This document shows positions 1-64,000 of a DNA stretch of 64,000 nt, piece by piece; position 1 is the first letter of the stretch, and the number at the start of each line of letters is the position of its first letter. The notes under the pieces are model-generated. The model was given only the letters and a program-made list of their open reading frames with translations. It was not told the origin of the DNA and ran no database searches. Origin of the DNA: a virus (Duplodnaviria; Caudoviricetes); the IMG/VR virus record IMGVR_UViG_3300033121_000943, positions 7,140-71,139 of that record; one strand, written 5' to 3'. A program made the translations under genes and the position numbers.

Positions 1-512
1 ACAATCTCGTCCGCACACTGGACTGGAAAACAGTCTGTTGCCTTAAGGTAATTCAGTGAAGCAGTGTCCATACCAGCCAGGATAGTTGGTACGGCGTCTG
101 CGTAGGTATCGATGTTCGTCATTACTAACCATTTCTTAGTCTCATAGTCTAAGAACTGAAGAGCGGTTTCGTAACCGTCCTTCCCGATATCTCCGAACAC
201 GATACCGGCGATAACAAGCCATTTCACGAGAAAAGAACTGCCCAACGAACTACCTCTTGCGACGTAAGTCCATTCAACAACTTTCTTAGCTGCCTCGGTA
301 GCCTCCTCGACGCCGATAGATCGAACAACCTCGAGTAGCGGAAAAAAGTCTTTGTCCGCTTTCAAAGATTCCCACATTTCCTTGGCTCGATCCATGCCTT
401 TGAGCTCTTCGTTGGGTAGCTCTAAGTCGGCCACGACAGCTGTCGCCATGGCGACCGACATGTCCGACACCCTCTTAAGAATTTCTGTTTTCGCCGCCAT
501 AGATGCTGCCAT
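1..512 (-). CDS. hypothetical protein, runs off the left edge (MAASMAAKTEILKRVSDMSV...)
   Basis: Translated by hand: open from ATG at 512 to position 1; start overlaps the 3' end of the 475..2574 ORF; not in the supplied track. Confidence 0.6.
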   Translation of the reverse strand, partial: MAASMAAKTEILKRVSDMSVAMATAVVADLELPNEELKGMDRAKEMWESLKADKDFFPLLEVVRSIGVEEATEAAKKVVEWTYVARGSSLGSSFLVKWLVIAGIVFGDIGKDGYETALQFLDYETKKWLVMTNIDTYADAVPTILAGMDTASLNYLKATDCFPVQCADEI

Positions 513-2547
513 ATTTTGATTCCATCGTGTGAGTAATACGTAGTACGTCGACTATTTCGCCTAGGCTCTTTTGAAGCGTTTCTTTCACCGGTAAGTTTCT
601 GCGTATGGCAGATATTAATTGTCTGCCGAAAGCATCCAGTGATTTAACGATGTTGCCGAAACATCGTTCTGCCGATAGCGACCCTATATGGTTCGATAAG
701 TTTTTCGGGAACCTATCCCTGCAACTTACCCTCATACTGCCGTGGTATTCGCGTGTCCTTTGGATATGCGTCATTGGGAAAGCCGTTGGAGCGATGAAGC
801 CTATGTCCGAGCTACTAACACCGTCGATAGCAGATAAGACTTTGGCCATGGCTATTAGCTCTTTCTCGTTTACGACAGGTAGCCAACTGATGCCAGCTGA
901 TTCCGGAAAAGACATGCCGAACAAGATATGTAGGGCCGAGGCACCTAATAACGGATGATACGTTGCAGCGTTCTTATCATCGCTACTTGCAATGAATGTG
1001 TAGATCACATTAGGGGCGTACTCCAAAGAGAACGAGTCGTATAGCTTATGTGTAAGCCACGGCTTGATCTCCATTGAATTGTTTTCCAACACTTTTGGCA
1101 TAGATGCCGCAGGCGTGGACAAGATGATGTGATCACCAAAGGCTTCCATGAACCGAGATAACGCCGCCAACGACGTCAGTGAACTGATTTTGTTTCTAGT
1201 CAAATACTCTCGGTTGTATACCCTGAGAATAGACACGTCTTTGTTGAACTGTGCGTTCGACGTAGTCGCACCTACCGCGTATTTTATGAGCTCTTCGTTA
1301 GACTCCTCCATACTGTCCAGTATGGCTTTCGGGAGATAGCCGTAATCATCTCGATGCTTACCGTAACACGCTGTACGTATCATCGAAACTTTGCTGACAG
1401 TGTTGTCGACTTTCTTGGGCTTACTAGCTTCGACATACGGTAGTTTTTTAGCCTCGTGCCAATCCGCCCATATCAGCTTGGCTACGGTAGGACTTAATAC
1501 AAACACGTCGGCATAGCGACCATACGAAGTCGAGTTTCGAACATTTCTACTGAAAGCCGTCTCTGACCCGCGTAGCTTCTCGTAAGTCAGATCGCTGTCG
1601 CATACGCGGACGTCGACCGTTCGCTTGTACACCTTCCAGCTAATAGCTCCGTTGAAGGCTTTTTCTCCTTGAAAAGCAGCTTTAGAGTATCGAGAGTATC
1701 GGCTGAACTTACCTAACAGGTAGTGCAGGTCCTGGCCTTTTAACGAATCTAAAACGACTTGCGGATCATAGTCTGCGTTTGGACGCATAAGACGCGACAA
1801 CTTTTGGTGTTCGTCAACATCGCTGAATCTTACAGTGCCCGGTTCGACGAGAAGGGCGTCGATCCTGTCGTTCACGGCCTTATGAGCAAAGCCTACCTTG
1901 ATATCACTGAGTGCGTTGACAGGTATCGAGTCAACGACCATGGAAGCAGATATCGTATGGCTTTCTGTAACCAGCACGAGATCCGTCATGTCGCTTTGAA
2001 ATACGGCCAACAATGTCACTTGACCAGAGGACGCGTCTCTGTTGGTCAAAACCCATAAGTCTTTTTCAACAGATGAATGTGGTGTTATTAGTTCGACCCT
2101 GACCGAACCATTGACCGATACCTCGGCGAAACTGCCGTCGTTTTTGTCTAAGAACGTCTTATCGACCAACGACGGATAGTTCATGCCGATCAGGCTTTTC
2201 AAAACTATCGCGACGGACCAATTTGTTTTCACAAGAAAATGTACGTACAGAACCTCTGTACCGTCACTGCGTATCAGCTCCATCTTGAGCTGGCCGGTCT
2301 GTATAGCGACCGCGTTGTCCAACGCGGCCATGACGTCTGAGTTACGACCGAACTTACTATAGTCGACCGATAGCAACACTCTGTGTGCTGTTATGCTTAT
2401 CTTCTTTACCACCGGAGCGGCGTAGTCTAGAAACGTCTTGAGAAACCCGACGCATTCTTTATCGAAGTCGGGTTTCTCTCGTTCAGATATAGACTTGATC
2501 GCCTTAATTAATTTACCAGAGCGATCGGTGCTCATTGTCGCTGTCAT
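475..2547 (-). CDS. large hypothetical protein (~690 aa)
   Basis: Long ORF; ATG at 2547 overlaps the upstream TGA (ATGA), so preferred over 2574; no motif recognised. Confidence 0.8.
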   Translation of the reverse strand: MTATMSTDRSGKLIKAIKSISEREKPDFDKECVGFLKTFLDYAAPVVKKISITAHRVLLSVDYSKFGRNSDVMAALDNAVAIQTGQLKMELIRSDGTEVLYVHFLVKTNWSVAIVLKSLIGMNYPSLVDKTFLDKNDGSFAEVSVNGSVRVELITPHSSVEKDLWVLTNRDASSGQVTLLAVFQSDMTDLVLVTESHTISASMVVDSIPVNALSDIKVGFAHKAVNDRIDALLVEPGTVRFSDVDEHQKLSRLMRPNADYDPQVVLDSLKGQDLHYLLGKFSRYSRYSKAAFQGEKAFNGAISWKVYKRTVDVRVCDSDLTYEKLRGSETAFSRNVRNSTSYGRYADVFVLSPTVAKLIWADWHEAKKLPYVEASKPKKVDNTVSKVSMIRTACYGKHRDDYGYLPKAILDSMEESNEELIKYAVGATTSNAQFNKDVSILRVYNREYLTRNKISSLTSLAALSRFMEAFGDHIILSTPAASMPKVLENNSMEIKPWLTHKLYDSFSLEYAPNVIYTFIASSDDKNAATYHPLLGASALHILFGMSFPESAGISWLPVVNEKELIAMAKVLSAIDGVSSSDIGFIAPTAFPMTHIQRTREYHGSMRVSCRDRFPKNLSNHIGSLSAERCFGNIVKSLDAFGRQLISAIRRNLPVKETLQKSLGEIVDVLRITHTMESKYGSIYGGENRNS

Positions 2548-3239
2548 TCTCTCTTTCTTTCGGCTTTCAGCCAACGAAGTTTATCACCCAAGCATAAACG
2601 ACAGGTCTCACACGACAGCTTGTCGTGATTGATCTCTTTGCCGGGCTTACGTTCAACAGGGCACACAACGGTGCCACCTGTCCATCTATTAACTACATCG
2701 TGTCTTACAACTCGAAACACTAGATCCACCACGTAATCCGGCGAGTCATTGTTATCGATCGCCATGTACGCCCTACCGACCCTACGATGAGTAGGTGGTC
2801 GCCCTGTGTCTTTATCACAGGAAAACCACGCACTCACATTTGGGCAGTCGATTAGTTCGTACAGATTGTCGAGGAGTTGACTCTTTCGCCATGATCTCGT
2901 GTAGAAGTAGAACCGCGTGTCAGGGTTCTCGTCAGCTATCTGGATCCATTTGTAGATGTAGCTGTTACTGTCGAAGTCGCCGCTTACGTGAATCCGTAAT
3001 GTCTTGATCGAATTCGCGGCTATCTCATCTGTAATGAGACTTACAAAGTTTCGCTGCTTCCTGGCAGCGTCTCGTTCGACTAGAGCATCCGTCACCGACG
3101 GATAAGCGTAGAAACCTTTCTTAGCGTAGCATGCATCAGCACATGCTTTCGTTTTGCCGGGGCAGGTTTTCCCGGCCGGGATCGAGAAGTGCCAGATGTT
3201 ATGTCCGAGCTTCCTGTTCCCCCGAATCAACAAAGCCAT
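2544..3239 (-). CDS. phage Gp88-like Cys-cluster (radical-SAM-like) protein
   Basis: FSIPAGKTCPGKTKACADACYAKKG, RIHVSGDF, FYFYTRSW and C-terminal CP...CETCRLC resemble the GP88 family. Confidence 0.65.
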   Translation of the reverse strand: MALLIRGNRKLGHNIWHFSIPAGKTCPGKTKACADACYAKKGFYAYPSVTDALVERDAARKQRNFVSLITDEIAANSIKTLRIHVSGDFDSNSYIYKWIQIADENPDTRFYFYTRSWRKSQLLDNLYELIDCPNVSAWFSCDKDTGRPPTHRRVGRAYMAIDNNDSPDYVVDLVFRVVRHDVVNRWTGGTVVCPVERKPGKEINHDKLSCETCRLCLGDKLRWLKAERKRE

Positions 3240-3798
3240 CAATGAATACCTTTTCCATCAATTCCTCCGTAGCGTCTTCACATGCGATTTTCGTTATTTC
3301 GTTCTCGTACAGAACTTTGGTCTTACGGATAGCGACCGTAATGTGAAAACTAAGTGTTTTGTCGCCCTTCTTTGGAAGAGCAGGCAATCCGTAGCTCTTA
3401 CGGAGCATTTCCAGCTCCGGAGACTTTACCGTTAGAAACCATACCTTCGATACGCCGTCCCAACTAAGTGGACGTACTTCTCTGAGTTCTCCGACCTGAT
3501 ACTTAAAGATCCTGCCGGTCTCTGTAATATTTTTGGCGCCGATCTTATCGACTTCCTCTCTCCGCATCACGCTGATGTGTGCATTAAAGGAGCCATCCGT
3601 GTGCCGAGGCAACTCGATGCCCGGAACGTGTAACGCCGCGAAAAAACCATGTACTACGGAATTAGGTACTTCCAGTAACAGCCAGCCGCTCTTGGATAGT
3701 ACAAGACGACCAGACAGGGCGTATACGGGAATTGCATCATGGTATTCCGCATTTTTAGTGCGGATTTTTGTTTCATCGTGATAGCCACAATTACTCAT
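3199..3798 (-). CDS. 2H phosphoesterase family protein
   Basis: Two H-x-[S/T]-hydrophobic motifs (AHISV, FHITV); present start probably the ATG at 3798 inside the TnpB element end. Confidence 0.75.
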   Translation of the reverse strand: MSNCGYHDETKIRTKNAEYHDAIPVYALSGRLVLSKSGWLLLEVPNSVVHGFFAALHVPGIELPRHTDGSFNAHISVMRREEVDKIGAKNITETGRIFKYQVGELREVRPLSWDGVSKVWFLTVKSPELEMLRKSYGLPALPKKGDKTLSFHITVAIRKTKVLYENEITKIACEDATEELMEKVFIDGFVDSGEQEART

Positions 3799-3900
3799 GG
3801 TCTTATACCACTCCACAAACGTTTTGAGTCTCCCAGTACCCCTGGGCGACATTTCGTAAATTACAGGCTGCATTGAAATCTCGATCGTGTTCCGAGTCGC
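3721..3900 (-). ncRNA. putative TnpB omegaRNA scaffold plus guide (5' limit approximate)
   Basis: tnpB 3' end reads GTGGAG..TAAGACC..GGC..GATGAAACAAAAATCC, then hairpin TCCGCA-N7-TGCGGA (3746-3764), the usual layout of IS605 right ends. Confidence 0.55.
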
Positions 3901-4930
3901 AATTACCACACACCCATCGCTCCTCTAGTTTCAGCTCTTTGTTGACTTTCTCACAGACATGGCACGTTTTGGATGACGGATAAAACTTGTCTGCTTTCAC
4001 TAAGAGTCGACCGTACCAAGCAGTCTTGTAGGTTAGCATTTCAAGAAAACAACCTAAACCAGCATCGGCGATGCTTTTAGCAAAAGATGTCTTCATCAAA
4101 CCGTTCAACGACAAACTCTCCACACCAATCACTTGGTTCTCGTTAATTAGTTTTCGAGAAAGTTTATGCTGAAAATCTTTCCTCCGATTAACTATCTTCT
4201 CTGTTAATCGTGATATTTTATTTTTTACCTTTAACCTATTACTAGAGCCTTTCGCTTTTCTAGCAAGCAAACGCTGAAGTCTAGCTAACTTTCTAGCGTT
4301 TTTACGCAACCATCGTGGATTACTGATATGTTCTCCTGTACTGAGAGTGGCGAAATGTCGTAAACCAACGTCTACACCTACCACTGTCTCAATCTGTGGT
4401 AACGGTACAAAATCTCTCTCGCACACGATCGTTACGAACCACTTACCACTGGGTGATTGTTTGATTCTAGCTGTTTTAATACGACCGATCTGTGGCTGAC
4501 TTTCAACAAATCTTACCCACCCTATTTTCGGCAATTTAATAGTATTGCCGTCTATACGGACATTTTCTTTGTATCCAAAAGAAAGAGGTGTTGATTTTTT
4601 AGACTTAAATTTCGGATAACCGTGTTTTCTACCACTCTTGTTCTTACACCAAGCAAAAAACCTATTGAACGCTTGCGAAAGGTTCTTTGCGGACTCCTGT
4701 AAGCAATGCGTGTATGAGTCCGCTAACCACGGAAACTCTTGTTTGATGTTAGTGATCAACCTGTTGAGTCCGAACGGTGACAGATCCATCTGAACGCCAC
4801 ATTGTTTAGCTTTCGACGCTCTTGACAACAATTCGTTGTAAACAAACCTAGTGTGTCCGCTGAACATCAAGAACATACGTACTTGGTCGGATGTTGGCTT
4901 TAATAAGTACTTGTAGGTTATTGCTGTCAT
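3803..4930 (-). CDS. tnpB: RNA-guided endonuclease TnpB
   Basis: N-terminal TYKYLLKPT..G..RFVYN HTH; RuvC VGVDVG / VESL / DRDFNAA acidic triad intact; CHVC..CGNC zinc ribbon. Confidence 0.95.
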   Translation of the reverse strand: MTAITYKYLLKPTSDQVRMFLMFSGHTRFVYNELLSRASKAKQCGVQMDLSPFGLNRLITNIKQEFPWLADSYTHCLQESAKNLSQAFNRFFAWCKNKSGRKHGYPKFKSKKSTPLSFGYKENVRIDGNTIKLPKIGWVRFVESQPQIGRIKTARIKQSPSGKWFVTIVCERDFVPLPQIETVVGVDVGLRHFATLSTGEHISNPRWLRKNARKLARLQRLLARKAKGSSNRLKVKNKISRLTEKIVNRRKDFQHKLSRKLINENQVIGVESLSLNGLMKTSFAKSIADAGLGCFLEMLTYKTAWYGRLLVKADKFYPSSKTCHVCEKVNKELKLEERWVCGNCDSEHDRDFNAACNLRNVAQGYWETQNVCGVV

Positions 4931-4937
4931 CAACAAT

Positions 4938-4943
4938 ACTATA
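4938..4943 (-). promoter_or_regulatory. possible -10 box (TATAGT) for a leaderless tnpB transcript
   Basis: TATAGT ends 7 nt before the ATG at 4930; no SD sequence; -35 poor. Confidence 0.3.
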
Positions 4944-4972
4944 TTCAGACGGGGTTAAAAAAAGAAAAAACA

Positions 4973-5701
4973 TCATCCGACATGGCAGCTATCTCGTTCA
5001 AGAATAAAGTTTCGGTTTCGCATGTCCGATTGGTTCATATGATGACTACAGCCCACGAAATCGTGAGCTGTATATTGGTGATTCAAATGACCTACCAAGC
5101 TTGGTGTGTGGAAATACACCGGAACGTCGAAACGCTCCAGCGATACACCAATGGACCCTGCTGTGTTCATGCCCATTGAGCTTAACTCGGGCAAGTACGC
5201 TCCGCATAATGTAAGAGCGTGTCGCGAGAATATTAAACAATGGTTGGCTACCCATGAACCATTTACCTTCGACGGGCACCACCCGAAACTGTCGTCACCG
5301 CAATTAGGTCTTACGACATATTCGTCAGGGAAAACCCTGTAAGGAGTGTAAGGCGACCAGATAGCTACGATGGATCTATCGATCGTATTTTCGCAGTAAA
5401 CCGGGAGCTGTTCCCAGCACCTGATGTCGGGCCTTACGAATAAGAAAAGCTCTGTCTGAGCCGCGTATCCGTCGCTCATGGTACGGATAGCCGATCGCCA
5501 CATCGAGTAGTCGTCGTGCCAAGACTTGTCCTGATGCACTACGATATCGCGTTGTTTATTAATCTTAGCTTTTGGCGATCCAAACACATGAATGGCGTCG
5601 AAACCCATATGTCGCAACTGACGAACCATCTGGTCGGCAGCTGACTTACTCTCCGTAGAGTCTACAAGAATAGCAACCTTCCAATGGTCTCTTACGCTCA
5701 T
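4973..5701 (-). CDS. hypothetical protein, possibly a degenerate GT-A glycosyltransferase
   Basis: VYFHTPSLVGH resembles the PSLVQH motif; the DxD position reads RPD. Confidence 0.4.
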   Translation of the reverse strand: MSVRDHWKVAILVDSTESKSAADQMVRQLRHMGFDAIHVFGSPKAKINKQRDIVVHQDKSWHDDYSMWRSAIRTMSDGYAAQTELFLFVRPDIRCWEQLPVYCENTIDRSIVAIWSPYTPYRVFPDEYVVRPNCGDDSFGWCPSKVNGSWVANHCLIFSRHALTLCGAYLPELSSMGMNTAGSIGVSLERFDVPVYFHTPSLVGHLNHQYTAHDFVGCSHHMNQSDMRNRNFILERDSCHVG

Positions 5702-5842
5702 GCCGCGGTCCCGTTACAGGTTGAGAATCCTATGTCTCGTCAAATTAATGACTTCCGTGGCATCTAAGATCGTCGATCGAGGATGGGGCTGTCAACAGCC
5801 TTACCTGTCTTAAGCCCCTATATCCGGAGATTACATTAGTTC

Positions 5843-7156
5843 TTAGAACAAAGGATCGGCCTGAGGAGGTTGCGGTGCCGGAGTGAAGATACGGGCGACT
5901 CGCGACATCCGGCTTAGGGCAGCTTGCATATGCTCGGGCGATTGAAAACCTAATTCAATCGCTGTGTTACGCATTTTTTCCTGCAAAGCTTCCTCGGCCG
6001 AGCCGATCGGATTCGTAATGTAATCGTGGCCAGTTAGTCTTTGCTGTATTCCTCCAAGTACGCCAAGACCACCGGCGTATCTGACGGCTTTCTGAGCGTA
6101 AGGACTTGAGTTGACAGTCTTAAGCCCCTTACTAATGGTGTTGCCTAAAGCTGCACCACCAGGAAGTCTACGCAAAGCCACAGGTAGCAAACCGGCAGCT
6201 AGGCCCATCGTACCCAAGGTGCCGTTATTTTCTTCGCCAGTCAGATACGTACCGGCCATATCGGCCGCCATACCAAGGCCACCGGTGCCCATAGTGTTCT
6301 GGAACGTTTCATTATTCCAGATACGACCGCCGATGTCTTTAACTTGATTCCAAAGACTGGAAGTGGGCCTAGCGATCATATGATGACCACCGAGCCCACT
6401 TCCCGGTCCCACGGGATTTAGCCCTGGAATTACTCTAGCATTGGGGAAACGTGCGGCGCCGTGCATATTTGCGGCCGTAGTAACTGGCCGTCGCACAAAC
6501 TCTCGCCACATCGGGTTAACGTTTGATGGCATCGCGTTCGCGACTTGATCCTTAGCCTTTACAACCCCTTTGGAGATACCGGCAACAGTGTTACCGACGA
6601 CTCTCGCTGGCATGGCCGTTGATCTAGCTGCAGCGTTCGCCACAGGGGCAGCCTTACCAGCGATAGACGCGGCACCAGGAGCCATCCTGGCAGCGTTATT
6701 CACCGCTGGGGCAGCCTTCATTGCCCAAGGCATAACCTTGGCAGCTTGGCCCATCGCAGACATTCCTATGCGGGCTAACGCTCCGTAGACAGCGTCTTTA
6801 CGAAGGCTGTTTTCCTGGCTCCCCCGCTTTTCCATCTGCGACTGGCTTTGCAGGAGTACTAACTGCTCCGCCATCTTTCGCACCGCCGATTGCTGCGGTA
6901 ACTGGCTTGGTTGGGACGGGGCTGGACTTACGGATTTGAGCGATCGGTTTTGGTTTTGCAACATCTGCTGCTGACCTATCGTTGGTATTTGTGGCATTTG
7001 CGGTTTTACCGGAAACATCGACAACGGGTGGATTGTTTGCTGCGATCGCTGGTTTGGCGTCTGCAGCGTGTGCTTGCCCGTCCCCAGATTTCCCGTCAGG
7101 TTGAACGCCTTTGACATCGTTGTCAGACCCGACTTTGTTCCCCCCGGCGTTGACAT
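5843..7156 (-). CDS. low-complexity A/G/M/Q-rich protein, possible virion-associated protein
   Basis: 437-aa ORF; true start uncertain (359-nt overlap with upstream ORF); K-x-A motifs present. Confidence 0.65.
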   Translation of the reverse strand: MSTPGGTKSGLTTMSKAFNLTGNLGTGKHTLQTPNQRSQQTIHPLSMFPVKPQMPQIPTIGQQQMLQNQNRSLKSVSPAPSQPSQLPQQSAVRKMAEQLVLLQSQSQMEKRGSQENSLRKDAVYGALARIGMSAMGQAAKVMPWAMKAAPAVNNAARMAPGAASIAGKAAPVANAAARSTAMPARVVGNTVAGISKGVVKAKDQVANAMPSNVNPMWREFVRRPVTTAANMHGAARFPNARVIPGLNPVGPGSGLGGHHMIARPTSSLWNQVKDIGGRIWNNETFQNTMGTGGLGMAADMAGTYLTGEENNGTLGTMGLAAGLLPVALRRLPGGAALGNTISKGLKTVNSSPYAQKAVRYAGGLGVLGGIQQRLTGHDYITNPIGSAEEALQEKMRNTAIELGFQSPEHMQAALSRMSRVARIFTPAPQPPQADPLF

Positions 7157-7418
7157 CGTTTTTCGCTTTCTTTTCCTTTACGGGTTTCTCTTCCGTAAGA
7201 AGTTCGGCCAGTTTAATTTTCCCGGCGTCCGTAATTACGTAAGTCTCTTTGGCGCCAGTATAGCCGCGGCAGATGAACTGGTCGACAATTAGTTCGTCGA
7301 TGATAGGTCGTAGCTCAGCGTACTGTTTGCGTTCGATACCCAACCCTTCCGCTACTTCAGCGAACGAGGTCTTGGTATCAGTAATGTTCATGAGAACTTC
7401 TGCTTTTTCTATAGCCAC
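6798..7418 (-). CDS. winged-helix domain protein with disordered tail
   Basis: SFAEVAEGLGI...LRPIIDELIVDQFI...YVITDAGKIKL fits a wHTH pattern; starts directly after the portal stop. Confidence 0.5.
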   Translation of the reverse strand: MAIEKAEVLMNITDTKTSFAEVAEGLGIERKQYAELRPIIDELIVDQFICRGYTGAKETYVITDAGKIKLAELLTEEKPVKEKKAKNDVNAGGNKVGSDNDVKGVQPDGKSGDGQAHAADAKPAIAANNPPVVDVSGKTANATNTNDRSAADVAKPKPIAQIRKSSPVPTKPVTAAIGGAKDGGAVSTPAKPVADGKAGEPGKQPS

Positions 7419-9293
7419 TTACATGACTCCCATCTGTTGCCTGCCCTGTGTTGCCGCCTGATCTCGCACCTGTTGCATAGCTTTCAGGACGACAGCATGA
7501 AACGTTCTGTATTTGTCTCTGAGGATCTTTAGTTCTTGATCCTTTTGTGCTGGTGGCATCATAACCAATTGCTGAGCCAACGCTTGAGCCGATGCCTCGA
7601 AATCCATGAGATTAGACGGCGGAATGAAGCCGTTCGAAGGCAGTGACCCGGGCAAAGGACCTGCTGGCATAGCCGCTGGATCGCCCGCTGGCTGTTGACC
7701 TTGAGCAGCAGGGTCCATTGGCGGAGCCTGTAGTTGCTCGTACATGGCGGAGCTTTCCTGCTGCTTCTGTGTAATTTCCTGTGCACGCTCTTGGAATTGT
7801 TGCCGAAGCTTTTGCTCTTCGAACTGGCTCCATAGGTCGTCTCGAACAGAGATACCGAGTCGTTTGAGCGGCTCCGACATACTGATCTGACCGGTAGAAG
7901 CCAACTGCGTGAGCAACGACAAAATCTGCATATCGTCAACCAGCTTGATTGGTTCGTGCGAAGCCGAGATCGGTGCCATGCTGGATAGCTGCGATACCCG
8001 GTCAGCGACGAACTGGATCAAGCTGTTCAGGATTGTCACCAAAGCTCCGTTTTGCACTTCAAACAATCGCAAGCCCATAGGAGAGGCGTTAGCCGTCAAC
8101 GAGCCCTTGTAGAGCTCTATGGGCAAGCCAGCGGCATCTACGAGGTCTTCCTTGGTCATCGCAAACATCTGTGCCGGAAACAGGTTGTTGGCGTCGCCGC
8201 CAAGCATCTGCGCATTGATCGGTGTCGCCACCGAGTGCCACCGAGTAGGATCCTGCCGATGGCTATTAATGATTCGGTTGAAATTACGGCTGAACTCACT
8301 CACCGGCATCGCAGATAACGGACTGGTAGATCTGTTCGCCACAGGTGCCTCTGCAGGCGATACCACCTTGATTGGGTGGTCTAGATCCAATGCTATCGAC
8401 TGTATCGATTTCCTCAACAAGTGTAAGAGCCATGATTGCTTGTGCAAACCAGTGACTCTCGGTAGACCCCATCCATTGTTCTTGATGCTGGCGAGCGTAG
8501 GCTCTTTGGCGTGGAAGATTCGGTCTTTGTGGAACTTGAACAACGTGTTCTTTTCAATCGACGACAGCATCGGCATCTCTAGAGTGGCCAGAGTCCTGAC
8601 GTCGTTTTTCTTCACCGCGTTTTTGATAGTCGACGGAATGTTCCAATAGATTTCCGTCTCTTCGGTCACTTCGTAATATCGCATTACGATCTGTCTGGCT
8701 GGCCAATGCTTGATTTTGTAGTTGCCAACGTCGGTAGACCGGTCATCCCGGTGATCGTGCGGCTTTGGCGACCCTAGACGCCTTTGCCGACAGAATGCGC
8801 TTTTGCAGGATGCATAGAAAGTCCCGGATTTGTAGCTAACGTTGTCCTTTGGCGACATGTCGGCCAGTCGCTGAGACCTGCCGCAGTCTGGGCATGTAAG
8901 CCACCGTTCCAGAGGCGACACTAGGCTGACGAAGTCGTTGCCATAAAACATGACGTTGAGCAACGTAGCGTAAGCGTGCAACGGCCAGCTGAGTTTCTTA
9001 TCTACGAGGTCTTTCCACGTTCGCTGCTCCTCCGGAGAGATCGGACGGTGGTCCGGATCCAGCGATTCGTATTTGACCGGAGTAACGAACGGACTTACGA
9101 GCCGCCGCATGGCTTCCCGCATTTCCGGCGTCATTAGATAAGAGAACTCGGCCCAATCGAACAATTCTGTAAGACTGTCCCACACGTACGTCGAAGTGTA
9201 ATCGACGTATGGCGATGGAAAGCGAGTTCTCGAGTTCATTCCGTCGGAGATCGTTCCACACGAAAACGACGACATCCCATCTGTATTGGCCAT
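7419..9293 (-). CDS. probable portal protein with a Cys4 insertion
   Basis: 624 aa; FYGNDFVS, IFHAK..GWGLP and a Q/P-rich C-terminus resemble large-phage portals. Confidence 0.6.
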   Translation of the reverse strand: MANTDGMSSFSCGTISDGMNSRTRFPSPYVDYTSTYVWDSLTELFDWAEFSYLMTPEMREAMRRLVSPFVTPVKYESLDPDHRPISPEEQRTWKDLVDKKLSWPLHAYATLLNVMFYGNDFVSLVSPLERWLTCPDCGRSQRLADMSPKDNVSYKSGTFYASCKSAFCRQRRLGSPKPHDHRDDRSTDVGNYKIKHWPARQIVMRYYEVTEETEIYWNIPSTIKNAVKKNDVRTLATLEMPMLSSIEKNTLFKFHKDRIFHAKEPTLASIKNNGWGLPRVTGLHKQSWLLHLLRKSIQSIALDLDHPIKVVSPAEAPVANRSTSPLSAMPVSEFSRNFNRIINSHRQDPTRWHSVATPINAQMLGGDANNLFPAQMFAMTKEDLVDAAGLPIELYKGSLTANASPMGLRLFEVQNGALVTILNSLIQFVADRVSQLSSMAPISASHEPIKLVDDMQILSLLTQLASTGQISMSEPLKRLGISVRDDLWSQFEEQKLRQQFQERAQEITQKQQESSAMYEQLQAPPMDPAAQGQQPAGDPAAMPAGPLPGSLPSNGFIPPSNLMDFEASAQALAQQLVMMPPAQKDQELKILRDKYRTFHAVVLKAMQQVRDQAATQGRQQMGVM

Positions 9294-9298
9294 TGTGT

Positions 9299-9469
9299 CT
9301 ACTTGTTGCTAGGACGTGACCCGACAATTTCCGTAAGGCAATCCAAGGTATCCGTGGACGCCGCTTTACGCGTAATATCCGCGTTTTTAGGGTCCATAGC
9401 AACTTCTTTAACCGGATTGTCCTTCGGCTTAGGAGTCACGTCGTCTCGTACAACACCGTATTTTTCCAT
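9299..9469 (-). CDS. small hypothetical protein (MEKYGV...)
   Basis: Fills the gap between two genes; ATG 1 nt after upstream TAA. Confidence 0.6.
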   Translation of the reverse strand: MEKYGVVRDDVTPKPKDNPVKEVAMDPKNADITRKAASTDTLDCLTEIVGSRPSNK

Positions 9470-9470
9470 G

Positions 9471-10223
9471 TTATTCCCCGAAAACAAGAAGGATCAGCTT
9501 ACCGATGTCGAGTCGCAGGAAGCCCTGGCTCACTGTGTATGATTCCACATTTTCACCATTGTAAGCTACGTCGAGGAGATTAGCCGTATTGTCGTGTTCG
9601 GCGCCCAAATGAGGCACTTCAGGCACAACCACGTCCGGTCGTCTACCGTCCAGAACAACGATCGTAAGTCTGCCGCTGTCGATTTCCTGTTCTAGAACCC
9701 AGTCCGCTTCGAACGAGGTCGACGTCCGAACTCCGGTAGCTAAAAAATAGGTCAGCTTGCACACGAACTCCGGCGTAGCCGGCTCCGACATCAAACCCGG
9801 TAAACCTAATTCGTATGGAATTGGTTTGTTTTGGTTTGATGTTCTTTCTACTCGGATAAACTTATTCATCTGCTTCACCTCGACCTCCGTAACTTCCCTA
9901 GGCGACGGCCTAGATGCTAGCTTTTTCTCTCGCTCATTACACAACCGGTTGAAGTGCGAGATCGCTAACGTGCCGATCTCGCACCCTTTCTGGTCCTCTT
10001 CCGACATGGCCCCGTACTCTTCCGTAGCAAGCTGAAACGCCAACTCAGCTAAATCGTTGTTGGCTATGCTCGCCTTGTAAGTTACAGGGCCATTTCCTGA
10101 TGAAGCGTCCATGATATCTTTGGCCTGAAGCCTTTTACCAGAACGCTTGGTTTCTACGGGAGGTCCTAGCCCTTCCGTGTATGCCGCGAGCCCCGTTGGA
10201 ACTTCTTCGAATGGGAATTGCAT
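9471..10223 (-). CDS. hypothetical protein
   Basis: 250-aa ORF in a co-oriented gene run. Confidence 0.75.
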   Translation of the reverse strand: MQFPFEEVPTGLAAYTEGLGPPVETKRSGKRLQAKDIMDASSGNGPVTYKASIANNDLAELAFQLATEEYGAMSEEDQKGCEIGTLAISHFNRLCNEREKKLASRPSPREVTEVEVKQMNKFIRVERTSNQNKPIPYELGLPGLMSEPATPEFVCKLTYFLATGVRTSTSFEADWVLEQEIDSGRLTIVVLDGRRPDVVVPEVPHLGAEHDNTANLLDVAYNGENVESYTVSQGFLRLDIGKLILLVFGE

Positions 10224-11542
10224 GGCTTACCTTTGAATTCTCGAACAGGTAGGTTAGCCCCGGTCTCGAATACCAATGAACCGAATCGTGCAATAACACG
10301 ACTTCGTTCGAACACAACCTGGGCCGTCGGTGTAAGTGTTACGTAAGCGTTCTGCTCATCGTAGCACTCTTTGCCGACTAAGACACCCAGTGTATCAGGT
10401 CTTACATGCAATCTGTTCACGGCCGCCATAGGGACGACATAATTTTTGTCATCCACATAAACCAACGTGTTTGCCACGAAAATGCTTGAGGCTATGCTCA
10501 ATTCCTCTTTCGTTGCTTCACGCGATTTATCAGGGCCGAACTCCCCAATCGTGTCCCCAGCTTTCAGAACATCGCCTGCCTTAACCACGATTTGGTAAGG
10601 CGGAGGCACTAGTTCGGAATCACCGTTGGACATAAGAACCACGTTCTCCTCGACAGACTCGACCGTGCAGTCGTCGTTGCAGCGAATAACGGTAGATCGA
10701 TTACCTATTGCCGAATACACGGCCGCTGCGAACTCCTTCACGGTACGGTACGATCGTTCCACCGGAGCCATCTTAGAAGCGGATACGTTTAACCGAACCG
10801 CCAATCTCGTTCGGCAAAAACCGACGTTTTGCGACGCGTCGACTACTGCCTGAGCAATGTTCTCGGTGTCCAACGAACCTTCCGTCATACCGTTAAATCC
10901 GTCAGAAATGGCTGGGCCATTGAACTGACGATTGATCATGTAACGGTAGATGGTTCGAGGCTCCTTGAACTGAAACAGTGGTTCGCCTTTCTTCACTTTG
11001 ATCTGTGAATAAAAGGCAGCTACCAATGATTCGTGCTCCTCGCCGGCCACCGTCAACGGTTCGCTCAAAACGTTGTCGTTTGCGATAACCGCTACACGAC
11101 AGTTCGTGTCGCCCCACTGCATCGAGACTTCGAAATCCCCGTTGCTTCTGAACCGACCCATGACGCGGCCATTCGCCGGTGCACGTAGCTCTCGCAACGT
11201 CTCCTCTTGCATGAGTTGGTTTCGAACTACTGGTTCAGCCAGATCGATGCATCGATCTTTCGCTGTCAGCTTGATGTCCTCGCCAACCCATACGTCACAT
11301 GTCGTATTTCCGGCGAGTCGCACCGGAATATCGCTGACAATGCCGTCGATGGCATAGGCAAACGACGTGTTACGCATCGGAACGAACACAGAGTCCCCGG
11401 CCATATTGATGTTGTCCGAAGACATAACCATCCGTGCCACCTTGGACTTGATCTGCGATCGTACCTCATCGCGACCCTTGTTGTAGGCAGCGATGGTTTC
11501 GGAAACTGGCGACGATGCTGGAATCAATTTGATCTTTGCCAT
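10166..11542 (-). CDS. hypothetical protein with two sandwich-barrel-hybrid-like motifs
   Basis: LRAPANGRV...VKKGEPLF and IRCNDDCTV...YQIVVKAGDVLKAGDTI. Confidence 0.6.
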   Translation of the reverse strand: MAKIKLIPASSPVSETIAAYNKGRDEVRSQIKSKVARMVMSSDNINMAGDSVFVPMRNTSFAYAIDGIVSDIPVRLAGNTTCDVWVGEDIKLTAKDRCIDLAEPVVRNQLMQEETLRELRAPANGRVMGRFRSNGDFEVSMQWGDTNCRVAVIANDNVLSEPLTVAGEEHESLVAAFYSQIKVKKGEPLFQFKEPRTIYRYMINRQFNGPAISDGFNGMTEGSLDTENIAQAVVDASQNVGFCRTRLAVRLNVSASKMAPVERSYRTVKEFAAAVYSAIGNRSTVIRCNDDCTVESVEENVVLMSNGDSELVPPPYQIVVKAGDVLKAGDTIGEFGPDKSREATKEELSIASSIFVANTLVYVDDKNYVVPMAAVNRLHVRPDTLGVLVGKECYDEQNAYVTLTPTAQVVFERSRVIARFGSLVFETGANLPVREFKGKPCNSHSKKFQRGSRHTRKG

Positions 11543-11546
11543 TACA

Positions 11547-12209
11547 TTAAACTCCTAGACTCGTAAAAGCGTACTTACGGCCAGGACCGAACAATTCGGT
11601 CTTAAGGCCAAGAGAACTGGGATCACAGATAGACATCGTTGTTTCAACGATCGACTCTGCGATCAATGCCTCGACGTCGTTGTCGAGCTGGTTAAGTCGG
11701 CTCTGAATAGCCGGGATGCCTTCGTACGGATGGGCATGATTCCCACCGAACATACGAAGCCTTACACTTCTCGGAAATTTGATTTCGGTGTTGTCCCTCG
11801 AGTACCGAAGGTCATAACCACCTATACGATTGTTACGGTAGCAAACGATTCGTTTGCTACTGAGCACCATGTCTTCGCGACGAACGAGAATGTACTCGTT
11901 ATTATCGCCCATGATGCCGACATATCGTTTTGCAACGACAGGTCCGTAGACAGACTCCACAAAGTCAGCTGGTACCAAGTTAAGAACATTGGCACCGATG
12001 TCCCATGCAGATATTTTGTCTGTCAAGAATAACGTTGACTCACTTGCCAATGGTAAGTCATCGGCAACAATCCACCTCACGGCGGATTTGCCTTTAGGAG
12101 TCAGTAGATCGAAACACGCCTCAGCAATGAGTGTGTCAAAACCACTGACCGTCGGTCGCAACAAGAAGAAACTTTCATCTTGGTTGCGACAAAGCATTAA
12201 CGTGTACAT
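11547..12209 (-). CDS. hypothetical protein
   Basis: 220-aa ORF with GGAGG SD. Confidence 0.8.
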   Translation of the reverse strand: MYTLMLCRNQDESFFLLRPTVSGFDTLIAEACFDLLTPKGKSAVRWIVADDLPLASESTLFLTDKISAWDIGANVLNLVPADFVESVYGPVVAKRYVGIMGDNNEYILVRREDMVLSSKRIVCYRNNRIGGYDLRYSRDNTEIKFPRSVRLRMFGGNHAHPYEGIPAIQSRLNQLDNDVEALIAESIVETTMSICDPSSLGLKTELFGPGRKYAFTSLGV

Positions 12210-12261
12210 TTTCGTACCTCCATATAAACGAGCGAACGGCGACTAAAGTGTTCGCCCACTG

Positions 12262-12294
12262 TCTATATGTAGCGATGTACACGCTCTTATTAAG
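12262..12294 (-). promoter_or_regulatory. bipartite motif CTTAAT-N16-CTACATA-T-AGA, copy 1
   Basis: Intergenic; same spacing at 45833 and 60199. Confidence 0.7.
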
Positions 12295-12301
12295 ACGATT
12301 T

Positions 12302-12916
12302 CTAAAAGAAATCGCCCTCGTCTTCTGACTGCGTAGAGGCGTTACTTTGAGTCTCTATCACATGACTCTTTCGCACGATTTCACCACTAGTAGATGGCAC
12401 GTGCTCTTCGACGCCGTCTACCAGACTGATGCGTTTGTTTCCGAAATCGGCAATGGCCGACAACGTAACACCCGAACCAACCAAGATAGGTACGAGCTCT
12501 CCTCGGAAAATGAACATTCGTACGTCGATATCGATCGCGGTCGCTATGTGCTGTGAAGCCGCTGTCGCCAATTCTTCTTCGCTAGAAAAGCCCTGACATG
12601 TTGGGCTTTGGCCCAGGGTTGCCGTTACTAACCACAGGCATTTGTCCTTTGGTAACGGTTCCTCTTGCGACTGCGACGAACTGCTCTGGGGCGAGTCCTC
12701 GTCGCATGGCGTCGATTGCTCGCTCGATGTACTCTCGTTGCTCGTCGTTATTTCCGGCAACGAATCCAGGGATTCCTCCGTCTGGGATTCCTCCTGTACC
12801 AACGACAACGTCGATACTTCCTCCGACGGCGTCAACTGCGTCGATGACGCTGTCGATTTCAGGCGGAAGGTCATCGGAATGTCCTGTGGATCCTGTTCCT
12901 GATCCTGCATGTTCAA
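12302..12916 (-). CDS. hypothetical protein with acidic S/E/Q-rich N-terminal part; start uncertain
   Basis: 204-aa ORF overlapping the upstream ORF by 335 nt. Confidence 0.55.
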   Translation of the reverse strand: MNMQDQEQDPQDIPMTFRLKSTASSTQLTPSEEVSTLSLVQEESQTEESLDSLPEITTSNESTSSEQSTPCDEDSPQSSSSQSQEEPLPKDKCLWLVTATLGQSPTCQGFSSEEELATAASQHIATAIDIDVRMFIFRGELVPILVGSGVTLSAIADFGNKRISLVDGVEEHVPSTSGEIVRKSHVIETQSNASTQSEDEGDFF

Positions 12917-13133
12917 ATACTCCTGCGATCGTTGCTACGACGACCCTACCCTGGATTGTTACATTCGGCGCCGATACTGACGTAGCCGTGATGTTGTGTT
13001 GTTCGCACAGTCTACCGACTTTGGCCGTAATATCTTTTATTACAGTTTCAACTGATAAAGCAATTGTAACTGTGTCATCCACTTTCGCGGCTGGAATTTC
13101 GACTGCTGTGCTAAGTGCGTGAACAATGCTCAT
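12582..13133 (-). CDS. hypothetical protein
   Basis: 183-aa ORF starting 4 nt after upstream stop. Confidence 0.65.
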   Translation of the reverse strand: MSIVHALSTAVEIPAAKVDDTVTIALSVETVIKDITAKVGRLCEQHNITATSVSAPNVTIQGRVVVATIAGVFEHAGSGTGSTGHSDDLPPEIDSVIDAVDAVGGSIDVVVGTGGIPDGGIPGFVAGNNDEQREYIERAIDAMRRGLAPEQFVAVARGTVTKGQMPVVSNGNPGPKPNMSGLF

Positions 13134-13137
13134 GAGA

Positions 13138-13683
13138 TTACTCCGGTATTACGATCTCTCTGGCCAGGGTCTTATCGAAGATAATAGAGTAACTCAACGT
13201 GAGCCCGCCTGGAACAACAGTAAGCGGGGACAGTACCCAGGCACCCTCGTCACATTCGACACCGACAGCCCGAGCCTTAATGGGCGATACATTCAGCGTT
13301 TCAAATGGATTCTGGAACTCTACGTCCTGGATAATGTAATGGAGAACCTTGGATCCTTTAAGGAAAAAAGAAAGAATAGCCTCCTGAGCATGAGGCCACT
13401 CTTCCTTAGGAATACCGAATAAGTTAGTGCCGCCGATTCGATGGGCAGCACCTAACTTACCAAGTTGAACAAGTTCGAATCCCAACGGCCAGTAGACGAC
13501 AGAGCTAGGTAGCCCTGTCGTTTGCCTACTGTAATCCAACGGATCCACGCTTACGTTCGGCAACAAAACCATAGGAATGTAAGGCAGGAAAAACTCATAG
13601 TCTTTGCTCGCAGCGACCAGATCTGAGGTCCCTGTGGCTCTAACCGGCCTAAGCCCACCATGCATTCCTTGTGCGTCGCTCAC
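13138..13683 (-). CDS. hypothetical protein
   Basis: 181-aa ORF tightly packed in the gene run. Confidence 0.7.
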   Translation of the reverse strand: MSDAQGMHGGLRPVRATGTSDLVAASKDYEFFLPYIPMVLLPNVSVDPLDYSRQTTGLPSSVVYWPLGFELVQLGKLGAAHRIGGTNLFGIPKEEWPHAQEAILSFFLKGSKVLHYIIQDVEFQNPFETLNVSPIKARAVGVECDEGAWVLSPLTVVPGGLTLSYSIIFDKTLAREIVIPE

Positions 13684-13686
13684 GAC

Positions 13687-14373
13687 TTATTCCTTAGTTT
13701 TGGGAAACTTGTAAATTACGCCTCTAGGTAACTTACCAGCGGCAATCTGACGAAGCATGGCGGCGTACACCATGTTCTTATCCAACTGGTCTCGCCTAGC
13801 CGTGGTTCCAAATCGGATCCTGTCTACCTCGAGAGCGTCTACAAAATTGTAATAACGATCGAGCTCGGCCGGACCCACAGAAACGCTGTGATAGTGCTTC
13901 GGCGTCATGGCCATACGAACAGCTTTGCTGTCATGCTTCAAGAGATAGCCGTCTTCGATCACCATTCTCTTGAAGATATTATAAGTGACGTCGTCGCCTA
14001 CATTGTGCAAGTGTACCTCGGGTACAGCGTTGATGTCGCTGATGACCAACCTGTCCATATCGAGCCAACTTAAGAACTGCCGAAACATTGTTATGTGGGC
14101 GTGACTTACAGCAACACTAAGCCCATCTGGCGTCATGCTGCTCCAGTCATGTTCGTACACGACGCCGACAGTAATATCCAGCAGCTTCGCGAACTCTGGG
14201 TCATTCGGCAGGTTCTCCTCCCACTCCCTTCTTTCCTTTTCGACGTACTGGTCGATCAGCTCCTGCTTTTTGTAATTTTTCGGAGCCTTGAACTCCGGAA
14301 TTCTTTCTTGCGGGATTTGAGACAATTCGACCGATTCTCTTGTTCCGGTCATAAAGATATGGATTTTCGCCAT
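13687..14373 (-). CDS. PolB-related 3'-5' exonuclease-like protein, probably inactive
   Basis: FKAPKNYKKQELIDQY..E...W....DP matches the stand-alone phage exonuclease signature, but the DIET motif reads FMTGT. Confidence 0.5.
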   Translation of the reverse strand: MAKIHIFMTGTRESVELSQIPQERIPEFKAPKNYKKQELIDQYVEKERREWEENLPNDPEFAKLLDITVGVVYEHDWSSMTPDGLSVAVSHAHITMFRQFLSWLDMDRLVISDINAVPEVHLHNVGDDVTYNIFKRMVIEDGYLLKHDSKAVRMAMTPKHYHSVSVGPAELDRYYNFVDALEVDRIRFGTTARRDQLDKNMVYAAMLRQIAAGKLPRGVIYKFPKTKE

Positions 14374-14929
14374 TGAGTATTTCTCCAAATTGCATCGACC
14401 TCATTAGCCAGAAAGCGATCATTGCTGCTTCTGCTAAGTTGTCGTCCTTTGCGACCGCATCCGGTACGTTCTTGAATTCGAACGTACTAAACCTTTCGAG
14501 ACTCTTCTCTTTATCGGATGGGATCGATAACTCGCTCTTCCAAGTAATTGGTGCCACCATGAAGAACTTAATGTCCATGGCATTCAATGCGTCGTGCCAT
14601 GCGTTCAAGCACCCACCGGTGCTGAAATACGTCTTCGGACTAGATATGCCCGTTCTCACAGTAGCCTCTTCTACGACGACCATCGGGCCAATGTAACCTT
14701 TAGAGATAGCTAACTCCCTAAGCTCTGTCAGCATCGCTGTGAAAGCCTGGGAGTTATATATCTTCTTGGTTGACTTGACATACAATTTCTTGCCCGCACT
14801 CTTCATGAGATTACGGACATGGACGTTTTTCATCGGAGTCCTACGGTGGAATAGTATCTCTCGATTTTCGTCGATCGCTACTATCCCACCTTTTTGACCC
14901 AAGTCTACGCCACACGGCATGTACTTCAC
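14201..14929 (-). CDS. ruvC: RuvC-like Holliday junction resolvase
   Basis: GVDLGQKGGIV, VVVEE, VAPITWK, DDNLAEAAMIA. Confidence 0.85.
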   Translation of the reverse strand: MKYMPCGVDLGQKGGIVAIDENREILFHRRTPMKNVHVRNLMKSAGKKLYVKSTKKIYNSQAFTAMLTELRELAISKGYIGPMVVVEEATVRTGISSPKTYFSTGGCLNAWHDALNAMDIKFFMVAPITWKSELSIPSDKEKSLERFSTFEFKNVPDAVAKDDNLAEAAMIAFWLMRSMQFGEILNGENPYLYDRNKRIGRIVSNPARKNSGVQGSEKLQKAGADRPVRRKGKKGVGGEPAE

Positions 14930-15624
14930 TTAGACGCCTCCGACAGAGCAGAAGTCGTGATCGTCTCGATAAGACGCGTTGACAGTCCCGCTCTTACAGC
15001 AAACTCGACTGCATTACGTAATCGCAAGTTAGCCTCTTTCTCTGGATTTACGTCGTTATCCAGCATCCGTAATAATTCACCGGCGTCAGAGAAAATACGA
15101 GACGCCAATACATTCGATGGTGTACCCATCTCATACAGCTGGCGACAAGCCACCCAGAAGCGAGCGAAGAAGTACTGCGAGAACATGGACATATAGGCCA
15201 CCTTCCCGATCTCGCTCATGTTGTTCCAACCTACGGCGTCGAGAGTGTCCATGAACGTCATGTCCTTGGCACATTCCTCGGTGGTACTTCGCTCGAAAAA
15301 GTCATGGATTACTTTGAAGGCTCCGAAGACTTCTTGCTCGAAATCGAATCCTTCGCCACCAGCTTTAGAAAGGACTTCGACAAGACCCGGCCAGAAGTTT
15401 CGATCGAAAGCCGCAGCTGTCGAGTTCACCGCACTGGTAACCATAGCTATGACGTGCGCGTCGGGACTGAACCACTGTGTAGTTCCGTCCGGCGTCTTAG
15501 GCCTGATCATTGTTACTTGGTTGAATATCGCGTCTCGGAGCTCCTTACGGTTGGTAGGGATCTCTGGTTTGGCAGTCTTTTCTTTCTCGTTTTCCTTCGG
15601 TTCCCCTGTGAGATCGTCCGACAT
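14926..15624 (-). CDS. hypothetical protein
   Basis: 232-aa ORF with AGGAG SD. Confidence 0.8.
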   Translation of the reverse strand: MSDDLTGEPKENEKEKTAKPEIPTNRKELRDAIFNQVTMIRPKTPDGTTQWFSPDAHVIAMVTSAVNSTAAAFDRNFWPGLVEVLSKAGGEGFDFEQEVFGAFKVIHDFFERSTTEECAKDMTFMDTLDAVGWNNMSEIGKVAYMSMFSQYFFARFWVACRQLYEMGTPSNVLASRIFSDAGELLRMLDNDVNPEKEANLRLRNAVEFAVRAGLSTRLIETITTSALSEASK

Positions 15625-15865
15625 ACTTAGCTCCTATTTCTTCCTTCAACATCGAGAACAACAACCAGAACATGATACTCTGGGCGATTAAGAAAAACAC
15701 GGGGTGGAGTAGGCCGAGTACGGCACTTGCTATCGTAGCAGGCCATATCGGCACCGTAGGTGACTTGATCACCAACGCCATCAACAAATTACTCAGTAAG
15801 AGTGCCACCATTGCGACCTGTAAGGCGATCGGTAACGTACTTGTGTCCTTGAGTACTGCGTCCAT
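15545..15865 (-). CDS. small membrane protein
   Basis: Two to three hydrophobic segments. Confidence 0.65.
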   Translation of the reverse strand: MDAVLKDTSTLPIALQVAMVALLLSNLLMALVIKSPTVPIWPATIASAVLGLLHPVFFLIAQSIMFWLLFSMLKEEIGAKYVGRSHRGTEGKRERKDCQTRDPYQP

Positions 15866-16184
15866 TGTTGCTCTTCCTCTTAAGAATTAAGTTCATGTAA
15901 TTACAATGGTGGCTGATACCGTTAAGTATCGCGGGTCTGTCGCATACGACCCAGTCACGTGTCAACCATACCGAAGCATTTTTATACGCCACAAAGTATG
16001 CGTTATACGTCCATGTTGTTCGAGACATCGCCATGTAGGCCAACGGCATATCCATGTCGTCGTAGAGAGATGCGGCCATTGATTCGGCTATGTACGACCT
16101 TACGTGAACACTGCGATACGAGTAATAACGAGCAGCGTCCAGATAAAAGACGATGACTTTACTTGGATCGTTACTGACTGTCAT
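15789..16184 (-). CDS. hypothetical protein
   Basis: 131-aa ORF filling the gap between neighbours. Confidence 0.6.
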   Translation of the reverse strand: MTVSNDPSKVIVFYLDAARYYSYRSVHVRSYIAESMAASLYDDMDMPLAYMAMSRTTWTYNAYFVAYKNASVWLTRDWVVCDRPAILNGISHHCNYMNLILKRKSNNGRSTQGHKYVTDRLTGRNGGTLTE

Positions 16185-16689
16185 GCATATAACCGATCAG
16201 CTTACCCAGCCTATAGACCTCGGGCCTGCTTATGCCGAGTACGTTAAACCAGGCCAGAAAATACGCTTCAAGCCGATCCGCTTCTGGATGAATGGTTTTG
16301 TAAGATGCTTGAAATGAGTGGTAGTTCTGGACCTTGTCTGCGATGAGCATTTTGTTTACATCTTCCAACGGGCTCAGTTTGATGGCCGTTGGATCGTTCT
16401 CGTACCTCTCGCGCAACCCTTGATTGGCGATATTACGGTATTCCATCGTCAGCATCACACATGTTGACGACAACGACGTAAGCCATATCGAGTTGGCTTT
16501 AAGATCTTCGTCTGATTGAACGACTGCGTGCATGGCGAATGCGTCTTTGACGCTTTGATGCACATTAAGATCGTTCAGTATCACTAACCCCTCGTCGATG
16601 TGCCTGATGTACGGCACACCGGCCCTGCTTACTTTCTGGCACAGTATGTTGGATACGATGCCGTAAGTAAAAGACTCAGCCATTAGCAC
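16171..16689 (-). CDS. HD-superfamily, small-alarmone-hydrolase-like protein (HD motif reads HA)
   Basis: GVPYIRH, AFAMHAVV, MLIADKVQN follow the RelA/SpoT hydrolase motif order. Confidence 0.55.
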   Translation of the reverse strand: MLMAESFTYGIVSNILCQKVSRAGVPYIRHIDEGLVILNDLNVHQSVKDAFAMHAVVQSDEDLKANSIWLTSLSSTCVMLTMEYRNIANQGLRERYENDPTAIKLSPLEDVNKMLIADKVQNYHSFQASYKTIHPEADRLEAYFLAWFNVLGISRPEVYRLGKLIGYMHDSQ

Positions 16690-16692
16690 TTC

Positions 16693-17400
16693 CTATTTGA
16701 TTTCGTTGATAGCCAGCAATTCCGGATGCTTGGCTTTATAGACGCAGCCATTAATCTTCTGTTGGCCATGCGTGGCCCATAGCTGCTTAAACTCGAATCC
16801 GATCTTTGTTTGTTCGACCATACATGAAACGTAATAACCTTGAAGATCGCCCGTAGATAACGTCGTTCGACGCCGCGGTAACGCAGCCAACGTCTTATTA
16901 AAGTAATGCTGCGATCTGTAAGAAAACTCACCAAACGCTAATTCACCGGCTACTGGACCGGTCCACATTCGAAGAGCAATCTGTAATCTCTGCTCTTGTT
17001 TTCCGAACCTTTCCTTATTAATCACGTTCACCTTGGAGATTACTCCCTGTACAGCCATTGGTGATCGTGTCAGTAAGTTTCTCGGTACCGGAATCCCTTT
17101 CTTAAGACTGTCGTAATTCACTGCCAATCGCCACGCTACTTTACGTGCTTTTTGTTTCGTAAGAACAGTGTTATCCGCTAGGTCATCGATGCTAGAAATA
17201 ATCGCATCTAGTGGGCACCGTAGATTGAACGGGAACATTAATTGATTGGCGATCGAATTTGTAAGGTCGGCTGGAACTATCTTCCCGATCATGTCAGCCT
17301 GGACGAAGAATCTCATTATCCGTGACGCGTATTTGCTGGACTCAGCCAAGCGTAACGCACTAGTCTTTGGACGTACCTCTTCCGTCTGTGTTGCCGCCAT
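16693..17400 (-). CDS. hypothetical protein
   Basis: 235-aa ORF. Confidence 0.75.
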   Translation of the reverse strand: MAATQTEEVRPKTSALRLAESSKYASRIMRFFVQADMIGKIVPADLTNSIANQLMFPFNLRCPLDAIISSIDDLADNTVLTKQKARKVAWRLAVNYDSLKKGIPVPRNLLTRSPMAVQGVISKVNVINKERFGKQEQRLQIALRMWTGPVAGELAFGEFSYRSQHYFNKTLAALPRRRTTLSTGDLQGYYVSCMVEQTKIGFEFKQLWATHGQQKINGCVYKAKHPELLAINEIK

Positions 17401-17827
17401 ACCCTATCCCCTCAATTTTCTTTGTCTTATATCTTGGTCGAACTTCCACGATACTCTGGTCGTGACGTTCGCGAAACAAATACTTCACTAGAAGAGGCTG
17501 AAGTATTTTAAGGCCCGCAGCTTCATACTCTTCATTGGGGGCAACGTTGTAATTTCTAGTGAAAGAAAACAACTTGAGAAGCATATCTAATAACGTTCGC
17601 TGCTCGATACCGGCGTTTATGCAATAGGAAACCATCTTCGACAACTCGACTAATGCTTCTTTCTCGCTATCAGATAAACCTTCGGCTATTACACATTCTT
17701 TAACTGTTTTGTTATCAACACGCAGCATTACCTTTACGCCGGCACCATCGTATGTCGGCAAAATAAAAAAGCCGGTTTCATGACTCATGTCCGGCTTTGG
17801 TTTGCGTGTGTATTTTCGTTTTGCCAT
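17360..17827 (-). CDS. hypothetical protein with basic N-terminus
   Basis: 155-aa ORF. Confidence 0.7.
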   Translation of the reverse strand: MAKRKYTRKPKPDMSHETGFFILPTYDGAGVKVMLRVDNKTVKECVIAEGLSDSEKEALVELSKMVSYCINAGIEQRTLLDMLLKLFSFTRNYNVAPNEEYEAAGLKILQPLLVKYLFRERHDQSIVEVRPRYKTKKIEGIGYGGNTDGRGTSKD

Positions 17828-17913
17828 TAACGAGACAACCTGACCTTCTCTTGTCGTATCAGAGGCCTCGTATTTTCTGGCGTATCCGCGAAAGGGAACG
17901 TGTAGACATCGGG

Positions 17914-17948
17914 ATGGATACGATGGAAACCTCTGCCATCGTATCCAT
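17914..17948. repeat. perfect 13-bp inverted repeat ATGGATACGATGG-N9-CCATCGTATCCAT
   Basis: Read directly; no U-tract on either side. Confidence 0.85.
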
Positions 17949-17974
17949 ACTGACTTGCACCGCTCACCTTCGTA

Positions 17975-18886
17975 CTAGTCTTCGAGCACGGACTCGACGT
18001 CCTCTTCTTCAACATAGTCATCGCCATCGTCACCAAACGCTGAAGAATTCTCATCATCAACCTCATCGGTAACTTGACCGTTCTCGCGAGCAATTCGCTT
18101 GGCGTAAGTCTGTTTGACATTCTCAAGAAACTCCGTCAACTTATCCTGTCGATCGGCAACGGTTTCTGCCAGAATGCCTATCGATTCGACTGCGTTGTTC
18201 AATAGCTCCAATACCTTGTCGCACTGCTTTTCCGTGCCATGGTTGATCGTTTGTAGAACCGATGCCATGAACTCGTTAGTATCGACCGGCGACATGACCT
18301 CTGCCACTTTCGAGCACACTTTGATCGACTGATTCAGGACCGACACTGGTCGAACCTTGATCGGCTTAACACTGCCGTTCTCTACGGCCTCTTGATCCGC
18401 ATGGCGAATCTTATCCGACACCAATTGCCGTGTCTGGTCCACCGACAGCCCATCGTCCTCGATAGTCTTGAACACTTCTTTCTGCATGTCGCTGTTATCC
18501 AGCCGAGCTAGGGCTGCGAAGTGCGAGAAAGTGATTCGACCATAACGACCTTTGGCCGTTTCGTTGTATTTCATCGCTTTGTTGATCAGCGATTCGTCGA
18601 CATACTCGGCCACAGCCAAATATGCTTTCACGCGACCAGCGTCGAATCCGTGTGTCGTAGCTAGACGGGCACAGCCGTCTTCCATGTATTTTTCCGTATC
18701 ACCCTGAACTTCATGCAATTTCAGTGCGATCGTCCAGTTGGCGTTGAGGTCTACTTTGGTGACGTTACCGAGTAGAGATCCGATTTCGTCCGAGATCTTT
18801 TTCAGATCCGTGGACATGTATTTCTCCGCCTCAATCCGACGACCTAGTTCAGACGTTGCGTCCACTTTGCTTAATGAATTCGACAC
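17975..18886 (-). CDS. ParB/Spo0J-like helical-domain protein with acidic tail
   Basis: ITFSHFAALARL..DMQKEV....EDDGLSVDQTRQLV resembles the ParB post-HTH helices; no CTPase domain seen. Confidence 0.45.
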   Translation of the reverse strand: MSNSLSKVDATSELGRRIEAEKYMSTDLKKISDEIGSLLGNVTKVDLNANWTIALKLHEVQGDTEKYMEDGCARLATTHGFDAGRVKAYLAVAEYVDESLINKAMKYNETAKGRYGRITFSHFAALARLDNSDMQKEVFKTIEDDGLSVDQTRQLVSDKIRHADQEAVENGSVKPIKVRPVSVLNQSIKVCSKVAEVMSPVDTNEFMASVLQTINHGTEKQCDKVLELLNNAVESIGILAETVADRQDKLTEFLENVKQTYAKRIARENGQVTDEVDDENSSAFGDDGDDYVEEEDVESVLED

Positions 18887-18898
18887 AGCATAACTCCG

Positions 18899-19966
18899 TT
18901 AATTTTTCTGAAATAAATAAAGATACGCGTACTGTCTTAGCCTCGTCGAAATGCCTTCGCTAAAAGAAGTTGCAGATTTCACCGCCGCCCCATAGACATC
19001 CATACGGGTAGGTGACTGCAGTTTGTCGACGTCGATTCCCTTCACAACGTGATCGATCGCGTAGGCTGGCACCTCATGTTTAAGCATGTTCACCTGTAGA
19101 GCCTTCTTAAACTTCTGCGAAATGTCCGGGTTCCATTTAGATGAAACCTTAGTAACCACTGCATGATTAAAAGCGGCTGTTATGGCGTCAGACTTCTGCT
19201 GCCTGTGCACAATCGTGTCGGAAAGCTCCATCATCTTCGTGATAACCTTCGACGGGGCTACGTGGACAATACGCGTATCTCTGTGGAAAACGTCCATCGA
19301 ATACGACCTCGTTTTTGTATCGAAAATCGTGTTCGATAAACGGATGGCTCGACCACCTGTTTCCCTATTCTGAACAACTAAACCACGATAAACGCTGATT
19401 CCACCGACGGTAGCTAGAGGCGTTTTACAACAGAACGTTGCGTTCAAGTCTCTGCCCGAAATGATACCGTCGACGAAATCCATACCTCCGGCCATGCCGC
19501 TGGCGATCTCGGTAGCCGCATCGTACACTCTCGAGTTGTAGACCATTACGAAACTACGACCAATGTGGCCGTCCACTGTGTTGGCGCCACGTGTCACCAC
19601 GAAGCGAGTATCCTTAAGTCCCGCGAAATTGAATTTGACCGCCTGATTGTAAGTCTGGGCGACGTACTCAATTATCTGCTCGTCCGAGTATCCGACCGTT
19701 CCCGATTTCGCACACATCGCATCGATGTAAGCGTATAAACCGCTACCCATAAGTTGGCATATCTGAAACAGAGCAGGTCGTGTGAACACGTAAGCACCGT
19801 TCAGTTTGCCTCGCCGGTCCATCAAAGCCTTAACGGCTGTTGTTATCGGTAGGACCGAAATGGTACCAGCGTCACGTAGTAGTAGTTCGCGAAAATCGTT
19901 ACCTTTGCCCCTGCCGCTAATGTGCAGGTACTTCGGATCTTTCAGAAATTCGCTAATGCTGCTCAT
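18899..19966 (-). CDS. divergent DUF932-like protein
   Basis: DGHIGRSFVMVYN...GLVVQNRETGGRAI...RIVH motif order. Confidence 0.45.
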   Translation of the reverse strand: MSSISEFLKDPKYLHISGRGKGNDFRELLLRDAGTISVLPITTAVKALMDRRGKLNGAYVFTRPALFQICQLMGSGLYAYIDAMCAKSGTVGYSDEQIIEYVAQTYNQAVKFNFAGLKDTRFVVTRGANTVDGHIGRSFVMVYNSRVYDAATEIASGMAGGMDFVDGIISGRDLNATFCCKTPLATVGGISVYRGLVVQNRETGGRAIRLSNTIFDTKTRSYSMDVFHRDTRIVHVAPSKVITKMMELSDTIVHRQQKSDAITAAFNHAVVTKVSSKWNPDISQKFKKALQVNMLKHEVPAYAIDHVVKGIDVDKLQSPTRMDVYGAAVKSATSFSEGISTRLRQYAYLYLFQKN

Positions 19967-20537
19967 CGTCCGTGCCAGATAAATCCAGACCCAGTCTCGG
20001 TGCTATCGAGGTTAATAGTTGCGAGAAAGGCTCAAGTGTAAGACTCGGTACTTTTTTGGTATCCGGCGTAAACATAATTCTTAACCCGGGAGCTCTCGCG
20101 TCGCGGGCCATAGTATGTAACGCCATCTTGCCTGTCATGTACGGCCAGCTGAGTAGGAGGCATATCGGCGACGACCCTAAGACGTGCTCGAGATTGTCTC
20201 GCTCAGCCAACAAATGCTTGACAAACCATTGATTCCGAAAAGTAGACGCAGGAAACAAATTACCAAGTGAAGCGTTCGCTCGCAGGTCTTTTTGCTTACC
20301 GTACAGCAAAAATATCGGAAAATCTGCCCACACGTCTCGCAGGTCTTCTAGGCTGGGTTGGTCCCTGTCTTTGCGTTTTGCCGTATCTTTCAATGAATTG
20401 CGGAATTTCGGCGGCAACTTGAGGACTCTGCACAATTCCCATACGGATTCGGCCTCACCGTCCATCACCCGCTGTTCGGCGAAATCGGCGCCGGAACGTT
20501 TCAGCTTAGACGGATGCGGTGCTTTGAAATCTTCCAT
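19953..20537 (-). CDS. hypothetical protein
   Basis: 194-aa ORF with GGAG SD. Confidence 0.75.
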   Translation of the reverse strand: MEDFKAPHPSKLKRSGADFAEQRVMDGEAESVWELCRVLKLPPKFRNSLKDTAKRKDRDQPSLEDLRDVWADFPIFLLYGKQKDLRANASLGNLFPASTFRNQWFVKHLLAERDNLEHVLGSSPICLLLSWPYMTGKMALHTMARDARAPGLRIMFTPDTKKVPSLTLEPFSQLLTSIAPRLGLDLSGTDDEQH

Positions 20538-20557
20538 AACTGTCTCCGATTAGGTCT

Positions 20558-20598
20558 AAAATGAAGCGAGCCACGTACCTTGGTAGATGCGTGGCTCG
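20558..20598 (-). terminator. probable intrinsic terminator after recA-like gene
   Basis: CGAGCCACG/CGTGGCTCG stem followed by CTTCATTTT on the minus strand. Confidence 0.55.
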
Positions 20599-20620
20599 AC
20601 TCATTTACATGTTTACCAGA

Positions 20621-22120
20621 CTATTCGTCAGCGTCGTCCTCGCTATCCAGGTCATCGTCGTGTGACAGCGTGGACGCTTCGGCCTCACGAATAGCATCTG
20701 CCTCGTCCTGATTACGCTTAGCAAGAGCCTCGATGGCCGCAGCACGTTGCTTTAGATAATCCACGCCCGGTGCCCATTCTTCGTAAGTATGGATACCGAA
20801 CGCGTGTCGAAGTTTCGTAAGAGCCTCTGGATTACTATTAATCAGCTGACCCATCTTGTCAGCACTGATCGGCGTCGTAATGTCGAGCGTCTTACTTATG
20901 TACTGGCCGGGGCCTTCCTTACGAATATGGAAGTACTCATCCAGTAATTCCTTACGAGTAGACGAGCTTACGTTCAATCGCCTGTGTAACTTACCCTCTT
21001 GAAAATCGATCAAGAGCTGAGTTGTGGCGTCGTTCCAATTCCATTTCGTAAACTGTAACGATCGCGTCTCGCTTACGGCTCTGGTCTCCCAGGTCACCCA
21101 TACTTCCATGGACCGACCGGAGTCACCGAGGCTGTTCTTGGACACTTCGAACTTGATCTTACGACCTTCTCGAATTCTCTTACCGTTAGGCGTATTGATC
21201 GCCTTGGCTTCCTTTTTCGTACCGGATAGATCGATACGATAGGTGTCCTGAAACTGTAATTGCTTACTACCGGATCGACGCTTTGTCGGTTGCTCGTAAG
21301 CTGACGGCGCCGGATCGATCTTAAGGTGGTTTACGAACAAGGCTACGAACGGGTAATCGACTACCGTATTCGCGATTTTCTTGAGATACGTTGTAAGTGA
21401 CAACGCTTCAGCTGAGTACTGTCGACCGGCAAAACCATTGGTGTCGATCTTCTCGTTCGTCTCTTCCATGTTGGCGCCGACGATCGAGTCCACAGCATAC
21501 AAAACAGGGTAGAACGCTCCGGGCGGAAGTCCGTTGGCTTTGTCGCCCTTTCGTATCATTTCGATCGTATGATCCATTTGGCTCTGCAAAGCAGACTGCC
21601 ACATGTTCATCGAGTTTGCCTGGGTCTTGTTGAAGCAGTCCCGTCGTTCCTTGCTCCATCCGATAATCGAATAGGCTAGGTCTGGTGAGAATTTACCTTC
21701 GGTTACGATGTCTTCCATCCAGCCAGCTGAATCGATAAAGATCCTGCCGAGCTCATAGGAAAACATTGATTTGCACGACTCTTGTGTACCGGCTACTTCC
21801 ATAACAATGCCAAGAGGCAGCACAGAAGAGTCGAACAAATACTGTAACGGAAACGGAATCTTCAACCCTACGATTGCCGCACCCTCGTTGGCGGCTAGTA
21901 CTGGACGATCGGTTACGTCCTTGATCTTCTTAACTTCTGCCTCGAATCGGCGTCTGGCCAATAGAGCTGCGGCGGCACCGGATACTGTGCTCGACGGCTT
22001 CTGTGGAATCTTACGAACCTTCGGCTTATCTGGTTGCGGCTGCTCCCCGTCAGGGCTCGTGCCGACAACAGCAACCGAGCTCTTAGCCGATGATTTCTTT
22101 ATCAACTTACGCTCTACCAT
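20621..22120 (-). CDS. RecA/UvsX-like recombinase
   Basis: Variant Walker A GTQESCKS, Walker B YAVDSI, FVNHLK, KFEVSKNSLG. Confidence 0.85.
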   Translation of the reverse strand: MVERKLIKKSSAKSSVAVVGTSPDGEQPQPDKPKVRKIPQKPSSTVSGAAAALLARRRFEAEVKKIKDVTDRPVLAANEGAAIVGLKIPFPLQYLFDSSVLPLGIVMEVAGTQESCKSMFSYELGRIFIDSAGWMEDIVTEGKFSPDLAYSIIGWSKERRDCFNKTQANSMNMWQSALQSQMDHTIEMIRKGDKANGLPPGAFYPVLYAVDSIVGANMEETNEKIDTNGFAGRQYSAEALSLTTYLKKIANTVVDYPFVALFVNHLKIDPAPSAYEQPTKRRSGSKQLQFQDTYRIDLSGTKKEAKAINTPNGKRIREGRKIKFEVSKNSLGDSGRSMEVWVTWETRAVSETRSLQFTKWNWNDATTQLLIDFQEGKLHRRLNVSSSTRKELLDEYFHIRKEGPGQYISKTLDITTPISADKMGQLINSNPEALTKLRHAFGIHTYEEWAPGVDYLKQRAAAIEALAKRNQDEADAIREAEASTLSHDDDLDSEDDADE

Positions 22121-22164
22121 TCGATCCTCTTGTTGTTAACGAACCGTTTCGTTGGTCTATACGC

Positions 22165-22440
22165 TCAGATATCTACGCGATCGTTGATATCTTTGATTCG
22201 CAAAATAGCATCTCGAACACGTTCGCAAACTGTACCCAAACCTGCCGCTATTGGGCTAACAATTGTCGTGTCGAGTTTTTCTTGAATCTCGTTTGGTACC
22301 GGACGTGGTACGGACGTCTTGATCACGTGTTCTAGTCGCTTCTCCAATGAATCGACACTGGCCGTCAAGTCATTGATAAGCGAACAAAGCGTCTCGATTC
22401 TGTCCGTAATGTTTCCAGCTGGTGTTTCCGAAATTCCCAT
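22165..22440 (-). CDS. small coiled-coil hypothetical protein
   Basis: 91-aa ORF with GGAG SD. Confidence 0.7.
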   Translation of the reverse strand: MGISETPAGNITDRIETLCSLINDLTASVDSLEKRLEHVIKTSVPRPVPNEIQEKLDTTIVSPIAAGLGTVCERVRDAILRIKDINDRVDI

Positions 22441-22468
22441 GTCTCACTCCAAATCTATAGATGGAAAT

Positions 22469-22499
22469 AAAAAAGGGGCCGGGAGATTATCCCGGCCCC
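22469..22499 (-). terminator. intrinsic terminator after the SSB-like gene
   Basis: 10-bp stem GGGGCCGGGA/TCCCGGCCCC plus T6 on the minus strand. Confidence 0.85.
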
Positions 22500-22511
22500 C
22501 ATTAACCCATT

Positions 22512-24224
22512 CTACTTGCTGGAGAAGGGAAGATCATCATCTTCATCCGACCCCATCATCGTAGCTGCAGAACGCCCCTTCTGCTGGGATAACTTGCCAC
22601 CCTTACCAGATTGTTGAGTCGTTGCCCCGCCCGCGTTGGACTTACCCGCTGGCTTGGTAACTTGTTTCACGCCACTGGTAGTGGTCGCAGGTTTCTTAAC
22701 CTGAGTAGGCTTTGATGCTGGAGCTGTTTTCGTCGCTTTTGGTGGAGGAGCTGCTTCTTCCTCTTCCTCAGCGATTCCCTCAGCGACAGCATTAAAGTCG
22801 ACATCCTCATCTGACATGTCTACATCACCACCCTCATCGTCCGTTTCGGATGGCATCTCTTCGTCGTCACCCCCGCCGAAATCGACGTCTTCACTGACTT
22901 CTTTATTCGGCTTGTTAGGCTTATTCGATCGTGCGGCTGGCTTGCTCTCAGTAGCTAGCTCAGTGTCCTCGTAGACGTCATCGACATCCGATGGAAATCC
23001 ATCGTCATCGTCCGATTCACCGCCGCTAAATAAATCCGCGTCCCCTTCATCGTCATCCGTTTCCAGGTCGCGTCCTTTGCCCGCAGGCTTTGATACCTGC
23101 GTACGGTTGGCAAATATACCACGGATCTCGTCGGTAAAGTAGTCGGTACCGTCGAAGCCCACCTCTAACAGTTCTGGCGTCGGCTTGAATCCGTATGCCA
23201 GATACTTAACGATCTCTTCGTGGCTCGGCAAATGGAAGTAATCGCCGATCCAACGATAGTTCGCCAAGATATTGTCACCATGCGGTGCAATCACTGCGTC
23301 GTGTCCGTACTTAGCGAAACGTCCCGGCGTCTGATGCGGTGCTCGAACCGAATCAAATGCCATCGCTGCATAACCGACAAAGTCGGTCTTGCCTTTCTTA
23401 CCTTCGTCGAACCCTTCGAATTCGTCGGCCTCTGCACGTGCGGACTTACCGGTAAACGTGTCTTCGTTGAAAAGATCCTCTTTGTACAAAGAGACCCACT
23501 TACCACCTCGGATGGCGGTAAAGTCGACGAACGCGTAACGCTCTTCAAAATCATCGCTGTCCTCTGCACCTTCCCTCTCGACTTGAGCCAAAGAGAACAA
23601 GGCCTTACCAGCAGACGTAGATGCACCCATGATCGTGGGTCTGTCATCAGGCCCGCAGCCCTGTAGACAGTTGTGACGTGTTACCTGCACCTTGTCTCGG
23701 TGGATAAGTGGTATCACGTTCATAAATACCATTTTCTTGTTCGGCTTGGAGAACGCAATCGTATCGCGTGTCACCGTGTTGTCGAACAAAGAAATAAGTT
23801 CGTTCGTATGGAAGGTACGGTACCGTGTCTTGATCTGACGCTTCTCTTTTGCGAGTCGCTTCAGCTTGTTGAACATGTACACGTATGGATTCGCTGCGAT
23901 CTCGTAGTCTTCGTCGAGCGGATCGTACAATACGAAGGTTTGTTTCTCTTCGCCTGTGCCCACATAAGAGGCGATTGGTAGCGTTGCAAACCAATCATTA
24001 AATCCGGTTTCACCAGTATCGTATCGATATGGTTCGAAGGTCTTTTCATTGCCTTCGCAGCTGATCGCCGGAACGATTTTCATCACGGTGGGATACTTGA
24101 CTCTATCCCAGTCCGGTGTGATGTAGTTAACCGCTATGTTCTTCGCGAAGAGCCTATTGCCTGCGATCATCGATGAAGAATCTACAGGTACAGAGGCCCT
24201 ACGGCCACGTCGCAATTGCGCCAT
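22512..24224 (-). CDS. probable single-stranded DNA-binding protein with long acidic tail
   Basis: Lies between PolA and RecA; aromatic-rich core; D/E-rich tail ending DEDDDLPFSSK (SSB-Ct-like). Confidence 0.55.
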   Translation of the reverse strand: MAQLRRGRRASVPVDSSSMIAGNRLFAKNIAVNYITPDWDRVKYPTVMKIVPAISCEGNEKTFEPYRYDTGETGFNDWFATLPIASYVGTGEEKQTFVLYDPLDEDYEIAANPYVYMFNKLKRLAKEKRQIKTRYRTFHTNELISLFDNTVTRDTIAFSKPNKKMVFMNVIPLIHRDKVQVTRHNCLQGCGPDDRPTIMGASTSAGKALFSLAQVEREGAEDSDDFEERYAFVDFTAIRGGKWVSLYKEDLFNEDTFTGKSARAEADEFEGFDEGKKGKTDFVGYAAMAFDSVRAPHQTPGRFAKYGHDAVIAPHGDNILANYRWIGDYFHLPSHEEIVKYLAYGFKPTPELLEVGFDGTDYFTDEIRGIFANRTQVSKPAGKGRDLETDDDEGDADLFSGGESDDDDGFPSDVDDVYEDTELATESKPAARSNKPNKPNKEVSEDVDFGGGDDEEMPSETDDEGGDVDMSDEDVDFNAVAEGIAEEEEEAAPPPKATKTAPASKPTQVKKPATTTSGVKQVTKPAGKSNAGGATTQQSGKGGKLSQQKGRSAATMMGSDEDDDLPFSSK

Positions 24225-24240
24225 GTCTTTCTCTCTTTCT

Positions 24241-24270
24241 TGTCACTGTTTGTCACTGTTTGTCACTGTT
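24241..24270. repeat. three perfect tandem copies of TGTCACTGTT
   Basis: Read directly; 16-46 nt upstream of the SSB-like start codon. Confidence 0.95.
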
Positions 24271-24338
24271 ATTCGCTGTACGCTACCGAAGTAGCGAAGC
24301 ATATCCTACTGCGGCACCCACTAAAGTCAACTTCTTTT

Positions 24339-27300
24339 TTACGCGTTTTGTGGGAACAACATAGCACCTGTGGCTATGTCGTAGATTTGCTTGAATTTCT
24401 TGTGCAAATATGTGCCGTTTTGCTTTCTCCAGCCAACCAATGCTGGATCGAGTCCGTACGGTAAGAATTTATCTGGCGTAGGAATCTCAGACCAAGATGT
24501 CTGAATATCCGTCGAGCTGTTGAAGTAATACTTCTTATTACTTACACGGTCACCATCCAGATCGGTTGCGATTAGAGGTACTTGATCGATCAAGCACTTA
24601 CGAAACACACCTTCCTTAGGATCAATTACATGCATTAATTCGTAATGCGGTACCGCAAGCATCACGGCGTCGTGAATCTGTAAGACGATCTTAAAGTCCA
24701 TTTTTGATTGAATGCGGTACTTGTAAAGATTAGCGATCGCCAGTGTCATGGCGTCGGCCACACCGCCTTGAATCGGTGCGTTCATCGCTTCGCGTTCTTG
24801 CTTCTTAATGTCTTGTCGCTCTTCCGTATAGAAGAAGCGACGTCGACGACCGAACATATTACAAAGCCATCCTGGGTTTGTTACACGGCTCGCACACTGA
24901 GCCAGGAATGGCCTAATACCTTCGTACGTCTGAAAGACGTTTTGCTGCAGTCTGGATGCGTCATCGGCTGTAATAAACGTGCCGCTTGCCCTCAGCAACG
25001 TTGCACATGCCTCTGGCGACTGACCATACGCTAGCCCGAAGATAACCGCTTTCGCGGCAGTACGTAGTGCGATCTTCCCGATGTCATCCAGGCCTGTCTT
25101 CGTTGGAGGACAGTCCAGGTTGAATGCGGTGACTGCTAGGTTGGCGTGGATGTCGAAATAATTCGGATCATCCTCGTCCAATCCAGATCGCTGGCAATGG
25201 TCGATCATTGTGTAATCTTGAGCCATTGTCGCGAGCATCATTAACTCGGCGCCGCTGTAGTCTGCTTCGACAAGAAACCATCCCGGTTCCACAGTGAAGA
25301 TGCTGCGGATCGATCTGGTGTACTTCTCTCCGATAATACGTCTGTAATCGGATTCGCGGCTCTTACTGAGATTCTGCAGTGCAGGGTCTCGACTTTTCCA
25401 TCTCCCTGTTTCGGTTACCTGCGTAATGTGCGTACGGCAGTAACCGTCATCGGACATGTACTCTGTGACGCCGTCCGAGTAAACGAGATTTCCATCCTCA
25501 TCGTAAACTTCGTTATCGTCGTCGTCTGTCAACGGTTCCCGAAGGATACCTTGAACAGCTTTAGCTAAGAACTTGTAGTCGAGAATATCACGAAGAACCT
25601 TGCTGTGGTCACGTGGCTCGTCAGAGACTTCGCCGTCAGCGTTGACCACTTCCGTAATTACCTGATCCTTCAGGTAAAACAACTCCAACAAGCTTTGTTT
25701 ACCTGCTGAAGGTGTAATCTCCATTTCTTGTGGTGTACCACGAACCGTTTCCCACGGCACCGGATACTTACCTGTAGATCTTAGAGGCACGATGTGAAGA
25801 CACATCGCACCTTCGGGCCTACAGCGTTTCACGGAACCGTACTGCTGGTAGTAACCGTTGTACTTCTCGCCGAACATCGCTTCTGCGATATGGAAACGAT
25901 TCTGAGGATTAAAGTCCGGCCAGTTAAACTGCTCTCGTAACGACGTTAGCAATTCTGCTTTCCGATCGCTGAAAAGCTTAGCTACTTGGTCTACGCCTTT
26001 TCGATCGACAAGCAAACCGGTTCTATTAATCTCCAAGACAGCCGGTGCCGCTTGGTGTGAGATCCAGTAAGCTTTCCAACATGGTTTTCCGTAGCGATCA
26101 CCGTCCAAGCCTTCTTCCCAAAAGTAATTGGCCAGTCTTAGTTCGCCAGCGGCGTCCCATGCGCCGTAAGGATACAGTGCCTCATCGCTGATCCATCCGT
26201 ATCCGATATCTAGATCTTTTCGTGCCTCTATGGCTTCTTTGATCTCGTCGTTCTTCGCCAGTAGATCATACTCGCCGAAAAATCTTAGGCGTTCTTTGGT
26301 TAATTTACCGCCGTCGTCGAGCGTTTTCTTAGCTCGTAAGTACCTAGCCTTTTCTTTAAGCAGGTCGGCCGCTCTTCTTTGAATAGCTTTGCGTTGCTCG
26401 GCTTTCATCGCGTTGAAAGAGCTTACGTAATTAGGCACGTTCGTATGGATAGCGAGTTGCTCGTCCAGACCGAATCGTGCCGTTTCGTCTATGGCGTGAG
26501 CGGCTAACTCGAGAGCTAGTCCACCACTATGCTTACAATCCTCCGGTGTCGCCGCTGGTGCGTACTCGTCTCGTAAGTCCAAGCCGTAATAGGTGAACCA
26601 TTCCAAGTCAGCGTTAAAAAAGTGTCCGGCAGCCCTAAGGCCCTGCATGAATTTCTTACACAGTCTAGCGGCTACGCGGGTACCGTTCTTCGTACTGTAA
26701 GAGCCATCGCTGGTTTTATAAGAGAACCTCGGACTTCCGCCTTTGTGCGTAAGTGCAATCACTACGGCCGAATCAGGTCTGTACGAAAACTGAATGCAAC
26801 GTAAGTACGCTTTACTGTCTTGCGGGTGTCTACCCTGCCATTCGGCGTCCCACGCCACTATCTTGTTCTTACAGTTCTTACGCATCAGCTTTAGATGGTG
26901 GACCAGCTGATCTACTGTGTCGACAACGTAGTATTTAAGCCCTCGATCCATGCCGACAACGCCTACCGTTTCGACATCCGAGTCAGTTGGGTCTAGCTCG
27001 GCTACTATCTCACCATTCGCCTTAGCATGTTCTTCAGGGTCATAACACTTGTGGAGAAACGTCATATTGTTGATAAGGCGTTTTTCCTCACTTGTCATAC
27101 CACCGGATAGTGCTTTGACTGCTGTTACACCCAGACGTCCACGTGCCGCGATCACGGCACTAGGGCTTATGGTGCAAACGATCTTCGCCGTAAATCCAGA
27201 CGGAGGCGATACCGCAGATATGCGTGTGTCGAAGTACTTCTCGACCACCTCGCCTTCGTATTTACCTAAGGTTGCCGACTTACCGAGAATGGCCTTAACA

Positions 27301-27839
27301 ACGTCGGCGCCCTGCAAAACTATGAACTTAGGCCTAACCAGAAGGATCTCCTGGTAAAGCAAGTATCTTTGCTGCTCGATCCATGTCGACTGTAAGCCAG
27401 CTTTGCTAGGGTCTAGCGACGTACTTTTCAATAGCGACGTGACATAGACCTTTGAATCTATCTCCCCGTCGAACCCTGCTCTTATAAACGCGTGCCTCAG
27501 AATCTTCTCGTCATCTCGCGAGAATAATTTCTGTGCACCCATATCGTAGGCCGTCGGACATTTACCGATGACCATAATGTCAGCCTTAACAGGGCCGTGC
27601 GTCTTGATACGAGAGTCCAGCATACGACCGGTTAGTGTCGACAAAGTTACCATGCGACCGGATTTATTAACCGGTAGCCTTAGCAGTCTGTTGCCGTAAC
27701 CATACAAGATGTTGGACGTTAACTTACTTAACGAAATGCCTACACTCGCGGCATTAGCAAGTAGATCGGCGTGAGGCTCTGGCAACCCCGGAGCACCATG
27801 CGGATACACTTTTCTAGCCGACAAGTTTTGTAGAGACAT
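24339..27839 (-). CDS. polA: family A DNA polymerase with N-terminal UDG-like domain and 3'-5' exonuclease
   Basis: IMVIGKCP...RPKFIVLQG (UDG fold); WDAEWQG, YGAWDA (exo); EADYSGAEL, RTAAKAVIFGLAYG, LQIHDA (motifs A, B, C). Confidence 0.95.
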   Translation of the reverse strand: MSLQNLSARKVYPHGAPGLPEPHADLLANAASVGISLSKLTSNILYGYGNRLLRLPVNKSGRMVTLSTLTGRMLDSRIKTHGPVKADIMVIGKCPTAYDMGAQKLFSRDDEKILRHAFIRAGFDGEIDSKVYVTSLLKSTSLDPSKAGLQSTWIEQQRYLLYQEILLVRPKFIVLQGADVVKAILGKSATLGKYEGEVVEKYFDTRISAVSPPSGFTAKIVCTISPSAVIAARGRLGVTAVKALSGGMTSEEKRLINNMTFLHKCYDPEEHAKANGEIVAELDPTDSDVETVGVVGMDRGLKYYVVDTVDQLVHHLKLMRKNCKNKIVAWDAEWQGRHPQDSKAYLRCIQFSYRPDSAVVIALTHKGGSPRFSYKTSDGSYSTKNGTRVAARLCKKFMQGLRAAGHFFNADLEWFTYYGLDLRDEYAPAATPEDCKHSGGLALELAAHAIDETARFGLDEQLAIHTNVPNYVSSFNAMKAEQRKAIQRRAADLLKEKARYLRAKKTLDDGGKLTKERLRFFGEYDLLAKNDEIKEAIEARKDLDIGYGWISDEALYPYGAWDAAGELRLANYFWEEGLDGDRYGKPCWKAYWISHQAAPAVLEINRTGLLVDRKGVDQVAKLFSDRKAELLTSLREQFNWPDFNPQNRFHIAEAMFGEKYNGYYQQYGSVKRCRPEGAMCLHIVPLRSTGKYPVPWETVRGTPQEMEITPSAGKQSLLELFYLKDQVITEVVNADGEVSDEPRDHSKVLRDILDYKFLAKAVQGILREPLTDDDDNEVYDEDGNLVYSDGVTEYMSDDGYCRTHITQVTETGRWKSRDPALQNLSKSRESDYRRIIGEKYTRSIRSIFTVEPGWFLVEADYSGAELMMLATMAQDYTMIDHCQRSGLDEDDPNYFDIHANLAVTAFNLDCPPTKTGLDDIGKIALRTAAKAVIFGLAYGQSPEACATLLRASGTFITADDASRLQQNVFQTYEGIRPFLAQCASRVTNPGWLCNMFGRRRRFFYTEERQDIKKQEREAMNAPIQGGVADAMTLAIANLYKYRIQSKMDFKIVLQIHDAVMLAVPHYELMHVIDPKEGVFRKCLIDQVPLIATDLDGDRVSNKKYYFNSSTDIQTSWSEIPTPDKFLPYGLDPALVGWRKQNGTYLHKKFKQIYDIATGAMLFPQNA

Positions 27840-28947
27840 AGACACCAGCCTTTCTCGCCGTCTTGTAGATGCACGCCCAGATGAAATCTCTATCAAGCGA
27901 ACCCGGATCCGTAAACGACGGTAAATAAACCGGCAAAATCGGACACGTTAAATGACTCATTAACGTTTTGTACGCCTTGGTCATGTGATGCTCTAGCCCC
28001 TTCTTTTTCGACGTCTCGTCTTGGGCAGGGTCTAGCAATAACACGATTGCGGATCGTACTCGCTTATCTCGCGAACCGATTACACTTCGTAAAATGTCGC
28101 ACTTACGTTTCTGCAGCGTCTTACCTAGAACAGCTACCGCATTCAGACCTACCGACCAAGCGTCGCCAGGGCCCTCAGTTATTACGATAGTTTCGTAATT
28201 CTGAGCATGCTCGATGCCGTACAAGAAGTTACCGATAGTTCCGTAAGAGTGCTTCCACTTTGGACCGCTCTCACCGGAATCCTCTAGTCGTCTAGCTGTC
28301 CAAGCTGCGAGCTTTACTTCGCCATCGAAGTCAGCGTATATCGGTGCCAGAAGCCTATCAGTCATATCAGATGCCGTTGACCGACCCAGAGACACGTGAT
28401 GGATATCATAGTGCTCCGCGAGATATGCTGGATCGTAACCTCTCGCTAAACACCAATGTATTAGCTTGTGGTCGCGGTCAGTCCTGAGTATGTCCGTAAG
28501 CGGTCTGACGAGCCCAGGAAACTCGATCGGCAGCATTTCCTCTTCTACGGCTTCCTCGCCCACCATGTCTGCGTCGACCGGTACATCGCCGCCGTTATAG
28601 ACCATGTCGTACAGTTCCTTACGGTTTTCGAAATCCGTAAGACACTCTTCGTTAAAGCAGTGTGCCAACCACAGGGTCAGTCTCTTCGTAGCAACGCTTC
28701 GCGTTCCCCATAGATGGTTTATGTACAACCGCTGTTTAGTGTCCGAACAGAACGGACAGTTGATGCGGTACTCTTCGCCCGTGGAAGAACCTTTCTTAAC
28801 CAGCTTATAGCTGCCACCAGTCGTCGTCATAGCGAACTGGCCAGTCTGACCGGGCTTCTCTATGTGGACGGCGTGGTTTCCGAATACTTCACGCAACCGT
28901 GATACTAATCGGTTGTTTACGTACTTACGCGAAGCTTTGATGCTCAT
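27814..28947 (-). CDS. DnaG-type DNA primase
   Basis: CPFC..HCFNEEC zinc finger; TOPRIM ITEGPGDAWSV and LLDP. Confidence 0.9.
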   Translation of the reverse strand: MSIKASRKYVNNRLVSRLREVFGNHAVHIEKPGQTGQFAMTTTGGSYKLVKKGSSTGEEYRINCPFCSDTKQRLYINHLWGTRSVATKRLTLWLAHCFNEECLTDFENRKELYDMVYNGGDVPVDADMVGEEAVEEEMLPIEFPGLVRPLTDILRTDRDHKLIHWCLARGYDPAYLAEHYDIHHVSLGRSTASDMTDRLLAPIYADFDGEVKLAAWTARRLEDSGESGPKWKHSYGTIGNFLYGIEHAQNYETIVITEGPGDAWSVGLNAVAVLGKTLQKRKCDILRSVIGSRDKRVRSAIVLLLDPAQDETSKKKGLEHHMTKAYKTLMSHLTCPILPVYLPSFTDPGSLDRDFIWACIYKTARKAGVYVSTKLVG

Positions 28948-30545
28948 TCAAAATTCTCCCGTATGTCGCCACCAGAGAATCCGCGTAGCTTCCGAGCGTC
29001 ATCCTTATGCATGATCTCGTTGTTCATCACTTCGTAATCTCCGTCTGCTGCTTCCCAGCGACAGAACGTATTGTCGAGTCTCGCCGGTATACCGTAACCG
29101 ATTGGCGCCCCGCGACGACCTTTAGCCTGAACAAATACGGCTAGACCTTCAGTCGGCGTAGGTACCCCGCTTACGAAAGCGAAGTCAGCATTTTCTGTAA
29201 TACCCAATGCTTCACGAAATGCCGTTTTGTCCGGCGTAGTACCGGGCTTACGTTTCGCCTCAGCCGCAGCTAACTGGTGCGAGATCCATGTTATGCAGTT
29301 GAACCTGTTAGCGACGTTGTGCTTACAATCCAAAGGTATTTGCGTCAGCACTCTTCGCAGCTGACTGTCGCTCTTTGCTGTGGCGCCGATATACGTGTTG
29401 GCACAAGTACCGGCGTAATCCAGCCCCACAAACGCTACACCAGGATTACCGAGTTTACGTTGATGCATCTCGACATAATCAGCTATGCCGTCTACGAGTC
29501 GCGTCGCGTATTTGACCAGACTCTGTTGCGAGTGAGAGAAATCCACCAACTGTATGTTCCGTGACATAATCTCTCTAGCTCGCTGATACCTACCTCTCTC
29601 GCCCCTTGGCCAACTAGCTCTTTTCGCTCTGGCTCGCTGAATTAGATTCTTGAGAAGCTTTTTCTCATATGGTTTGTAAGAATCTATATCGCCACCTTCG
29701 GAGAAACTCGCCAAGCTGGCTTTCGTAATAAACTCGGTGATCGAGTCTCTGCAGATGTTACCGATGTTCGAGATGATGTGCTGAATAGGGTCTTCGATAC
29801 GCTCGTAATTAACGATGTAAACCCACTCAGGCGGTCTGCCTTGCTCCGCGGCTAATCGCTGCTCGGCAATGGCGATGTTGGAACCAACCTGATTCACCAA
29901 CGTACTCTTACCACCACCCGACACGGCGCCGTGTAGTACACACTCGCGAGCGGCCGGTTTGCCGCCAGTAAGAGTGTCCACGAACGACACGCCTGTCGAA
30001 GAAGCTTTACCGGCCATCGGCCTGTTAAGCATAATGTCGATCGGATCCGCGAACATGTCGTCATTCGACGCATTGGCGATGAGCAGCTTATTGCGTATCT
30101 CGTCAATCAGCTCGGACTCGGACGACGTTCTTACAGATTTCGTAAGCTGATCCGCTAGCTTTGCCGATAGCAGTTGGCCGATGTATCTCGACAACTTCTC
30201 GTTCAATACTACGAGGTAGTCCGATACTGTTTTCTCTAACTTTACGGCCAGCCTGAACAGTTCCATGAGCGAGTCTTTGAACTCGTCAAAGTTAGGATCG
30301 TCTTGAACTGACTCATTGACCTTGTTACGGAATATGTCGATCGTCGGCCATACAGCATACGACTCTTCGTATTCCTTCAACTCTTCAAGCCAGAATCTGT
30401 AGAGATCGTCGATCTCTGGCATCGATTCAGTGTCGATGTTGTCGGCAGCTCGTTTGTACAAGTCTCTATCCAGAAGCATGGCTGCGAACACCATGTTCTT
30501 TTCGTGTGATTCGAGATTCTTTACCAACTTAGCCTTTTCGGCCAT
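28944..30545 (-). CDS. DnaB-like replicative helicase
   Basis: Walker A GAVSGGGKST, GLDYAG, SHQL. Confidence 0.88.
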   Translation of the reverse strand: MAEKAKLVKNLESHEKNMVFAAMLLDRDLYKRAADNIDTESMPEIDDLYRFWLEELKEYEESYAVWPTIDIFRNKVNESVQDDPNFDEFKDSLMELFRLAVKLEKTVSDYLVVLNEKLSRYIGQLLSAKLADQLTKSVRTSSESELIDEIRNKLLIANASNDDMFADPIDIMLNRPMAGKASSTGVSFVDTLTGGKPAARECVLHGAVSGGGKSTLVNQVGSNIAIAEQRLAAEQGRPPEWVYIVNYERIEDPIQHIISNIGNICRDSITEFITKASLASFSEGGDIDSYKPYEKKLLKNLIQRARAKRASWPRGERGRYQRAREIMSRNIQLVDFSHSQQSLVKYATRLVDGIADYVEMHQRKLGNPGVAFVGLDYAGTCANTYIGATAKSDSQLRRVLTQIPLDCKHNVANRFNCITWISHQLAAAEAKRKPGTTPDKTAFREALGITENADFAFVSGVPTPTEGLAVFVQAKGRRGAPIGYGIPARLDNTFCRWEAADGDYEVMNNEIMHKDDARKLRGFSGGDIRENFE

Positions 30546-31182
30546 ACTCCCACTCCCTGAACGATACTAAGTACTTAGGTCGCGAGATGCGTACAGTCGC
30601 CGCAAACCACTCGTCGTAGACCTCGTCACACGATGCGTAACGTATAGCCGCAGTCACCTTTTTACTGGCGTTAGGCAACACACCGTTAGTTTCCAGCATC
30701 GTCACGTAATAAACTGGATCGATTTCATCAGCCAACGATTCGATTACATCGTTCAGCGTTACACCTGCGTGCATATCCTCGTCTATGTCGAACCGTAACT
30801 TCACACGCTCGTCCGAGGCGTATATCGACGCTCTGGACTTTATCCTGTAACCGTCATTGAGAGTGACAGGGTCGTGTTTCTGATATTGCTGTAAACTCAT
30901 TAGCCACGGAATCGTTGACGATACGCCTGAGTTCACTATTCGATTTAGCTCTGCCTGTAACAGCTGTACCGGATTAAAGTCGTTTCTCAACGCATTCTCT
31001 ATGAATACAGCGTACGGAGATGGCTGTACGCATTCTTGCTTAGAGTTAACCATGTATCGAGAACTATGGCCATTAATCTTCTCTGATCGCCTTCTGGCCA
31101 ATACGTACGAATGCCGAACTACACCGCAGAGGTGTTTGTTCGGCATCGTACTTGGTACGTAATTTCTCCAATCATCGCTCAC
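30529..31182 (-). CDS. hypothetical protein
   Basis: 217-aa ORF coupled to both helicase genes. Confidence 0.75.
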   Translation of the reverse strand: MSDDWRNYVPSTMPNKHLCGVVRHSYVLARRRSEKINGHSSRYMVNSKQECVQPSPYAVFIENALRNDFNPVQLLQAELNRIVNSGVSSTIPWLMSLQQYQKHDPVTLNDGYRIKSRASIYASDERVKLRFDIDEDMHAGVTLNDVIESLADEIDPVYYVTMLETNGVLPNASKKVTAAIRYASCDEVYDEWFAATVRISRPKYLVSFREWEYGRKG

Positions 31183-32663
31183 GGTTTCTCCTTGGATATG
31201 ACTTCCCAGCCCTGCTTCTTATAGATGCGGTGCCGAGCTTTCGATCGCTCATTAGCAGAATGGTTGTGCTTATCGATTAAGTCGACAAGTCGACCGAACT
31301 CCTTACCATCCGCAATACGCGATACACGTCCGGCGGCCTGAATGACTTCTTCTGGCGCCGAACCACCGTGAGCGAGAATTACGGTTCTTAAATTGGGAAA
31401 GTCTACGCCACGTTTCCACACGCTGTTGCAGATGATGACGGGTACTTTACCCTTACGAAATGAGTCAGCCAATAGCTCGATAGAGTCAGGTGTCGGTTGT
31501 ATAGCACCCTTCTCCACCAAACCCATGTTTTTCCACTGTTCCCATTTGTCTGGCGACTGCACGGCGTGTACGACTGGGCACCTGTATAGCTTACGTATGT
31601 TGTAGATATGCTCTACTCGATTGACGTAGACCAATACTTGACCGTCTGCCACATACTCTTGGATAGCGTTCACAATCTCCATGTTTCGATCGTAGTTAGT
31701 CCAATAGACCAATCGATCGAAATTAGGCGAAGTACCACTTAGGTCATCGATCGGCGTCGCATGATACTTACGCCACACTACTTTGATCGGTGCGACGGAT
31801 TTGGCGTCAACAGAAGATTCGTAAGTTGCTCGGTACCTGAAAGGACCAGCAACCGCTTCGACAAACTTATCTGCGTTGTCGGTACGGTCTTTCTCGTTGG
31901 CACTAAATCCGTAGCACCTCTTAGCTTTTACAGCCAGTAGTGCGGTCATTCGTTTCTTTGTGCACGCCTCCTGACGCTCGTCAATGATTAGGAAGTCGTA
32001 CTCTTCGTCATACGTCGAGTGGATACTATCCATCGAGCATAACTGGATACGCGTCGGTGTACTGGCCCGCGTGGACCCGCTTCGCATGGAAACATTAAGT
32101 CCTGGCGTATCTGCTAGAGAATTGTAGATATCCTTAAGAAGCTTGAGAGAGTAAGTCGTAATTAAGAATCTCGCCTTCGGATAGTACCGACACAAGGCCT
32201 TAATCAAAAACGTCTTACCGGCGCCGGTAGCCGCACAGAACTGTGCAGTATCGTTGTCACGCACAAGCTCGATAATAGATTTCTGTTCTTCGCGTAATTT
32301 CAACTTCGCGAGGAACTTAGAGTCCGGTACGAACGCCAAGGCTGAGCTGGCCGACATCTTCTTACTGTCTCGTACAGCCACGTGGCGGCCGTGTCGTTTG
32401 GCCACTTCGGTGACCCTGTCCATAAAACCGACGCCGGTCGTAATTACAGTTTCTTTGGCTAAACGCTTTACCACGTACAAGTACTGCGGTTCGTATGCGT
32501 AGTTCAGCCTACCTCTCTCGCGTTTCGTAACTAACAGGTTGAGTGTTAGTTCTTTTTTCAGCTCAGCTAATAACTCTTCGTCGTGTATAAAACGAATGGT
32601 GACCTTCAAGTAATTCTTGAAGGCCACCACTATGGTACTTGGATCGACTTTGCAGTCCGACAT
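31179..32663 (-). CDS. superfamily 2 helicase (UvsW-like)
   Basis: AATGAGKT, IIDERQ, RGVDFPNL, QAAGRVSR. Confidence 0.9.
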   Translation of the reverse strand: MSDCKVDPSTIVVAFKNYLKVTIRFIHDEELLAELKKELTLNLLVTKRERGRLNYAYEPQYLYVVKRLAKETVITTGVGFMDRVTEVAKRHGRHVAVRDSKKMSASSALAFVPDSKFLAKLKLREEQKSIIELVRDNDTAQFCAATGAGKTFLIKALCRYYPKARFLITTYSLKLLKDIYNSLADTPGLNVSMRSGSTRASTPTRIQLCSMDSIHSTYDEEYDFLIIDERQEACTKKRMTALLAVKAKRCYGFSANEKDRTDNADKFVEAVAGPFRYRATYESSVDAKSVAPIKVVWRKYHATPIDDLSGTSPNFDRLVYWTNYDRNMEIVNAIQEYVADGQVLVYVNRVEHIYNIRKLYRCPVVHAVQSPDKWEQWKNMGLVEKGAIQPTPDSIELLADSFRKGKVPVIICNSVWKRGVDFPNLRTVILAHGGSAPEEVIQAAGRVSRIADGKEFGRLVDLIDKHNHSANERSKARHRIYKKQGWEVISKEKP

Positions 32664-33697
32664 TAGAATCCCTTTTTCTTCAAACCGTATAACATGTCGT
32701 CCATACCCAGATCTGTCATCAAAACGTTGTTGACAATCTCGGCCAAATAAAACATGGCTTTTTTCACCGGATCATCCCACGGGTCGTAATAATCGCTCTC
32801 GTAATTTACCGCGTTCTTGAGCAGTACGAAGCTCTTTATTCGACTAGGATCTCTTGGGTGATCTTCGGTCTCTACGTAAGTAGCGAGCTCATTATAAATC
32901 TCTTCAAGGTCAGGAAAACTACCGTCTTCCGATGCCTCCGACATCAACATGATTTTCGACGCGATACCAAGAGGGACCGGCATCGGAGGATCGTCAGTTA
33001 ACGCGTGCGTATAATAGCCGTAGGCCAGATTTCTCACGCGATCTAGTGACAAGAAAATCAGTCCAAGACGTATCTTGTCGGCCTCGTTTTTTACCATGTA
33101 CTCACAAGCCTGTACGCCGTTGCTCGCCACGCTCAAATAACGTACTACGTCTATAGGGTCGATGCTGTTCGCTAGCTCGAGTTGACTGAAGCATTCCACA
33201 GCGTACGATTCCGTAAGAGTACGAGATAGCGGGGATCGTACTTCCGTAAAATTGGTAGCGAGCATTGTCACATGCGGAGTATCCGCGAAGCTCGGCATAA
33301 CAGTAGTTTTTTCTCGCATATCGCTCGGAATCGTTGCTATGAGCCTATACGCGTTCTGCGGATTCTCGACCGAAACAACGATTTTCACCCTAGAAGATCC
33401 CGTGATTAAATCCATCGCGTGATCTCTTCTCTCTATGTTGACAGCGTCGCGAACCATCACGCCTTCTGACGTGTTTTCAAATACCCTTGCTTTCAGTTGC
33501 CACGTGTCGTCGCCAGTCAACTCTTGATAGATGACACATTGGTCGTACTTGTGGACCGGCTTCGCAGATTCCTTACCGAGAATCTTGCCCAAGATCGAGT
33601 GAATGACCGACAACGGATAAAGCACGATGGTGCGTAATAACAATTCCTTGTCTCCCTGTTGCTTTGAGCTCTGACGACAATCGTTCAAACACATCAA
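32663..33697 (-). CDS. hypothetical protein, start uncertain
   Basis: 344-aa ORF; 5' part overlaps the SbcC-like C-terminus. Confidence 0.7.
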   Translation of the reverse strand: MMCLNDCRQSSKQQGDKELLLRTIVLYPLSVIHSILGKILGKESAKPVHKYDQCVIYQELTGDDTWQLKARVFENTSEGVMVRDAVNIERRDHAMDLITGSSRVKIVVSVENPQNAYRLIATIPSDMREKTTVMPSFADTPHVTMLATNFTEVRSPLSRTLTESYAVECFSQLELANSIDPIDVVRYLSVASNGVQACEYMVKNEADKIRLGLIFLSLDRVRNLAYGYYTHALTDDPPMPVPLGIASKIMLMSEASEDGSFPDLEEIYNELATYVETEDHPRDPSRIKSFVLLKNAVNYESDYYDPWDDPVKKAMFYLAEIVNNVLMTDLGMDDMLYGLKKKGF

Positions 33698-35708
33698 CTG
33701 CCTGCATTACACGCTCTTCATCGAGGTGAGCTGTCGGCTCATCTAAACAGAAGAACGGTAGTCTACCGACGAACACCGCCGATCTGCCTAACCAAAAACT
33801 AATAGCCAATGCTACCTGCTGACCTACCGACAGTCTTGCCGCTTGCTCGATAGACCCGTCCCTGTGTATGGCGTTGAATGAGAAATTCTCTGGATCAACT
33901 TCCACAGTAAACGGTGCGTTAAAATCTCTTAAGAGATCGTTTACCTTGTCTGTAGTCTGACTCAACGTTCCAGCTATGATTCTAGCCGGTAGCCTATCGC
34001 GATGCAGAATGTTTCGCAGCGTACTGGCGTAGTTTGCGAAGTCTCTTACACGCTTAGTCTTGATACCTACTTCTCTAACTTGCCAAAGCGACGTTAACGT
34101 AGCTCTTAGCGAATTAGTTGCCGAGTTGTATAGGTCTCTAACGTCCTTTAACGCTGCCAGATCGGTCTCGTGCGTGGCCAAGAGTTCCTTAGCCAACTTG
34201 ACCGATCCGCCTTTCCCACTGATTGCTTCGAGTCGTTTTTTATTCTTCTCGATCGTTTCTCGAGTCATAGCAATGTTGACCTCGATCGACGTAATTTCGT
34301 GGCTAAGGTTTGTACACGCATCAGTAGCTGCCTTAAGCCTAGCTTCGGCGTTACGTAAGTTGGATCGAGTTTCCGTCTCTTCCTCTTCTACGTCATGACC
34401 TAGCAGGTACTCCTCTCCGTACGGCGCCGATTTGATCTGATCGATCGCTGCTTGAGCCAGCTTACGTTCCAACATTAACTTGTCCAAGGAGCTCTCGTAA
34501 CGCGACCAGATAGCTGTTGCTTCCATAAGCTCATTGAAACGTAAGCGGGCGTCGCTCAGGGATATCTTCGCAGCCAGCTTCTGTTCGCGTAATTGCTCGA
34601 CTCTCTTAGCTATCTCTTCCGCGTTGTCAAATGCTCGCCCGCAAGAAGCACAGACGGTCTCCTCTTCGATCTGCCCCTCGGTTATTTTCAAGCAGTTCAC
34701 GATAGTTAACTTAAGCGACGCCAATTCGTCAGGGTCCGCCTTCGGCACCGGTGGTTCTTGCGGTAGCTCAGCAGATAAAGTCCTCAAGTGCTTGTTTACG
34801 ATTTCCCTCGAAGGAAACGATCGCATGGCGTCGTAACGACTTCTACTTAACTCGTGAATCTCGCGGTACTCGTTTACGTCGGTTTGCGCCTCGTCTACGG
34901 CATCTTCGGCGTGTTTCAGTTTGCTTTTCTTAAATGCCAAAGCTGTTTCGCATTCCTCGAGCCGACTGGTGTCTTCGGCGATGTCTTTCGATAGAGACTT
35001 ACAGTCCTCTGCTCGGCTAACTATTGCCTTAAGCTCTTGAACTCGAAAATCAGGTAACACGGTCGCAGATACTTCGTGCATCTGTTTTCTGTAGTCACGC
35101 CGGTTTTTCTTCTTCGATCTCCACTCTGCGACCAGTCTGTCGTGTAGGTCTGACTGATACGTGGAGATGATGCCTTTATCCATCGTGACTTGATCACGTA
35201 GGACTCGGTCGAGTTTTTCCAATACATCAAGACCGCAAAGCGATTGGAACATAGCAGCACGATCTGCTTTACCGCCGGAGATAATGTTCTGTAAGGCGTT
35301 CTGTGACGCAAACAAGAACTCGTTAATAGTGGCCGCTGTGGTACCGAGAAGCTCCAAAGCTTTTTCCGTAATTACGGTTTCTTTGCCTTTAGCGACTTCT
35401 TTGTTGTTGAGCGTTAACGAGCTACTTCCGCCCTGCAAAACACGGCGAACCACCATAGTACCCGACGTCACTTCCCATGTTGTTTCAATGTAAGAAAGAT
35501 CACCTTGCGGAGTACCTCGTCTGATATTCGATTCTTTGGCGCCAGGAACAGACGAGAAGTCGTTCGTTACCGACAATCGTGCCATATTCATTAAGTTGGA
35601 CTTACCAACGCCGTTCGATCCGCAAATCACTGTAAGACCGAGTGGAAACTCAACTGTCTTATTCTCATACTGGCATACGTTCACTAACTTCACTTTGCAC
35701 AATCGCAT
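33573..35708 (-). CDS. SbcC/Rad50/gp46-like SMC ATPase
   Basis: GSNGVGKSN, coiled coil with CASC hook, LSVGQ signature, LDEPTAHLD, ITH. Confidence 0.92.
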   Translation of the reverse strand: MRLCKVKLVNVCQYENKTVEFPLGLTVICGSNGVGKSNLMNMARLSVTNDFSSVPGAKESNIRRGTPQGDLSYIETTWEVTSGTMVVRRVLQGGSSSLTLNNKEVAKGKETVITEKALELLGTTAATINEFLFASQNALQNIISGGKADRAAMFQSLCGLDVLEKLDRVLRDQVTMDKGIISTYQSDLHDRLVAEWRSKKKNRRDYRKQMHEVSATVLPDFRVQELKAIVSRAEDCKSLSKDIAEDTSRLEECETALAFKKSKLKHAEDAVDEAQTDVNEYREIHELSRSRYDAMRSFPSREIVNKHLRTLSAELPQEPPVPKADPDELASLKLTIVNCLKITEGQIEEETVCASCGRAFDNAEEIAKRVEQLREQKLAAKISLSDARLRFNELMEATAIWSRYESSLDKLMLERKLAQAAIDQIKSAPYGEEYLLGHDVEEEETETRSNLRNAEARLKAATDACTNLSHEITSIEVNIAMTRETIEKNKKRLEAISGKGGSVKLAKELLATHETDLAALKDVRDLYNSATNSLRATLTSLWQVREVGIKTKRVRDFANYASTLRNILHRDRLPARIIAGTLSQTTDKVNDLLRDFNAPFTVEVDPENFSFNAIHRDGSIEQAARLSVGQQVALAISFWLGRSAVFVGRLPFFCLDEPTAHLDEERVMQAVDVFERLSSELKATGRQGIVITHHRALSVVGHSLDLGQDSR

Positions 35709-35721
35709 TTCCTACTCCGAT

Positions 35722-35758
35722 AAACAAAATAGCAACGGTGCCGAAACACCGTTGCTAT
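35722..35758 (-). terminator. intrinsic terminator after the small secreted protein
   Basis: 12-bp stem ATAGCAACGGTG/CACCGTTGCTAT followed by TTTGTTT on the minus strand. Confidence 0.8.
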
Positions 35759-35799
35759 CATTAAGAACTAGATTAATCTAGCTGCCACCCTAGATCCGA

Positions 35800-36102
35800 C
35801 TATCGACAGCGGCGGAATACCCGCACAAGACGATGTCGAGGTGCACAGCAATTCGCTGGCTTTTCTTCGCACACTGGCGAGGCCACTGGTGCCACAACCG
35901 GCGTCTCGCAGACGCAAGCTGTGTCGACGCGGCATCCGATGCGATAGTCAGGTGTCACTGCATCCAACACATGGACGACTGCTTTGATAGGTGCCTCAAC
36001 AATTTGTCGAAGGCATGACCCATCTCGGCACTCTTGTGCATTGACAGACTGAACAGCAAAGAACGCAACAAGGCCTACGGCCAATCCGAAAAATCGCTTC
36101 AT
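35800..36102 (-). CDS. small secreted Cys-rich protein
   Basis: Signal peptide MKRFFGLAVGLVAFFAVQSVNA-Q, multiple Cys, basic tail; GGAGG SD at 7 nt. Confidence 0.8.
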   Translation of the reverse strand: MKRFFGLAVGLVAFFAVQSVNAQECRDGSCLRQIVEAPIKAVVHVLDAVTPDYRIGCRVDTACVCETPVVAPVASPVCEEKPANCCAPRHRLVRVFRRCR

Positions 36103-36151
36103 CGAGAAGCCTCCATGTCACGCGAATCGCGTCGCGCACGCTGCCTACGAG

Positions 36152-37267
36152 TTAGGCTTTCACAAATCGATCCCGAAGATTTCTTACAGCCGATTTCATA
36201 TCGTCGGAGAAGAGAAGGTTACGTAAGTCGCCAAACTCTTCGCTGGCCTCGCCGCATTCCTTGGCGAGGAAGTAAGTAAGCCGGGATTCCTCCCCATCGA
36301 AAACCACATCAGAATCGACGTCGTCGACGCTGGTTGCCGTGGTTTTCAGTTGATAAAACAAAAATGCCGTATCACCGACAATTTGTTTCATCTTCGTATA
36401 GACCGAACCAACACCTATGTGGTCGTTTACGATGTAAATCGGTTTGTGCAAAGTAATAGGCAATCGCCTCTTAGCAGCCTCGTTCATTACTTCGTAAAGC
36501 GTTTCGGCCCACGTATCCATCGCACTGGTCAGATCGTCCAGCGAGTTGATATCTACTTTCAACACCACTCGACTATTCAATTTAACCGGTTCGACAGATC
36601 CGTCGTCATTGAGCACCAACGCAAAATGTGTTGGTGGCTCATTAATTTTCCGCATGTGCGTTGCACCTGGGGAAAATAGGCTAACTGGGTCACCATTAGC
36701 GTTCTCTCCGCTCTTACGAGCAGGTCGATGATAATCGCCCGATATGATCGTCGATACGTGAGGGACGTCCTTAGAGGAAATCTCTGGAGACGAACCACCC
36801 ATTAGTTCAGCCCAGTGCTGGTGCGCCACAAGTATCTTGGCTTCACTGGGTATCGTCTGAACCATTTTCTTTATCGACTCTCGGTCTCGCCACGACAGAA
36901 AGCTCGTCATCGTTCCACCGATGTCGATAGTTCTACCGTCGGCATCGGTAACCCATCTATCACAAGCACGTAACCACGTTGGCTCCGCTTTATCGTGCTG
37001 ACCATAGATGTTGTACACATCCAGATTGGCATGCTTCATACGGTCGAGTTCTTTCACCAAGAACGCAACGGTTGTTGACGTCGGTGTCTTGGATGGCAAC
37101 GTCTCTACGATGTCTCCAGCCAAAACTAAGGGCAGCCCCTTATCAACGGCCAACGACACGCACTGACTAAACCCATGAAAAGCATCGCCTAAAAGAGACG
37201 GACGATCTCTCCAGATCAACTCTTCGATGTGACAGTCAGCGGTTATTACGCATATCGGTTTGGACAT
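36152..37267 (-). CDS. SbcD/Mre11/gp47-like metallophosphoesterase nuclease
   Basis: ADCH, AGDI, GQHD, AHQ, GDYH. Confidence 0.9.
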   Translation of the reverse strand: MSKPICVITADCHIEELIWRDRPSLLGDAFHGFSQCVSLAVDKGLPLVLAGDIVETLPSKTPTSTTVAFLVKELDRMKHANLDVYNIYGQHDKAEPTWLRACDRWVTDADGRTIDIGGTMTSFLSWRDRESIKKMVQTIPSEAKILVAHQHWAELMGGSSPEISSKDVPHVSTIISGDYHRPARKSGENANGDPVSLFSPGATHMRKINEPPTHFALVLNDDGSVEPVKLNSRVVLKVDINSLDDLTSAMDTWAETLYEVMNEAAKRRLPITLHKPIYIVNDHIGVGSVYTKMKQIVGDTAFLFYQLKTTATSVDDVDSDVVFDGEESRLTYFLAKECGEASEEFGDLRNLLFSDDMKSAVRNLRDRFVKA

Positions 37268-37268
37268 A

Positions 37269-38915
37269 TTACACCATCGCTATCGAGTAAACTTTATTAT
37301 CGACAACCATTCTAGGTCCCGCATCCGTAGTATACAGATAGCAGTCCGATGTCAGGTGGTTGTCTGTAACTACCCTTACCCTGGATAGTTCCACAAGGCT
37401 GCGAACATACAACTTACGATCGCCGTCGAACGTAATTAGTAAGTTCTTCTTAGCAACTATTGCGAACGACACGTCGCAATAACCAGGGAGTTCTAACTGA
37501 CTGAACCGAGTGATATCGGCTTCAAAGTCAAAAACGTAAATAGACTGGTAGTACCGTCGTTTCGACTCACTGTGAACCACCAGAACATTCTGCTCTGCCC
37601 GGGCGTTCATTATCTTGTGATCCGACAACTCGCTCAATGGCTTATTGTAGGTACGACCATCATCGCCGAACATCATCGCCCATTTCGTGCTGAAGTCATG
37701 TAAGACTACGCCGTGATAGGTTTTGATTTGTCGACGGTTCTCGGACACGTTCGTCATGAACGAAACGGACAAATCGTTCGTAGGCAAACGGTCGTTGATT
37801 CTCACGCGTGATAGCTTGTTCTTGTAGATGACGTAGGCACGCCCGCTCGCGTAGAACAGACTGTCCGCAGCGATCTCATTGGCACAAGGTATCGATTTCT
37901 TCTTACCGGTTACTTTGGCGCCAGCCATTGTAAGCTCTACCAGTTCGTGTTTTGTCTCCCCGTAAGTCAACACAGACTTATCCCAGAGAACCCACTGACC
38001 GTTCTGGTAGTCGTACGGATCCGACATCAACGTTTCCAGTAATTCCACTTTCAGCGACTTTCCTGAATGCGATACTAAATTCACTCCGGCCTTCACACTC
38101 TTAGACGTTGAGCCCAATCGTTCCGGTGCTGGATCTTTACTATGGCCATTTAACGTATCCTCTAGCCACCTGTTTAATCCGATCGGAATATTACCGAGCG
38201 GACGACATGCCGCGTTGAACTGTGTCTTTGGATCATAACAGCTCACCCGCTTCTTGATACGCTGTGGCATATCGCTGGCACCATCGGTGTAATCCGGATG
38301 ATGCGTAGCGTAAGGATGCATACCTACCCATAGCCAACCAAGTATAACGGCCATGGAAAACCAGTCGGTGCCCTGGCAAAATCGGTCGGCACTGTAATCC
38401 CGTATGCCCGGCTTAATTACAGTTGCAGGGAACGATGGCGTTTGAAACGCCGACGTGTCGATCGCGTAAACGGTATCGAGCTTCTTAGGCACCAGCCAAT
38501 TACAGTCGTTCGGATCGATCATTAGGCATTTGGCATTATGCACGTTCTTCATGATCTCGATCATCCATGCGGAGATCTTTTCACGAAACGGATTATCGAT
38601 GCCGTTGCTCTTACAGAATTTGTTACCGAACAACTGGCAGAGGACGTAGCTGTCGTCGACAAGCTTGGTAACTTCTCCGATCCGTTGATGGGATTTGCCG
38701 TAGAGAAGCTCGATAGGCTTGATTACCCGATCGTCGTTGATCTTGGATAACTCGGCTATCTTCTTCTCCGGCACTGCATTTAACGGGTCGTGGTATACGC
38801 AGTATGCCAAGCCATCTCTACCGTATACCGCTTTCTCCCCGCCTTTGCCGAGGAAGTTGTCGTCTCCCAGTACGATTCGGCTGCCCGACTCACGATAGCA
38901 AGTTAGTGACGTCAT
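37269..38915 (-). CDS. YegI-like Ser/Thr kinase-fold protein (beta3 Lys replaced by Cys) with beta-rich C-terminal domain
   Basis: LGKGGEKAVY, AYCVYH, IDPNDCNWLV, IDTSAFQ, TDWFSMAV..GMHPY. Confidence 0.8.
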   Translation of the reverse strand: MTSLTCYRESGSRIVLGDDNFLGKGGEKAVYGRDGLAYCVYHDPLNAVPEKKIAELSKINDDRVIKPIELLYGKSHQRIGEVTKLVDDSYVLCQLFGNKFCKSNGIDNPFREKISAWMIEIMKNVHNAKCLMIDPNDCNWLVPKKLDTVYAIDTSAFQTPSFPATVIKPGIRDYSADRFCQGTDWFSMAVILGWLWVGMHPYATHHPDYTDGASDMPQRIKKRVSCYDPKTQFNAACRPLGNIPIGLNRWLEDTLNGHSKDPAPERLGSTSKSVKAGVNLVSHSGKSLKVELLETLMSDPYDYQNGQWVLWDKSVLTYGETKHELVELTMAGAKVTGKKKSIPCANEIAADSLFYASGRAYVIYKNKLSRVRINDRLPTNDLSVSFMTNVSENRRQIKTYHGVVLHDFSTKWAMMFGDDGRTYNKPLSELSDHKIMNARAEQNVLVVHSESKRRYYQSIYVFDFEADITRFSQLELPGYCDVSFAIVAKKNLLITFDGDRKLYVRSLVELSRVRVVTDNHLTSDCYLYTTDAGPRMVVDNKVYSIAMV

Positions 38916-39709
38916 TCGATTATGGAAATCCCTGCGATAGAAATGTCATCCTCGTGAACGATACCTTGTGCCGCCAGCTCTCGACACACTCCTTTGAGAT
39001 GTCGAACGCACCATTCGCCACGTAGGCCTTTTATGTCGCGAAACACAGGCAACGCGTCGAACGGCTCGTATTTGGCTGTTCTGAAGGAGAATAGCCCGTC
39101 AGTAACGACCGCCACAGCAGATACCTTGTCGATGTCGAAATATCGAATAACGGGGTACTGCTCTTTTTGCCTTGCTGACGCGTTCAGGTCCACGTCGATA
39201 TCCACGGCGTAAGGCAGCTCGCTCGAACCATCGTGTACGGGATAACGTGGTCTTGCCTCGAACCCGATACGTTCGCCCATGAATTTATTACTGCCCTTCT
39301 CGCAATAAAGAATCGCGCCATCACCGGCCATTACGGCTGCGATCTTGTTGTTTCCGTATAGTTCGACCGAACCGACAGTGGTGTATCTCGCGTGTTTCAC
39401 TCCGGCGTGCACAGCGAAATTGACCAGACTTCTGAGGCGGTGTAGCACGACGGCATTCATCGGCTGGTAATATTCTGCCTTGTCGCACATGTAAGGCACG
39501 ATAGTGGCGCCTGAAGTGAAATGAGCTGCTACGGCCGCAGAACCTAGATCGGTACGAGCGTTCTTGATTCTCTTGCCATCAGCTGAATACACGGCGGAAC
39601 AACCGTCGGCTACACCCGCGATACCGGATGAATTGTGCCCAGAATTATCCTCGCACCGGTCGTGGGAGTGACCTTTCAACGAGAACGAATCGACATAGGT
39701 ACTGGCCAT
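38912..39709 (-). CDS. PP2C-family (YegK-like) phosphatase
   Basis: GHSH..CED, VADG, AGDG, VTDG, EDDIS. Confidence 0.85.
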   Translation of the reverse strand: MASTYVDSFSLKGHSHDRCEDNSGHNSSGIAGVADGCSAVYSADGKRIKNARTDLGSAAVAAHFTSGATIVPYMCDKAEYYQPMNAVVLHRLRSLVNFAVHAGVKHARYTTVGSVELYGNNKIAAVMAGDGAILYCEKGSNKFMGERIGFEARPRYPVHDGSSELPYAVDIDVDLNASARQKEQYPVIRYFDIDKVSAVAVVTDGLFSFRTAKYEPFDALPVFRDIKGLRGEWCVRHLKGVCRELAAQGIVHEDDISIAGISIIE

Positions 39710-39729
39710 AGTTTTACCTTTGATAATTT

Positions 39730-39770
39730 ATGAAAGAAATGAAAGTGCCCCGCGGAAACCCACGGGGCAC
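39730..39770 (-). terminator. probable terminator/attenuator between the vWA and PP2C genes
   Basis: 11-bp stem GTGCCCCGTGG/CCGCGGGGCAC followed by TTTCATTTCTTT on the minus strand. Confidence 0.7.
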
Positions 39771-39789
39771 CACCGAAAGCCAAACAAAG

Positions 39790-40560
39790 CTAGAACGATA
39801 AGTTCTGGCTGACTGCTTGGCTCGGCCCACCAGTACCAACTGCTTGCGACGACGCGGAGATGGATTCGCTAATCGCAAGCCCTAGTTTGGCGATGGTCTT
39901 TTCGTTGGCCTCTTCGATCTTCACGAACGGCCGAGTAAATCCCTGAGCGTGCAAGTCGTTCAGGGCCTGGATGATTTCTCGGTCCTGACCGACGTTGACA
40001 CCGATCAGGAACGAATCGAGAGACTCGAGACATTCCTTTTGGTTGGCTTTCTCGAAAGCCTTACCAACTTCGACGACGTCGGAGAGATCCTTAAATCGAC
40101 CGGCACAGTTCATGCCGTCCGTAACAACGATCACGATCCCGTTGGCAGTGTAACGGTTGTCGTGCAACCGTTTGCCCATGTCCGTGCTCGCTTCGATCGA
40201 CGAGATAGTGGCGTCGAACAACGCTGTGGCGCCGCTAGCGTTGATCGAATCGTAAACGCTGAGATCCGTAATCTGGTTGATCGGCACGAAGCCATGAACC
40301 TCGCGTACGGTCGTGGCAAACGTCACAACACGCAACAACACGTTGTCGCTACGAGGGTTGAACTTCGGGTTGCCGACAGCTTTCACGGCCTCCTTGAGGA
40401 CTTTGATAATGTCCGGCATAAACCGCATAACGCTGGTTGAGCAGTCGATCACCAGCGTTGCCAACGAGTACATGGATTCGTCGAGCGTATCCATTCGTAC
40501 CGCACTGTAACCGAAGTGACCTGCGTTGAGCTGCTCGACGTCGCCTTGAATAATAGGCAT
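39790..40560 (-). CDS. TerY/YegL-like vWA domain protein
   Basis: MIDAS DCSTS, GATALFDA, VVTDG. Confidence 0.85.
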   Translation of the reverse strand: MPIIQGDVEQLNAGHFGYSAVRMDTLDESMYSLATLVIDCSTSVMRFMPDIIKVLKEAVKAVGNPKFNPRSDNVLLRVVTFATTVREVHGFVPINQITDLSVYDSINASGATALFDATISSIEASTDMGKRLHDNRYTANGIVIVVTDGMNCAGRFKDLSDVVEVGKAFEKANQKECLESLDSFLIGVNVGQDREIIQALNDLHAQGFTRPFVKIEEANEKTIAKLGLAISESISASSQAVGTGGPSQAVSQNLSF

Positions 40561-40615
40561 AGAACTCTCCTAAGAAACAAAACTTGAAACTTTGAACAAA
40601 ACGAAATCAACAGAC

Positions 40616-41458
40616 CTAGATGTCAGTCGATTTCATTACTCGCATACCGAGGCCTTTGCCCCAGTCCACGAAATTGGTGCCGAGAAACTCGAGCCCGGCC
40701 ACGCTAGCTGTGCAATCCTCTAGCAATACCACTCGCTTCATGAAATCGGCGCCACCAAGCTTCGCTGCGGCGTCGCGTACCGTGTTGGCCAGACAGTGGC
40801 TCAGAGCCAATCCGCTAGCGAATACCGTCGTGTCTGGATCATCCAGCATGCCAAGGAATTCCATGTTCGTCTGAGTCGATGGATCGTTTGGATCCTCCAC
40901 TTCAGCATGGACAGCACCGAAATGCTCGGTGCGGTAGTTCGAACCCTTGGTGACCTTGCTCGCGAAAGCAAATCGGGTTGTCTCCCAGGCAAACATGCCA
41001 GCCTCGAACTCCGCGTCCATGGCAGCACCTTCTGTACCGATCAAACAGTGCGGAGGCCAGATCATGTGGCTGTATCGCTTGTTTGATTCGAGACTTTCCA
41101 AGTACTTGATGGTCCACGCCGTAAGAGCCGGATTGCGACAAACAACCTTGCCCTTCTCTACAAGGTTGCCCGAGCTATCGTACTGCGACGCGAACATTTC
41201 ACCGCCGCGTGCCTTAATGACGGTAAACGGCGATACGTCAGACCCGTCCGCGTACGTGAACCAGACGGGGTGGGCGATGTGGATCGCATGGTGCTGGTCA
41301 AATGTAACAATCACGTCATCGAAGAAACGCGATGACTTCTTCAACATATCGGCGATATTTTTCATGGCGGCTTTACCGCCAGCCACAGCCAGCTTACCGC
41401 CTTCGCAGAAGTCTCGCTGAGGATCGATTACCAACAATACGTTTCGTTTGTTTCCCAA
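40616..41458 (-). CDS. pncA: nicotinamidase / isochorismatase-family cysteine hydrolase
   Basis: IDPQRDF, DQH..H, WPPHC, VTKG, ALSHC: Asp-Lys-Cys triad and metal ligands present. Confidence 0.85.
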   Translation of the reverse strand: MGNKRNVLLVIDPQRDFCEGGKLAVAGGKAAMKNIADMLKKSSRFFDDVIVTFDQHHAIHIAHPVWFTYADGSDVSPFTVIKARGGEMFASQYDSSGNLVEKGKVVCRNPALTAWTIKYLESLESNKRYSHMIWPPHCLIGTEGAAMDAEFEAGMFAWETTRFAFASKVTKGSNYRTEHFGAVHAEVEDPNDPSTQTNMEFLGMLDDPDTTVFASGLALSHCLANTVRDAAAKLGGADFMKRVVLLEDCTASVAGLEFLGTNFVDWGKGLGMRVMKSTDI

Positions 41459-41459
41459 T

Positions 41460-42467
41460 TTATGCTCCCTGTGCCATTTCTAAGGCTACCTGAAAACCGA
41501 ACTGGTTGGCCGACACGTTGTCGCCAAACCATAGAGATTTGAGTCGGGTATCCGTGGACTTCCCGTACTCCCATGTCAGGTACTCGGAGTACCCGTTGTA
41601 AGCGTGCCAGTAATTACGGCCGGAATTACCTTTACCGGACGTAGCCAACGTAACAATACGGTCCATCACCTTTTGCTGATGTGGCGTAATTTTGTCCTCA
41701 GACTTAATGTCGAGAACTCGCTTGGCGTATTCACGTAGGCTGGCTTTCGTGACGCCCTTCTTAGCTAGTAACGCAAAGTTCTGTGTGTCGAGCTCAAATC
41801 GCTCGGACGCCAGATCCAATGAGGCCGTGATCATCTTCAACGCGTCTTTCATGCCACGCGTATGTTTGATTTTGATCATGTTGCCTTTGCCCACGGCTGC
41901 CGACAGCGTGTTGTAGCAAACAACCCGAATGTTGGTAAAACCATAACTAACCGACAAGGACTGATCATGACTGTGTGCCATCATCATGTACGACTTGACA
42001 GTATCTTTGCCGGTCTCGTTCGAATCGATGGTTTCCTGGCGATTCTTGAGGGCGCCGAGAAACCATACTACCTTGCCGCCGAACAGCGAGCCGCAGGTCT
42101 CGACCTGGACAGATCCGTCTTGAATGAACGGATCGAAGATATTGAGCATCTCTTCGTTCTGTAAGATGTGGTAATCGGGCCCAACAACGCCCAGCATTTC
42201 ATCATTGTCTTCTCTGATGATGACGCCGTGGCCTTTGGTACGCGTCTTCGGCGTCTTATTTGCCGTGGTGTAACTGTTTCCTTGAATAATTACTTCTCGT
42301 CCATTCTCTAGAAAGAATGGTTCTCGTCGGACTCGCCATTTCAGGCCCGAGAGTGTAAGAGCCTCGTCCGCATTCTTTGGTGGCGTCGCTAAGACAACAC
42401 CTTTGCCGTGCCAAGGCGTGATACGGGTCGACAGCATACTGTCTGTTTCAAAAAGATTGTGAGCCAT
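41460..42467 (-). CDS. DUF932 family phage/plasmid protein
   Basis: PWHGKG, LGVVGPDYHILQN, ETCGSLFGG, NIRVVCYNTL, KIKHT, YWHAYNG. Confidence 0.9.
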   Translation of the reverse strand: MAHNLFETDSMLSTRITPWHGKGVVLATPPKNADEALTLSGLKWRVRREPFFLENGREVIIQGNSYTTANKTPKTRTKGHGVIIREDNDEMLGVVGPDYHILQNEEMLNIFDPFIQDGSVQVETCGSLFGGKVVWFLGALKNRQETIDSNETGKDTVKSYMMMAHSHDQSLSVSYGFTNIRVVCYNTLSAAVGKGNMIKIKHTRGMKDALKMITASLDLASERFELDTQNFALLAKKGVTKASLREYAKRVLDIKSEDKITPHQQKVMDRIVTLATSGKGNSGRNYWHAYNGYSEYLTWEYGKSTDTRLKSLWFGDNVSANQFGFQVALEMAQGA

Positions 42468-42479
42468 GGCTCCTCCAGG

Positions 42480-42870
42480 CTAATAAGCCGTACGTATGGA
42501 AAAACACGAATTGTCGGCACAAATTAGTGCCATAGGGAGTGTTGTCCAGCTAAACGCCAAACAACTGCAGCCATAAGCTGCTACGTCGCGATACTCCCAT
42601 ATGCGACGTGCCGATCAAGCCCATAGGTGTTCCTACAGGCTCGATCGACATTTCGTTAGTTCTTTGCCCTCTAGGGGCTAAAAATACCATCCTTGCAACA
42701 AACTCATACGAATCACGCATAAGGCTGTTGGTCGGGTTTTGGGGGTGTGACGCAAGCCATCATCCGTGTCGTGGATGCTGGCCTTTGCGTCCCCCTTACG
42801 GGTTTTATACGCCGCTCTTAGACGGTATCAGTTGTGCTGGCTGGCGACGTGCGTACACGGCATCAGCGAG
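42480..42870 (-). ncRNA. candidate structured RNA, class unknown
   Basis: At least five hand-identified stems with G-U pairs specific to the minus strand; no credible ORF. Confidence 0.5.
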
Positions 42871-42874
42871 AACA

Positions 42875-43381
42875 TTATCTAATACGCAATACCCTGAGCA
42901 GAAGGGTGTCGATGACTAGGCTTGACCATTGCCTAGATATCGACCCATTTAGGAATCTTTTGAAGTGTCGGGTGTCGAAACCAGCTTTAAGCATGGTTTC
43001 CTTAGATTCCTCACACTCGATATCCATTCTCGCATCGCGAGCATATTCGAGTGTTAGCGAGCCGTCATTGAATAATTGCTGTAATTGGTTCTCCTCGACC
43101 AACTGCAAATAGTAGCAATCATGCCAATACTGACGACTCTTAGCGGGACACTGTTTGAAGACCGGTGGCGGAACATAGAAACCCATGTAAGGGAAATCTA
43201 TGTTCGACACCATTGCTTCATAAAAATTGCCTGGACGTTCTCTAACGCCAGCCAATGTAGTTTTTACGTTTAATTCGAAGGCTAACTCTTTGTCGCCTTC
43301 AGCTACTTCCTGGTACAGGCTCACAGGTCTGCCTCGAATGAGGCTTTCGTGTAGCCTGTCCCAATAACGACTTGTCATCAC
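42875..43381 (-). CDS. hypothetical protein
   Basis: 168-aa ORF. Confidence 0.7.
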   Translation of the reverse strand: MMTSRYWDRLHESLIRGRPVSLYQEVAEGDKELAFELNVKTTLAGVRERPGNFYEAMVSNIDFPYMGFYVPPPVFKQCPAKSRQYWHDCYYLQLVEENQLQQLFNDGSLTLEYARDARMDIECEESKETMLKAGFDTRHFKRFLNGSISRQWSSLVIDTLLLRVLRIR

Positions 43382-43515
43382 AATCCATCAATCAAACGGT
43401 TTTTACGCCGGTCGAACACGCTGCTCAACTACTCGGCAACTGTTTGTGTCGTTATGTAAGTCTCTGTAAATCACTGTCGAGCGATGCATACAGATAGGCT
43501 ATCGCTCACCGCCTA

Positions 43516-44502
43516 TCAGTCGAAGTTGTGTGCTTCCAATCGCTTCTTAGCCATGGCTCTCGCGACACCGTCGTTCGGTGCCTTTTGTGCGAAACCATAT
43601 GGAATGTTAAGCGATCGAAGAAGCGAAGCTATCTCTTCCTTGGACATCGTATCCAATGAGTCGATTAGTGCTTGCCTCTTACTAACTTCGTCCACGTTTT
43701 TAAGGCTCGCGGATTTGCCTCCCAGGACCGATAGTCTGCCTTTAGTCAACTTTCCGTTGTGTGTCGGCTGTTCGATCGCTGGCATCGGCTGATTAACCAC
43801 CTCCTCATAAGGCGGTTCTTCAGTCGGTGTTTCCTCCTCTGTTTCCTCTTCTTCCCATTGGCTTACGATTCCCGGTAAGAACGGAGTTTGCTCTTCCTCT
43901 ACATCATGATCCGGCTCTTCGCTAACTACGCCGCCAAATACAGAAGGATCAGACGCTTCGTGATCTTCGTCGTCATCTTCTTCGTCGAAATCTTCGAAGT
44001 TGTCCAACTGAATCGATTCGGCAAACTGCTCAACGTCAGCCTTCTTAACGACGTTTGAATCATCTGGCATAAAAGCTTCTGGAGCCTTTTCAGCCCTGTA
44101 CACCTTTGGCGGGTCTACTGGTGCAACGGCTTCCTCCACCTTGGCAGGTTGCTCGGGCGGTTTCACAACGACAGGTTCGTCTGCTTGACTGGCCTGCAGA
44201 ATAAACGCCATCGCTGCCTCAGTCATGACAATCTTGTGATGACGGAAATTGTAAGCGTACGGAATAGCCGTTAGATCGTCAGATGCCAATAGATCGTGAT
44301 ACGCCGACTCCGTCATGGCATACACCTGTCGAAGAGGCTTAGGGTATATGGCGACGAGACGAACCGATAGTTCGTCCATGCTGTTCGCCGTGCATATCAC
44401 TGTCACCAGTTGAGTGAATCCTAGCTTTGACGATTCAAACGTCGTTAAACCAAGTGTTTTCTCACCGAAACTATTCTCTACCAAATCTATCGTTATCTTC
44501 AT
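43516..44502 (-). CDS. hypothetical protein with acidic disordered middle
   Basis: 328-aa ORF. Confidence 0.75.
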   Translation of the reverse strand: MKITIDLVENSFGEKTLGLTTFESSKLGFTQLVTVICTANSMDELSVRLVAIYPKPLRQVYAMTESAYHDLLASDDLTAIPYAYNFRHHKIVMTEAAMAFILQASQADEPVVVKPPEQPAKVEEAVAPVDPPKVYRAEKAPEAFMPDDSNVVKKADVEQFAESIQLDNFEDFDEEDDDEDHEASDPSVFGGVVSEEPDHDVEEEQTPFLPGIVSQWEEEETEEETPTEEPPYEEVVNQPMPAIEQPTHNGKLTKGRLSVLGGKSASLKNVDEVSKRQALIDSLDTMSKEEIASLLRSLNIPYGFAQKAPNDGVARAMAKKRLEAHNFD

Positions 44503-44509
44503 GTCACGC

Positions 44510-45121
44510 TCACTTAATAGGAAAATTCTCGTCGACGTTTCGCATGGCCACGTTTACCGCTACCAGATCGTACGCACCTTCTATCGACTTTCTGGCCAGC
44601 TTAGATAGCGTGTCCGCCGTAACCATTGGCACGTAAGTGTTTCTCGGAATGTAATGCGGCACGATCATAATGCCGCGTCTTCTGGCCTGGGCTATGCCCT
44701 GCCATAGATGCGGATGCGATCGTCTCTCATATACTTTGATAGGGTCCATTTCTGCCAAGCATTTCCGTACGTACTCCGAGTCCGTAACGATGTGTACGTA
44801 AAACCCATGCTCGAAATGCGGCGGTCTAGTTCGCATGGCATACGACACAACATCGAGCACCGCTCGAGTCTCAGCCTCATTAACGCCGCCAAATGACGCG
44901 GAACCCATCAGGTACTTTATTTGCGACGGTTGTCGCTGAAATATCACCGACGCATAACCTATCGGACGCTCTATCTTACAGCCGGATCCGTCCGTTACTG
45001 CCAACATATGCCACTTCGAGCTAGGGACTCCTAACTTCTGCATTAATGTCTGGGCACTCTTAACCTGTATTTCTTCCTCTACGATTTCTTCTTCTCGTAT
45101 AGGCGGCAATCGTTTTTTCAT
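44510..45121 (-). CDS. ribonuclease H (type I-like)
   Basis: VTDGS, NEAETRA, VTDSEYV, ADTLSK acidic tetrad. Confidence 0.85.
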   Translation of the reverse strand: MKKRLPPIREEEIVEEEIQVKSAQTLMQKLGVPSSKWHMLAVTDGSGCKIERPIGYASVIFQRQPSQIKYLMGSASFGGVNEAETRAVLDVVSYAMRTRPPHFEHGFYVHIVTDSEYVRKCLAEMDPIKVYERRSHPHLWQGIAQARRRGIMIVPHYIPRNTYVPMVTADTLSKLARKSIEGAYDLVAVNVAMRNVDENFPIK

Positions 45122-45137
45122 ACTTACCTCTGATAGG

Positions 45138-45170
45138 TAAAAAAAGAAGAGCCGGTGTAATTACACCGGC
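45138..45170 (-). terminator. probable terminator, perfect 20-bp palindrome GCCGGTGTAATTACACCGGC
   Basis: Followed by TCTTCTTTTTTT on the minus strand. Confidence 0.75.
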
Positions 45171-45201
45171 CCCCTAGTTTATCCGTAACCCAAGCGTTTG
45201 C

Positions 45202-45792
45202 TTAGGTTACAACTTCCGCTTCTTGCAAATCTCGCGAATAAAACACTGGGTTTGCCAACCATACCCAATTCTCAAGTGTTTCCTCTTCCGTCGCGCAGTT
45301 AACTCTTTCGGCTAGGCGATGCAAGGCACCCGCCACGCTTACTTTCACAACCTCTTGCCGAGGAAATAGAAAGAATCGCTTAACTTTCGCCAGAAGACCG
45401 ACGAATATTCGTTCAGCTACTTCTATTTCGAGTTCTGTGTCGACAGGGATCGAATAGCCCTGCTTGACGTTGTCCACCAACCATTCCAGTGCGAGCATGT
45501 CTGCCTGCATGTTGATGTAGTGGACAGTCATCGATTTGATAATGGCGATGTCCAGAGCACACAGAATCGCTTCTGGTAGATTTGCGACGTCAGGAATTTG
45601 CCTGCCATCATACGGTTCGTTGTAAAACAAACCTTTCATCTGCTGCCGAACTTTTTCCGTAGTCCAAGTTGGAGCATACGGTTCGACCAACTCAAGACTA
45701 TCGAGATGTGTTCCTGCGAGCCGACTTTGTGGATCTTTCGATCCAAACAAAATCATGCTGCAAAACAATTTTGCTAAACGTGAATTTTCCAT
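45202..45792 (-). CDS. hypothetical protein
   Basis: 196-aa ORF with GGAG SD. Confidence 0.75.
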   Translation of the reverse strand: MENSRLAKLFCSMILFGSKDPQSRLAGTHLDSLELVEPYAPTWTTEKVRQQMKGLFYNEPYDGRQIPDVANLPEAILCALDIAIIKSMTVHYINMQADMLALEWLVDNVKQGYSIPVDTELEIEVAERIFVGLLAKVKRFFLFPRQEVVKVSVAGALHRLAERVNCATEEETLENWVWLANPVFYSRDLQEAEVVT

Positions 45793-45832
45793 TTTCGAGC
45801 TCCATAGATTTAGGTGGGCGTGAAATTTCCTA

Positions 45833-45865
45833 TCTCTATGTAGCGCTGGCGGTACCGAAATTAAG
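45833..45865 (-). promoter_or_regulatory. bipartite motif CTTAAT-N16-CTACATA-G-AGA, copy 2
   Basis: Same spacing as the copies at 12262 and 60199. Confidence 0.7.
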
Positions 45866-46409
45866 CGTTATTTTTTCGGCGTCGCATGAACTTATTCGTC
45901 TTAAATTGATTTCGTAACGCACTCTTTTCCTTAGAGTAAGTCTTGTACCAGGATTCAAGTGTCGAGCTGATCCTGATCTTGTGCCTGTTCAACGTCTGTA
46001 CCACTAACGCTAAACGCTTGTCCGACAACCGATTGATACCGAGCAGATCGGCCGGCGTCGCGTTCGCCACCGCACGAACAATCTTGTACCCAGCTTTATC
46101 CAGAAGCTCTGTCATGGCGCAGTCGAATATCGTGGCGACGCTCGATTCCGGATCTACGCCCTTTATGAATTCACTTTCGTAATCCTGCTGATACTCTCGC
46201 AGTAAGGCGACGGCTTTATCGAAATGACCTCTCGCCACCATGATTTCGAGACGTCGGATCATGGACTCGCGATTAGATTTGTCTCGCTCCAAAGCCGTTT
46301 CGTAACTCTCTTCCGAGTAACACGTCTGGCTTCGTCTGTCCTGCATAGCTGTAAGCGGTATGACGCTGATCTCGACAGGCCTCGACCTACTGGCGTATGA
46401 TTCGCTCAT
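45861..46409 (-). CDS. protein with RNA-polymerase alpha-CTD-like helix-hairpin-helix domain
   Basis: LLDKAGYKIVRAVANATPADLLGINRLSDKRLALVVQTL parallels the alpha-CTD pattern. Confidence 0.5.
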   Translation of the reverse strand: MSESYASRSRPVEISVIPLTAMQDRRSQTCYSEESYETALERDKSNRESMIRRLEIMVARGHFDKAVALLREYQQDYESEFIKGVDPESSVATIFDCAMTELLDKAGYKIVRAVANATPADLLGINRLSDKRLALVVQTLNRHKIRISSTLESWYKTYSKEKSALRNQFKTNKFMRRRKNNA

Positions 46410-46485
46410 TTGCTGCTTTCTTTATTTACACGATGAAACGTCTAGGACAATGATACGCACGCTGCCAACCACGGACATGCCCGTA

Positions 46486-46776
46486 TCATGCGTCGCTTAT
46501 ATCTTTTCGCAATCGTCTTGGTTCGTACAGGGAGTACCGACAAACACTAAGGCCGGAACTATCTATTCGACAGTATCTCCATTCGCGAGGGTATTTATCG
46601 GCAAGAAAATTCGCTAACTGAACAGCCTGAGATTGCGTCATCTCACTTTCTTTTGCCAACCACTCCCACATCTCCTCTGGCAACTGTATTCGCCAGGACG
46701 CGATGAGACGACGCGTGACCGATACCGGTCTACCGTAATCCATCTTGTTTAAGTATTTCACTTTAGCAAACTTCAT
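46486..46776 (-). CDS. hypothetical protein
   Basis: 96-aa ORF, ATGA-coupled to the upstream gene. Confidence 0.7.
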   Translation of the reverse strand: MKFAKVKYLNKMDYGRPVSVTRRLIASWRIQLPEEMWEWLAKESEMTQSQAVQLANFLADKYPREWRYCRIDSSGLSVCRYSLYEPRRLRKDISDA

Positions 46777-47768
46777 TTGATCTTCTCGAGCTCGTCACAT
46801 AACGTGGCCAGCTTAATAGGAGTTGGTCTTCTCAACGTCTCAATGTTGTCGAGAAGTAATTTAGCGTGTCCGTTTTTCGCACTCGGTACTTCAACGATAC
46901 CGTCGATCGTTTTGTAAGCGAGCCGATCGATACACATCTCAGCTAATGCAGCGTAGCTGAGATCTCTGTGCAAGTAAAAAGCTGTACTTTTGGTGCGAGT
47001 CGTAACAACTGCATCGTCATTGTTTTCGATCTGATTGGCGCCACGAAGAATATACGCACCTCGAAACACGATATCGTTCATCGTAATCGTAGGGTTAATT
47101 ACTCTTCTCTGCACACCATCTACTACAATGTCTTTGTGCTTACAGATTTTCACCTTACGCTTACCACGCTGTACTGTAATTACGTCCTCGCGACTGCTTG
47201 TTTCTTGCTCGGATCTGATACTTACTTGAGTACCTCCCACTCTTAGCAATACTCTTCTAATTGCCTGGGTGCCTACCGTATCAGAAACAAACTGTACATG
47301 TAGGTGACGTCTGTCCGCACGATGCTCCCCGTACGCAACGTAGAAAATTCTGCATGAGGTGAACGACACTATGAGATTAGATGGATTAGCCAAAAACCTT
47401 TTTAGTTTGTTCAAAGGATTCTTAGGATCCTTAGCGTGGATCGACGAACTATCCTCGATTATGAAATGGACGTCGCACGGGAGACCGTCTATGGTACGTG
47501 CAATGTCTTCTTCCCAAATCGAGTACAGACGCTTTTTAGCTTCGAAGTGTCGGGCAGCGTCGCAGAGATCACATTTCCCGCACGGCGAGTAACCATACAC
47601 CTCGCCACTTTCGTCCTGAGCGACTACCAATCCGCAATCCTCTGCGGATCCGTCGCTGCGGTAATTAATGTGGCCGCCTATGTGCGGCAACATCCATCTA
47701 TCAAATACCGCTAAGTCTCGATTATCGACGTGCGAATTACGAGACTTGCCCCGCCTAATGAGAGCCAT
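46773..47768 (-). CDS. putative HUH endonuclease resembling Microviridae-type rolling-circle Rep
   Basis: PCGKCDLC, YVAYGEH, RRHLHVQF (HUH), later AYILR. Confidence 0.5.
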   Translation of the reverse strand: MALIRRGKSRNSHVDNRDLAVFDRWMLPHIGGHINYRSDGSAEDCGLVVAQDESGEVYGYSPCGKCDLCDAARHFEAKKRLYSIWEEDIARTIDGLPCDVHFIIEDSSSIHAKDPKNPLNKLKRFLANPSNLIVSFTSCRIFYVAYGEHRADRRHLHVQFVSDTVGTQAIRRVLLRVGGTQVSIRSEQETSSREDVITVQRGKRKVKICKHKDIVVDGVQRRVINPTITMNDIVFRGAYILRGANQIENNDDAVVTTRTKSTAFYLHRDLSYAALAEMCIDRLAYKTIDGIVEVPSAKNGHAKLLLDNIETLRRPTPIKLATLCDELEKIK

Positions 47769-47883
47769 TTTGGGCCCCCATTACATTTTTTGCGCAGCCG
47801 ATCGCATTGACCACGAACGGCCACGGGCGTACAATTTCCCGTGGAATAAGCACGTTATGACTGATCCTCGTAACGAACCAAAG

Positions 47884-47920
47884 AAAGACCATGAGCCTCT
47901 AACTCATGGTCTTTTTTCAT
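47884..47920. terminator. 12-bp perfect hairpin, possibly bidirectional terminator
   Basis: AAAGACCATGAG-N7-CTCATGGTCTTT with T-rich flanks on both strands. Confidence 0.75.
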
Positions 47921-47975
47921 TTGTCGATAACCGACTCATGAACCGAAACATGTTGCCATATTTCGATCCTCGCGA

Positions 47976-48614
47976 CTAGTCCAGAAGGACCTTGATAACT
48001 GGATGCACCGGACTGATGAGGTCTAACGTCCCGTCCGCGGCCATCTTTTGCTCAAACTCCACCAACCGCGACATCACTTTCTGTGTTTTTTGTCGAAGCT
48101 CTTCCGATTCTTCCTGCAACTTTTTGTATTGTCGCGTAATCTCCTCGATCTCGGCTTTGCGAGCTTTTTTCGCGACGCTGTCTTGCTGTAGGACTTGCCC
48201 GACCTTCTTGATGTCGGCCAAAACAACATCGACGTCCGCATGTTTTTCCTTTGCGAAATCATCAACGATTTTTTGAATCTCGCCCGGCATTTCTGCTATC
48301 GCCTTAAGCGTTTGCAAGTACAGATCGGTTATCTCTCTCGATTTGGCCTGTAACTTCGCCACTAGTGGCAGCACATTGACGTTGATCGACGATTCGTCCA
48401 CAGGCTGATTGCTGCTACCGTTCGAATACGCCATCCGCATGGAGAAAAAAGCGTACGACATAACGACCGAGGCCGTAACGACGTCGCTGATTTTTTGCGA
48501 GTAATCGAATGACTCGTGTTTTTTATTAACATATTCGGTTATTAGTTCTCTGATGCTTTGGATGATATCGTCAAACGACACGTGGGATTGTTTGATTTGC
48601 TCTAGATTGGTCAT
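47976..48614 (-). CDS. coiled-coil hypothetical protein
   Basis: ATG at 48614; the supplied start falls in a terminator U-tract. Confidence 0.75.
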   Translation of the reverse strand: MTNLEQIKQSHVSFDDIIQSIRELITEYVNKKHESFDYSQKISDVVTASVVMSYAFFSMRMAYSNGSSNQPVDESSINVNVLPLVAKLQAKSREITDLYLQTLKAIAEMPGEIQKIVDDFAKEKHADVDVVLADIKKVGQVLQQDSVAKKARKAEIEEITRQYKKLQEESEELRQKTQKVMSRLVEFEQKMAADGTLDLISPVHPVIKVLLD

Positions 48615-48645
48615 GTGACTTTCCTTACTTCTAAGTTTTGTGGGC

Positions 48646-48675
48646 AAAAAAAAAAGACCGGGGATCTCTCCCCGG
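48646..48675 (-). terminator. intrinsic terminator
   Basis: CCGGGGA/TCCCCGG stem plus T10 on the minus strand. Confidence 0.85.
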
Positions 48676-48695
48676 CCTTACTGATTCGAATCTGA

Positions 48696-48956
48696 TTAGA
48701 GGCTCGTGTTCCACGTAATGTTAAACGGAGATACGACCTCGTTTAGCCAAACATACCACCAATGCCACGGGCTCGCCGAGTCGTACGTATTCTGCTGAGC
48801 AATATAAAACTCAGTCAACGCCATGGCCACCTGATTAAACAGAACAAAGTAGTACTCGCACTCTGCTTCCCAGTAGGCGATCGCGTAGCCGTCGTTGTTT
48901 GCGATAGCTTCGGCTAACTGTTCACATGCGTACGTATATCCAGCACTACCAGCCAC
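48696..48956 (-). CDS. aromatic-rich small hypothetical protein
   Basis: 86-aa ORF with GTG start ending just before a terminator. Confidence 0.5.
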   Translation of the reverse strand: MAGSAGYTYACEQLAEAIANNDGYAIAYWEAECEYYFVLFNQVAMALTEFYIAQQNTYDSASPWHWWYVWLNEVVSPFNITWNTSL

Positions 48957-49132
48957 AGCGTCGGATATTTATGTCTGATACGCATCATCCGATAGCTCGC
49001 AGCTACTGCCGCTCGCCACCCGCTGTGATATGCCGCTACCCAATGAAATTCATTGGTGTGAAACACTTTCTGTGAGTAGCGAATCTTTTCTTTGACGTAA
49101 GAGATGATCTCTTCGTCACTTACTTCTGACAC
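48914..49132 (-). CDS. small hypothetical protein
   Basis: 72-aa ORF overlapping the upstream stop. Confidence 0.5.
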   Translation of the reverse strand: MSEVSDEEIISYVKEKIRYSQKVFHTNEFHWVAAYHSGWRAAVAASYRMMRIRHKYPTLWLVVLDIRTHVNS

Positions 49133-49881
49133 GATGCTTCTGCTTCTTCGTGTTCCTTGTTAACAGATGCCATCACAGCACTGACGCCTTCCAGAATATC
49201 TTTTTCTGTAAGACCGGCGTCCAACAATGCCTTGACCTTTTCAGCCCTAAGCTTTTTGTTGTTACTGGAAATCTGCTCATACACAATCTCTGTCTTTTGC
49301 ATAAACATGACCAGATCTACTAAGCGTTGGTCAATCTCGCCTAACGTAGTTGGCGATGGCTGATCTAAACAAAAGCCCGGTATAACAGATCTGTGGGATA
49401 CCATGACGGCGATAATAGATGCTGCATCCCTACCGTGCCGAAATCGACAATCTCTGCGCATAAATGCTTTACCAAGATCGTCTGTTTTCACGAGCTCTTC
49501 GATCTTCAGATTGTCCATCAGCTTCTCGTGGCACTCAGCCAAAGTTTCCTCTGACTTGACATCGAAAATTTTCTTTTCGATTGAATTGTCGATAATCGCG
49601 TCGTTCGATGTCGCCAAACCAAAAGCACTGGCTGCGTTACACATCGCGTTTCTTACCATCGAATCGATCACCGTGCTGGCTCGTTCGGTCTTTATCAGGA
49701 TCGGCTCTGGTTTCTTAGGTTTCGGTGCCGTTGCTTTGGCAGCAACTTTCTTTGTTGCTTTCGACGCCGCTTTCTTCGCAACAGCCGTCTTCACTGCGGC
49801 CTTCTTGGCAGCACCTTTTGCCGCCTTCGTCTTCTTTACCGAGATTGAAGATTTCGATGATTGTTTCGATTTCTTTGCCAT
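49120..49881 (-). CDS. protein with histone-H1-like K/A-rich N-terminal tail
   Basis: MAKKSKQSSK...KKTKAAKGAAKKAAVKTAVAKKAASKATKKVAAKATAPKPKK. Confidence 0.75.
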   Translation of the reverse strand: MAKKSKQSSKSSISVKKTKAAKGAAKKAAVKTAVAKKAASKATKKVAAKATAPKPKKPEPILIKTERASTVIDSMVRNAMCNAASAFGLATSNDAIIDNSIEKKIFDVKSEETLAECHEKLMDNLKIEELVKTDDLGKAFMRRDCRFRHGRDAASIIAVMVSHRSVIPGFCLDQPSPTTLGEIDQRLVDLVMFMQKTEIVYEQISSNNKKLRAEKVKALLDAGLTEKDILEGVSAVMASVNKEHEEAEASCQK

Positions 49882-50296
49882 TTGACTTCTCTCTTTCTCT
49901 TTTGTTAGCGGACGTATGCAATCGCATGAAACACTTAACCAAATACTCTTCAGTGAAACCATCCGAGCTCATTACAGCTTGGCATAGGCTTCGTAAGTCT
50001 TTGCCCAGGTCATAGAATGCGACCTTTGCAACGGCGAGCTCGTTGTACCTTTTGACGTAAAGACTCTGTATAGCTTCGGCTAGGACCTCTATCTCGTTCG
50101 GTATCGGTCCTTCCTTATGAATCGGGCTGTCTTCGTCGAGGATCGAATCATCCTGGCTGCACAAGGCATTAATGCCCTGCTGTAGTACGTCGTTTGGTAA
50201 CTTACGACTTTCGGCATCCGCTCTGTCTACGGCGCCGGATACCAAACTTTCGAACAGACGAATAGAGCTGCCCGGCAGAAGCGTTGTCTTGGACAT
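49715..50296 (-). CDS. hypothetical protein
   Basis: 193-aa ORF; last ~55 aa are read-through over the downstream K/A repeats. Confidence 0.6.
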   Translation of the reverse strand: MSKTTLLPGSSIRLFESLVSGAVDRADAESRKLPNDVLQQGINALCSQDDSILDEDSPIHKEGPIPNEIEVLAEAIQSLYVKRYNELAVAKVAFYDLGKDLRSLCQAVMSSDGFTEEYLVKCFMRLHTSANKREREKSNGKEIETIIEIFNLGKEDEGGKRCCQEGRSEDGCCEESGVESNKESCCQSNGTET

Positions 50297-50319
50297 TGGT
50301 AAACCTCTTTCTCGACTTA

Positions 50320-50634
50320 TTACGATCGAGTACGTGTTAGAGAAACTGAAGATCTTTTACGTTCGTTAAGTGTTAACAGCATGTTCGGCATCCATAATTT
50401 CCATTTGGCCGACATACTCATTTGGGGCCATACGTGATCGTCTACCAGGGTCGAATAGTACCTGTAGCTCTCGGTGCTTATGTCATTAATGTCTTTGACC
50501 CTGAAATGTACGATCGCCTTACCTAGCTGCATCTGTAACTTACTATTGTGATCGTCGATCAGTAGTAAGAACCGAACACACCCGGCGCGGCTGTAAGTGG
50601 TTCTTACAGGAGTTACATGTATTCGCATTGACAT
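50320..50634 (-). CDS. hypothetical protein
   Basis: 104-aa ORF, first gene downstream of the long non-coding region. Confidence 0.6.
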   Translation of the reverse strand: MSMRIHVTPVRTTYSRAGCVRFLLLIDDHNSKLQMQLGKAIVHFRVKDINDISTESYRYYSTLVDDHVWPQMSMSAKWKLWMPNMLLTLNERKRSSVSLTRTRS

Positions 50635-50647
50635 AAATCCTGGTGAT

Positions 50648-50801
50648 TGATCGGTTATTAACGACCGATCACGTTCTAAGGAAGATAGGTGATCTATTCA
50701 ACTTGATAGATCACAGTTTTTACATGTCGGGTTTCACGAATTCAGATACGTGATCATCTCTCGAGCAATATGCATCTCACGATTACAGATGCGTGATCAT
50801 C
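50648..50801. repeat. two TGATC-N14-GATCA inverted repeats (50648-50671, 50690-50713) and a 16-bp direct repeat CAGATRCGTGATCATC (50743, 50786)
   Basis: Read directly. Confidence 0.85.
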
Positions 50802-50854
50802 ATTATTCAGCTTTACCGCACTTTGAGCCGTACGATCGGCTTCCCCCGCCAGCA

Positions 50855-50968
50855 CTTTCTATTTGGGTACCGATAGACAGGCATTTTTACGGACATCCCT
50901 TTCCATCTATAGGCCGATGGACAGGCGTTTCTATGCTTATGCCTTTCCATCTATAAGCCGATGGACAG
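50855..50968 (+). repeat. three tandem 44-bp units with core CTTTCYATYTNNNNNCCGATRGACAG
   Basis: Cores start at 50855, 50899 and 50943; copies 2 and 3 differ at 1 of 27 nt. Confidence 0.9.
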
Positions 50969-51565
50969 ACTTTGGTACATATCCTTACACTTGCACGATA
51001 GTTCGTCGTACGACGCATTAATTAATTGTCGGAAGTTCTTACAGATTGACCGCTGTAATGCGGCTTGTGTTCACTTGATGGCCATGATACATGGTGTTTC
51101 TTTATGCCATGGCTTCCTTACCTCATGGTAGGTCTTCGGTTGTTTTTCGGTACCGCAAGTATGGCCGTGCGGTCGGCATTTTGCTTTGGCCGTGTTTCGC
51201 GTTCTATGGCTACGCGACGAGCTTTACATATCACTCGGTGTCGTTTGACCAGCGTTACGACACGCGTTCTTATACCCCGTCTATCGGCGCATACACCCAC
51301 CGACAGGTTCTTCGTTTCCGACGTCGGCTTACATTGCTAGCCGATAAGCGTTCGGTACCGAACCTACCATTTCTGTGTCCGTAATTAGCTACTCTACGGA
51401 TGGATTTTATGTGTGCATCTCTCTTCCGGCATGGTTTCTCGGCCGGTCGATTTTCGTTTTGTGTTTCGGCGTTTTTCGGTGCCGAACGATTTTCGTTTCC
51501 ATTCTTTTCCTGTACCGCGAACGGTCCTCGCGGTAGGTATTTTGAGGTTATTAATTATGGAGTTG

Positions 51566-51685
51566 CGACATACGTAGCCTGTCGTCGGCTTTAGCGACAA
51601 TCTCACCTTTCGGCGCACATGTGACGCCGCCACATTTCCGGAAATTCACGTCACGACATACGGTAGCCTGTCGCCGGCATTTTAG
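51566..51685 (+). repeat. imperfect ~30-bp direct repeat CGACATACG(G)TAGCCTGTCG.CGGC, starts 88 bp apart
   Basis: Copies at 51566 and 51654, each with a CGACA/TGTCG inverted repeat. Confidence 0.85.
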
Positions 51686-52089
51686 ATGGATTGTTGTGTT
51701 GTTGATAACTACCCAACACTAGGCTTTGTTCGATCTATTAGCCGATCGAAAGGCTTTGATACGAAGGAGAGAATACACGAGAGAGTATAGGAGGAAACAT
51801 ACGAGAAAACATCCTAGAGAACATCCTAGAATAGATCTCTGTAGGATTAGGACTGCTTAATGTAGAGCTGAATACTATTAAAAAAATTCAGCTACCTAAC
51901 CTGATGGGTGGTGAAATTATTTTAAGTCATTTGGCCGTAATGGTTTATGTCTATGCACATTTAATTACATATACATAACTAGAGTGTTTTCGATTTCAGA
52001 ACGCGATTTGATCGGCGCCGAATTCTAAACAGCTAAAATTTCGTACACCGTCGTTCATCAGGTTTTTCAGTACGACGTCGGTAAATGAG

Positions 52090-52114
52090 AACGCCCGGTC
52101 ATAAGCCGGGCGTT
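52090..52114 (-). terminator. possible terminator
   Basis: AACGCCCGG-N7-CCGGGCGTT just after the 52146 stop; weak U-tract. Confidence 0.55.
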
Positions 52115-52145
52115 ATCGTTCAAATTGCGATCTTTTGGACCGAAT

Positions 52146-52595
52146 CTAGTTAGCCTTGGCCTTGGCTTCGTCGGCAAGGGCCTTGGCTTCGATTCTACGC
52201 CACTCCGCCATCTCTTCAGGTGTCGTCGGCCTAAATCCCTTTCCAGGGCCTTTATAGGTCAATTGTGCGGGTCTTGGCCATTCTTTCTTGCACCAAGTAC
52301 AGATCACGTGTGACATCGTGAAGTCGGTACCGTCGTACTGGGCTTCCATGCGTTCGTGGACACAGTTGGCTTGTTCGGCTTTTTTAACTCGAGCAAGCTC
52401 TTTTTGAAGTTCCTTGATTTTCAACTCAAGGAGTTCGATTGGATTCGAGCGAATCCGCTCGACTAACGTCATCTGAGACTGGCCCCGTAAAGCGGATGTG
52501 GCGATAACAACTAACAGAACAACGCCCACAAAAGCAAAAGTGACCATTCCGTAACGAATCTTAAAGTAAGCCATATTTGGGCACATAGCATTCAA
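52146..52595 (-). CDS. membrane-anchored coiled-coil protein with C/H..CxxC motif
   Basis: N-terminal hydrophobic helix, heptad region, CVH...CTWC. Confidence 0.7.
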   Translation of the reverse strand: MNAMCPNMAYFKIRYGMVTFAFVGVVLLVVIATSALRGQSQMTLVERIRSNPIELLELKIKELQKELARVKKAEQANCVHERMEAQYDGTDFTMSHVICTWCKKEWPRPAQLTYKGPGKGFRPTTPEEMAEWRRIEAKALADEAKAKAN

Positions 52596-52657
52596 TCTCC
52601 GTTAGTAAGGGACGATGCTGTCCCGGTTAGTAACAGATTTCTGCTCAAGTCCTTATG

Positions 52658-52999
52658 TTAGGTTTCCGATTTAACAATAAAACGATGTACGAAAATGGAA
52701 CCCGCCGTAGTTGCTAGTATAAGCAACGCGCATGCCGTGATTCCGCAGCCAATTTCTCCTACTAGCCTAAGAGTGAGGCAAGCGACGAGGGCCACCCAGA
52801 ATGGTAGGCAGTTGGCGCATTGGATAGCGTAATACACCTTGTCGGCGATGTATTTATTCGGAATTGCAAACATTAAGAGCGACTTGTAATCTCCGTTCTG
52901 CAATCTTGCTCGAAAATCCCCAAGTAGGGCTGAGTTGAACCACACGTAGTGGAAGAAACCCAAGGCACAGCTGAGAAGAAGGAAGTACTCGAAAAGCAT
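52658..52999 (-). CDS. small membrane protein with CxxC..W motif (DUF1360-like)
   Basis: Three hydrophobic segments and CANCLPFW. Confidence 0.6.
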   Translation of the reverse strand: MLFEYFLLLSCALGFFHYVWFNSALLGDFRARLQNGDYKSLLMFAIPNKYIADKVYYAIQCANCLPFWVALVACLTLRLVGEIGCGITACALLILATTAGSIFVHRFIVKSET

Positions 53000-53011
53000 A
53001 GAAATCGCCCC

Positions 53012-53725
53012 TTATCTGTTGTTTACTGATTCGAGCTCGGAAATGAGCTCTGTCCAATCGATGCTAACGAGTGCCGGATCTTGTCGCAACGCTGCAATAA
53101 CCCGGCGAACCACTTTAGCGTAAGCAAGAGTGTGCTGACGTTCTTCTACGAGGGTAGAGCTCATTTCTCGAACGATGTCGACAATGTCGATGTTTTCCGG
53201 AGTCACCATGTGTGGGTCCTCGGAGAACCAGTCGATCACTGGATCGGCGGCCTTAATTACATTAAGGTTTCGTTGTTTTAAGAAATTACATTCTTTGATC
53301 AGGCACGGGACGCAGACGTAATAGCTGCCTTCGTTACTTCCCGGCATGCCTGCTTCTTCGCTGGGATTACGGCTTAGATACCCGTTACACTTACGGCATC
53401 GAGAGAGTGCTACGGTATCTGGCTTTCGACCATTCTCGTCCTGGGTTATTTGTTCCAGGTCAGCCAGAAGCGATCGACTAACGTTAATAGACAACCGATC
53501 GTCGTCGCCTGGGGACAGAATCATGTCCTTGATAAATCGTTCGACGGCACTTTGGGTATTAACAAACAACCTTGCAAACACAGTGCGGTCGCACCCTGTA
53601 CCTGTGTCGTATACTGTCTCACCTACTTCGTTAGTAAGCTCTTTGGTACCGCACATCCATACTTTGTTGGGCGAAGCTATATGCGATCGCGGCATACCAC
53701 AGAACGGACATTTGTCTCTGGCCAT
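53012..53725 (-). CDS. Cys-rich (two putative Zn sites) hypothetical protein
   Basis: CPFC..C..C and CRKC..CVPC. Confidence 0.7.
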   Translation of the reverse strand: MARDKCPFCGMPRSHIASPNKVWMCGTKELTNEVGETVYDTGTGCDRTVFARLFVNTQSAVERFIKDMILSPGDDDRLSINVSRSLLADLEQITQDENGRKPDTVALSRCRKCNGYLSRNPSEEAGMPGSNEGSYYVCVPCLIKECNFLKQRNLNVIKAADPVIDWFSEDPHMVTPENIDIVDIVREMSSTLVEERQHTLAYAKVVRRVIAALRQDPALVSIDWTELISELESVNNR

Positions 53726-53745
53726 TGGAAATCTCTGTTGCGACC

Positions 53746-53952
53746 TTACGGTCTAGGCTCTTTATACTGATCCACCGCTTGGATATGATCGAACGCGGTA
53801 GCATCAGTGTCTTTCCGTAGGTCCACGACCGTTCCCGGGTTAGGAATCAGGTTGTGGGTGGATACCGTAATGCTTACACCTTGACGTTGGGTGGTTAGTA
53901 TTCCGGTCTTATGCAAATAGGTTGGCGGTGACGATTTCATGAGCACATCCAT
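53746..53952 (-). CDS. small hypothetical protein, start 53952 or 53940
   Basis: Fills the gap; the in-frame ATG at 53940 shares CATG with the terminase start. Confidence 0.45.
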   Translation of the reverse strand: MDVLMKSSPPTYLHKTGILTTQRQGVSITVSTHNLIPNPGTVVDLRKDTDATAFDHIQAVDQYKEPRP

Positions 53953-55798
53953 CTACAACAACAAAGGTGAAGTCGATGCGAGATTGTTCGGTCAGGATTT
54001 GGCCAGGAAGATACAGCTCTCGCAGAGCCTAACCTACCTGTTGCCATTAGTGTTTTCATGGAAAGGTGAGCCGGTAAACCTGCATCACCATTATCCATTC
54101 GAGCCCATGTTCGACTTGATACCACCGAGACGAACACTCCTAATGTGCGGTCGTCAGGTAGGTAAATCGTTCCAAAGTGCACTGTCGATAACCACCGACT
54201 GCATGGTTAGGCCTCACTTTCAAGTTCTATTCGTTACACCTCTGTTCGAGCAAGTTCGGCGGTTCTCCACGCTTTATTTGGCGCCGCTGATAGGGGAGAG
54301 CCCGTCTAAGCGAGTTTTGACAGGTAAGGGTGCTACCAACCAAGTATTACAACGGACGCTCGGCAATAAGTCCTCAATCTTCCTAAGTTACGCCGGTAGA
54401 GACGCGAACCGTATCCGCGGTACTTCGGCCAACAAAGTAAATTACGACGAGTTTCAATTGTTCGTGGAAGATCTTTTACCAGCCATCCGTAACGTAATGG
54501 GTGGTAGTAAGACGGGCGAGTATGAGACATTCTCGGGAACCCCTCTCACACCATCCAACGTACTGTCACGTTACTGGCGCCGAACGAGTATGTCGGAATG
54601 GGCGATTCCGTGTCGTTCGTGTAATTACACTAACATTCCGGCTAGAGAATACGATCTCGAAGCCATTATTGGACCTTACCATCCAGATATAAGCCCTGAC
54701 TGTCCCGGTACTCTATGTCGTAAGTGCCGTAAGCCTATATTCACTCAGGACGGCGTATGGTGGCATAGGGATCCATCTAAGTGGTTTGAGTTCCGAGGTA
54801 TGCATCTGCCTCAGATCGTCATGCCTTGGCATGCTACGGATCCTTCGCGATGGAAAGAATTACACATTACGTTAGCTCGCGGCGACGAGCGTGAAATCTA
54901 CAACGAAATCTGTGCCGAACCATGCGACTCCGGGTTTAGGCCGCTATCAACGGCACAGCTACAAGCAGCAGCCTGCTTACAGCACCCTAACACATTAGCT
55001 GGTGCGCTGTCGGTTAAAGAAAGATACGTACGCTTCGCCATGGGTATCGACTGGGGTGGTGGCGGTGTGAGCCGTGTGTCGCGAACCAAGGCTGCGATCA
55101 TCGGTGTTACGCCACTTGGCGAGACGCATGTGATTTACGGGATCGACATGAACATGTCGTTCAGCCCTATCAAAGAAGCTAAAGCGTTGTTGGCCTTAGC
55201 AAATAGATTCGGATGCGAGATCATCGCTCACGACGCCAGCGGTGGTTTGGGTAGTGTTAGCGAGAACATCTTACAGACAGTAGGCATGTTGCCGTGTGAG
55301 GTCATGGGTATGACCTATGTCGGCACCTACCCTAGTGGAGCCTTCATCAAGGGAAACATCGACGAGATGGCCGGTAAGGAGTACTTCACCGTAGACCGCT
55401 CGAGGTCGTTACAGTTTGTGTTCGAGTGTATCAAACAAGGGAAGCTTAAATTCTTCCAATACGATTACGAGAGCGACAACAATCCCGGACTGCTACACGA
55501 CTTCCTGTCGATAGCAGCCGAGATCGGTCGAACCGGCGTTGGTCGCGACGTGCTCAACTTCATTCGCGAAGAGAACATGTCTGATGACTTCGCACACGCC
55601 GTTAATTTCGCATGCCTAGGTATGTGGCAGACGTACCACAACTGGCCGCAGGTTAATTACAAAGGGTCTACGTTAGACATGAACCAAGTAGCCGAATGGG
55701 CAACTGTCGGGTCGAACTATTACTCCGATGAAGAGATCGAGTCGATTCTTAAGGAAGTAACGGTACAACCATTGTCTTACGAAATTTTTAACGACTGA
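53939..55798 (+). CDS. terminase large subunit (GpA-like with Zn insertion)
   Basis: GRQVGKS, IRG..ANKVNYDE, FSGTP, CRSC/CRKC, GIDWG and DDFAHA nuclease motifs. Confidence 0.9.
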   Translation: MSTSIYNNKGEVDARLFGQDLARKIQLSQSLTYLLPLVFSWKGEPVNLHHHYPFEPMFDLIPPRRTLLMCGRQVGKSFQSALSITTDCMVRPHFQVLFVTPLFEQVRRFSTLYLAPLIGESPSKRVLTGKGATNQVLQRTLGNKSSIFLSYAGRDANRIRGTSANKVNYDEFQLFVEDLLPAIRNVMGGSKTGEYETFSGTPLTPSNVLSRYWRRTSMSEWAIPCRSCNYTNIPAREYDLEAIIGPYHPDISPDCPGTLCRKCRKPIFTQDGVWWHRDPSKWFEFRGMHLPQIVMPWHATDPSRWKELHITLARGDEREIYNEICAEPCDSGFRPLSTAQLQAAACLQHPNTLAGALSVKERYVRFAMGIDWGGGGVSRVSRTKAAIIGVTPLGETHVIYGIDMNMSFSPIKEAKALLALANRFGCEIIAHDASGGLGSVSENILQTVGMLPCEVMGMTYVGTYPSGAFIKGNIDEMAGKEYFTVDRSRSLQFVFECIKQGKLKFFQYDYESDNNPGLLHDFLSIAAEIGRTGVGRDVLNFIREENMSDDFAHAVNFACLGMWQTYHNWPQVNYKGSTLDMNQVAEWATVGSNYYSDEEIESILKEVTVQPLSYEIFND

Positions 55799-56774
55799 CA
55801 TCCCTAACGATCTGTATGCTTCCGTTGAAGAGTTGACAATTGTCGGTACCGTCTTTGGTTTTTGACAGTGCCAACGCCGCGACAATGTCTCTGACTTCGG
55901 GCGACGGATCTCTCGAAAGTAACGTTAATATCCATCCTTCGATTTGACTTGCTGTGTTGCCGCTGTAAGTCTCTCTCAAAGCGAGCTTACGTCTATGGAT
56001 AAGGTCTTTACCGAAAGGCTTCAAGTCGATCGGCTGGTAGTTCTCGGCCGCTGTTCGAAGGAAGTACGTCAGATCGTAATACGACGTACTGCCGGACGTT
56101 ATCTGATCCCACGCTTTATAGAATATGTCCTGGGCTACGCTACGACTGACGTATTCACTGGCCCATAAGTACCCGCTAATCGAAATGTCACTAGAAGAAG
56201 AAGTGCATATGTCGACAAGATTTATGGCACCTCCGTCTAAATCGTATTCGTTAGGGTACAACCGTTTGACACCTAAAAAGGCGTGATCTTTTTCTGACGG
56301 ATGTAGCCACCACGACATGCGGTAGCGGTTCATTCCTGTCAAATTTTTAACTGCGTAAGTCAAAGCTATAGGGTCGAGCTCTGTTGCACCGCCATACCAA
56401 TGCATTGGGTTGAATATGTCTTCCACATACTCGCGTAGCTCCGGGAAAACGTAGAATGCGGAACCGAACGTATGATAGATCGGTTCTCGCATGTACATTT
56501 TCTTACGATTTTTCGTAACAGTCGGCAGAGCGTCGAAATAGGAGTACACCCATTTCTTTCTGTCTTTCGGCTGAACGATAGCGAATAAGACAAACGGTTT
56601 GGCCCAGTAATTTTTCTTGAGCACATCGAGTAAGTATTCGATGTCACAAGTTTCGAATGGTTTCTTACGTAGAATCAACGATTTGAATCGAATTAAGAAA
56701 TCCGTAAAACCGATCGCAGTAAACTGCGGACATTTAGTCGGCATCGAACTCCTCAAAATCGTCTGGATTAACAA
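55788..56774 (-). CDS. hypothetical protein
   Basis: 328-aa ORF, tail-to-tail with terminase. Confidence 0.7.
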   Translation of the reverse strand: MLIQTILRSSMPTKCPQFTAIGFTDFLIRFKSLILRKKPFETCDIEYLLDVLKKNYWAKPFVLFAIVQPKDRKKWVYSYFDALPTVTKNRKKMYMREPIYHTFGSAFYVFPELREYVEDIFNPMHWYGGATELDPIALTYAVKNLTGMNRYRMSWWLHPSEKDHAFLGVKRLYPNEYDLDGGAINLVDICTSSSSDISISGYLWASEYVSRSVAQDIFYKAWDQITSGSTSYYDLTYFLRTAAENYQPIDLKPFGKDLIHRRKLALRETYSGNTASQIEGWILTLLSRDPSPEVRDIVAALALSKTKDGTDNCQLFNGSIQIVRDVSR

Positions 56775-58140
56775 CGATGACTTTGCCGAACTCAGGACGT
56801 GTACCGTCTTTGGTCAGCAAAACACAGATGTGGTCGAACGGATATTTCTCGTCATTGTTCCAGCAGCAATAGCCGTCGGTGATAGTAATCACCAACGATG
56901 GACGCGGGTTGTGCTTAGCGAAGAACGCCAAGCCCCGATTCATATCCGTACCGCCACCGCCGACCAACTTGATTTGGTTGACGTTGGTAGCCTTCGTGGC
57001 CGTATGAACGTCTGCGTCACAAGATACGTGATAGACTTCTTGGATGTGTTTCAACGCACTCGACACAACACCCATAGCTCGATCGTGGATACCGTGCATA
57101 GATCCGGACGTATCGGAATTGATACCAACGACCGGTTCGTACTTAATCATCCCTGGGACGATCATCTTGCCGAACACTTGTTGTTGTGGGTGGCGTACGT
57201 CGTACGACTCATCCATGCGGCCACGGGACGTAATGCCGCGGACGCAAGACTGAAACTCTCGCCACCACGGAATCCGTGGCTCTTTGAGTTCGCCTTCTGC
57301 CCAAACGATCATCTCGTTAGGAACGCTACCGGGACGCTTCGAGTTGTGCTCGAACATTTTTCTAGCACATTCTTCGCGAATCATGTTACCGCGAATATCT
57401 TCAACCCTGTCGCCTTTCTGCGGAACGTCGTACTCTTCTCCGCCATTCTTAGCTGGGTTGTTTTCGTAATCCTTCTCGATACCGTCTGACCCGGAGCCTT
57501 GACCGACACCGTAACCGCTGGACAGCAACACATCGATGTCAAGCTGTGGTACGTTGTCCATCAACCAATCGTAATACTGTTCGAACGACCATCCTTCAGG
57601 CAAACCGTACATGGACGGCATGACCACATAGTTTGGCAGCGTGAACTTGTTGTCGCGTACGATCGGATTAACGCACATGTCCATAGCTACGTTCGCTATG
57701 GTATGCGTTCGCGTATTTACACCGTGGTTCTTTGCTCGTATGGCATGGCGAAGAACCAAGTGATAAGTTTCGTGCAAGAACACGGCGTTGATGTGTTCTT
57801 GCGGCGTCCGAATAAGAGCATCGGGTCGAACGTAACATCGCCAGTATTTGTCGACCGCCATCGTTGCGTTCAATTCACGTGAGATCATGAACGTTACTGC
57901 GTTGAACGCACTGGCAAAGTAAGGCATAGCCGTGATTACTTTGTACCGGGCCACTTGCAGTCGTGTCTTGGCCTCAGTGATTTCTGCACTGCTCAAGTCG
58001 GCACAAGGTTCACCAGAGTACACGTGGTCAAGAACCCATTGCTCGTCTTGCGTAACTTTGTTCTTACGCAAAGTCGAAGAATTGCCTTGAGATTTCGATA
58101 CGTTTTTCGCGCCTTTAGCGACAGGTTTTCTAATAGCCAT
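56734..58140 (-). CDS. DUF2201-type metallopeptidase-like plus vWA protein
   Basis: TMAVD, HETYH (HExxH), DTSGSM, GGGGTD, ITDG. Confidence 0.85.
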   Translation of the reverse strand: MAIRKPVAKGAKNVSKSQGNSSTLRKNKVTQDEQWVLDHVYSGEPCADLSSAEITEAKTRLQVARYKVITAMPYFASAFNAVTFMISRELNATMAVDKYWRCYVRPDALIRTPQEHINAVFLHETYHLVLRHAIRAKNHGVNTRTHTIANVAMDMCVNPIVRDNKFTLPNYVVMPSMYGLPEGWSFEQYYDWLMDNVPQLDIDVLLSSGYGVGQGSGSDGIEKDYENNPAKNGGEEYDVPQKGDRVEDIRGNMIREECARKMFEHNSKRPGSVPNEMIVWAEGELKEPRIPWWREFQSCVRGITSRGRMDESYDVRHPQQQVFGKMIVPGMIKYEPVVGINSDTSGSMHGIHDRAMGVVSSALKHIQEVYHVSCDADVHTATKATNVNQIKLVGGGGTDMNRGLAFFAKHNPRPSLVITITDGYCCWNNDEKYPFDHICVLLTKDGTRPEFGKVIVVNPDDFEEFDAD

Positions 58141-58151
58141 ACATCCTCCGA

Positions 58152-58177
58152 GAAAAGCCCCGGGATAACCCAGGGCT
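58152..58177 (-). terminator. weak hairpin with short T-tract between the AAA and vWA genes
   Basis: AGCCCTGGG-TTAT-CCCGGGGCT-TTT on the minus strand. Confidence 0.45.
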
Positions 58178-58212
58178 GTGTGAAAATAGACATTACGGAA
58201 CGACCGACGACC

Positions 58213-59322
58213 TTACTTAGTGTCGCGGATCAAACCGGCTCGTTTCAGAAACTCGTGCTTGGATCCAAGATCTCCTAGAGACAAAGGCCACTTAGGATCA
58301 CGGAGTCCCATGATCGCTGGAGCAACAGCTGCAAGAACATCGTCATGCGTGATGTGCTTCGCAGTGATAACGCGACACGCATTCTGCCATCGCTCCAAGG
58401 TATTGTTGTTGGTCAGAGACGCGATGATGCTACCGTAAACGGCAAACACGATGTCGGTCCGATTTCCAGGCTTCCATCGATTGACCGCAGTCTTATCGTT
58501 CAGAAGCTCTTCGGGATCTGGCAGATCCAGTTCGCGGTTGTAGGCCGAGAACGCTGCTGCCGGACCGATACCGATGATCTGACTCATGGCTTCTACCGCA
58601 GCGTCTGCGGAGTTTCCAGCCTGCATTTCGGCTGCGTGCTGGAACGCGGCCAATTCCCAAGAACGAGGCGATGGCCAAGGCTTGCTTCGCTTGGACTCGT
58701 CTTTCGGGAAGTCGTACAACGCGGTCGGATTCTTTTGAATGTAACCGGCCACCAACGCCAAACTCTGTCGCTCACCCACCGATCGCGAGCTTTGCGACGG
58801 ACGACCCCAGTTAGTGATCGCCCCCTTAGCCCAGGCCTGACCATCTGGGTTGATGTTGACGTGGCGAAGTCGGTTCGCCATAGCACCGTCAAGCTCGTAA
58901 CACGTGGATACGTGCTCAGGCAGGTTGAACGCGCAGATAACGAACACGTCCTCTGGCAAGTAAATGTTCTCGATCGCACGGTTGCAAATCAATCGCAACG
59001 CTGTCGCACGAACGGCCGGTGGCGCGGTCGACAACTCATCGAGAAAGAGGATACCCTTACCTGCTCGACAAAGCCGAGAGAACCACTCAGGGATAATTCG
59101 CTGAGCGATCGGTACGCCGATTTCCGCGTCCTCTTTCGCCCACAGCATACCGCCGATCTCGCCGTTGGTGCACAGAGATGCCGTCAACAACTCGACAGGA
59201 AAATCCTTACGTTCCATCGCACTGATGGCAGAAGTCTTACCGATACCAGGAGGGCCTACCAACGCGGTAGGAACCTTGCTTGACACTGTAATGCCCAAGG
59301 AATCGATCCTCAAAATCGCCAT
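58213..59322 (-). CDS. MoxR-like AAA+ ATPase
   Basis: GPPGIGKTS, LFLDELSTA, ANRL. Confidence 0.88.
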   Translation of the reverse strand: MAILRIDSLGITVSSKVPTALVGPPGIGKTSAISAMERKDFPVELLTASLCTNGEIGGMLWAKEDAEIGVPIAQRIIPEWFSRLCRAGKGILFLDELSTAPPAVRATALRLICNRAIENIYLPEDVFVICAFNLPEHVSTCYELDGAMANRLRHVNINPDGQAWAKGAITNWGRPSQSSRSVGERQSLALVAGYIQKNPTALYDFPKDESKRSKPWPSPRSWELAAFQHAAEMQAGNSADAAVEAMSQIIGIGPAAAFSAYNRELDLPDPEELLNDKTAVNRWKPGNRTDIVFAVYGSIIASLTNNNTLERWQNACRVITAKHITHDDVLAAVAPAIMGLRDPKWPLSLGDLGSKHEFLKRAGLIRDTK

Positions 59323-59385
59323 TTTTGCTCCAGTAGCTAAAAAATGAATCAAACAAACGAAACACACAAAAGGTCAAACACAAGC

Positions 59386-59420
59386 CGCTACCTACAAGTT
59401 TGTTTGACTTGTAGGTAGCG
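59386..59420. repeat. perfect 14-bp inverted repeat CGCTACCTACAAGT-N7-ACTTGTAGGTAGCG
   Basis: Read directly; followed on the minus strand by a long T/G-rich tract. Confidence 0.85.
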
Positions 59421-59438
59421 ACCACATTACCGAGATTC

Positions 59439-59654
59439 TCAGAACTTATCGAACACGCCGACGTTGACGCCAACCACGTCAACAACGTCGTCACTCATAC
59501 AGTCCAGAATAGGATCGAGTCGAAGATCGAACTCGATATGATCATCCCAGGCTGCGAACGGAACGACATTGTCGTCCCATCCACACGACGTCGGCTGAGC
59601 AACGGTATCAGCCAACTTCGAAACTTTACGAACTGACTTACGACTTCCAGACAT
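59439..59654 (-). CDS. small acidic hypothetical protein
   Basis: AGGAG SD before the ATG at 59654. Confidence 0.6.
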   Translation of the reverse strand: MSGSRKSVRKVSKLADTVAQPTSCGWDDNVVPFAAWDDHIEFDLRLDPILDCMSDDVVDVVGVNVGVFDKF

Positions 59655-59711
59655 TTGCCACTCCTTTGGGCAAAACACAAAAGATACGATCGCACCCATC
59701 CAGAGGTGCGA

Positions 59712-60149
59712 TTATTTGGCCTCGGCGTGTGCCGAAGCTTCTACACTAACCTGGGGCCATGCAGGCACATCTCTGTGTGCATTCATGACTTCTTCCCAGC
59801 TTTGATATCCGATGGATGGTGCCCGTCGGAACATCATGAATCGATCAGCCGAAGCAACATCGGTTCGGCATAGATTCGGGTACACAAAAAATTCGACAGC
59901 TTCTAGAGCTGCGAAAACACGGTCGCCCATATTTCTGGCGACGTTCTCGGCTACTTGCATGCAGATGTGATCTGCTTCGATACCGACCGACAAAAGAGTG
60001 TCGTCAGCATCTTCTTCGCTTTCGCTATCAACTAGGAAAGACAGCCGGTTTGCTTTGGCGGCCAAAGCAACAGCCGCAGCAAACATGGCCGCAGCAAACA
60101 TACCAACAACGTTAGCAACGATCGACGAAACAAACTTGAAAATGAACAT
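59712..60149 (-). CDS. hypothetical protein with N-terminal hydrophobic helix
   Basis: ATG at 60149 downstream of motif copy 3. Confidence 0.7.
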   Translation of the reverse strand: MFIFKFVSSIVANVVGMFAAAMFAAAVALAAKANRLSFLVDSESEEDADDTLLSVGIEADHICMQVAENVARNMGDRVFAALEAVEFFVYPNLCRTDVASADRFMMFRRAPSIGYQSWEEVMNAHRDVPAWPQVSVEASAHAEAK

Positions 60150-60198
60150 GGTTTTTCCCTCAACAAAACTAATAGAAACAGCGGCTAAATACCACACG

Positions 60199-60231
60199 TC
60201 TCTATGTAGTGCATTTGAGGGAAAAATTAAG
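60199..60231 (-). promoter_or_regulatory. bipartite motif CTTAAT-N16-CTACATA-G-AGA, copy 3
   Basis: Same spacing as the copies at 12262 and 45833. Confidence 0.7.
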
Positions 60232-61287
60232 CTACGACACGAGCGCAGGTGATCGACGAGAAGGAGCGTAGATAAGGCCTGCCGTCTTGTTGGACACGAG
60301 GTTAGTAAGCCGGCTGGCTTGTTCGTAATTGAGCGATTCTAGATCGGCAGGCGCACCGCTAAGAGAATCCTCTGATACCTTACCAACGAACGCCCAGTCG
60401 GCCTCTGTGAAGTCGACAATCGAACTTGGATCGATAACGGCGCCGTTGGCTAGCTTTACCACAGATACATTTCTGTCCGGTGCTAGATCTACGATTACAT
60501 TACGATTCCGATCGATACACATCGGATCGAGTACTGTCGCCATTTTGTAATGCAAAGACTGGAGCTCGTCTCCGAACATATCTTCGGCAACATCTGCTAT
60601 CGCATTTCGAGTCGATACATCTTCGTCGGCCACAGGAATGCCGCGGATCACCGATGCTACCTTTCGACCGTTGTAACACCCGGCAGTACAGGCCAGCTTT
60701 CCAAGCTTGTCCGTTTGCGACTGGGACAGCATTACATCTCTTTTTTCGGCCACATCCAAAATATCGGAAGCCATTTTCACTACTTGGTCTACGCCCTGGG
60801 AGGCGGTCAAGTTGATGTCGTGTCGGCACAACCATTCGGCCGCAGCTTTGACTTCCGCATCGTTTCTCAGCGGAATGCTGGTATCATAAGATGCCTGCTT
60901 CACCATGAGATCAGCTTCTGTTTCGATGATTTTTTGAATGTCATCGGTGATTTGCCAAAAGGAAGCCGCTTTCATTAGGTGCCGTTCGACTTTATGTTGG
61001 ATATCGGCGGGTACGTTGTTTCGTTGCTCCATGTAGTAAGCGGCACTCATCCATGTGGCGCACTTCGAGTTACATGGAAACATGGGCTTCGGGGCTACGA
61101 TCGCATAATCGTTAGGATCCACGTATCCTGATCCCAATTTCGCTGTAGCGGTCTTCGACGATGTGTCGTCGGCCAATTCGGCCAGTACGCTCTCCACGTA
61201 CGCGGGAGCGGCGTGCTTAATTTTGACGGCGTGAAAAATTTGGCGCCCTGAGTCAGAAACCCAATCAACTAGCGGCAATTTCGACAT
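60232..61287 (-). CDS. K-x-A-rich hypothetical protein, possible head/scaffold-associated protein
   Basis: 351-aa ORF; 12 of 21 Lys in K-x-A by hand count. Confidence 0.75.
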   Translation of the reverse strand: MSKLPLVDWVSDSGRQIFHAVKIKHAAPAYVESVLAELADDTSSKTATAKLGSGYVDPNDYAIVAPKPMFPCNSKCATWMSAAYYMEQRNNVPADIQHKVERHLMKAASFWQITDDIQKIIETEADLMVKQASYDTSIPLRNDAEVKAAAEWLCRHDINLTASQGVDQVVKMASDILDVAEKRDVMLSQSQTDKLGKLACTAGCYNGRKVASVIRGIPVADEDVSTRNAIADVAEDMFGDELQSLHYKMATVLDPMCIDRNRNVIVDLAPDRNVSVVKLANGAVIDPSSIVDFTEADWAFVGKVSEDSLSGAPADLESLNYEQASRLTNLVSNKTAGLIYAPSRRSPALVS

Positions 61288-63925
61288 GGATCATCTCGAC
61301 TGGATCAAACTAATAAAACTGATGGGCGTTACGCCCGTGTCCAATACATTACCAACCGTAGCCAATTGCCCACTCTGTAATCGAGGTCGTATGACCTTAA
61401 CCGTAGACAGGTGTTACGGCGGCACTTGGTTTCATTGTTCGAGTTGCAATCAAGCCGGAGACATGATTTCCCTGGCCGTTGCTAGGTTTAAGTTATCAGA
61501 ATTACAGGTGATTGCACAACTTGAACACGGCGGAATCATAAAACCGTTACAAAATCCGCAGCTATTTTTGGATCGTCGACGCCGTCGATTAATGATGCCT
61601 TACGAAAATAGCCGCAATCTGATGGACGTTTCCACCCGCGGCGGCAAGATCGTAATTAATAACCAAGCGGCTGTAACTGCCGAAAAAATCGGCCTTAAAG
61701 TCGAATCAGCCATGTCATGGGCGCCGGATACGACCGGCAAATTAATAGGCTGGGCAGACGCCGATCGGATCGAAGAAGGCTTCCAAATCAAATACCCGTT
61801 CGGTCAGGGATCGGTTCGTAAGTACCATAACCGTCGTATCTGCCCTGTCTCGATAGAGTACGCCTTTGTCCTGCCCTTCTACGATCTTCCCGGCCGAGTA
61901 GCCAACATTTCCCTGCTGCTGCCCAACTCCAGGAACGTATGGCAATTCGTCGAAGCGTCCGTTAAATACGCCAACGCCAACGGCCCTTACGTATCCGGTG
62001 GTGTATTCACCCATCCGTCCGTTTTCGATTCGCCAGCCGGGTCCTCGATCGTTCTTACAGATAATCTCGAGCTGGCCGTCAGGATGCACGTCAAGCAGTT
62101 CAACCGCGGTTTCGCTCCGCTCCAGCTGGCCTGTTACAACGACAGCCACATCTCCACGACAGACTGGCAGATCCTGTCTGGGAAAGAACTCGTTTTCTGG
62201 ACATCGTCTATGGATCCGAAAGTCTTTGCCAAGGCGGTTTCTGCCGATGGAAAGATCGCCAGCAATCGTAGCGATGTAGGCGAGGCTTCGGATTACGTCG
62301 ACAACGTGGCCCCAACCGGTGTTATCAAGTCCTTGGTGGAACGAGCTAAGCCGTGGCAGGCATGCGTCGAAATCATCGCCGAGAAGTGGCCCAATGACCG
62401 TATCCTGGCCTTCGTGTCCAAAGCGAACCTTTCGCCTGAGATGTTGCACAAGGTCCTTAACGCTTTCCCGTCTGGCGTACGGAGCCGTCTAAAACGTGCC
62501 CTGGACACCGACAGCCCTTTCCGATCGCTGCAGACCAGTAAAGGACGGGTGGAGCAGCGAACGTCTGGGTGGTTCCACGTTGACGATAAAGGCGAGGAAA
62601 TGATCATTGGGGCGCCGTTTCGATTGACCCACGCCGTGACTCAAGAGACCGGTAACGATCTAGCGATCACTTACCGAGGCGAAACACGATTTCGCAACCG
62701 AGTCATCCCGTTCACGATCGATAAAGAAACATTTCACAGCAAGCCTCTTAAGACTATCCACGACGTAATCGTGAAGTCTGGCGCAGGCGTTCCAGCCTAC
62801 AACCCTAAGTACGAATCAATTATGGGCTCGATCGTCTTACAGTTCTCGTCGCCGGACGTCGTATCCGGAGTATCTAGATTCGGCTACGACCAACGCAACA
62901 GCACGTTCGTTACGCCCAAAGGTGCCTTCGTAAGCGGCACCAGAGAAATCCGGGGAGTTGACTGCAGCGAGTCCAGTGTGCCACTAGAAAACGTGTGCGT
63001 CCCGTATTCCAGGTTCTTAGTGCGTAACGCTAAGAAGACTTGGTCACCGTTACACATTGCTGCAGCTCGTCAATTAGCGTTGCAGATGCTGAGTCCCGTA
63101 AACGGTAACTCGCTCAACCTCTTTCATTCTGGTACGTCGGCAGGCTTAGTAATTGACGAGATAGTTGGTTGGCTAGGGCTCGACACCGTCGGCGGAAACA
63201 TTATTACGAATGTCGACAATCTAACTACTAGGCACGCTCTGCCAGTTAATGTCAGGCTCGGAACGAAGGTCACCAAGCAAGTCCTGGCCGAGGTGTTCAA
63301 TCACCGTACGACAACGTGTATTACTAAGACCAATCACGCAACGTTACTGTACGGTACGCTGAGCCGTGCGGGTTTGTCGGTAGTTTCAGCGGTTAATGAT
63401 CGCTACAGCCCGGCCAGTAGCGACTGTCTGTGGAATGTTCTGCGAGAGTCTATCCACGGTGTAATGCTGTCGTGTCACAGCGGCAATCGACCGACCATGC
63501 CCGTCATCGCGTCCGTGATCGATACAGCGTTTAAGAAAGAGTTCGGCGCCACTGAGTTTATTAATGCCGTTAATTCACATGTAATTAATGATGAATCCAA
63601 GAACGACGCCGAACGATTGGCACTAGTAGCTACGTGGCTTGTTGGTGTTGGTCGCATGGCTATCACGCGACATAGAGGAAAGCTTGTTAAGAGACGAGCC
63701 GTCTATAGAGATTTACGGGCCGATAAAGCTTACATACCGTGTACCGACTTCACGCAAGCCATACGAGAGGCAGGGGCACCACATCCCACTGTATCGATCG
63801 AACTTCCTAAAACGGAAATAGACGGCGTACCTTGTTGGACTGTGCCGCTGGAATTCGTTAACTCGACTATCGACGGCATACGAGCCAATGCTGGTGCTTT
63901 AAGAGTGTTCGTCTCAGGGGGCTAA
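61286..63925 (+). CDS. large primase-like multidomain protein (Zn finger plus degenerate downstream domains)
   Basis: CPLC...WFHCSSCNQAGDMISL resembles a primase zinc finger; later regions weakly TOPRIM/DUF927-like without clear catalytic motifs. Confidence 0.55.
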   Translation: MDHLDWIKLIKLMGVTPVSNTLPTVANCPLCNRGRMTLTVDRCYGGTWFHCSSCNQAGDMISLAVARFKLSELQVIAQLEHGGIIKPLQNPQLFLDRRRRRLMMPYENSRNLMDVSTRGGKIVINNQAAVTAEKIGLKVESAMSWAPDTTGKLIGWADADRIEEGFQIKYPFGQGSVRKYHNRRICPVSIEYAFVLPFYDLPGRVANISLLLPNSRNVWQFVEASVKYANANGPYVSGGVFTHPSVFDSPAGSSIVLTDNLELAVRMHVKQFNRGFAPLQLACYNDSHISTTDWQILSGKELVFWTSSMDPKVFAKAVSADGKIASNRSDVGEASDYVDNVAPTGVIKSLVERAKPWQACVEIIAEKWPNDRILAFVSKANLSPEMLHKVLNAFPSGVRSRLKRALDTDSPFRSLQTSKGRVEQRTSGWFHVDDKGEEMIIGAPFRLTHAVTQETGNDLAITYRGETRFRNRVIPFTIDKETFHSKPLKTIHDVIVKSGAGVPAYNPKYESIMGSIVLQFSSPDVVSGVSRFGYDQRNSTFVTPKGAFVSGTREIRGVDCSESSVPLENVCVPYSRFLVRNAKKTWSPLHIAAARQLALQMLSPVNGNSLNLFHSGTSAGLVIDEIVGWLGLDTVGGNIITNVDNLTTRHALPVNVRLGTKVTKQVLAEVFNHRTTTCITKTNHATLLYGTLSRAGLSVVSAVNDRYSPASSDCLWNVLRESIHGVMLSCHSGNRPTMPVIASVIDTAFKKEFGATEFINAVNSHVINDESKNDAERLALVATWLVGVGRMAITRHRGKLVKRRAVYRDLRADKAYIPCTDFTQAIREAGAPHPTVSIELPKTEIDGVPCWTVPLEFVNSTIDGIRANAGALRVFVSGG

Positions 63926-63960
63926 AAAAAAAAAGCCGAACACTAGGTTCGGCTTCTTCT
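63924..63960. terminator. probable bidirectional terminator
   Basis: A11, then AAGCCGAAC-N5-GTTCGGCTT, then CTTCT. Confidence 0.8.
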
Positions 63961-64000
63961 CTTATCGCTCAGAGCTGTACAAGATCTTTGAGCATCTTGC

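Follow-up and report, generated by a model that had tools for sequence, protein, structure and literature searches.

A transposase-less tnpB cassette in the start of a phage 2H phosphoesterase gene: a candidate RNA-guided homing element in wastewater phages

The RNA-guided nuclease TnpB is the ancestor of Cas12. To our knowledge, only two roles of TnpB in nature have been demonstrated, the retention of transposons after TnpA excision and, recently, plasmid drive, and we know of homing of a stand-alone TnpB between co-infecting phages only as a stated theoretical possibility.

The closest TnpB of solved structure is that of ISDra2 from Deinococcus radiodurans (PDB 8BF8, 8EXA, 8H1J; PMC8612924), whose guide RNA overlaps the 3' end of the gene and reads into the flank. 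Drive by TnpB without TnpA has been shown in plasmids (PMC11870625), and homing into co-infecting phages has been proposed as theoretically possible (PMC13565253); in these IS1341-type or non-restoratively homing elements the element consists of tnpB only, its guide records the insertion site, and element-free copies of the replicon are predicted to be cut, the element being copied in by repair. The free-standing homing endonuclease genes of T-even phages (Seg, Mob) sit amid conserved phage genes; close relatives are polymorphic for their presence or absence at a single site, and the flanks show apparent short co-conversion. Finally, IStrons, i.e. IS607 elements with group I introns (PMC10690162), do limited harm to a gene in which they land, and one RNA stretch has two competing roles in them.

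The element described here comes from a wastewater phage, and was found in the window (the whole stretch of 64,000 nucleotides that was analysed) as a 1.2-kb cassette of tnpB and its predicted guide RNA, without a transposase gene. The insert is 1,236 bp long (4970..3735; all junction, gene and element coordinates are given for the minus strand) and interrupts a 2H-SAK phosphoesterase gene just past its fourth codon (Table 1). The left junction reads ...GCC ATG TCG GAT GAT G (ATG at 4983..4981) followed by TTTTTTC of the element, and the right junction reads ...GAATACC ATGATG (hexamer at 3740..3735) followed by CAATTCCCG; a direct repeat of 6 bp, ATGAYG, thus flanks the insert. The stop codon of the upstream gene (TGA, 4975..4973) sits within the former start region of the 2H gene. 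All that the earlier note had stated about the sequence itself, namely the junctions, a tnpB with three RuvC acidic residues, a left end of about 40 nt and the lack of tnpA, holds. A Pfam search assigned no family to the 242-aa upstream protein, and searches of the phage GenBank collection, by DNA and by protein, matched neither the region nor the 2H protein nor the 242-aa protein. In IMG/VR, the flanking genes have distant relatives only (L001 and L002; 46-50% amino acid identity), which are uninformative for the junction.

Table 1. Features of the occupied locus, in coordinates of the window
Feature	Position	Strand	Basis or remark
Upstream phage gene, 242 aa	4973..5701	-	Homologues 98% (P0001) and 43-52% identical
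Orphaned original 2H start, ATG TCG GAT GAT G	4971..4983	-	Holds the inferred TAM CGGAT (4979..4975) and the left hexamer ATGATG (4976..4971)
Degenerate left end, T-run then AACCCC...	4931..4970	-	Without subterminal hairpin
tnpB, 375 aa, ISDra2-like RNA-guided nuclease	3803..4930	-	Pfam and alignment to ISDra2 TnpB
Predicted guide-RNA (omegaRNA) scaffold	3739..3925	-	Overlaps the tnpB 3' end and extends to the right end; five-sequence alignment
Right hexamer ATGATG	3735..3740	-	ATGACG in the other haplotype; left and right copies covary
Inferred 20-nt guide GATGCAATTCCCGTATACGC	3719..3738	-	Would be transcribed from phage DNA past the right end; perfect match to empty alleles L022-L024
2H-SAK phosphoesterase gene, occupied form, 199 aa	3199..3798	-	PF22547; start ATG 3798..3796
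GP88-family gene, downstream	2544..3242	-	Conserved synteny marker in all alleles

The tnpB ORF matched OrfB_IS605 (PF01385, 6e-29), Cas12f1-like_TNB (PF07282, 2e-19) and HTH_OrfB_IS605 (PF12323, 4e-8), each of them passing its curated cut-off. It aligned to ISDra2 TnpB over residues 10-371 with an E value of 5e-70 (the match to ISFba1, 8IAZ, was far weaker), and shares with it the domains, the RuvC D-E-D residues (GVDVG, VES and HDRD at D191, E278 and D361 of ISDra2) and the zinc finger CxxC...CxxC (here CHVC...CGNC), while its C-terminus is about 10-30 residues shorter. In all occupied contigs tnpB is intact and D-E-D is retained, unlike in nuclease-dead domesticated TnpBs (TldR-type regulators); between the two cassette haplotypes the gene shows six synonymous and two non-synonymous differences. 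A scan of IMG/VR for close TnpB relatives found none. Of the nearest relatives, four were examined (51-57% identical), and each is a solo tnpB gene on a phage-like contig. As judged from its sequence, the insert is a tnpB cassette without TnpA and with intact active-site residues.

The putative guide-RNA scaffold overlaps the 3' end of tnpB, as it does in ISDra2. In an alignment of the window with four relatives, 40 pairs were predicted, 23 of which show compensatory changes (among five sequences only), and the single-sequence fold gave a z score of -1.7. The same stretch is an open frame: its ATG at 3798, located 4 nt past the tnpB stop within a conserved stem of the predicted guide RNA, opens the 2H-SAK ORF of the occupied form, whose first 20 codons are element DNA, and adds 17 residues to a variable N-terminus. 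The earlier note suggested that the right end extends the 2H protein in this way, and gene callers pick this ATG in every occupied contig. These data support the view of the right end as a conserved, predicted guide-RNA scaffold whose sequence is also an open frame and supplies an in-frame ATG. A transposon end co-opted as start codon and leader peptide would let a selfish element occupy a gene without destroying it; the likeness to IStrons lies in this limited damage and in the double use of one RNA, but there is no intron, the borders do not follow the U/G splice-site rules, and rescue would come from the new start codon in the right end.

The uninterrupted site was found in 20 contigs from independent wastewater assemblies. 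Three of them, L022, L023 and L024, read CATGTCGGATGATGCAATTCCCGTATACGCCCTG and match exactly the predicted junction, CATGTCGGATGATGCAATTCCCG (MSDDAIPVY...), so that the empty site reconstructed in the earlier note can be read there letter for letter; 16 further fetched contigs hold variants. Another Logan contig, from run X8, skips exactly 1,236 nt; in run X9, the contig with a skip proved to be L019, which was already within the fetched set. Short tnpB pieces running into unlike sequence in runs X9 and X13 are TnpB genes of other organisms, and are uninformative for the element. In the empty contigs the 2H gene encodes 182 aa (MSDDA[I/V]PVY...), with an 11-nt overlap with the upstream stop. 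Relatives with a different junction or with a native MSNCGYH N-terminus were looked for, and neither was found. The exact empty-site string is absent from IMG/VR, and the exact 27-nt right-end string from both JGI metagenome contigs and IMG/VR.

Each of the 24 fetched alleles whose junction can be read retains the string CATGTCGGATGA (occupied, 4; empty, 20, with one duplicate contig). The natural empty alleles fall into six classes, T/CAATTCCCG, T/CAATTCCTG, C/CAATTCCTG, C/CGATTCCCG, C/CAGTT... and the L004 type, which include perfect as well as mismatched targets. The variable base of the hexamer is T in both copies in the window and C in both copies in L005, L006, L007 and X1, a covariation observed in two cassette haplotypes only; among the empty contigs, which have a single copy, 7 carry T and 13 carry C.

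Within the window the target is matched at one place only, the occupied right junction, which differs from it solely by CC in place of GG. A TAM lying wholly within the hexamer, with the guide after it, was rejected because it would turn the occupied right junction into a perfect target for its own guide. We infer a TAM close to CGGAT and a guide that starts within the hexamer; the candidate motif would be NGGAT, with the guide running from GAYG. The self/non-self logic favours, among the options given in the earlier note, a guide from GATG after a TAM ending in GGAT. L022-L024 match the putative TAM as well as the putative guide of the window perfectly. The 6-bp border repeat, which distinguishes the locus from ISDra2, may represent the overlap of guide and target rather than a duplication; it is not an insertion feature of IS200/IS605 elements.

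We consider it reasonably probable, on the strength of these sequence comparisons, that a stranded IS200/IS605-type cassette (ISDra2-like, IS1341-style) now acts as a TnpA-independent RNA-guided homing element between co-infecting phages. In a population of large wastewater phages, the transposase and the left-end hairpin would have been lost beforehand, and the cassette would be transcribed along with the neighbouring minus-strand genes (a promoter and terminator scan gave nothing above chance). TnpB would bind the scaffold that the 3' end of its gene forms together with the right end of the element, and the 3' tail of this RNA, derived from the 2H gene (about GAYGCAATTCCCGTATAC), would be the guide. 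In a co-infecting relative with an intact gene, the complex would recognise CGGAT and the matching sequence and cut about 15-22 nt beyond; repair of the break off the occupied genome would copy in the 1,236-bp cassette. The occupied genome would be spared because its right junction reads CCAT instead of GGAT ahead of the same sequence. The 2H protein would then be expressed from the ATG in the guide-RNA stem, probably by termination-reinitiation, with a 20-residue leader taking the place of MSD in a region that is variable among homologues. Cleavage, TAM, guide start, copy-in repair and use of the new start codon are all inferred.

Such an element resembles the plasmid TnpB drive but would operate in a lytic-type phage population in nature, has a decayed left end, and is documented by population-genomic evidence. 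It resembles Seg and Mob in its position and polymorphism, but recognition would be by an RNA guide and a short motif and not by protein; self/non-self discrimination would rest on the insert, because the insert interrupts the target gene itself. Against homing stand the single known site of the cassette, the 6-bp border repeat, the inferred TAM, which is G-rich compared with TTGAT of ISDra2, and several changed TAM-contact residues (K76T, F77H, T123Y, N124K), although Q80, which contacts TAM position -1 in ISDra2, is conserved.

As would be expected of homing, close relatives carry empty alleles with the putative nuclease target (20 contigs, three of them perfect matches), and the element is far more alike than its flanks. 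Between L005 and L007 the cassette is 99.9% identical (1/1242 mismatches) and the upstream DNA 91.6% (92/1098; Fisher p 4e-30); the nearest 100 nt upstream are 99% identical, and the stretch from 100 to 1100 nt about 91%. Downstream, differences start at target positions 6, 22 and 24. The tract in L007 looks donor-like for at most 100 nt on the left and at most 22 nt on the right, a hint of co-conversion like the apparent one at Seg and Mob sites. However, ordinary phage recombination could also put one cassette into diverged backgrounds, and therefore this near-identity proves exchange and not nuclease drive. The proposal of homing between phages in the earlier note is sustained by the near-identical cassette in diverged backgrounds, by matched empty and occupied pairs and by the guide matches; of the RecA/SbcCD-like machinery that it had invoked for repair, only an SbcC-like ATPase was confirmed, and phage RecA (PF00154) had no match in the record.

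The main alternative is that the cassette is a passive passenger, i.e. one old insertion with an idle, intact tnpB, spread by homologous recombination and deleted by slippage at the 6-bp repeats to give matched empty alleles. We regard this as rather unlikely, but several observations agree with it. The direct repeats are a substrate for slippage, and the flanks are mosaic throughout (between the window and L005, GP88 is 95% and 2H 98.7% identical). The empty X8 contig shares with the occupied L005/X1 haplotype every one of its 17 flank SNPs and Y=C, and so forms an isogenic pair with L005; one empty contig equals an occupied haplotype at 865/865 aligned flank bases. Such matched pairs are part of the case for homing, but X8 and L005 also share the marker at target position 6, so that precise loss is the simpler account of this pair. 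The tree of the upstream gene speaks for homing in that it intersperses occupied with empty alleles (three label changes, with weak support), but on its well-supported branches it is compatible with a single origin. An idle passenger, however, does not account for the undamaged state of tnpB, catalytic residues and scaffold in every occupied contig and the 6:2 excess of synonymous changes, nor for a nearly identical cassette next to DNA that, 100-1100 nt upstream, has diverged; it leaves the hexamer covariation without a cause (chance roughly 0.3-1%), and when the 24-nt windows of the region are ranked by polymorphism, that of the target is in the top 2-3%. The persistence in nature of perfectly matching empty alleles means that any drive is incomplete. 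With two cassette haplotypes, six empty-allele classes, an isogenic occupied/empty pair and a two-base self/non-self difference, the locus is a compact natural test case.

Homing might also have a further consequence, which we put forward only tentatively, as a self-reprogramming RNA-guided phage gene drive. If the guide begins inside the hexamer, each homing event would check the first target bases of the recipient against the guide, giving the T/T and C/C covariation, and recipient bases retained by the right end would rewrite the guide after synonymous escape alleles. One RNA stretch would then be nuclease scaffold, start codon and 2H N-terminal coding sequence, with 2H translation coupled to tnpB termination.

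It is improbable, in our opinion, that the cassette is primarily a competition weapon, with TnpB cutting insert-free relatives to exclude them from co-infected cells, the cassette being kept for the benefit of the phage and its copying being incidental. Anatomy and guide/target matches would be the same as under homing, and T-even homing nucleases act both ways (reviewed in PMC13565253), but the cassette did enter diverged backgrounds; the two readings are not mutually exclusive.

Movement of an IS200/IS605 element in trans by a host-encoded TnpA, with the empty alleles as excision donor joints, is very improbable: TnpA excision is scarless and restores TAM and flank (PMC10055086) and the right end carries a hairpin (z -2.7; terminal hairpin at 3764..3746), but there is no hairpin in the 40-nt T-rich left end (DNA fold z -0.13), a single insertion site, and a 6-bp border repeat unexpected from peel-and-paste transposition, and neither a Y1 (HUH) TnpA (PF01797; controls positive) nor a serine recombinase (PF00239) is present in the 71-kb record, which is about 35% complete. 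The locus therefore differs from an autonomous IS605/IS200 transposon in lacking both Y1 TnpA in the record and a hairpin at one end, and from ISDra2 in the same respects. The element was present at one site only in string and own-record copy searches, with no second copy of tnpB or scaffold in its own record.

Membership in IS607/RAGATH-18 was rejected: there is no PF00239, the RAGATH-18 match at 3819..3765 is sub-threshold (32.8 bits, E 2e-4, against a gathering score of 44.9), the relatives have no match, and the scaffold overlaps the ORF. An IStron or a group I or II intron was likewise discarded, as no Rfam intron family matched 3500..5200 even at E values as high as 10 and the border bases do not fit.

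Because the left end has decayed, transposition is probably no longer possible. The T-run of this end differs in length from allele to allele, and in the relatives L008 and L009 the left end carries a CCCC...GGGG hairpin (z -2.7 in L009).

The IMG/VR record carrying the locus is 71 kb long, 64 kb of which are covered by the window, and is judged to be only about 35% complete; it is therefore a fragment of a large phage. The metagenomic occurrences of its DNA are nearly all from wastewater, in about ten studies. The locus sits in a long co-directional gene run, where a cassette composed of tnpB and a guide-RNA (omegaRNA) scaffold follows codon 4 of a 2H-SAK phosphoesterase gene (2H gene). Re-reading of the window sequence returned both junctions as they had been read in the earlier note.

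Features of the locus in the window, and tnpB genes of the nearest relatives (contigs L008-L011, own coordinates)
Feature	Position	Strand	Remarks
242-aa gene	5701..4973	minus	No known family; first in order
Insert	4970..3735	minus	Between 242-aa gene and 2H gene; second in order
tnpB	4930..3803	minus	375 aa; three Pfam domains, all above cut-offs
2H-SAK phosphoesterase gene	ends at 3199	minus	After insert
GP88-family gene		minus	Next after 2H-SAK gene; last in order
SbcC-like ATPase	33573..35708		
L008 tnpB	3001-4224		Left-end hairpin kept; right end finishes in TCAA
L009 tnpB	3001-4158		Left-end hairpin kept; right end finishes in TCAA
L010 tnpB	999-2162		Right end finishes in TCAA
L011 tnpB	3001-4125		

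The closest solved relative of the window TnpB is ISDra2 TnpB (E 5e-70), and the alignment of the two confirmed that the RuvC acidic residues (D-E-D) are retained, together with the zinc finger. The left end is as short as had been claimed (40 nt, T-rich), and neither a Y1 transposase (TnpA), already reported as missing, nor a serine recombinase was found in the approximately 35% complete record. Folding revealed no hairpin in these 40 nt, whereas relatives at 55-57% identity have a clear CCCC...GGGG hairpin at the left end. The parts of the element belong to a known family, i.e. an ISDra2-like TnpB in an IS1341-style solo element. Of the TnpB relatives, the four nearest that were examined (51-57% identical) are likewise all solo tnpB genes. 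They share their orientation with phage-like neighbours (SSB, dNMP kinase, GP88, N6/N4 methylase, PolA, ParB), and look like a phage-resident TnpB lineage. The left-end T-run (minus strand, window 4957-4970 and the corresponding stretch of the occupied contigs L005-L007) varies in length and in where its single C falls: 6T-C-7T in the window, as against 10 to 12 T-C-5T in L005-L007. This is slippage within a homopolymer of cassettes that are otherwise near-identical.

Natural empty alleles of the site exist. A protein search with the 242-aa upstream gene reached an ENA contig (L004, flanks 89-92% identical) in which this gene shares an 11-nt overlap with a 182-aa 2H gene, the junction reading CATGTCGGATGATG followed directly by CCGTTCC. 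The 90% cluster of the 2H protein comprises six 182-aa variants and one 199-aa form, and the contigs of its members (JGI, Logan and ENA assemblies) provided 18 further empty alleles. The uninterrupted start that had been predicted by joining the two junctions is present, identical, in L022-L024, and neither a different junction nor a native MSNCGYH N-terminus was encountered among the empty alleles. Alignment of Logan contigs to the window revealed, in two further studies, a pair of contigs skipping exactly 1,236 nt. One of these contigs is L019. Over 865 nt, the other, from run X8, has all flank SNPs in common with the occupied L005/X1 haplotype, of which it is the isogenic empty partner. In the empty-allele contigs L024 (1-275) and L030 (1-344), similarity to the 242-aa gene ends about 240-270 nt upstream of the junction, where a short opposite-strand ORF is found; either these contigs come from a rearranged relative or they are assembly chimeras. 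A distant relative of the flanking genes (L002:6705-9078, 46% aa) has another insert at the same junction, a 326-aa gene between a 240-aa gene and a 2H gene whose 473-aa product has a long C-terminal extension. The boundary between the two genes may be a recurrent landing site.

The occupied contigs carry two cassette haplotypes, W (the window) and X (L005, L006, L007 and run X1), which differ at 11 sites and in T-run length; six of the differences within tnpB are synonymous and two non-synonymous. Haplotype X was found in two backgrounds: between L005 and L007, the 1,098 nt upstream are 91.6% identical, as against 99.9% for the 1,242-nt cassette (Fisher p 4e-30). Vertical inheritance of an ancient insert is excluded. 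In the upstream-gene tree, occupied and empty alleles are interspersed, with weak branch support, and the tree may be compatible with a single origin of the occupied alleles. Exchange of the cassette by recombination is demonstrated, and we infer that the nuclease is its driver. More than about 100 nt upstream of the junction, L007 resembles the empty L025/L026 type; downstream, positions 22 and 24 of the target are again L025/L026-like, and the sequence in between is donor-like. A break at the distance from the motif reported for TnpB, 15-22 nt (PMC8612924, PMC11061315), would be consistent with this tract, but this is only a hint, because the true parents are not among the sampled alleles.

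In plasmids, drive without TnpA has been demonstrated (PMC11870625), homing into co-infecting phages has been discussed as a theoretical case (PMC13565253), and phage tnpB genes have been noted, with their role unresolved (bioRxiv 10.64898/2026.02.14.705889); our literature search found no paper demonstrating TnpA-independent homing for phages. The present locus adds an exact natural empty site present in many contigs, an isogenic occupied/empty pair, one cassette type in diverged backgrounds, and a covarying hexamer that narrows the motif and the guide start.

This hexamer, ATGAYG, borders the insert on both sides, with T in both copies in haplotype W and C in both in haplotype X; in the single copy of the empty alleles, 7 contigs have T and 13 have C (synonymous GAT/GAC). 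Within the window, only the right junction resembles the reconstituted target, with CC for GG. A nuclease that spares its own genome would need a motif including those G's and a guide that begins inside the hexamer; our best guess is a CGGAT motif with GAYGCAATTCCCG after it. CGGAT shares GAT with the TTGAT of ISDra2, and fits Q80, conserved with ISDra2 TnpB, as the contact to position -1. On this view, which we infer from the two haplotypes, the left copy would mark where the target of the recipient begins and the right copy where the guide does, and seed matching would equalise them at every homing event; a single guide mutation would then be enough to open C-type alleles to invasion. An ectopic repair event via GATG microhomology is one possible origin of the repeat, and would account for the truncated left end as well. 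Polymorphism of the 24-nt target is in the top 2-3% of 24-nt windows in the 1.9-kb region if all relatives are counted, and within the top 13% if only the closest set is; this suggests escape alleles, but would also be expected of a variable N-terminus.

The scaffold is conserved in the four relatives, with compensatory changes in the alignment, and the sub-threshold RAGATH-18 match of its core is a resemblance only. In relatives L008-L010, a terminal hairpin and 6-8 nt ending in TCAA precede unrelated flank; the hairpin of the window (3764..3746) continues into AUACCAU, with GAUG next. Read on the plus strand, this window hairpin (3746-3764) followed by TTTTTGTTT scores as intrinsic-terminator-like, and could stop antisense transcription into tnpB.

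The right end would also supply the 2H gene with a start, as the earlier note had proposed: the ATG at 3798 lies 4 nt past the tnpB stop (TAA 3805..3803), in frame with the 2H gene, and gene callers start a 199-aa protein there on occupied contigs. Because this ATG aligns with a conserved scaffold stem in the relatives, it was probably co-opted rather than newly evolved. Its 20 new residues would stand in place of MSD, where homologues vary freely in length and sequence, conservation starting at D-P-x-x-x-Y-A-L-S-G. No Shine-Dalgarno motifs were found at genes in this neighbourhood; considering the 4-nt gap, termination-reinitiation would be the likeliest route to 2H translation. Since a transcript processed into guide RNA is unusable as 2H mRNA, we propose that the two uses would compete.

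As for the suggested repair by phage RecA/SbcCD-like machinery, the SbcC-like ATPase was verified but nothing else, with no RecA family match in the approximately 35% complete record. The window also encodes, at 24339-27896 (minus strand), a 1,185-aa protein that has both a uracil-DNA-glycosylase-superfamily domain (residues 100-253) and a family A DNA polymerase (residues 806-1091).
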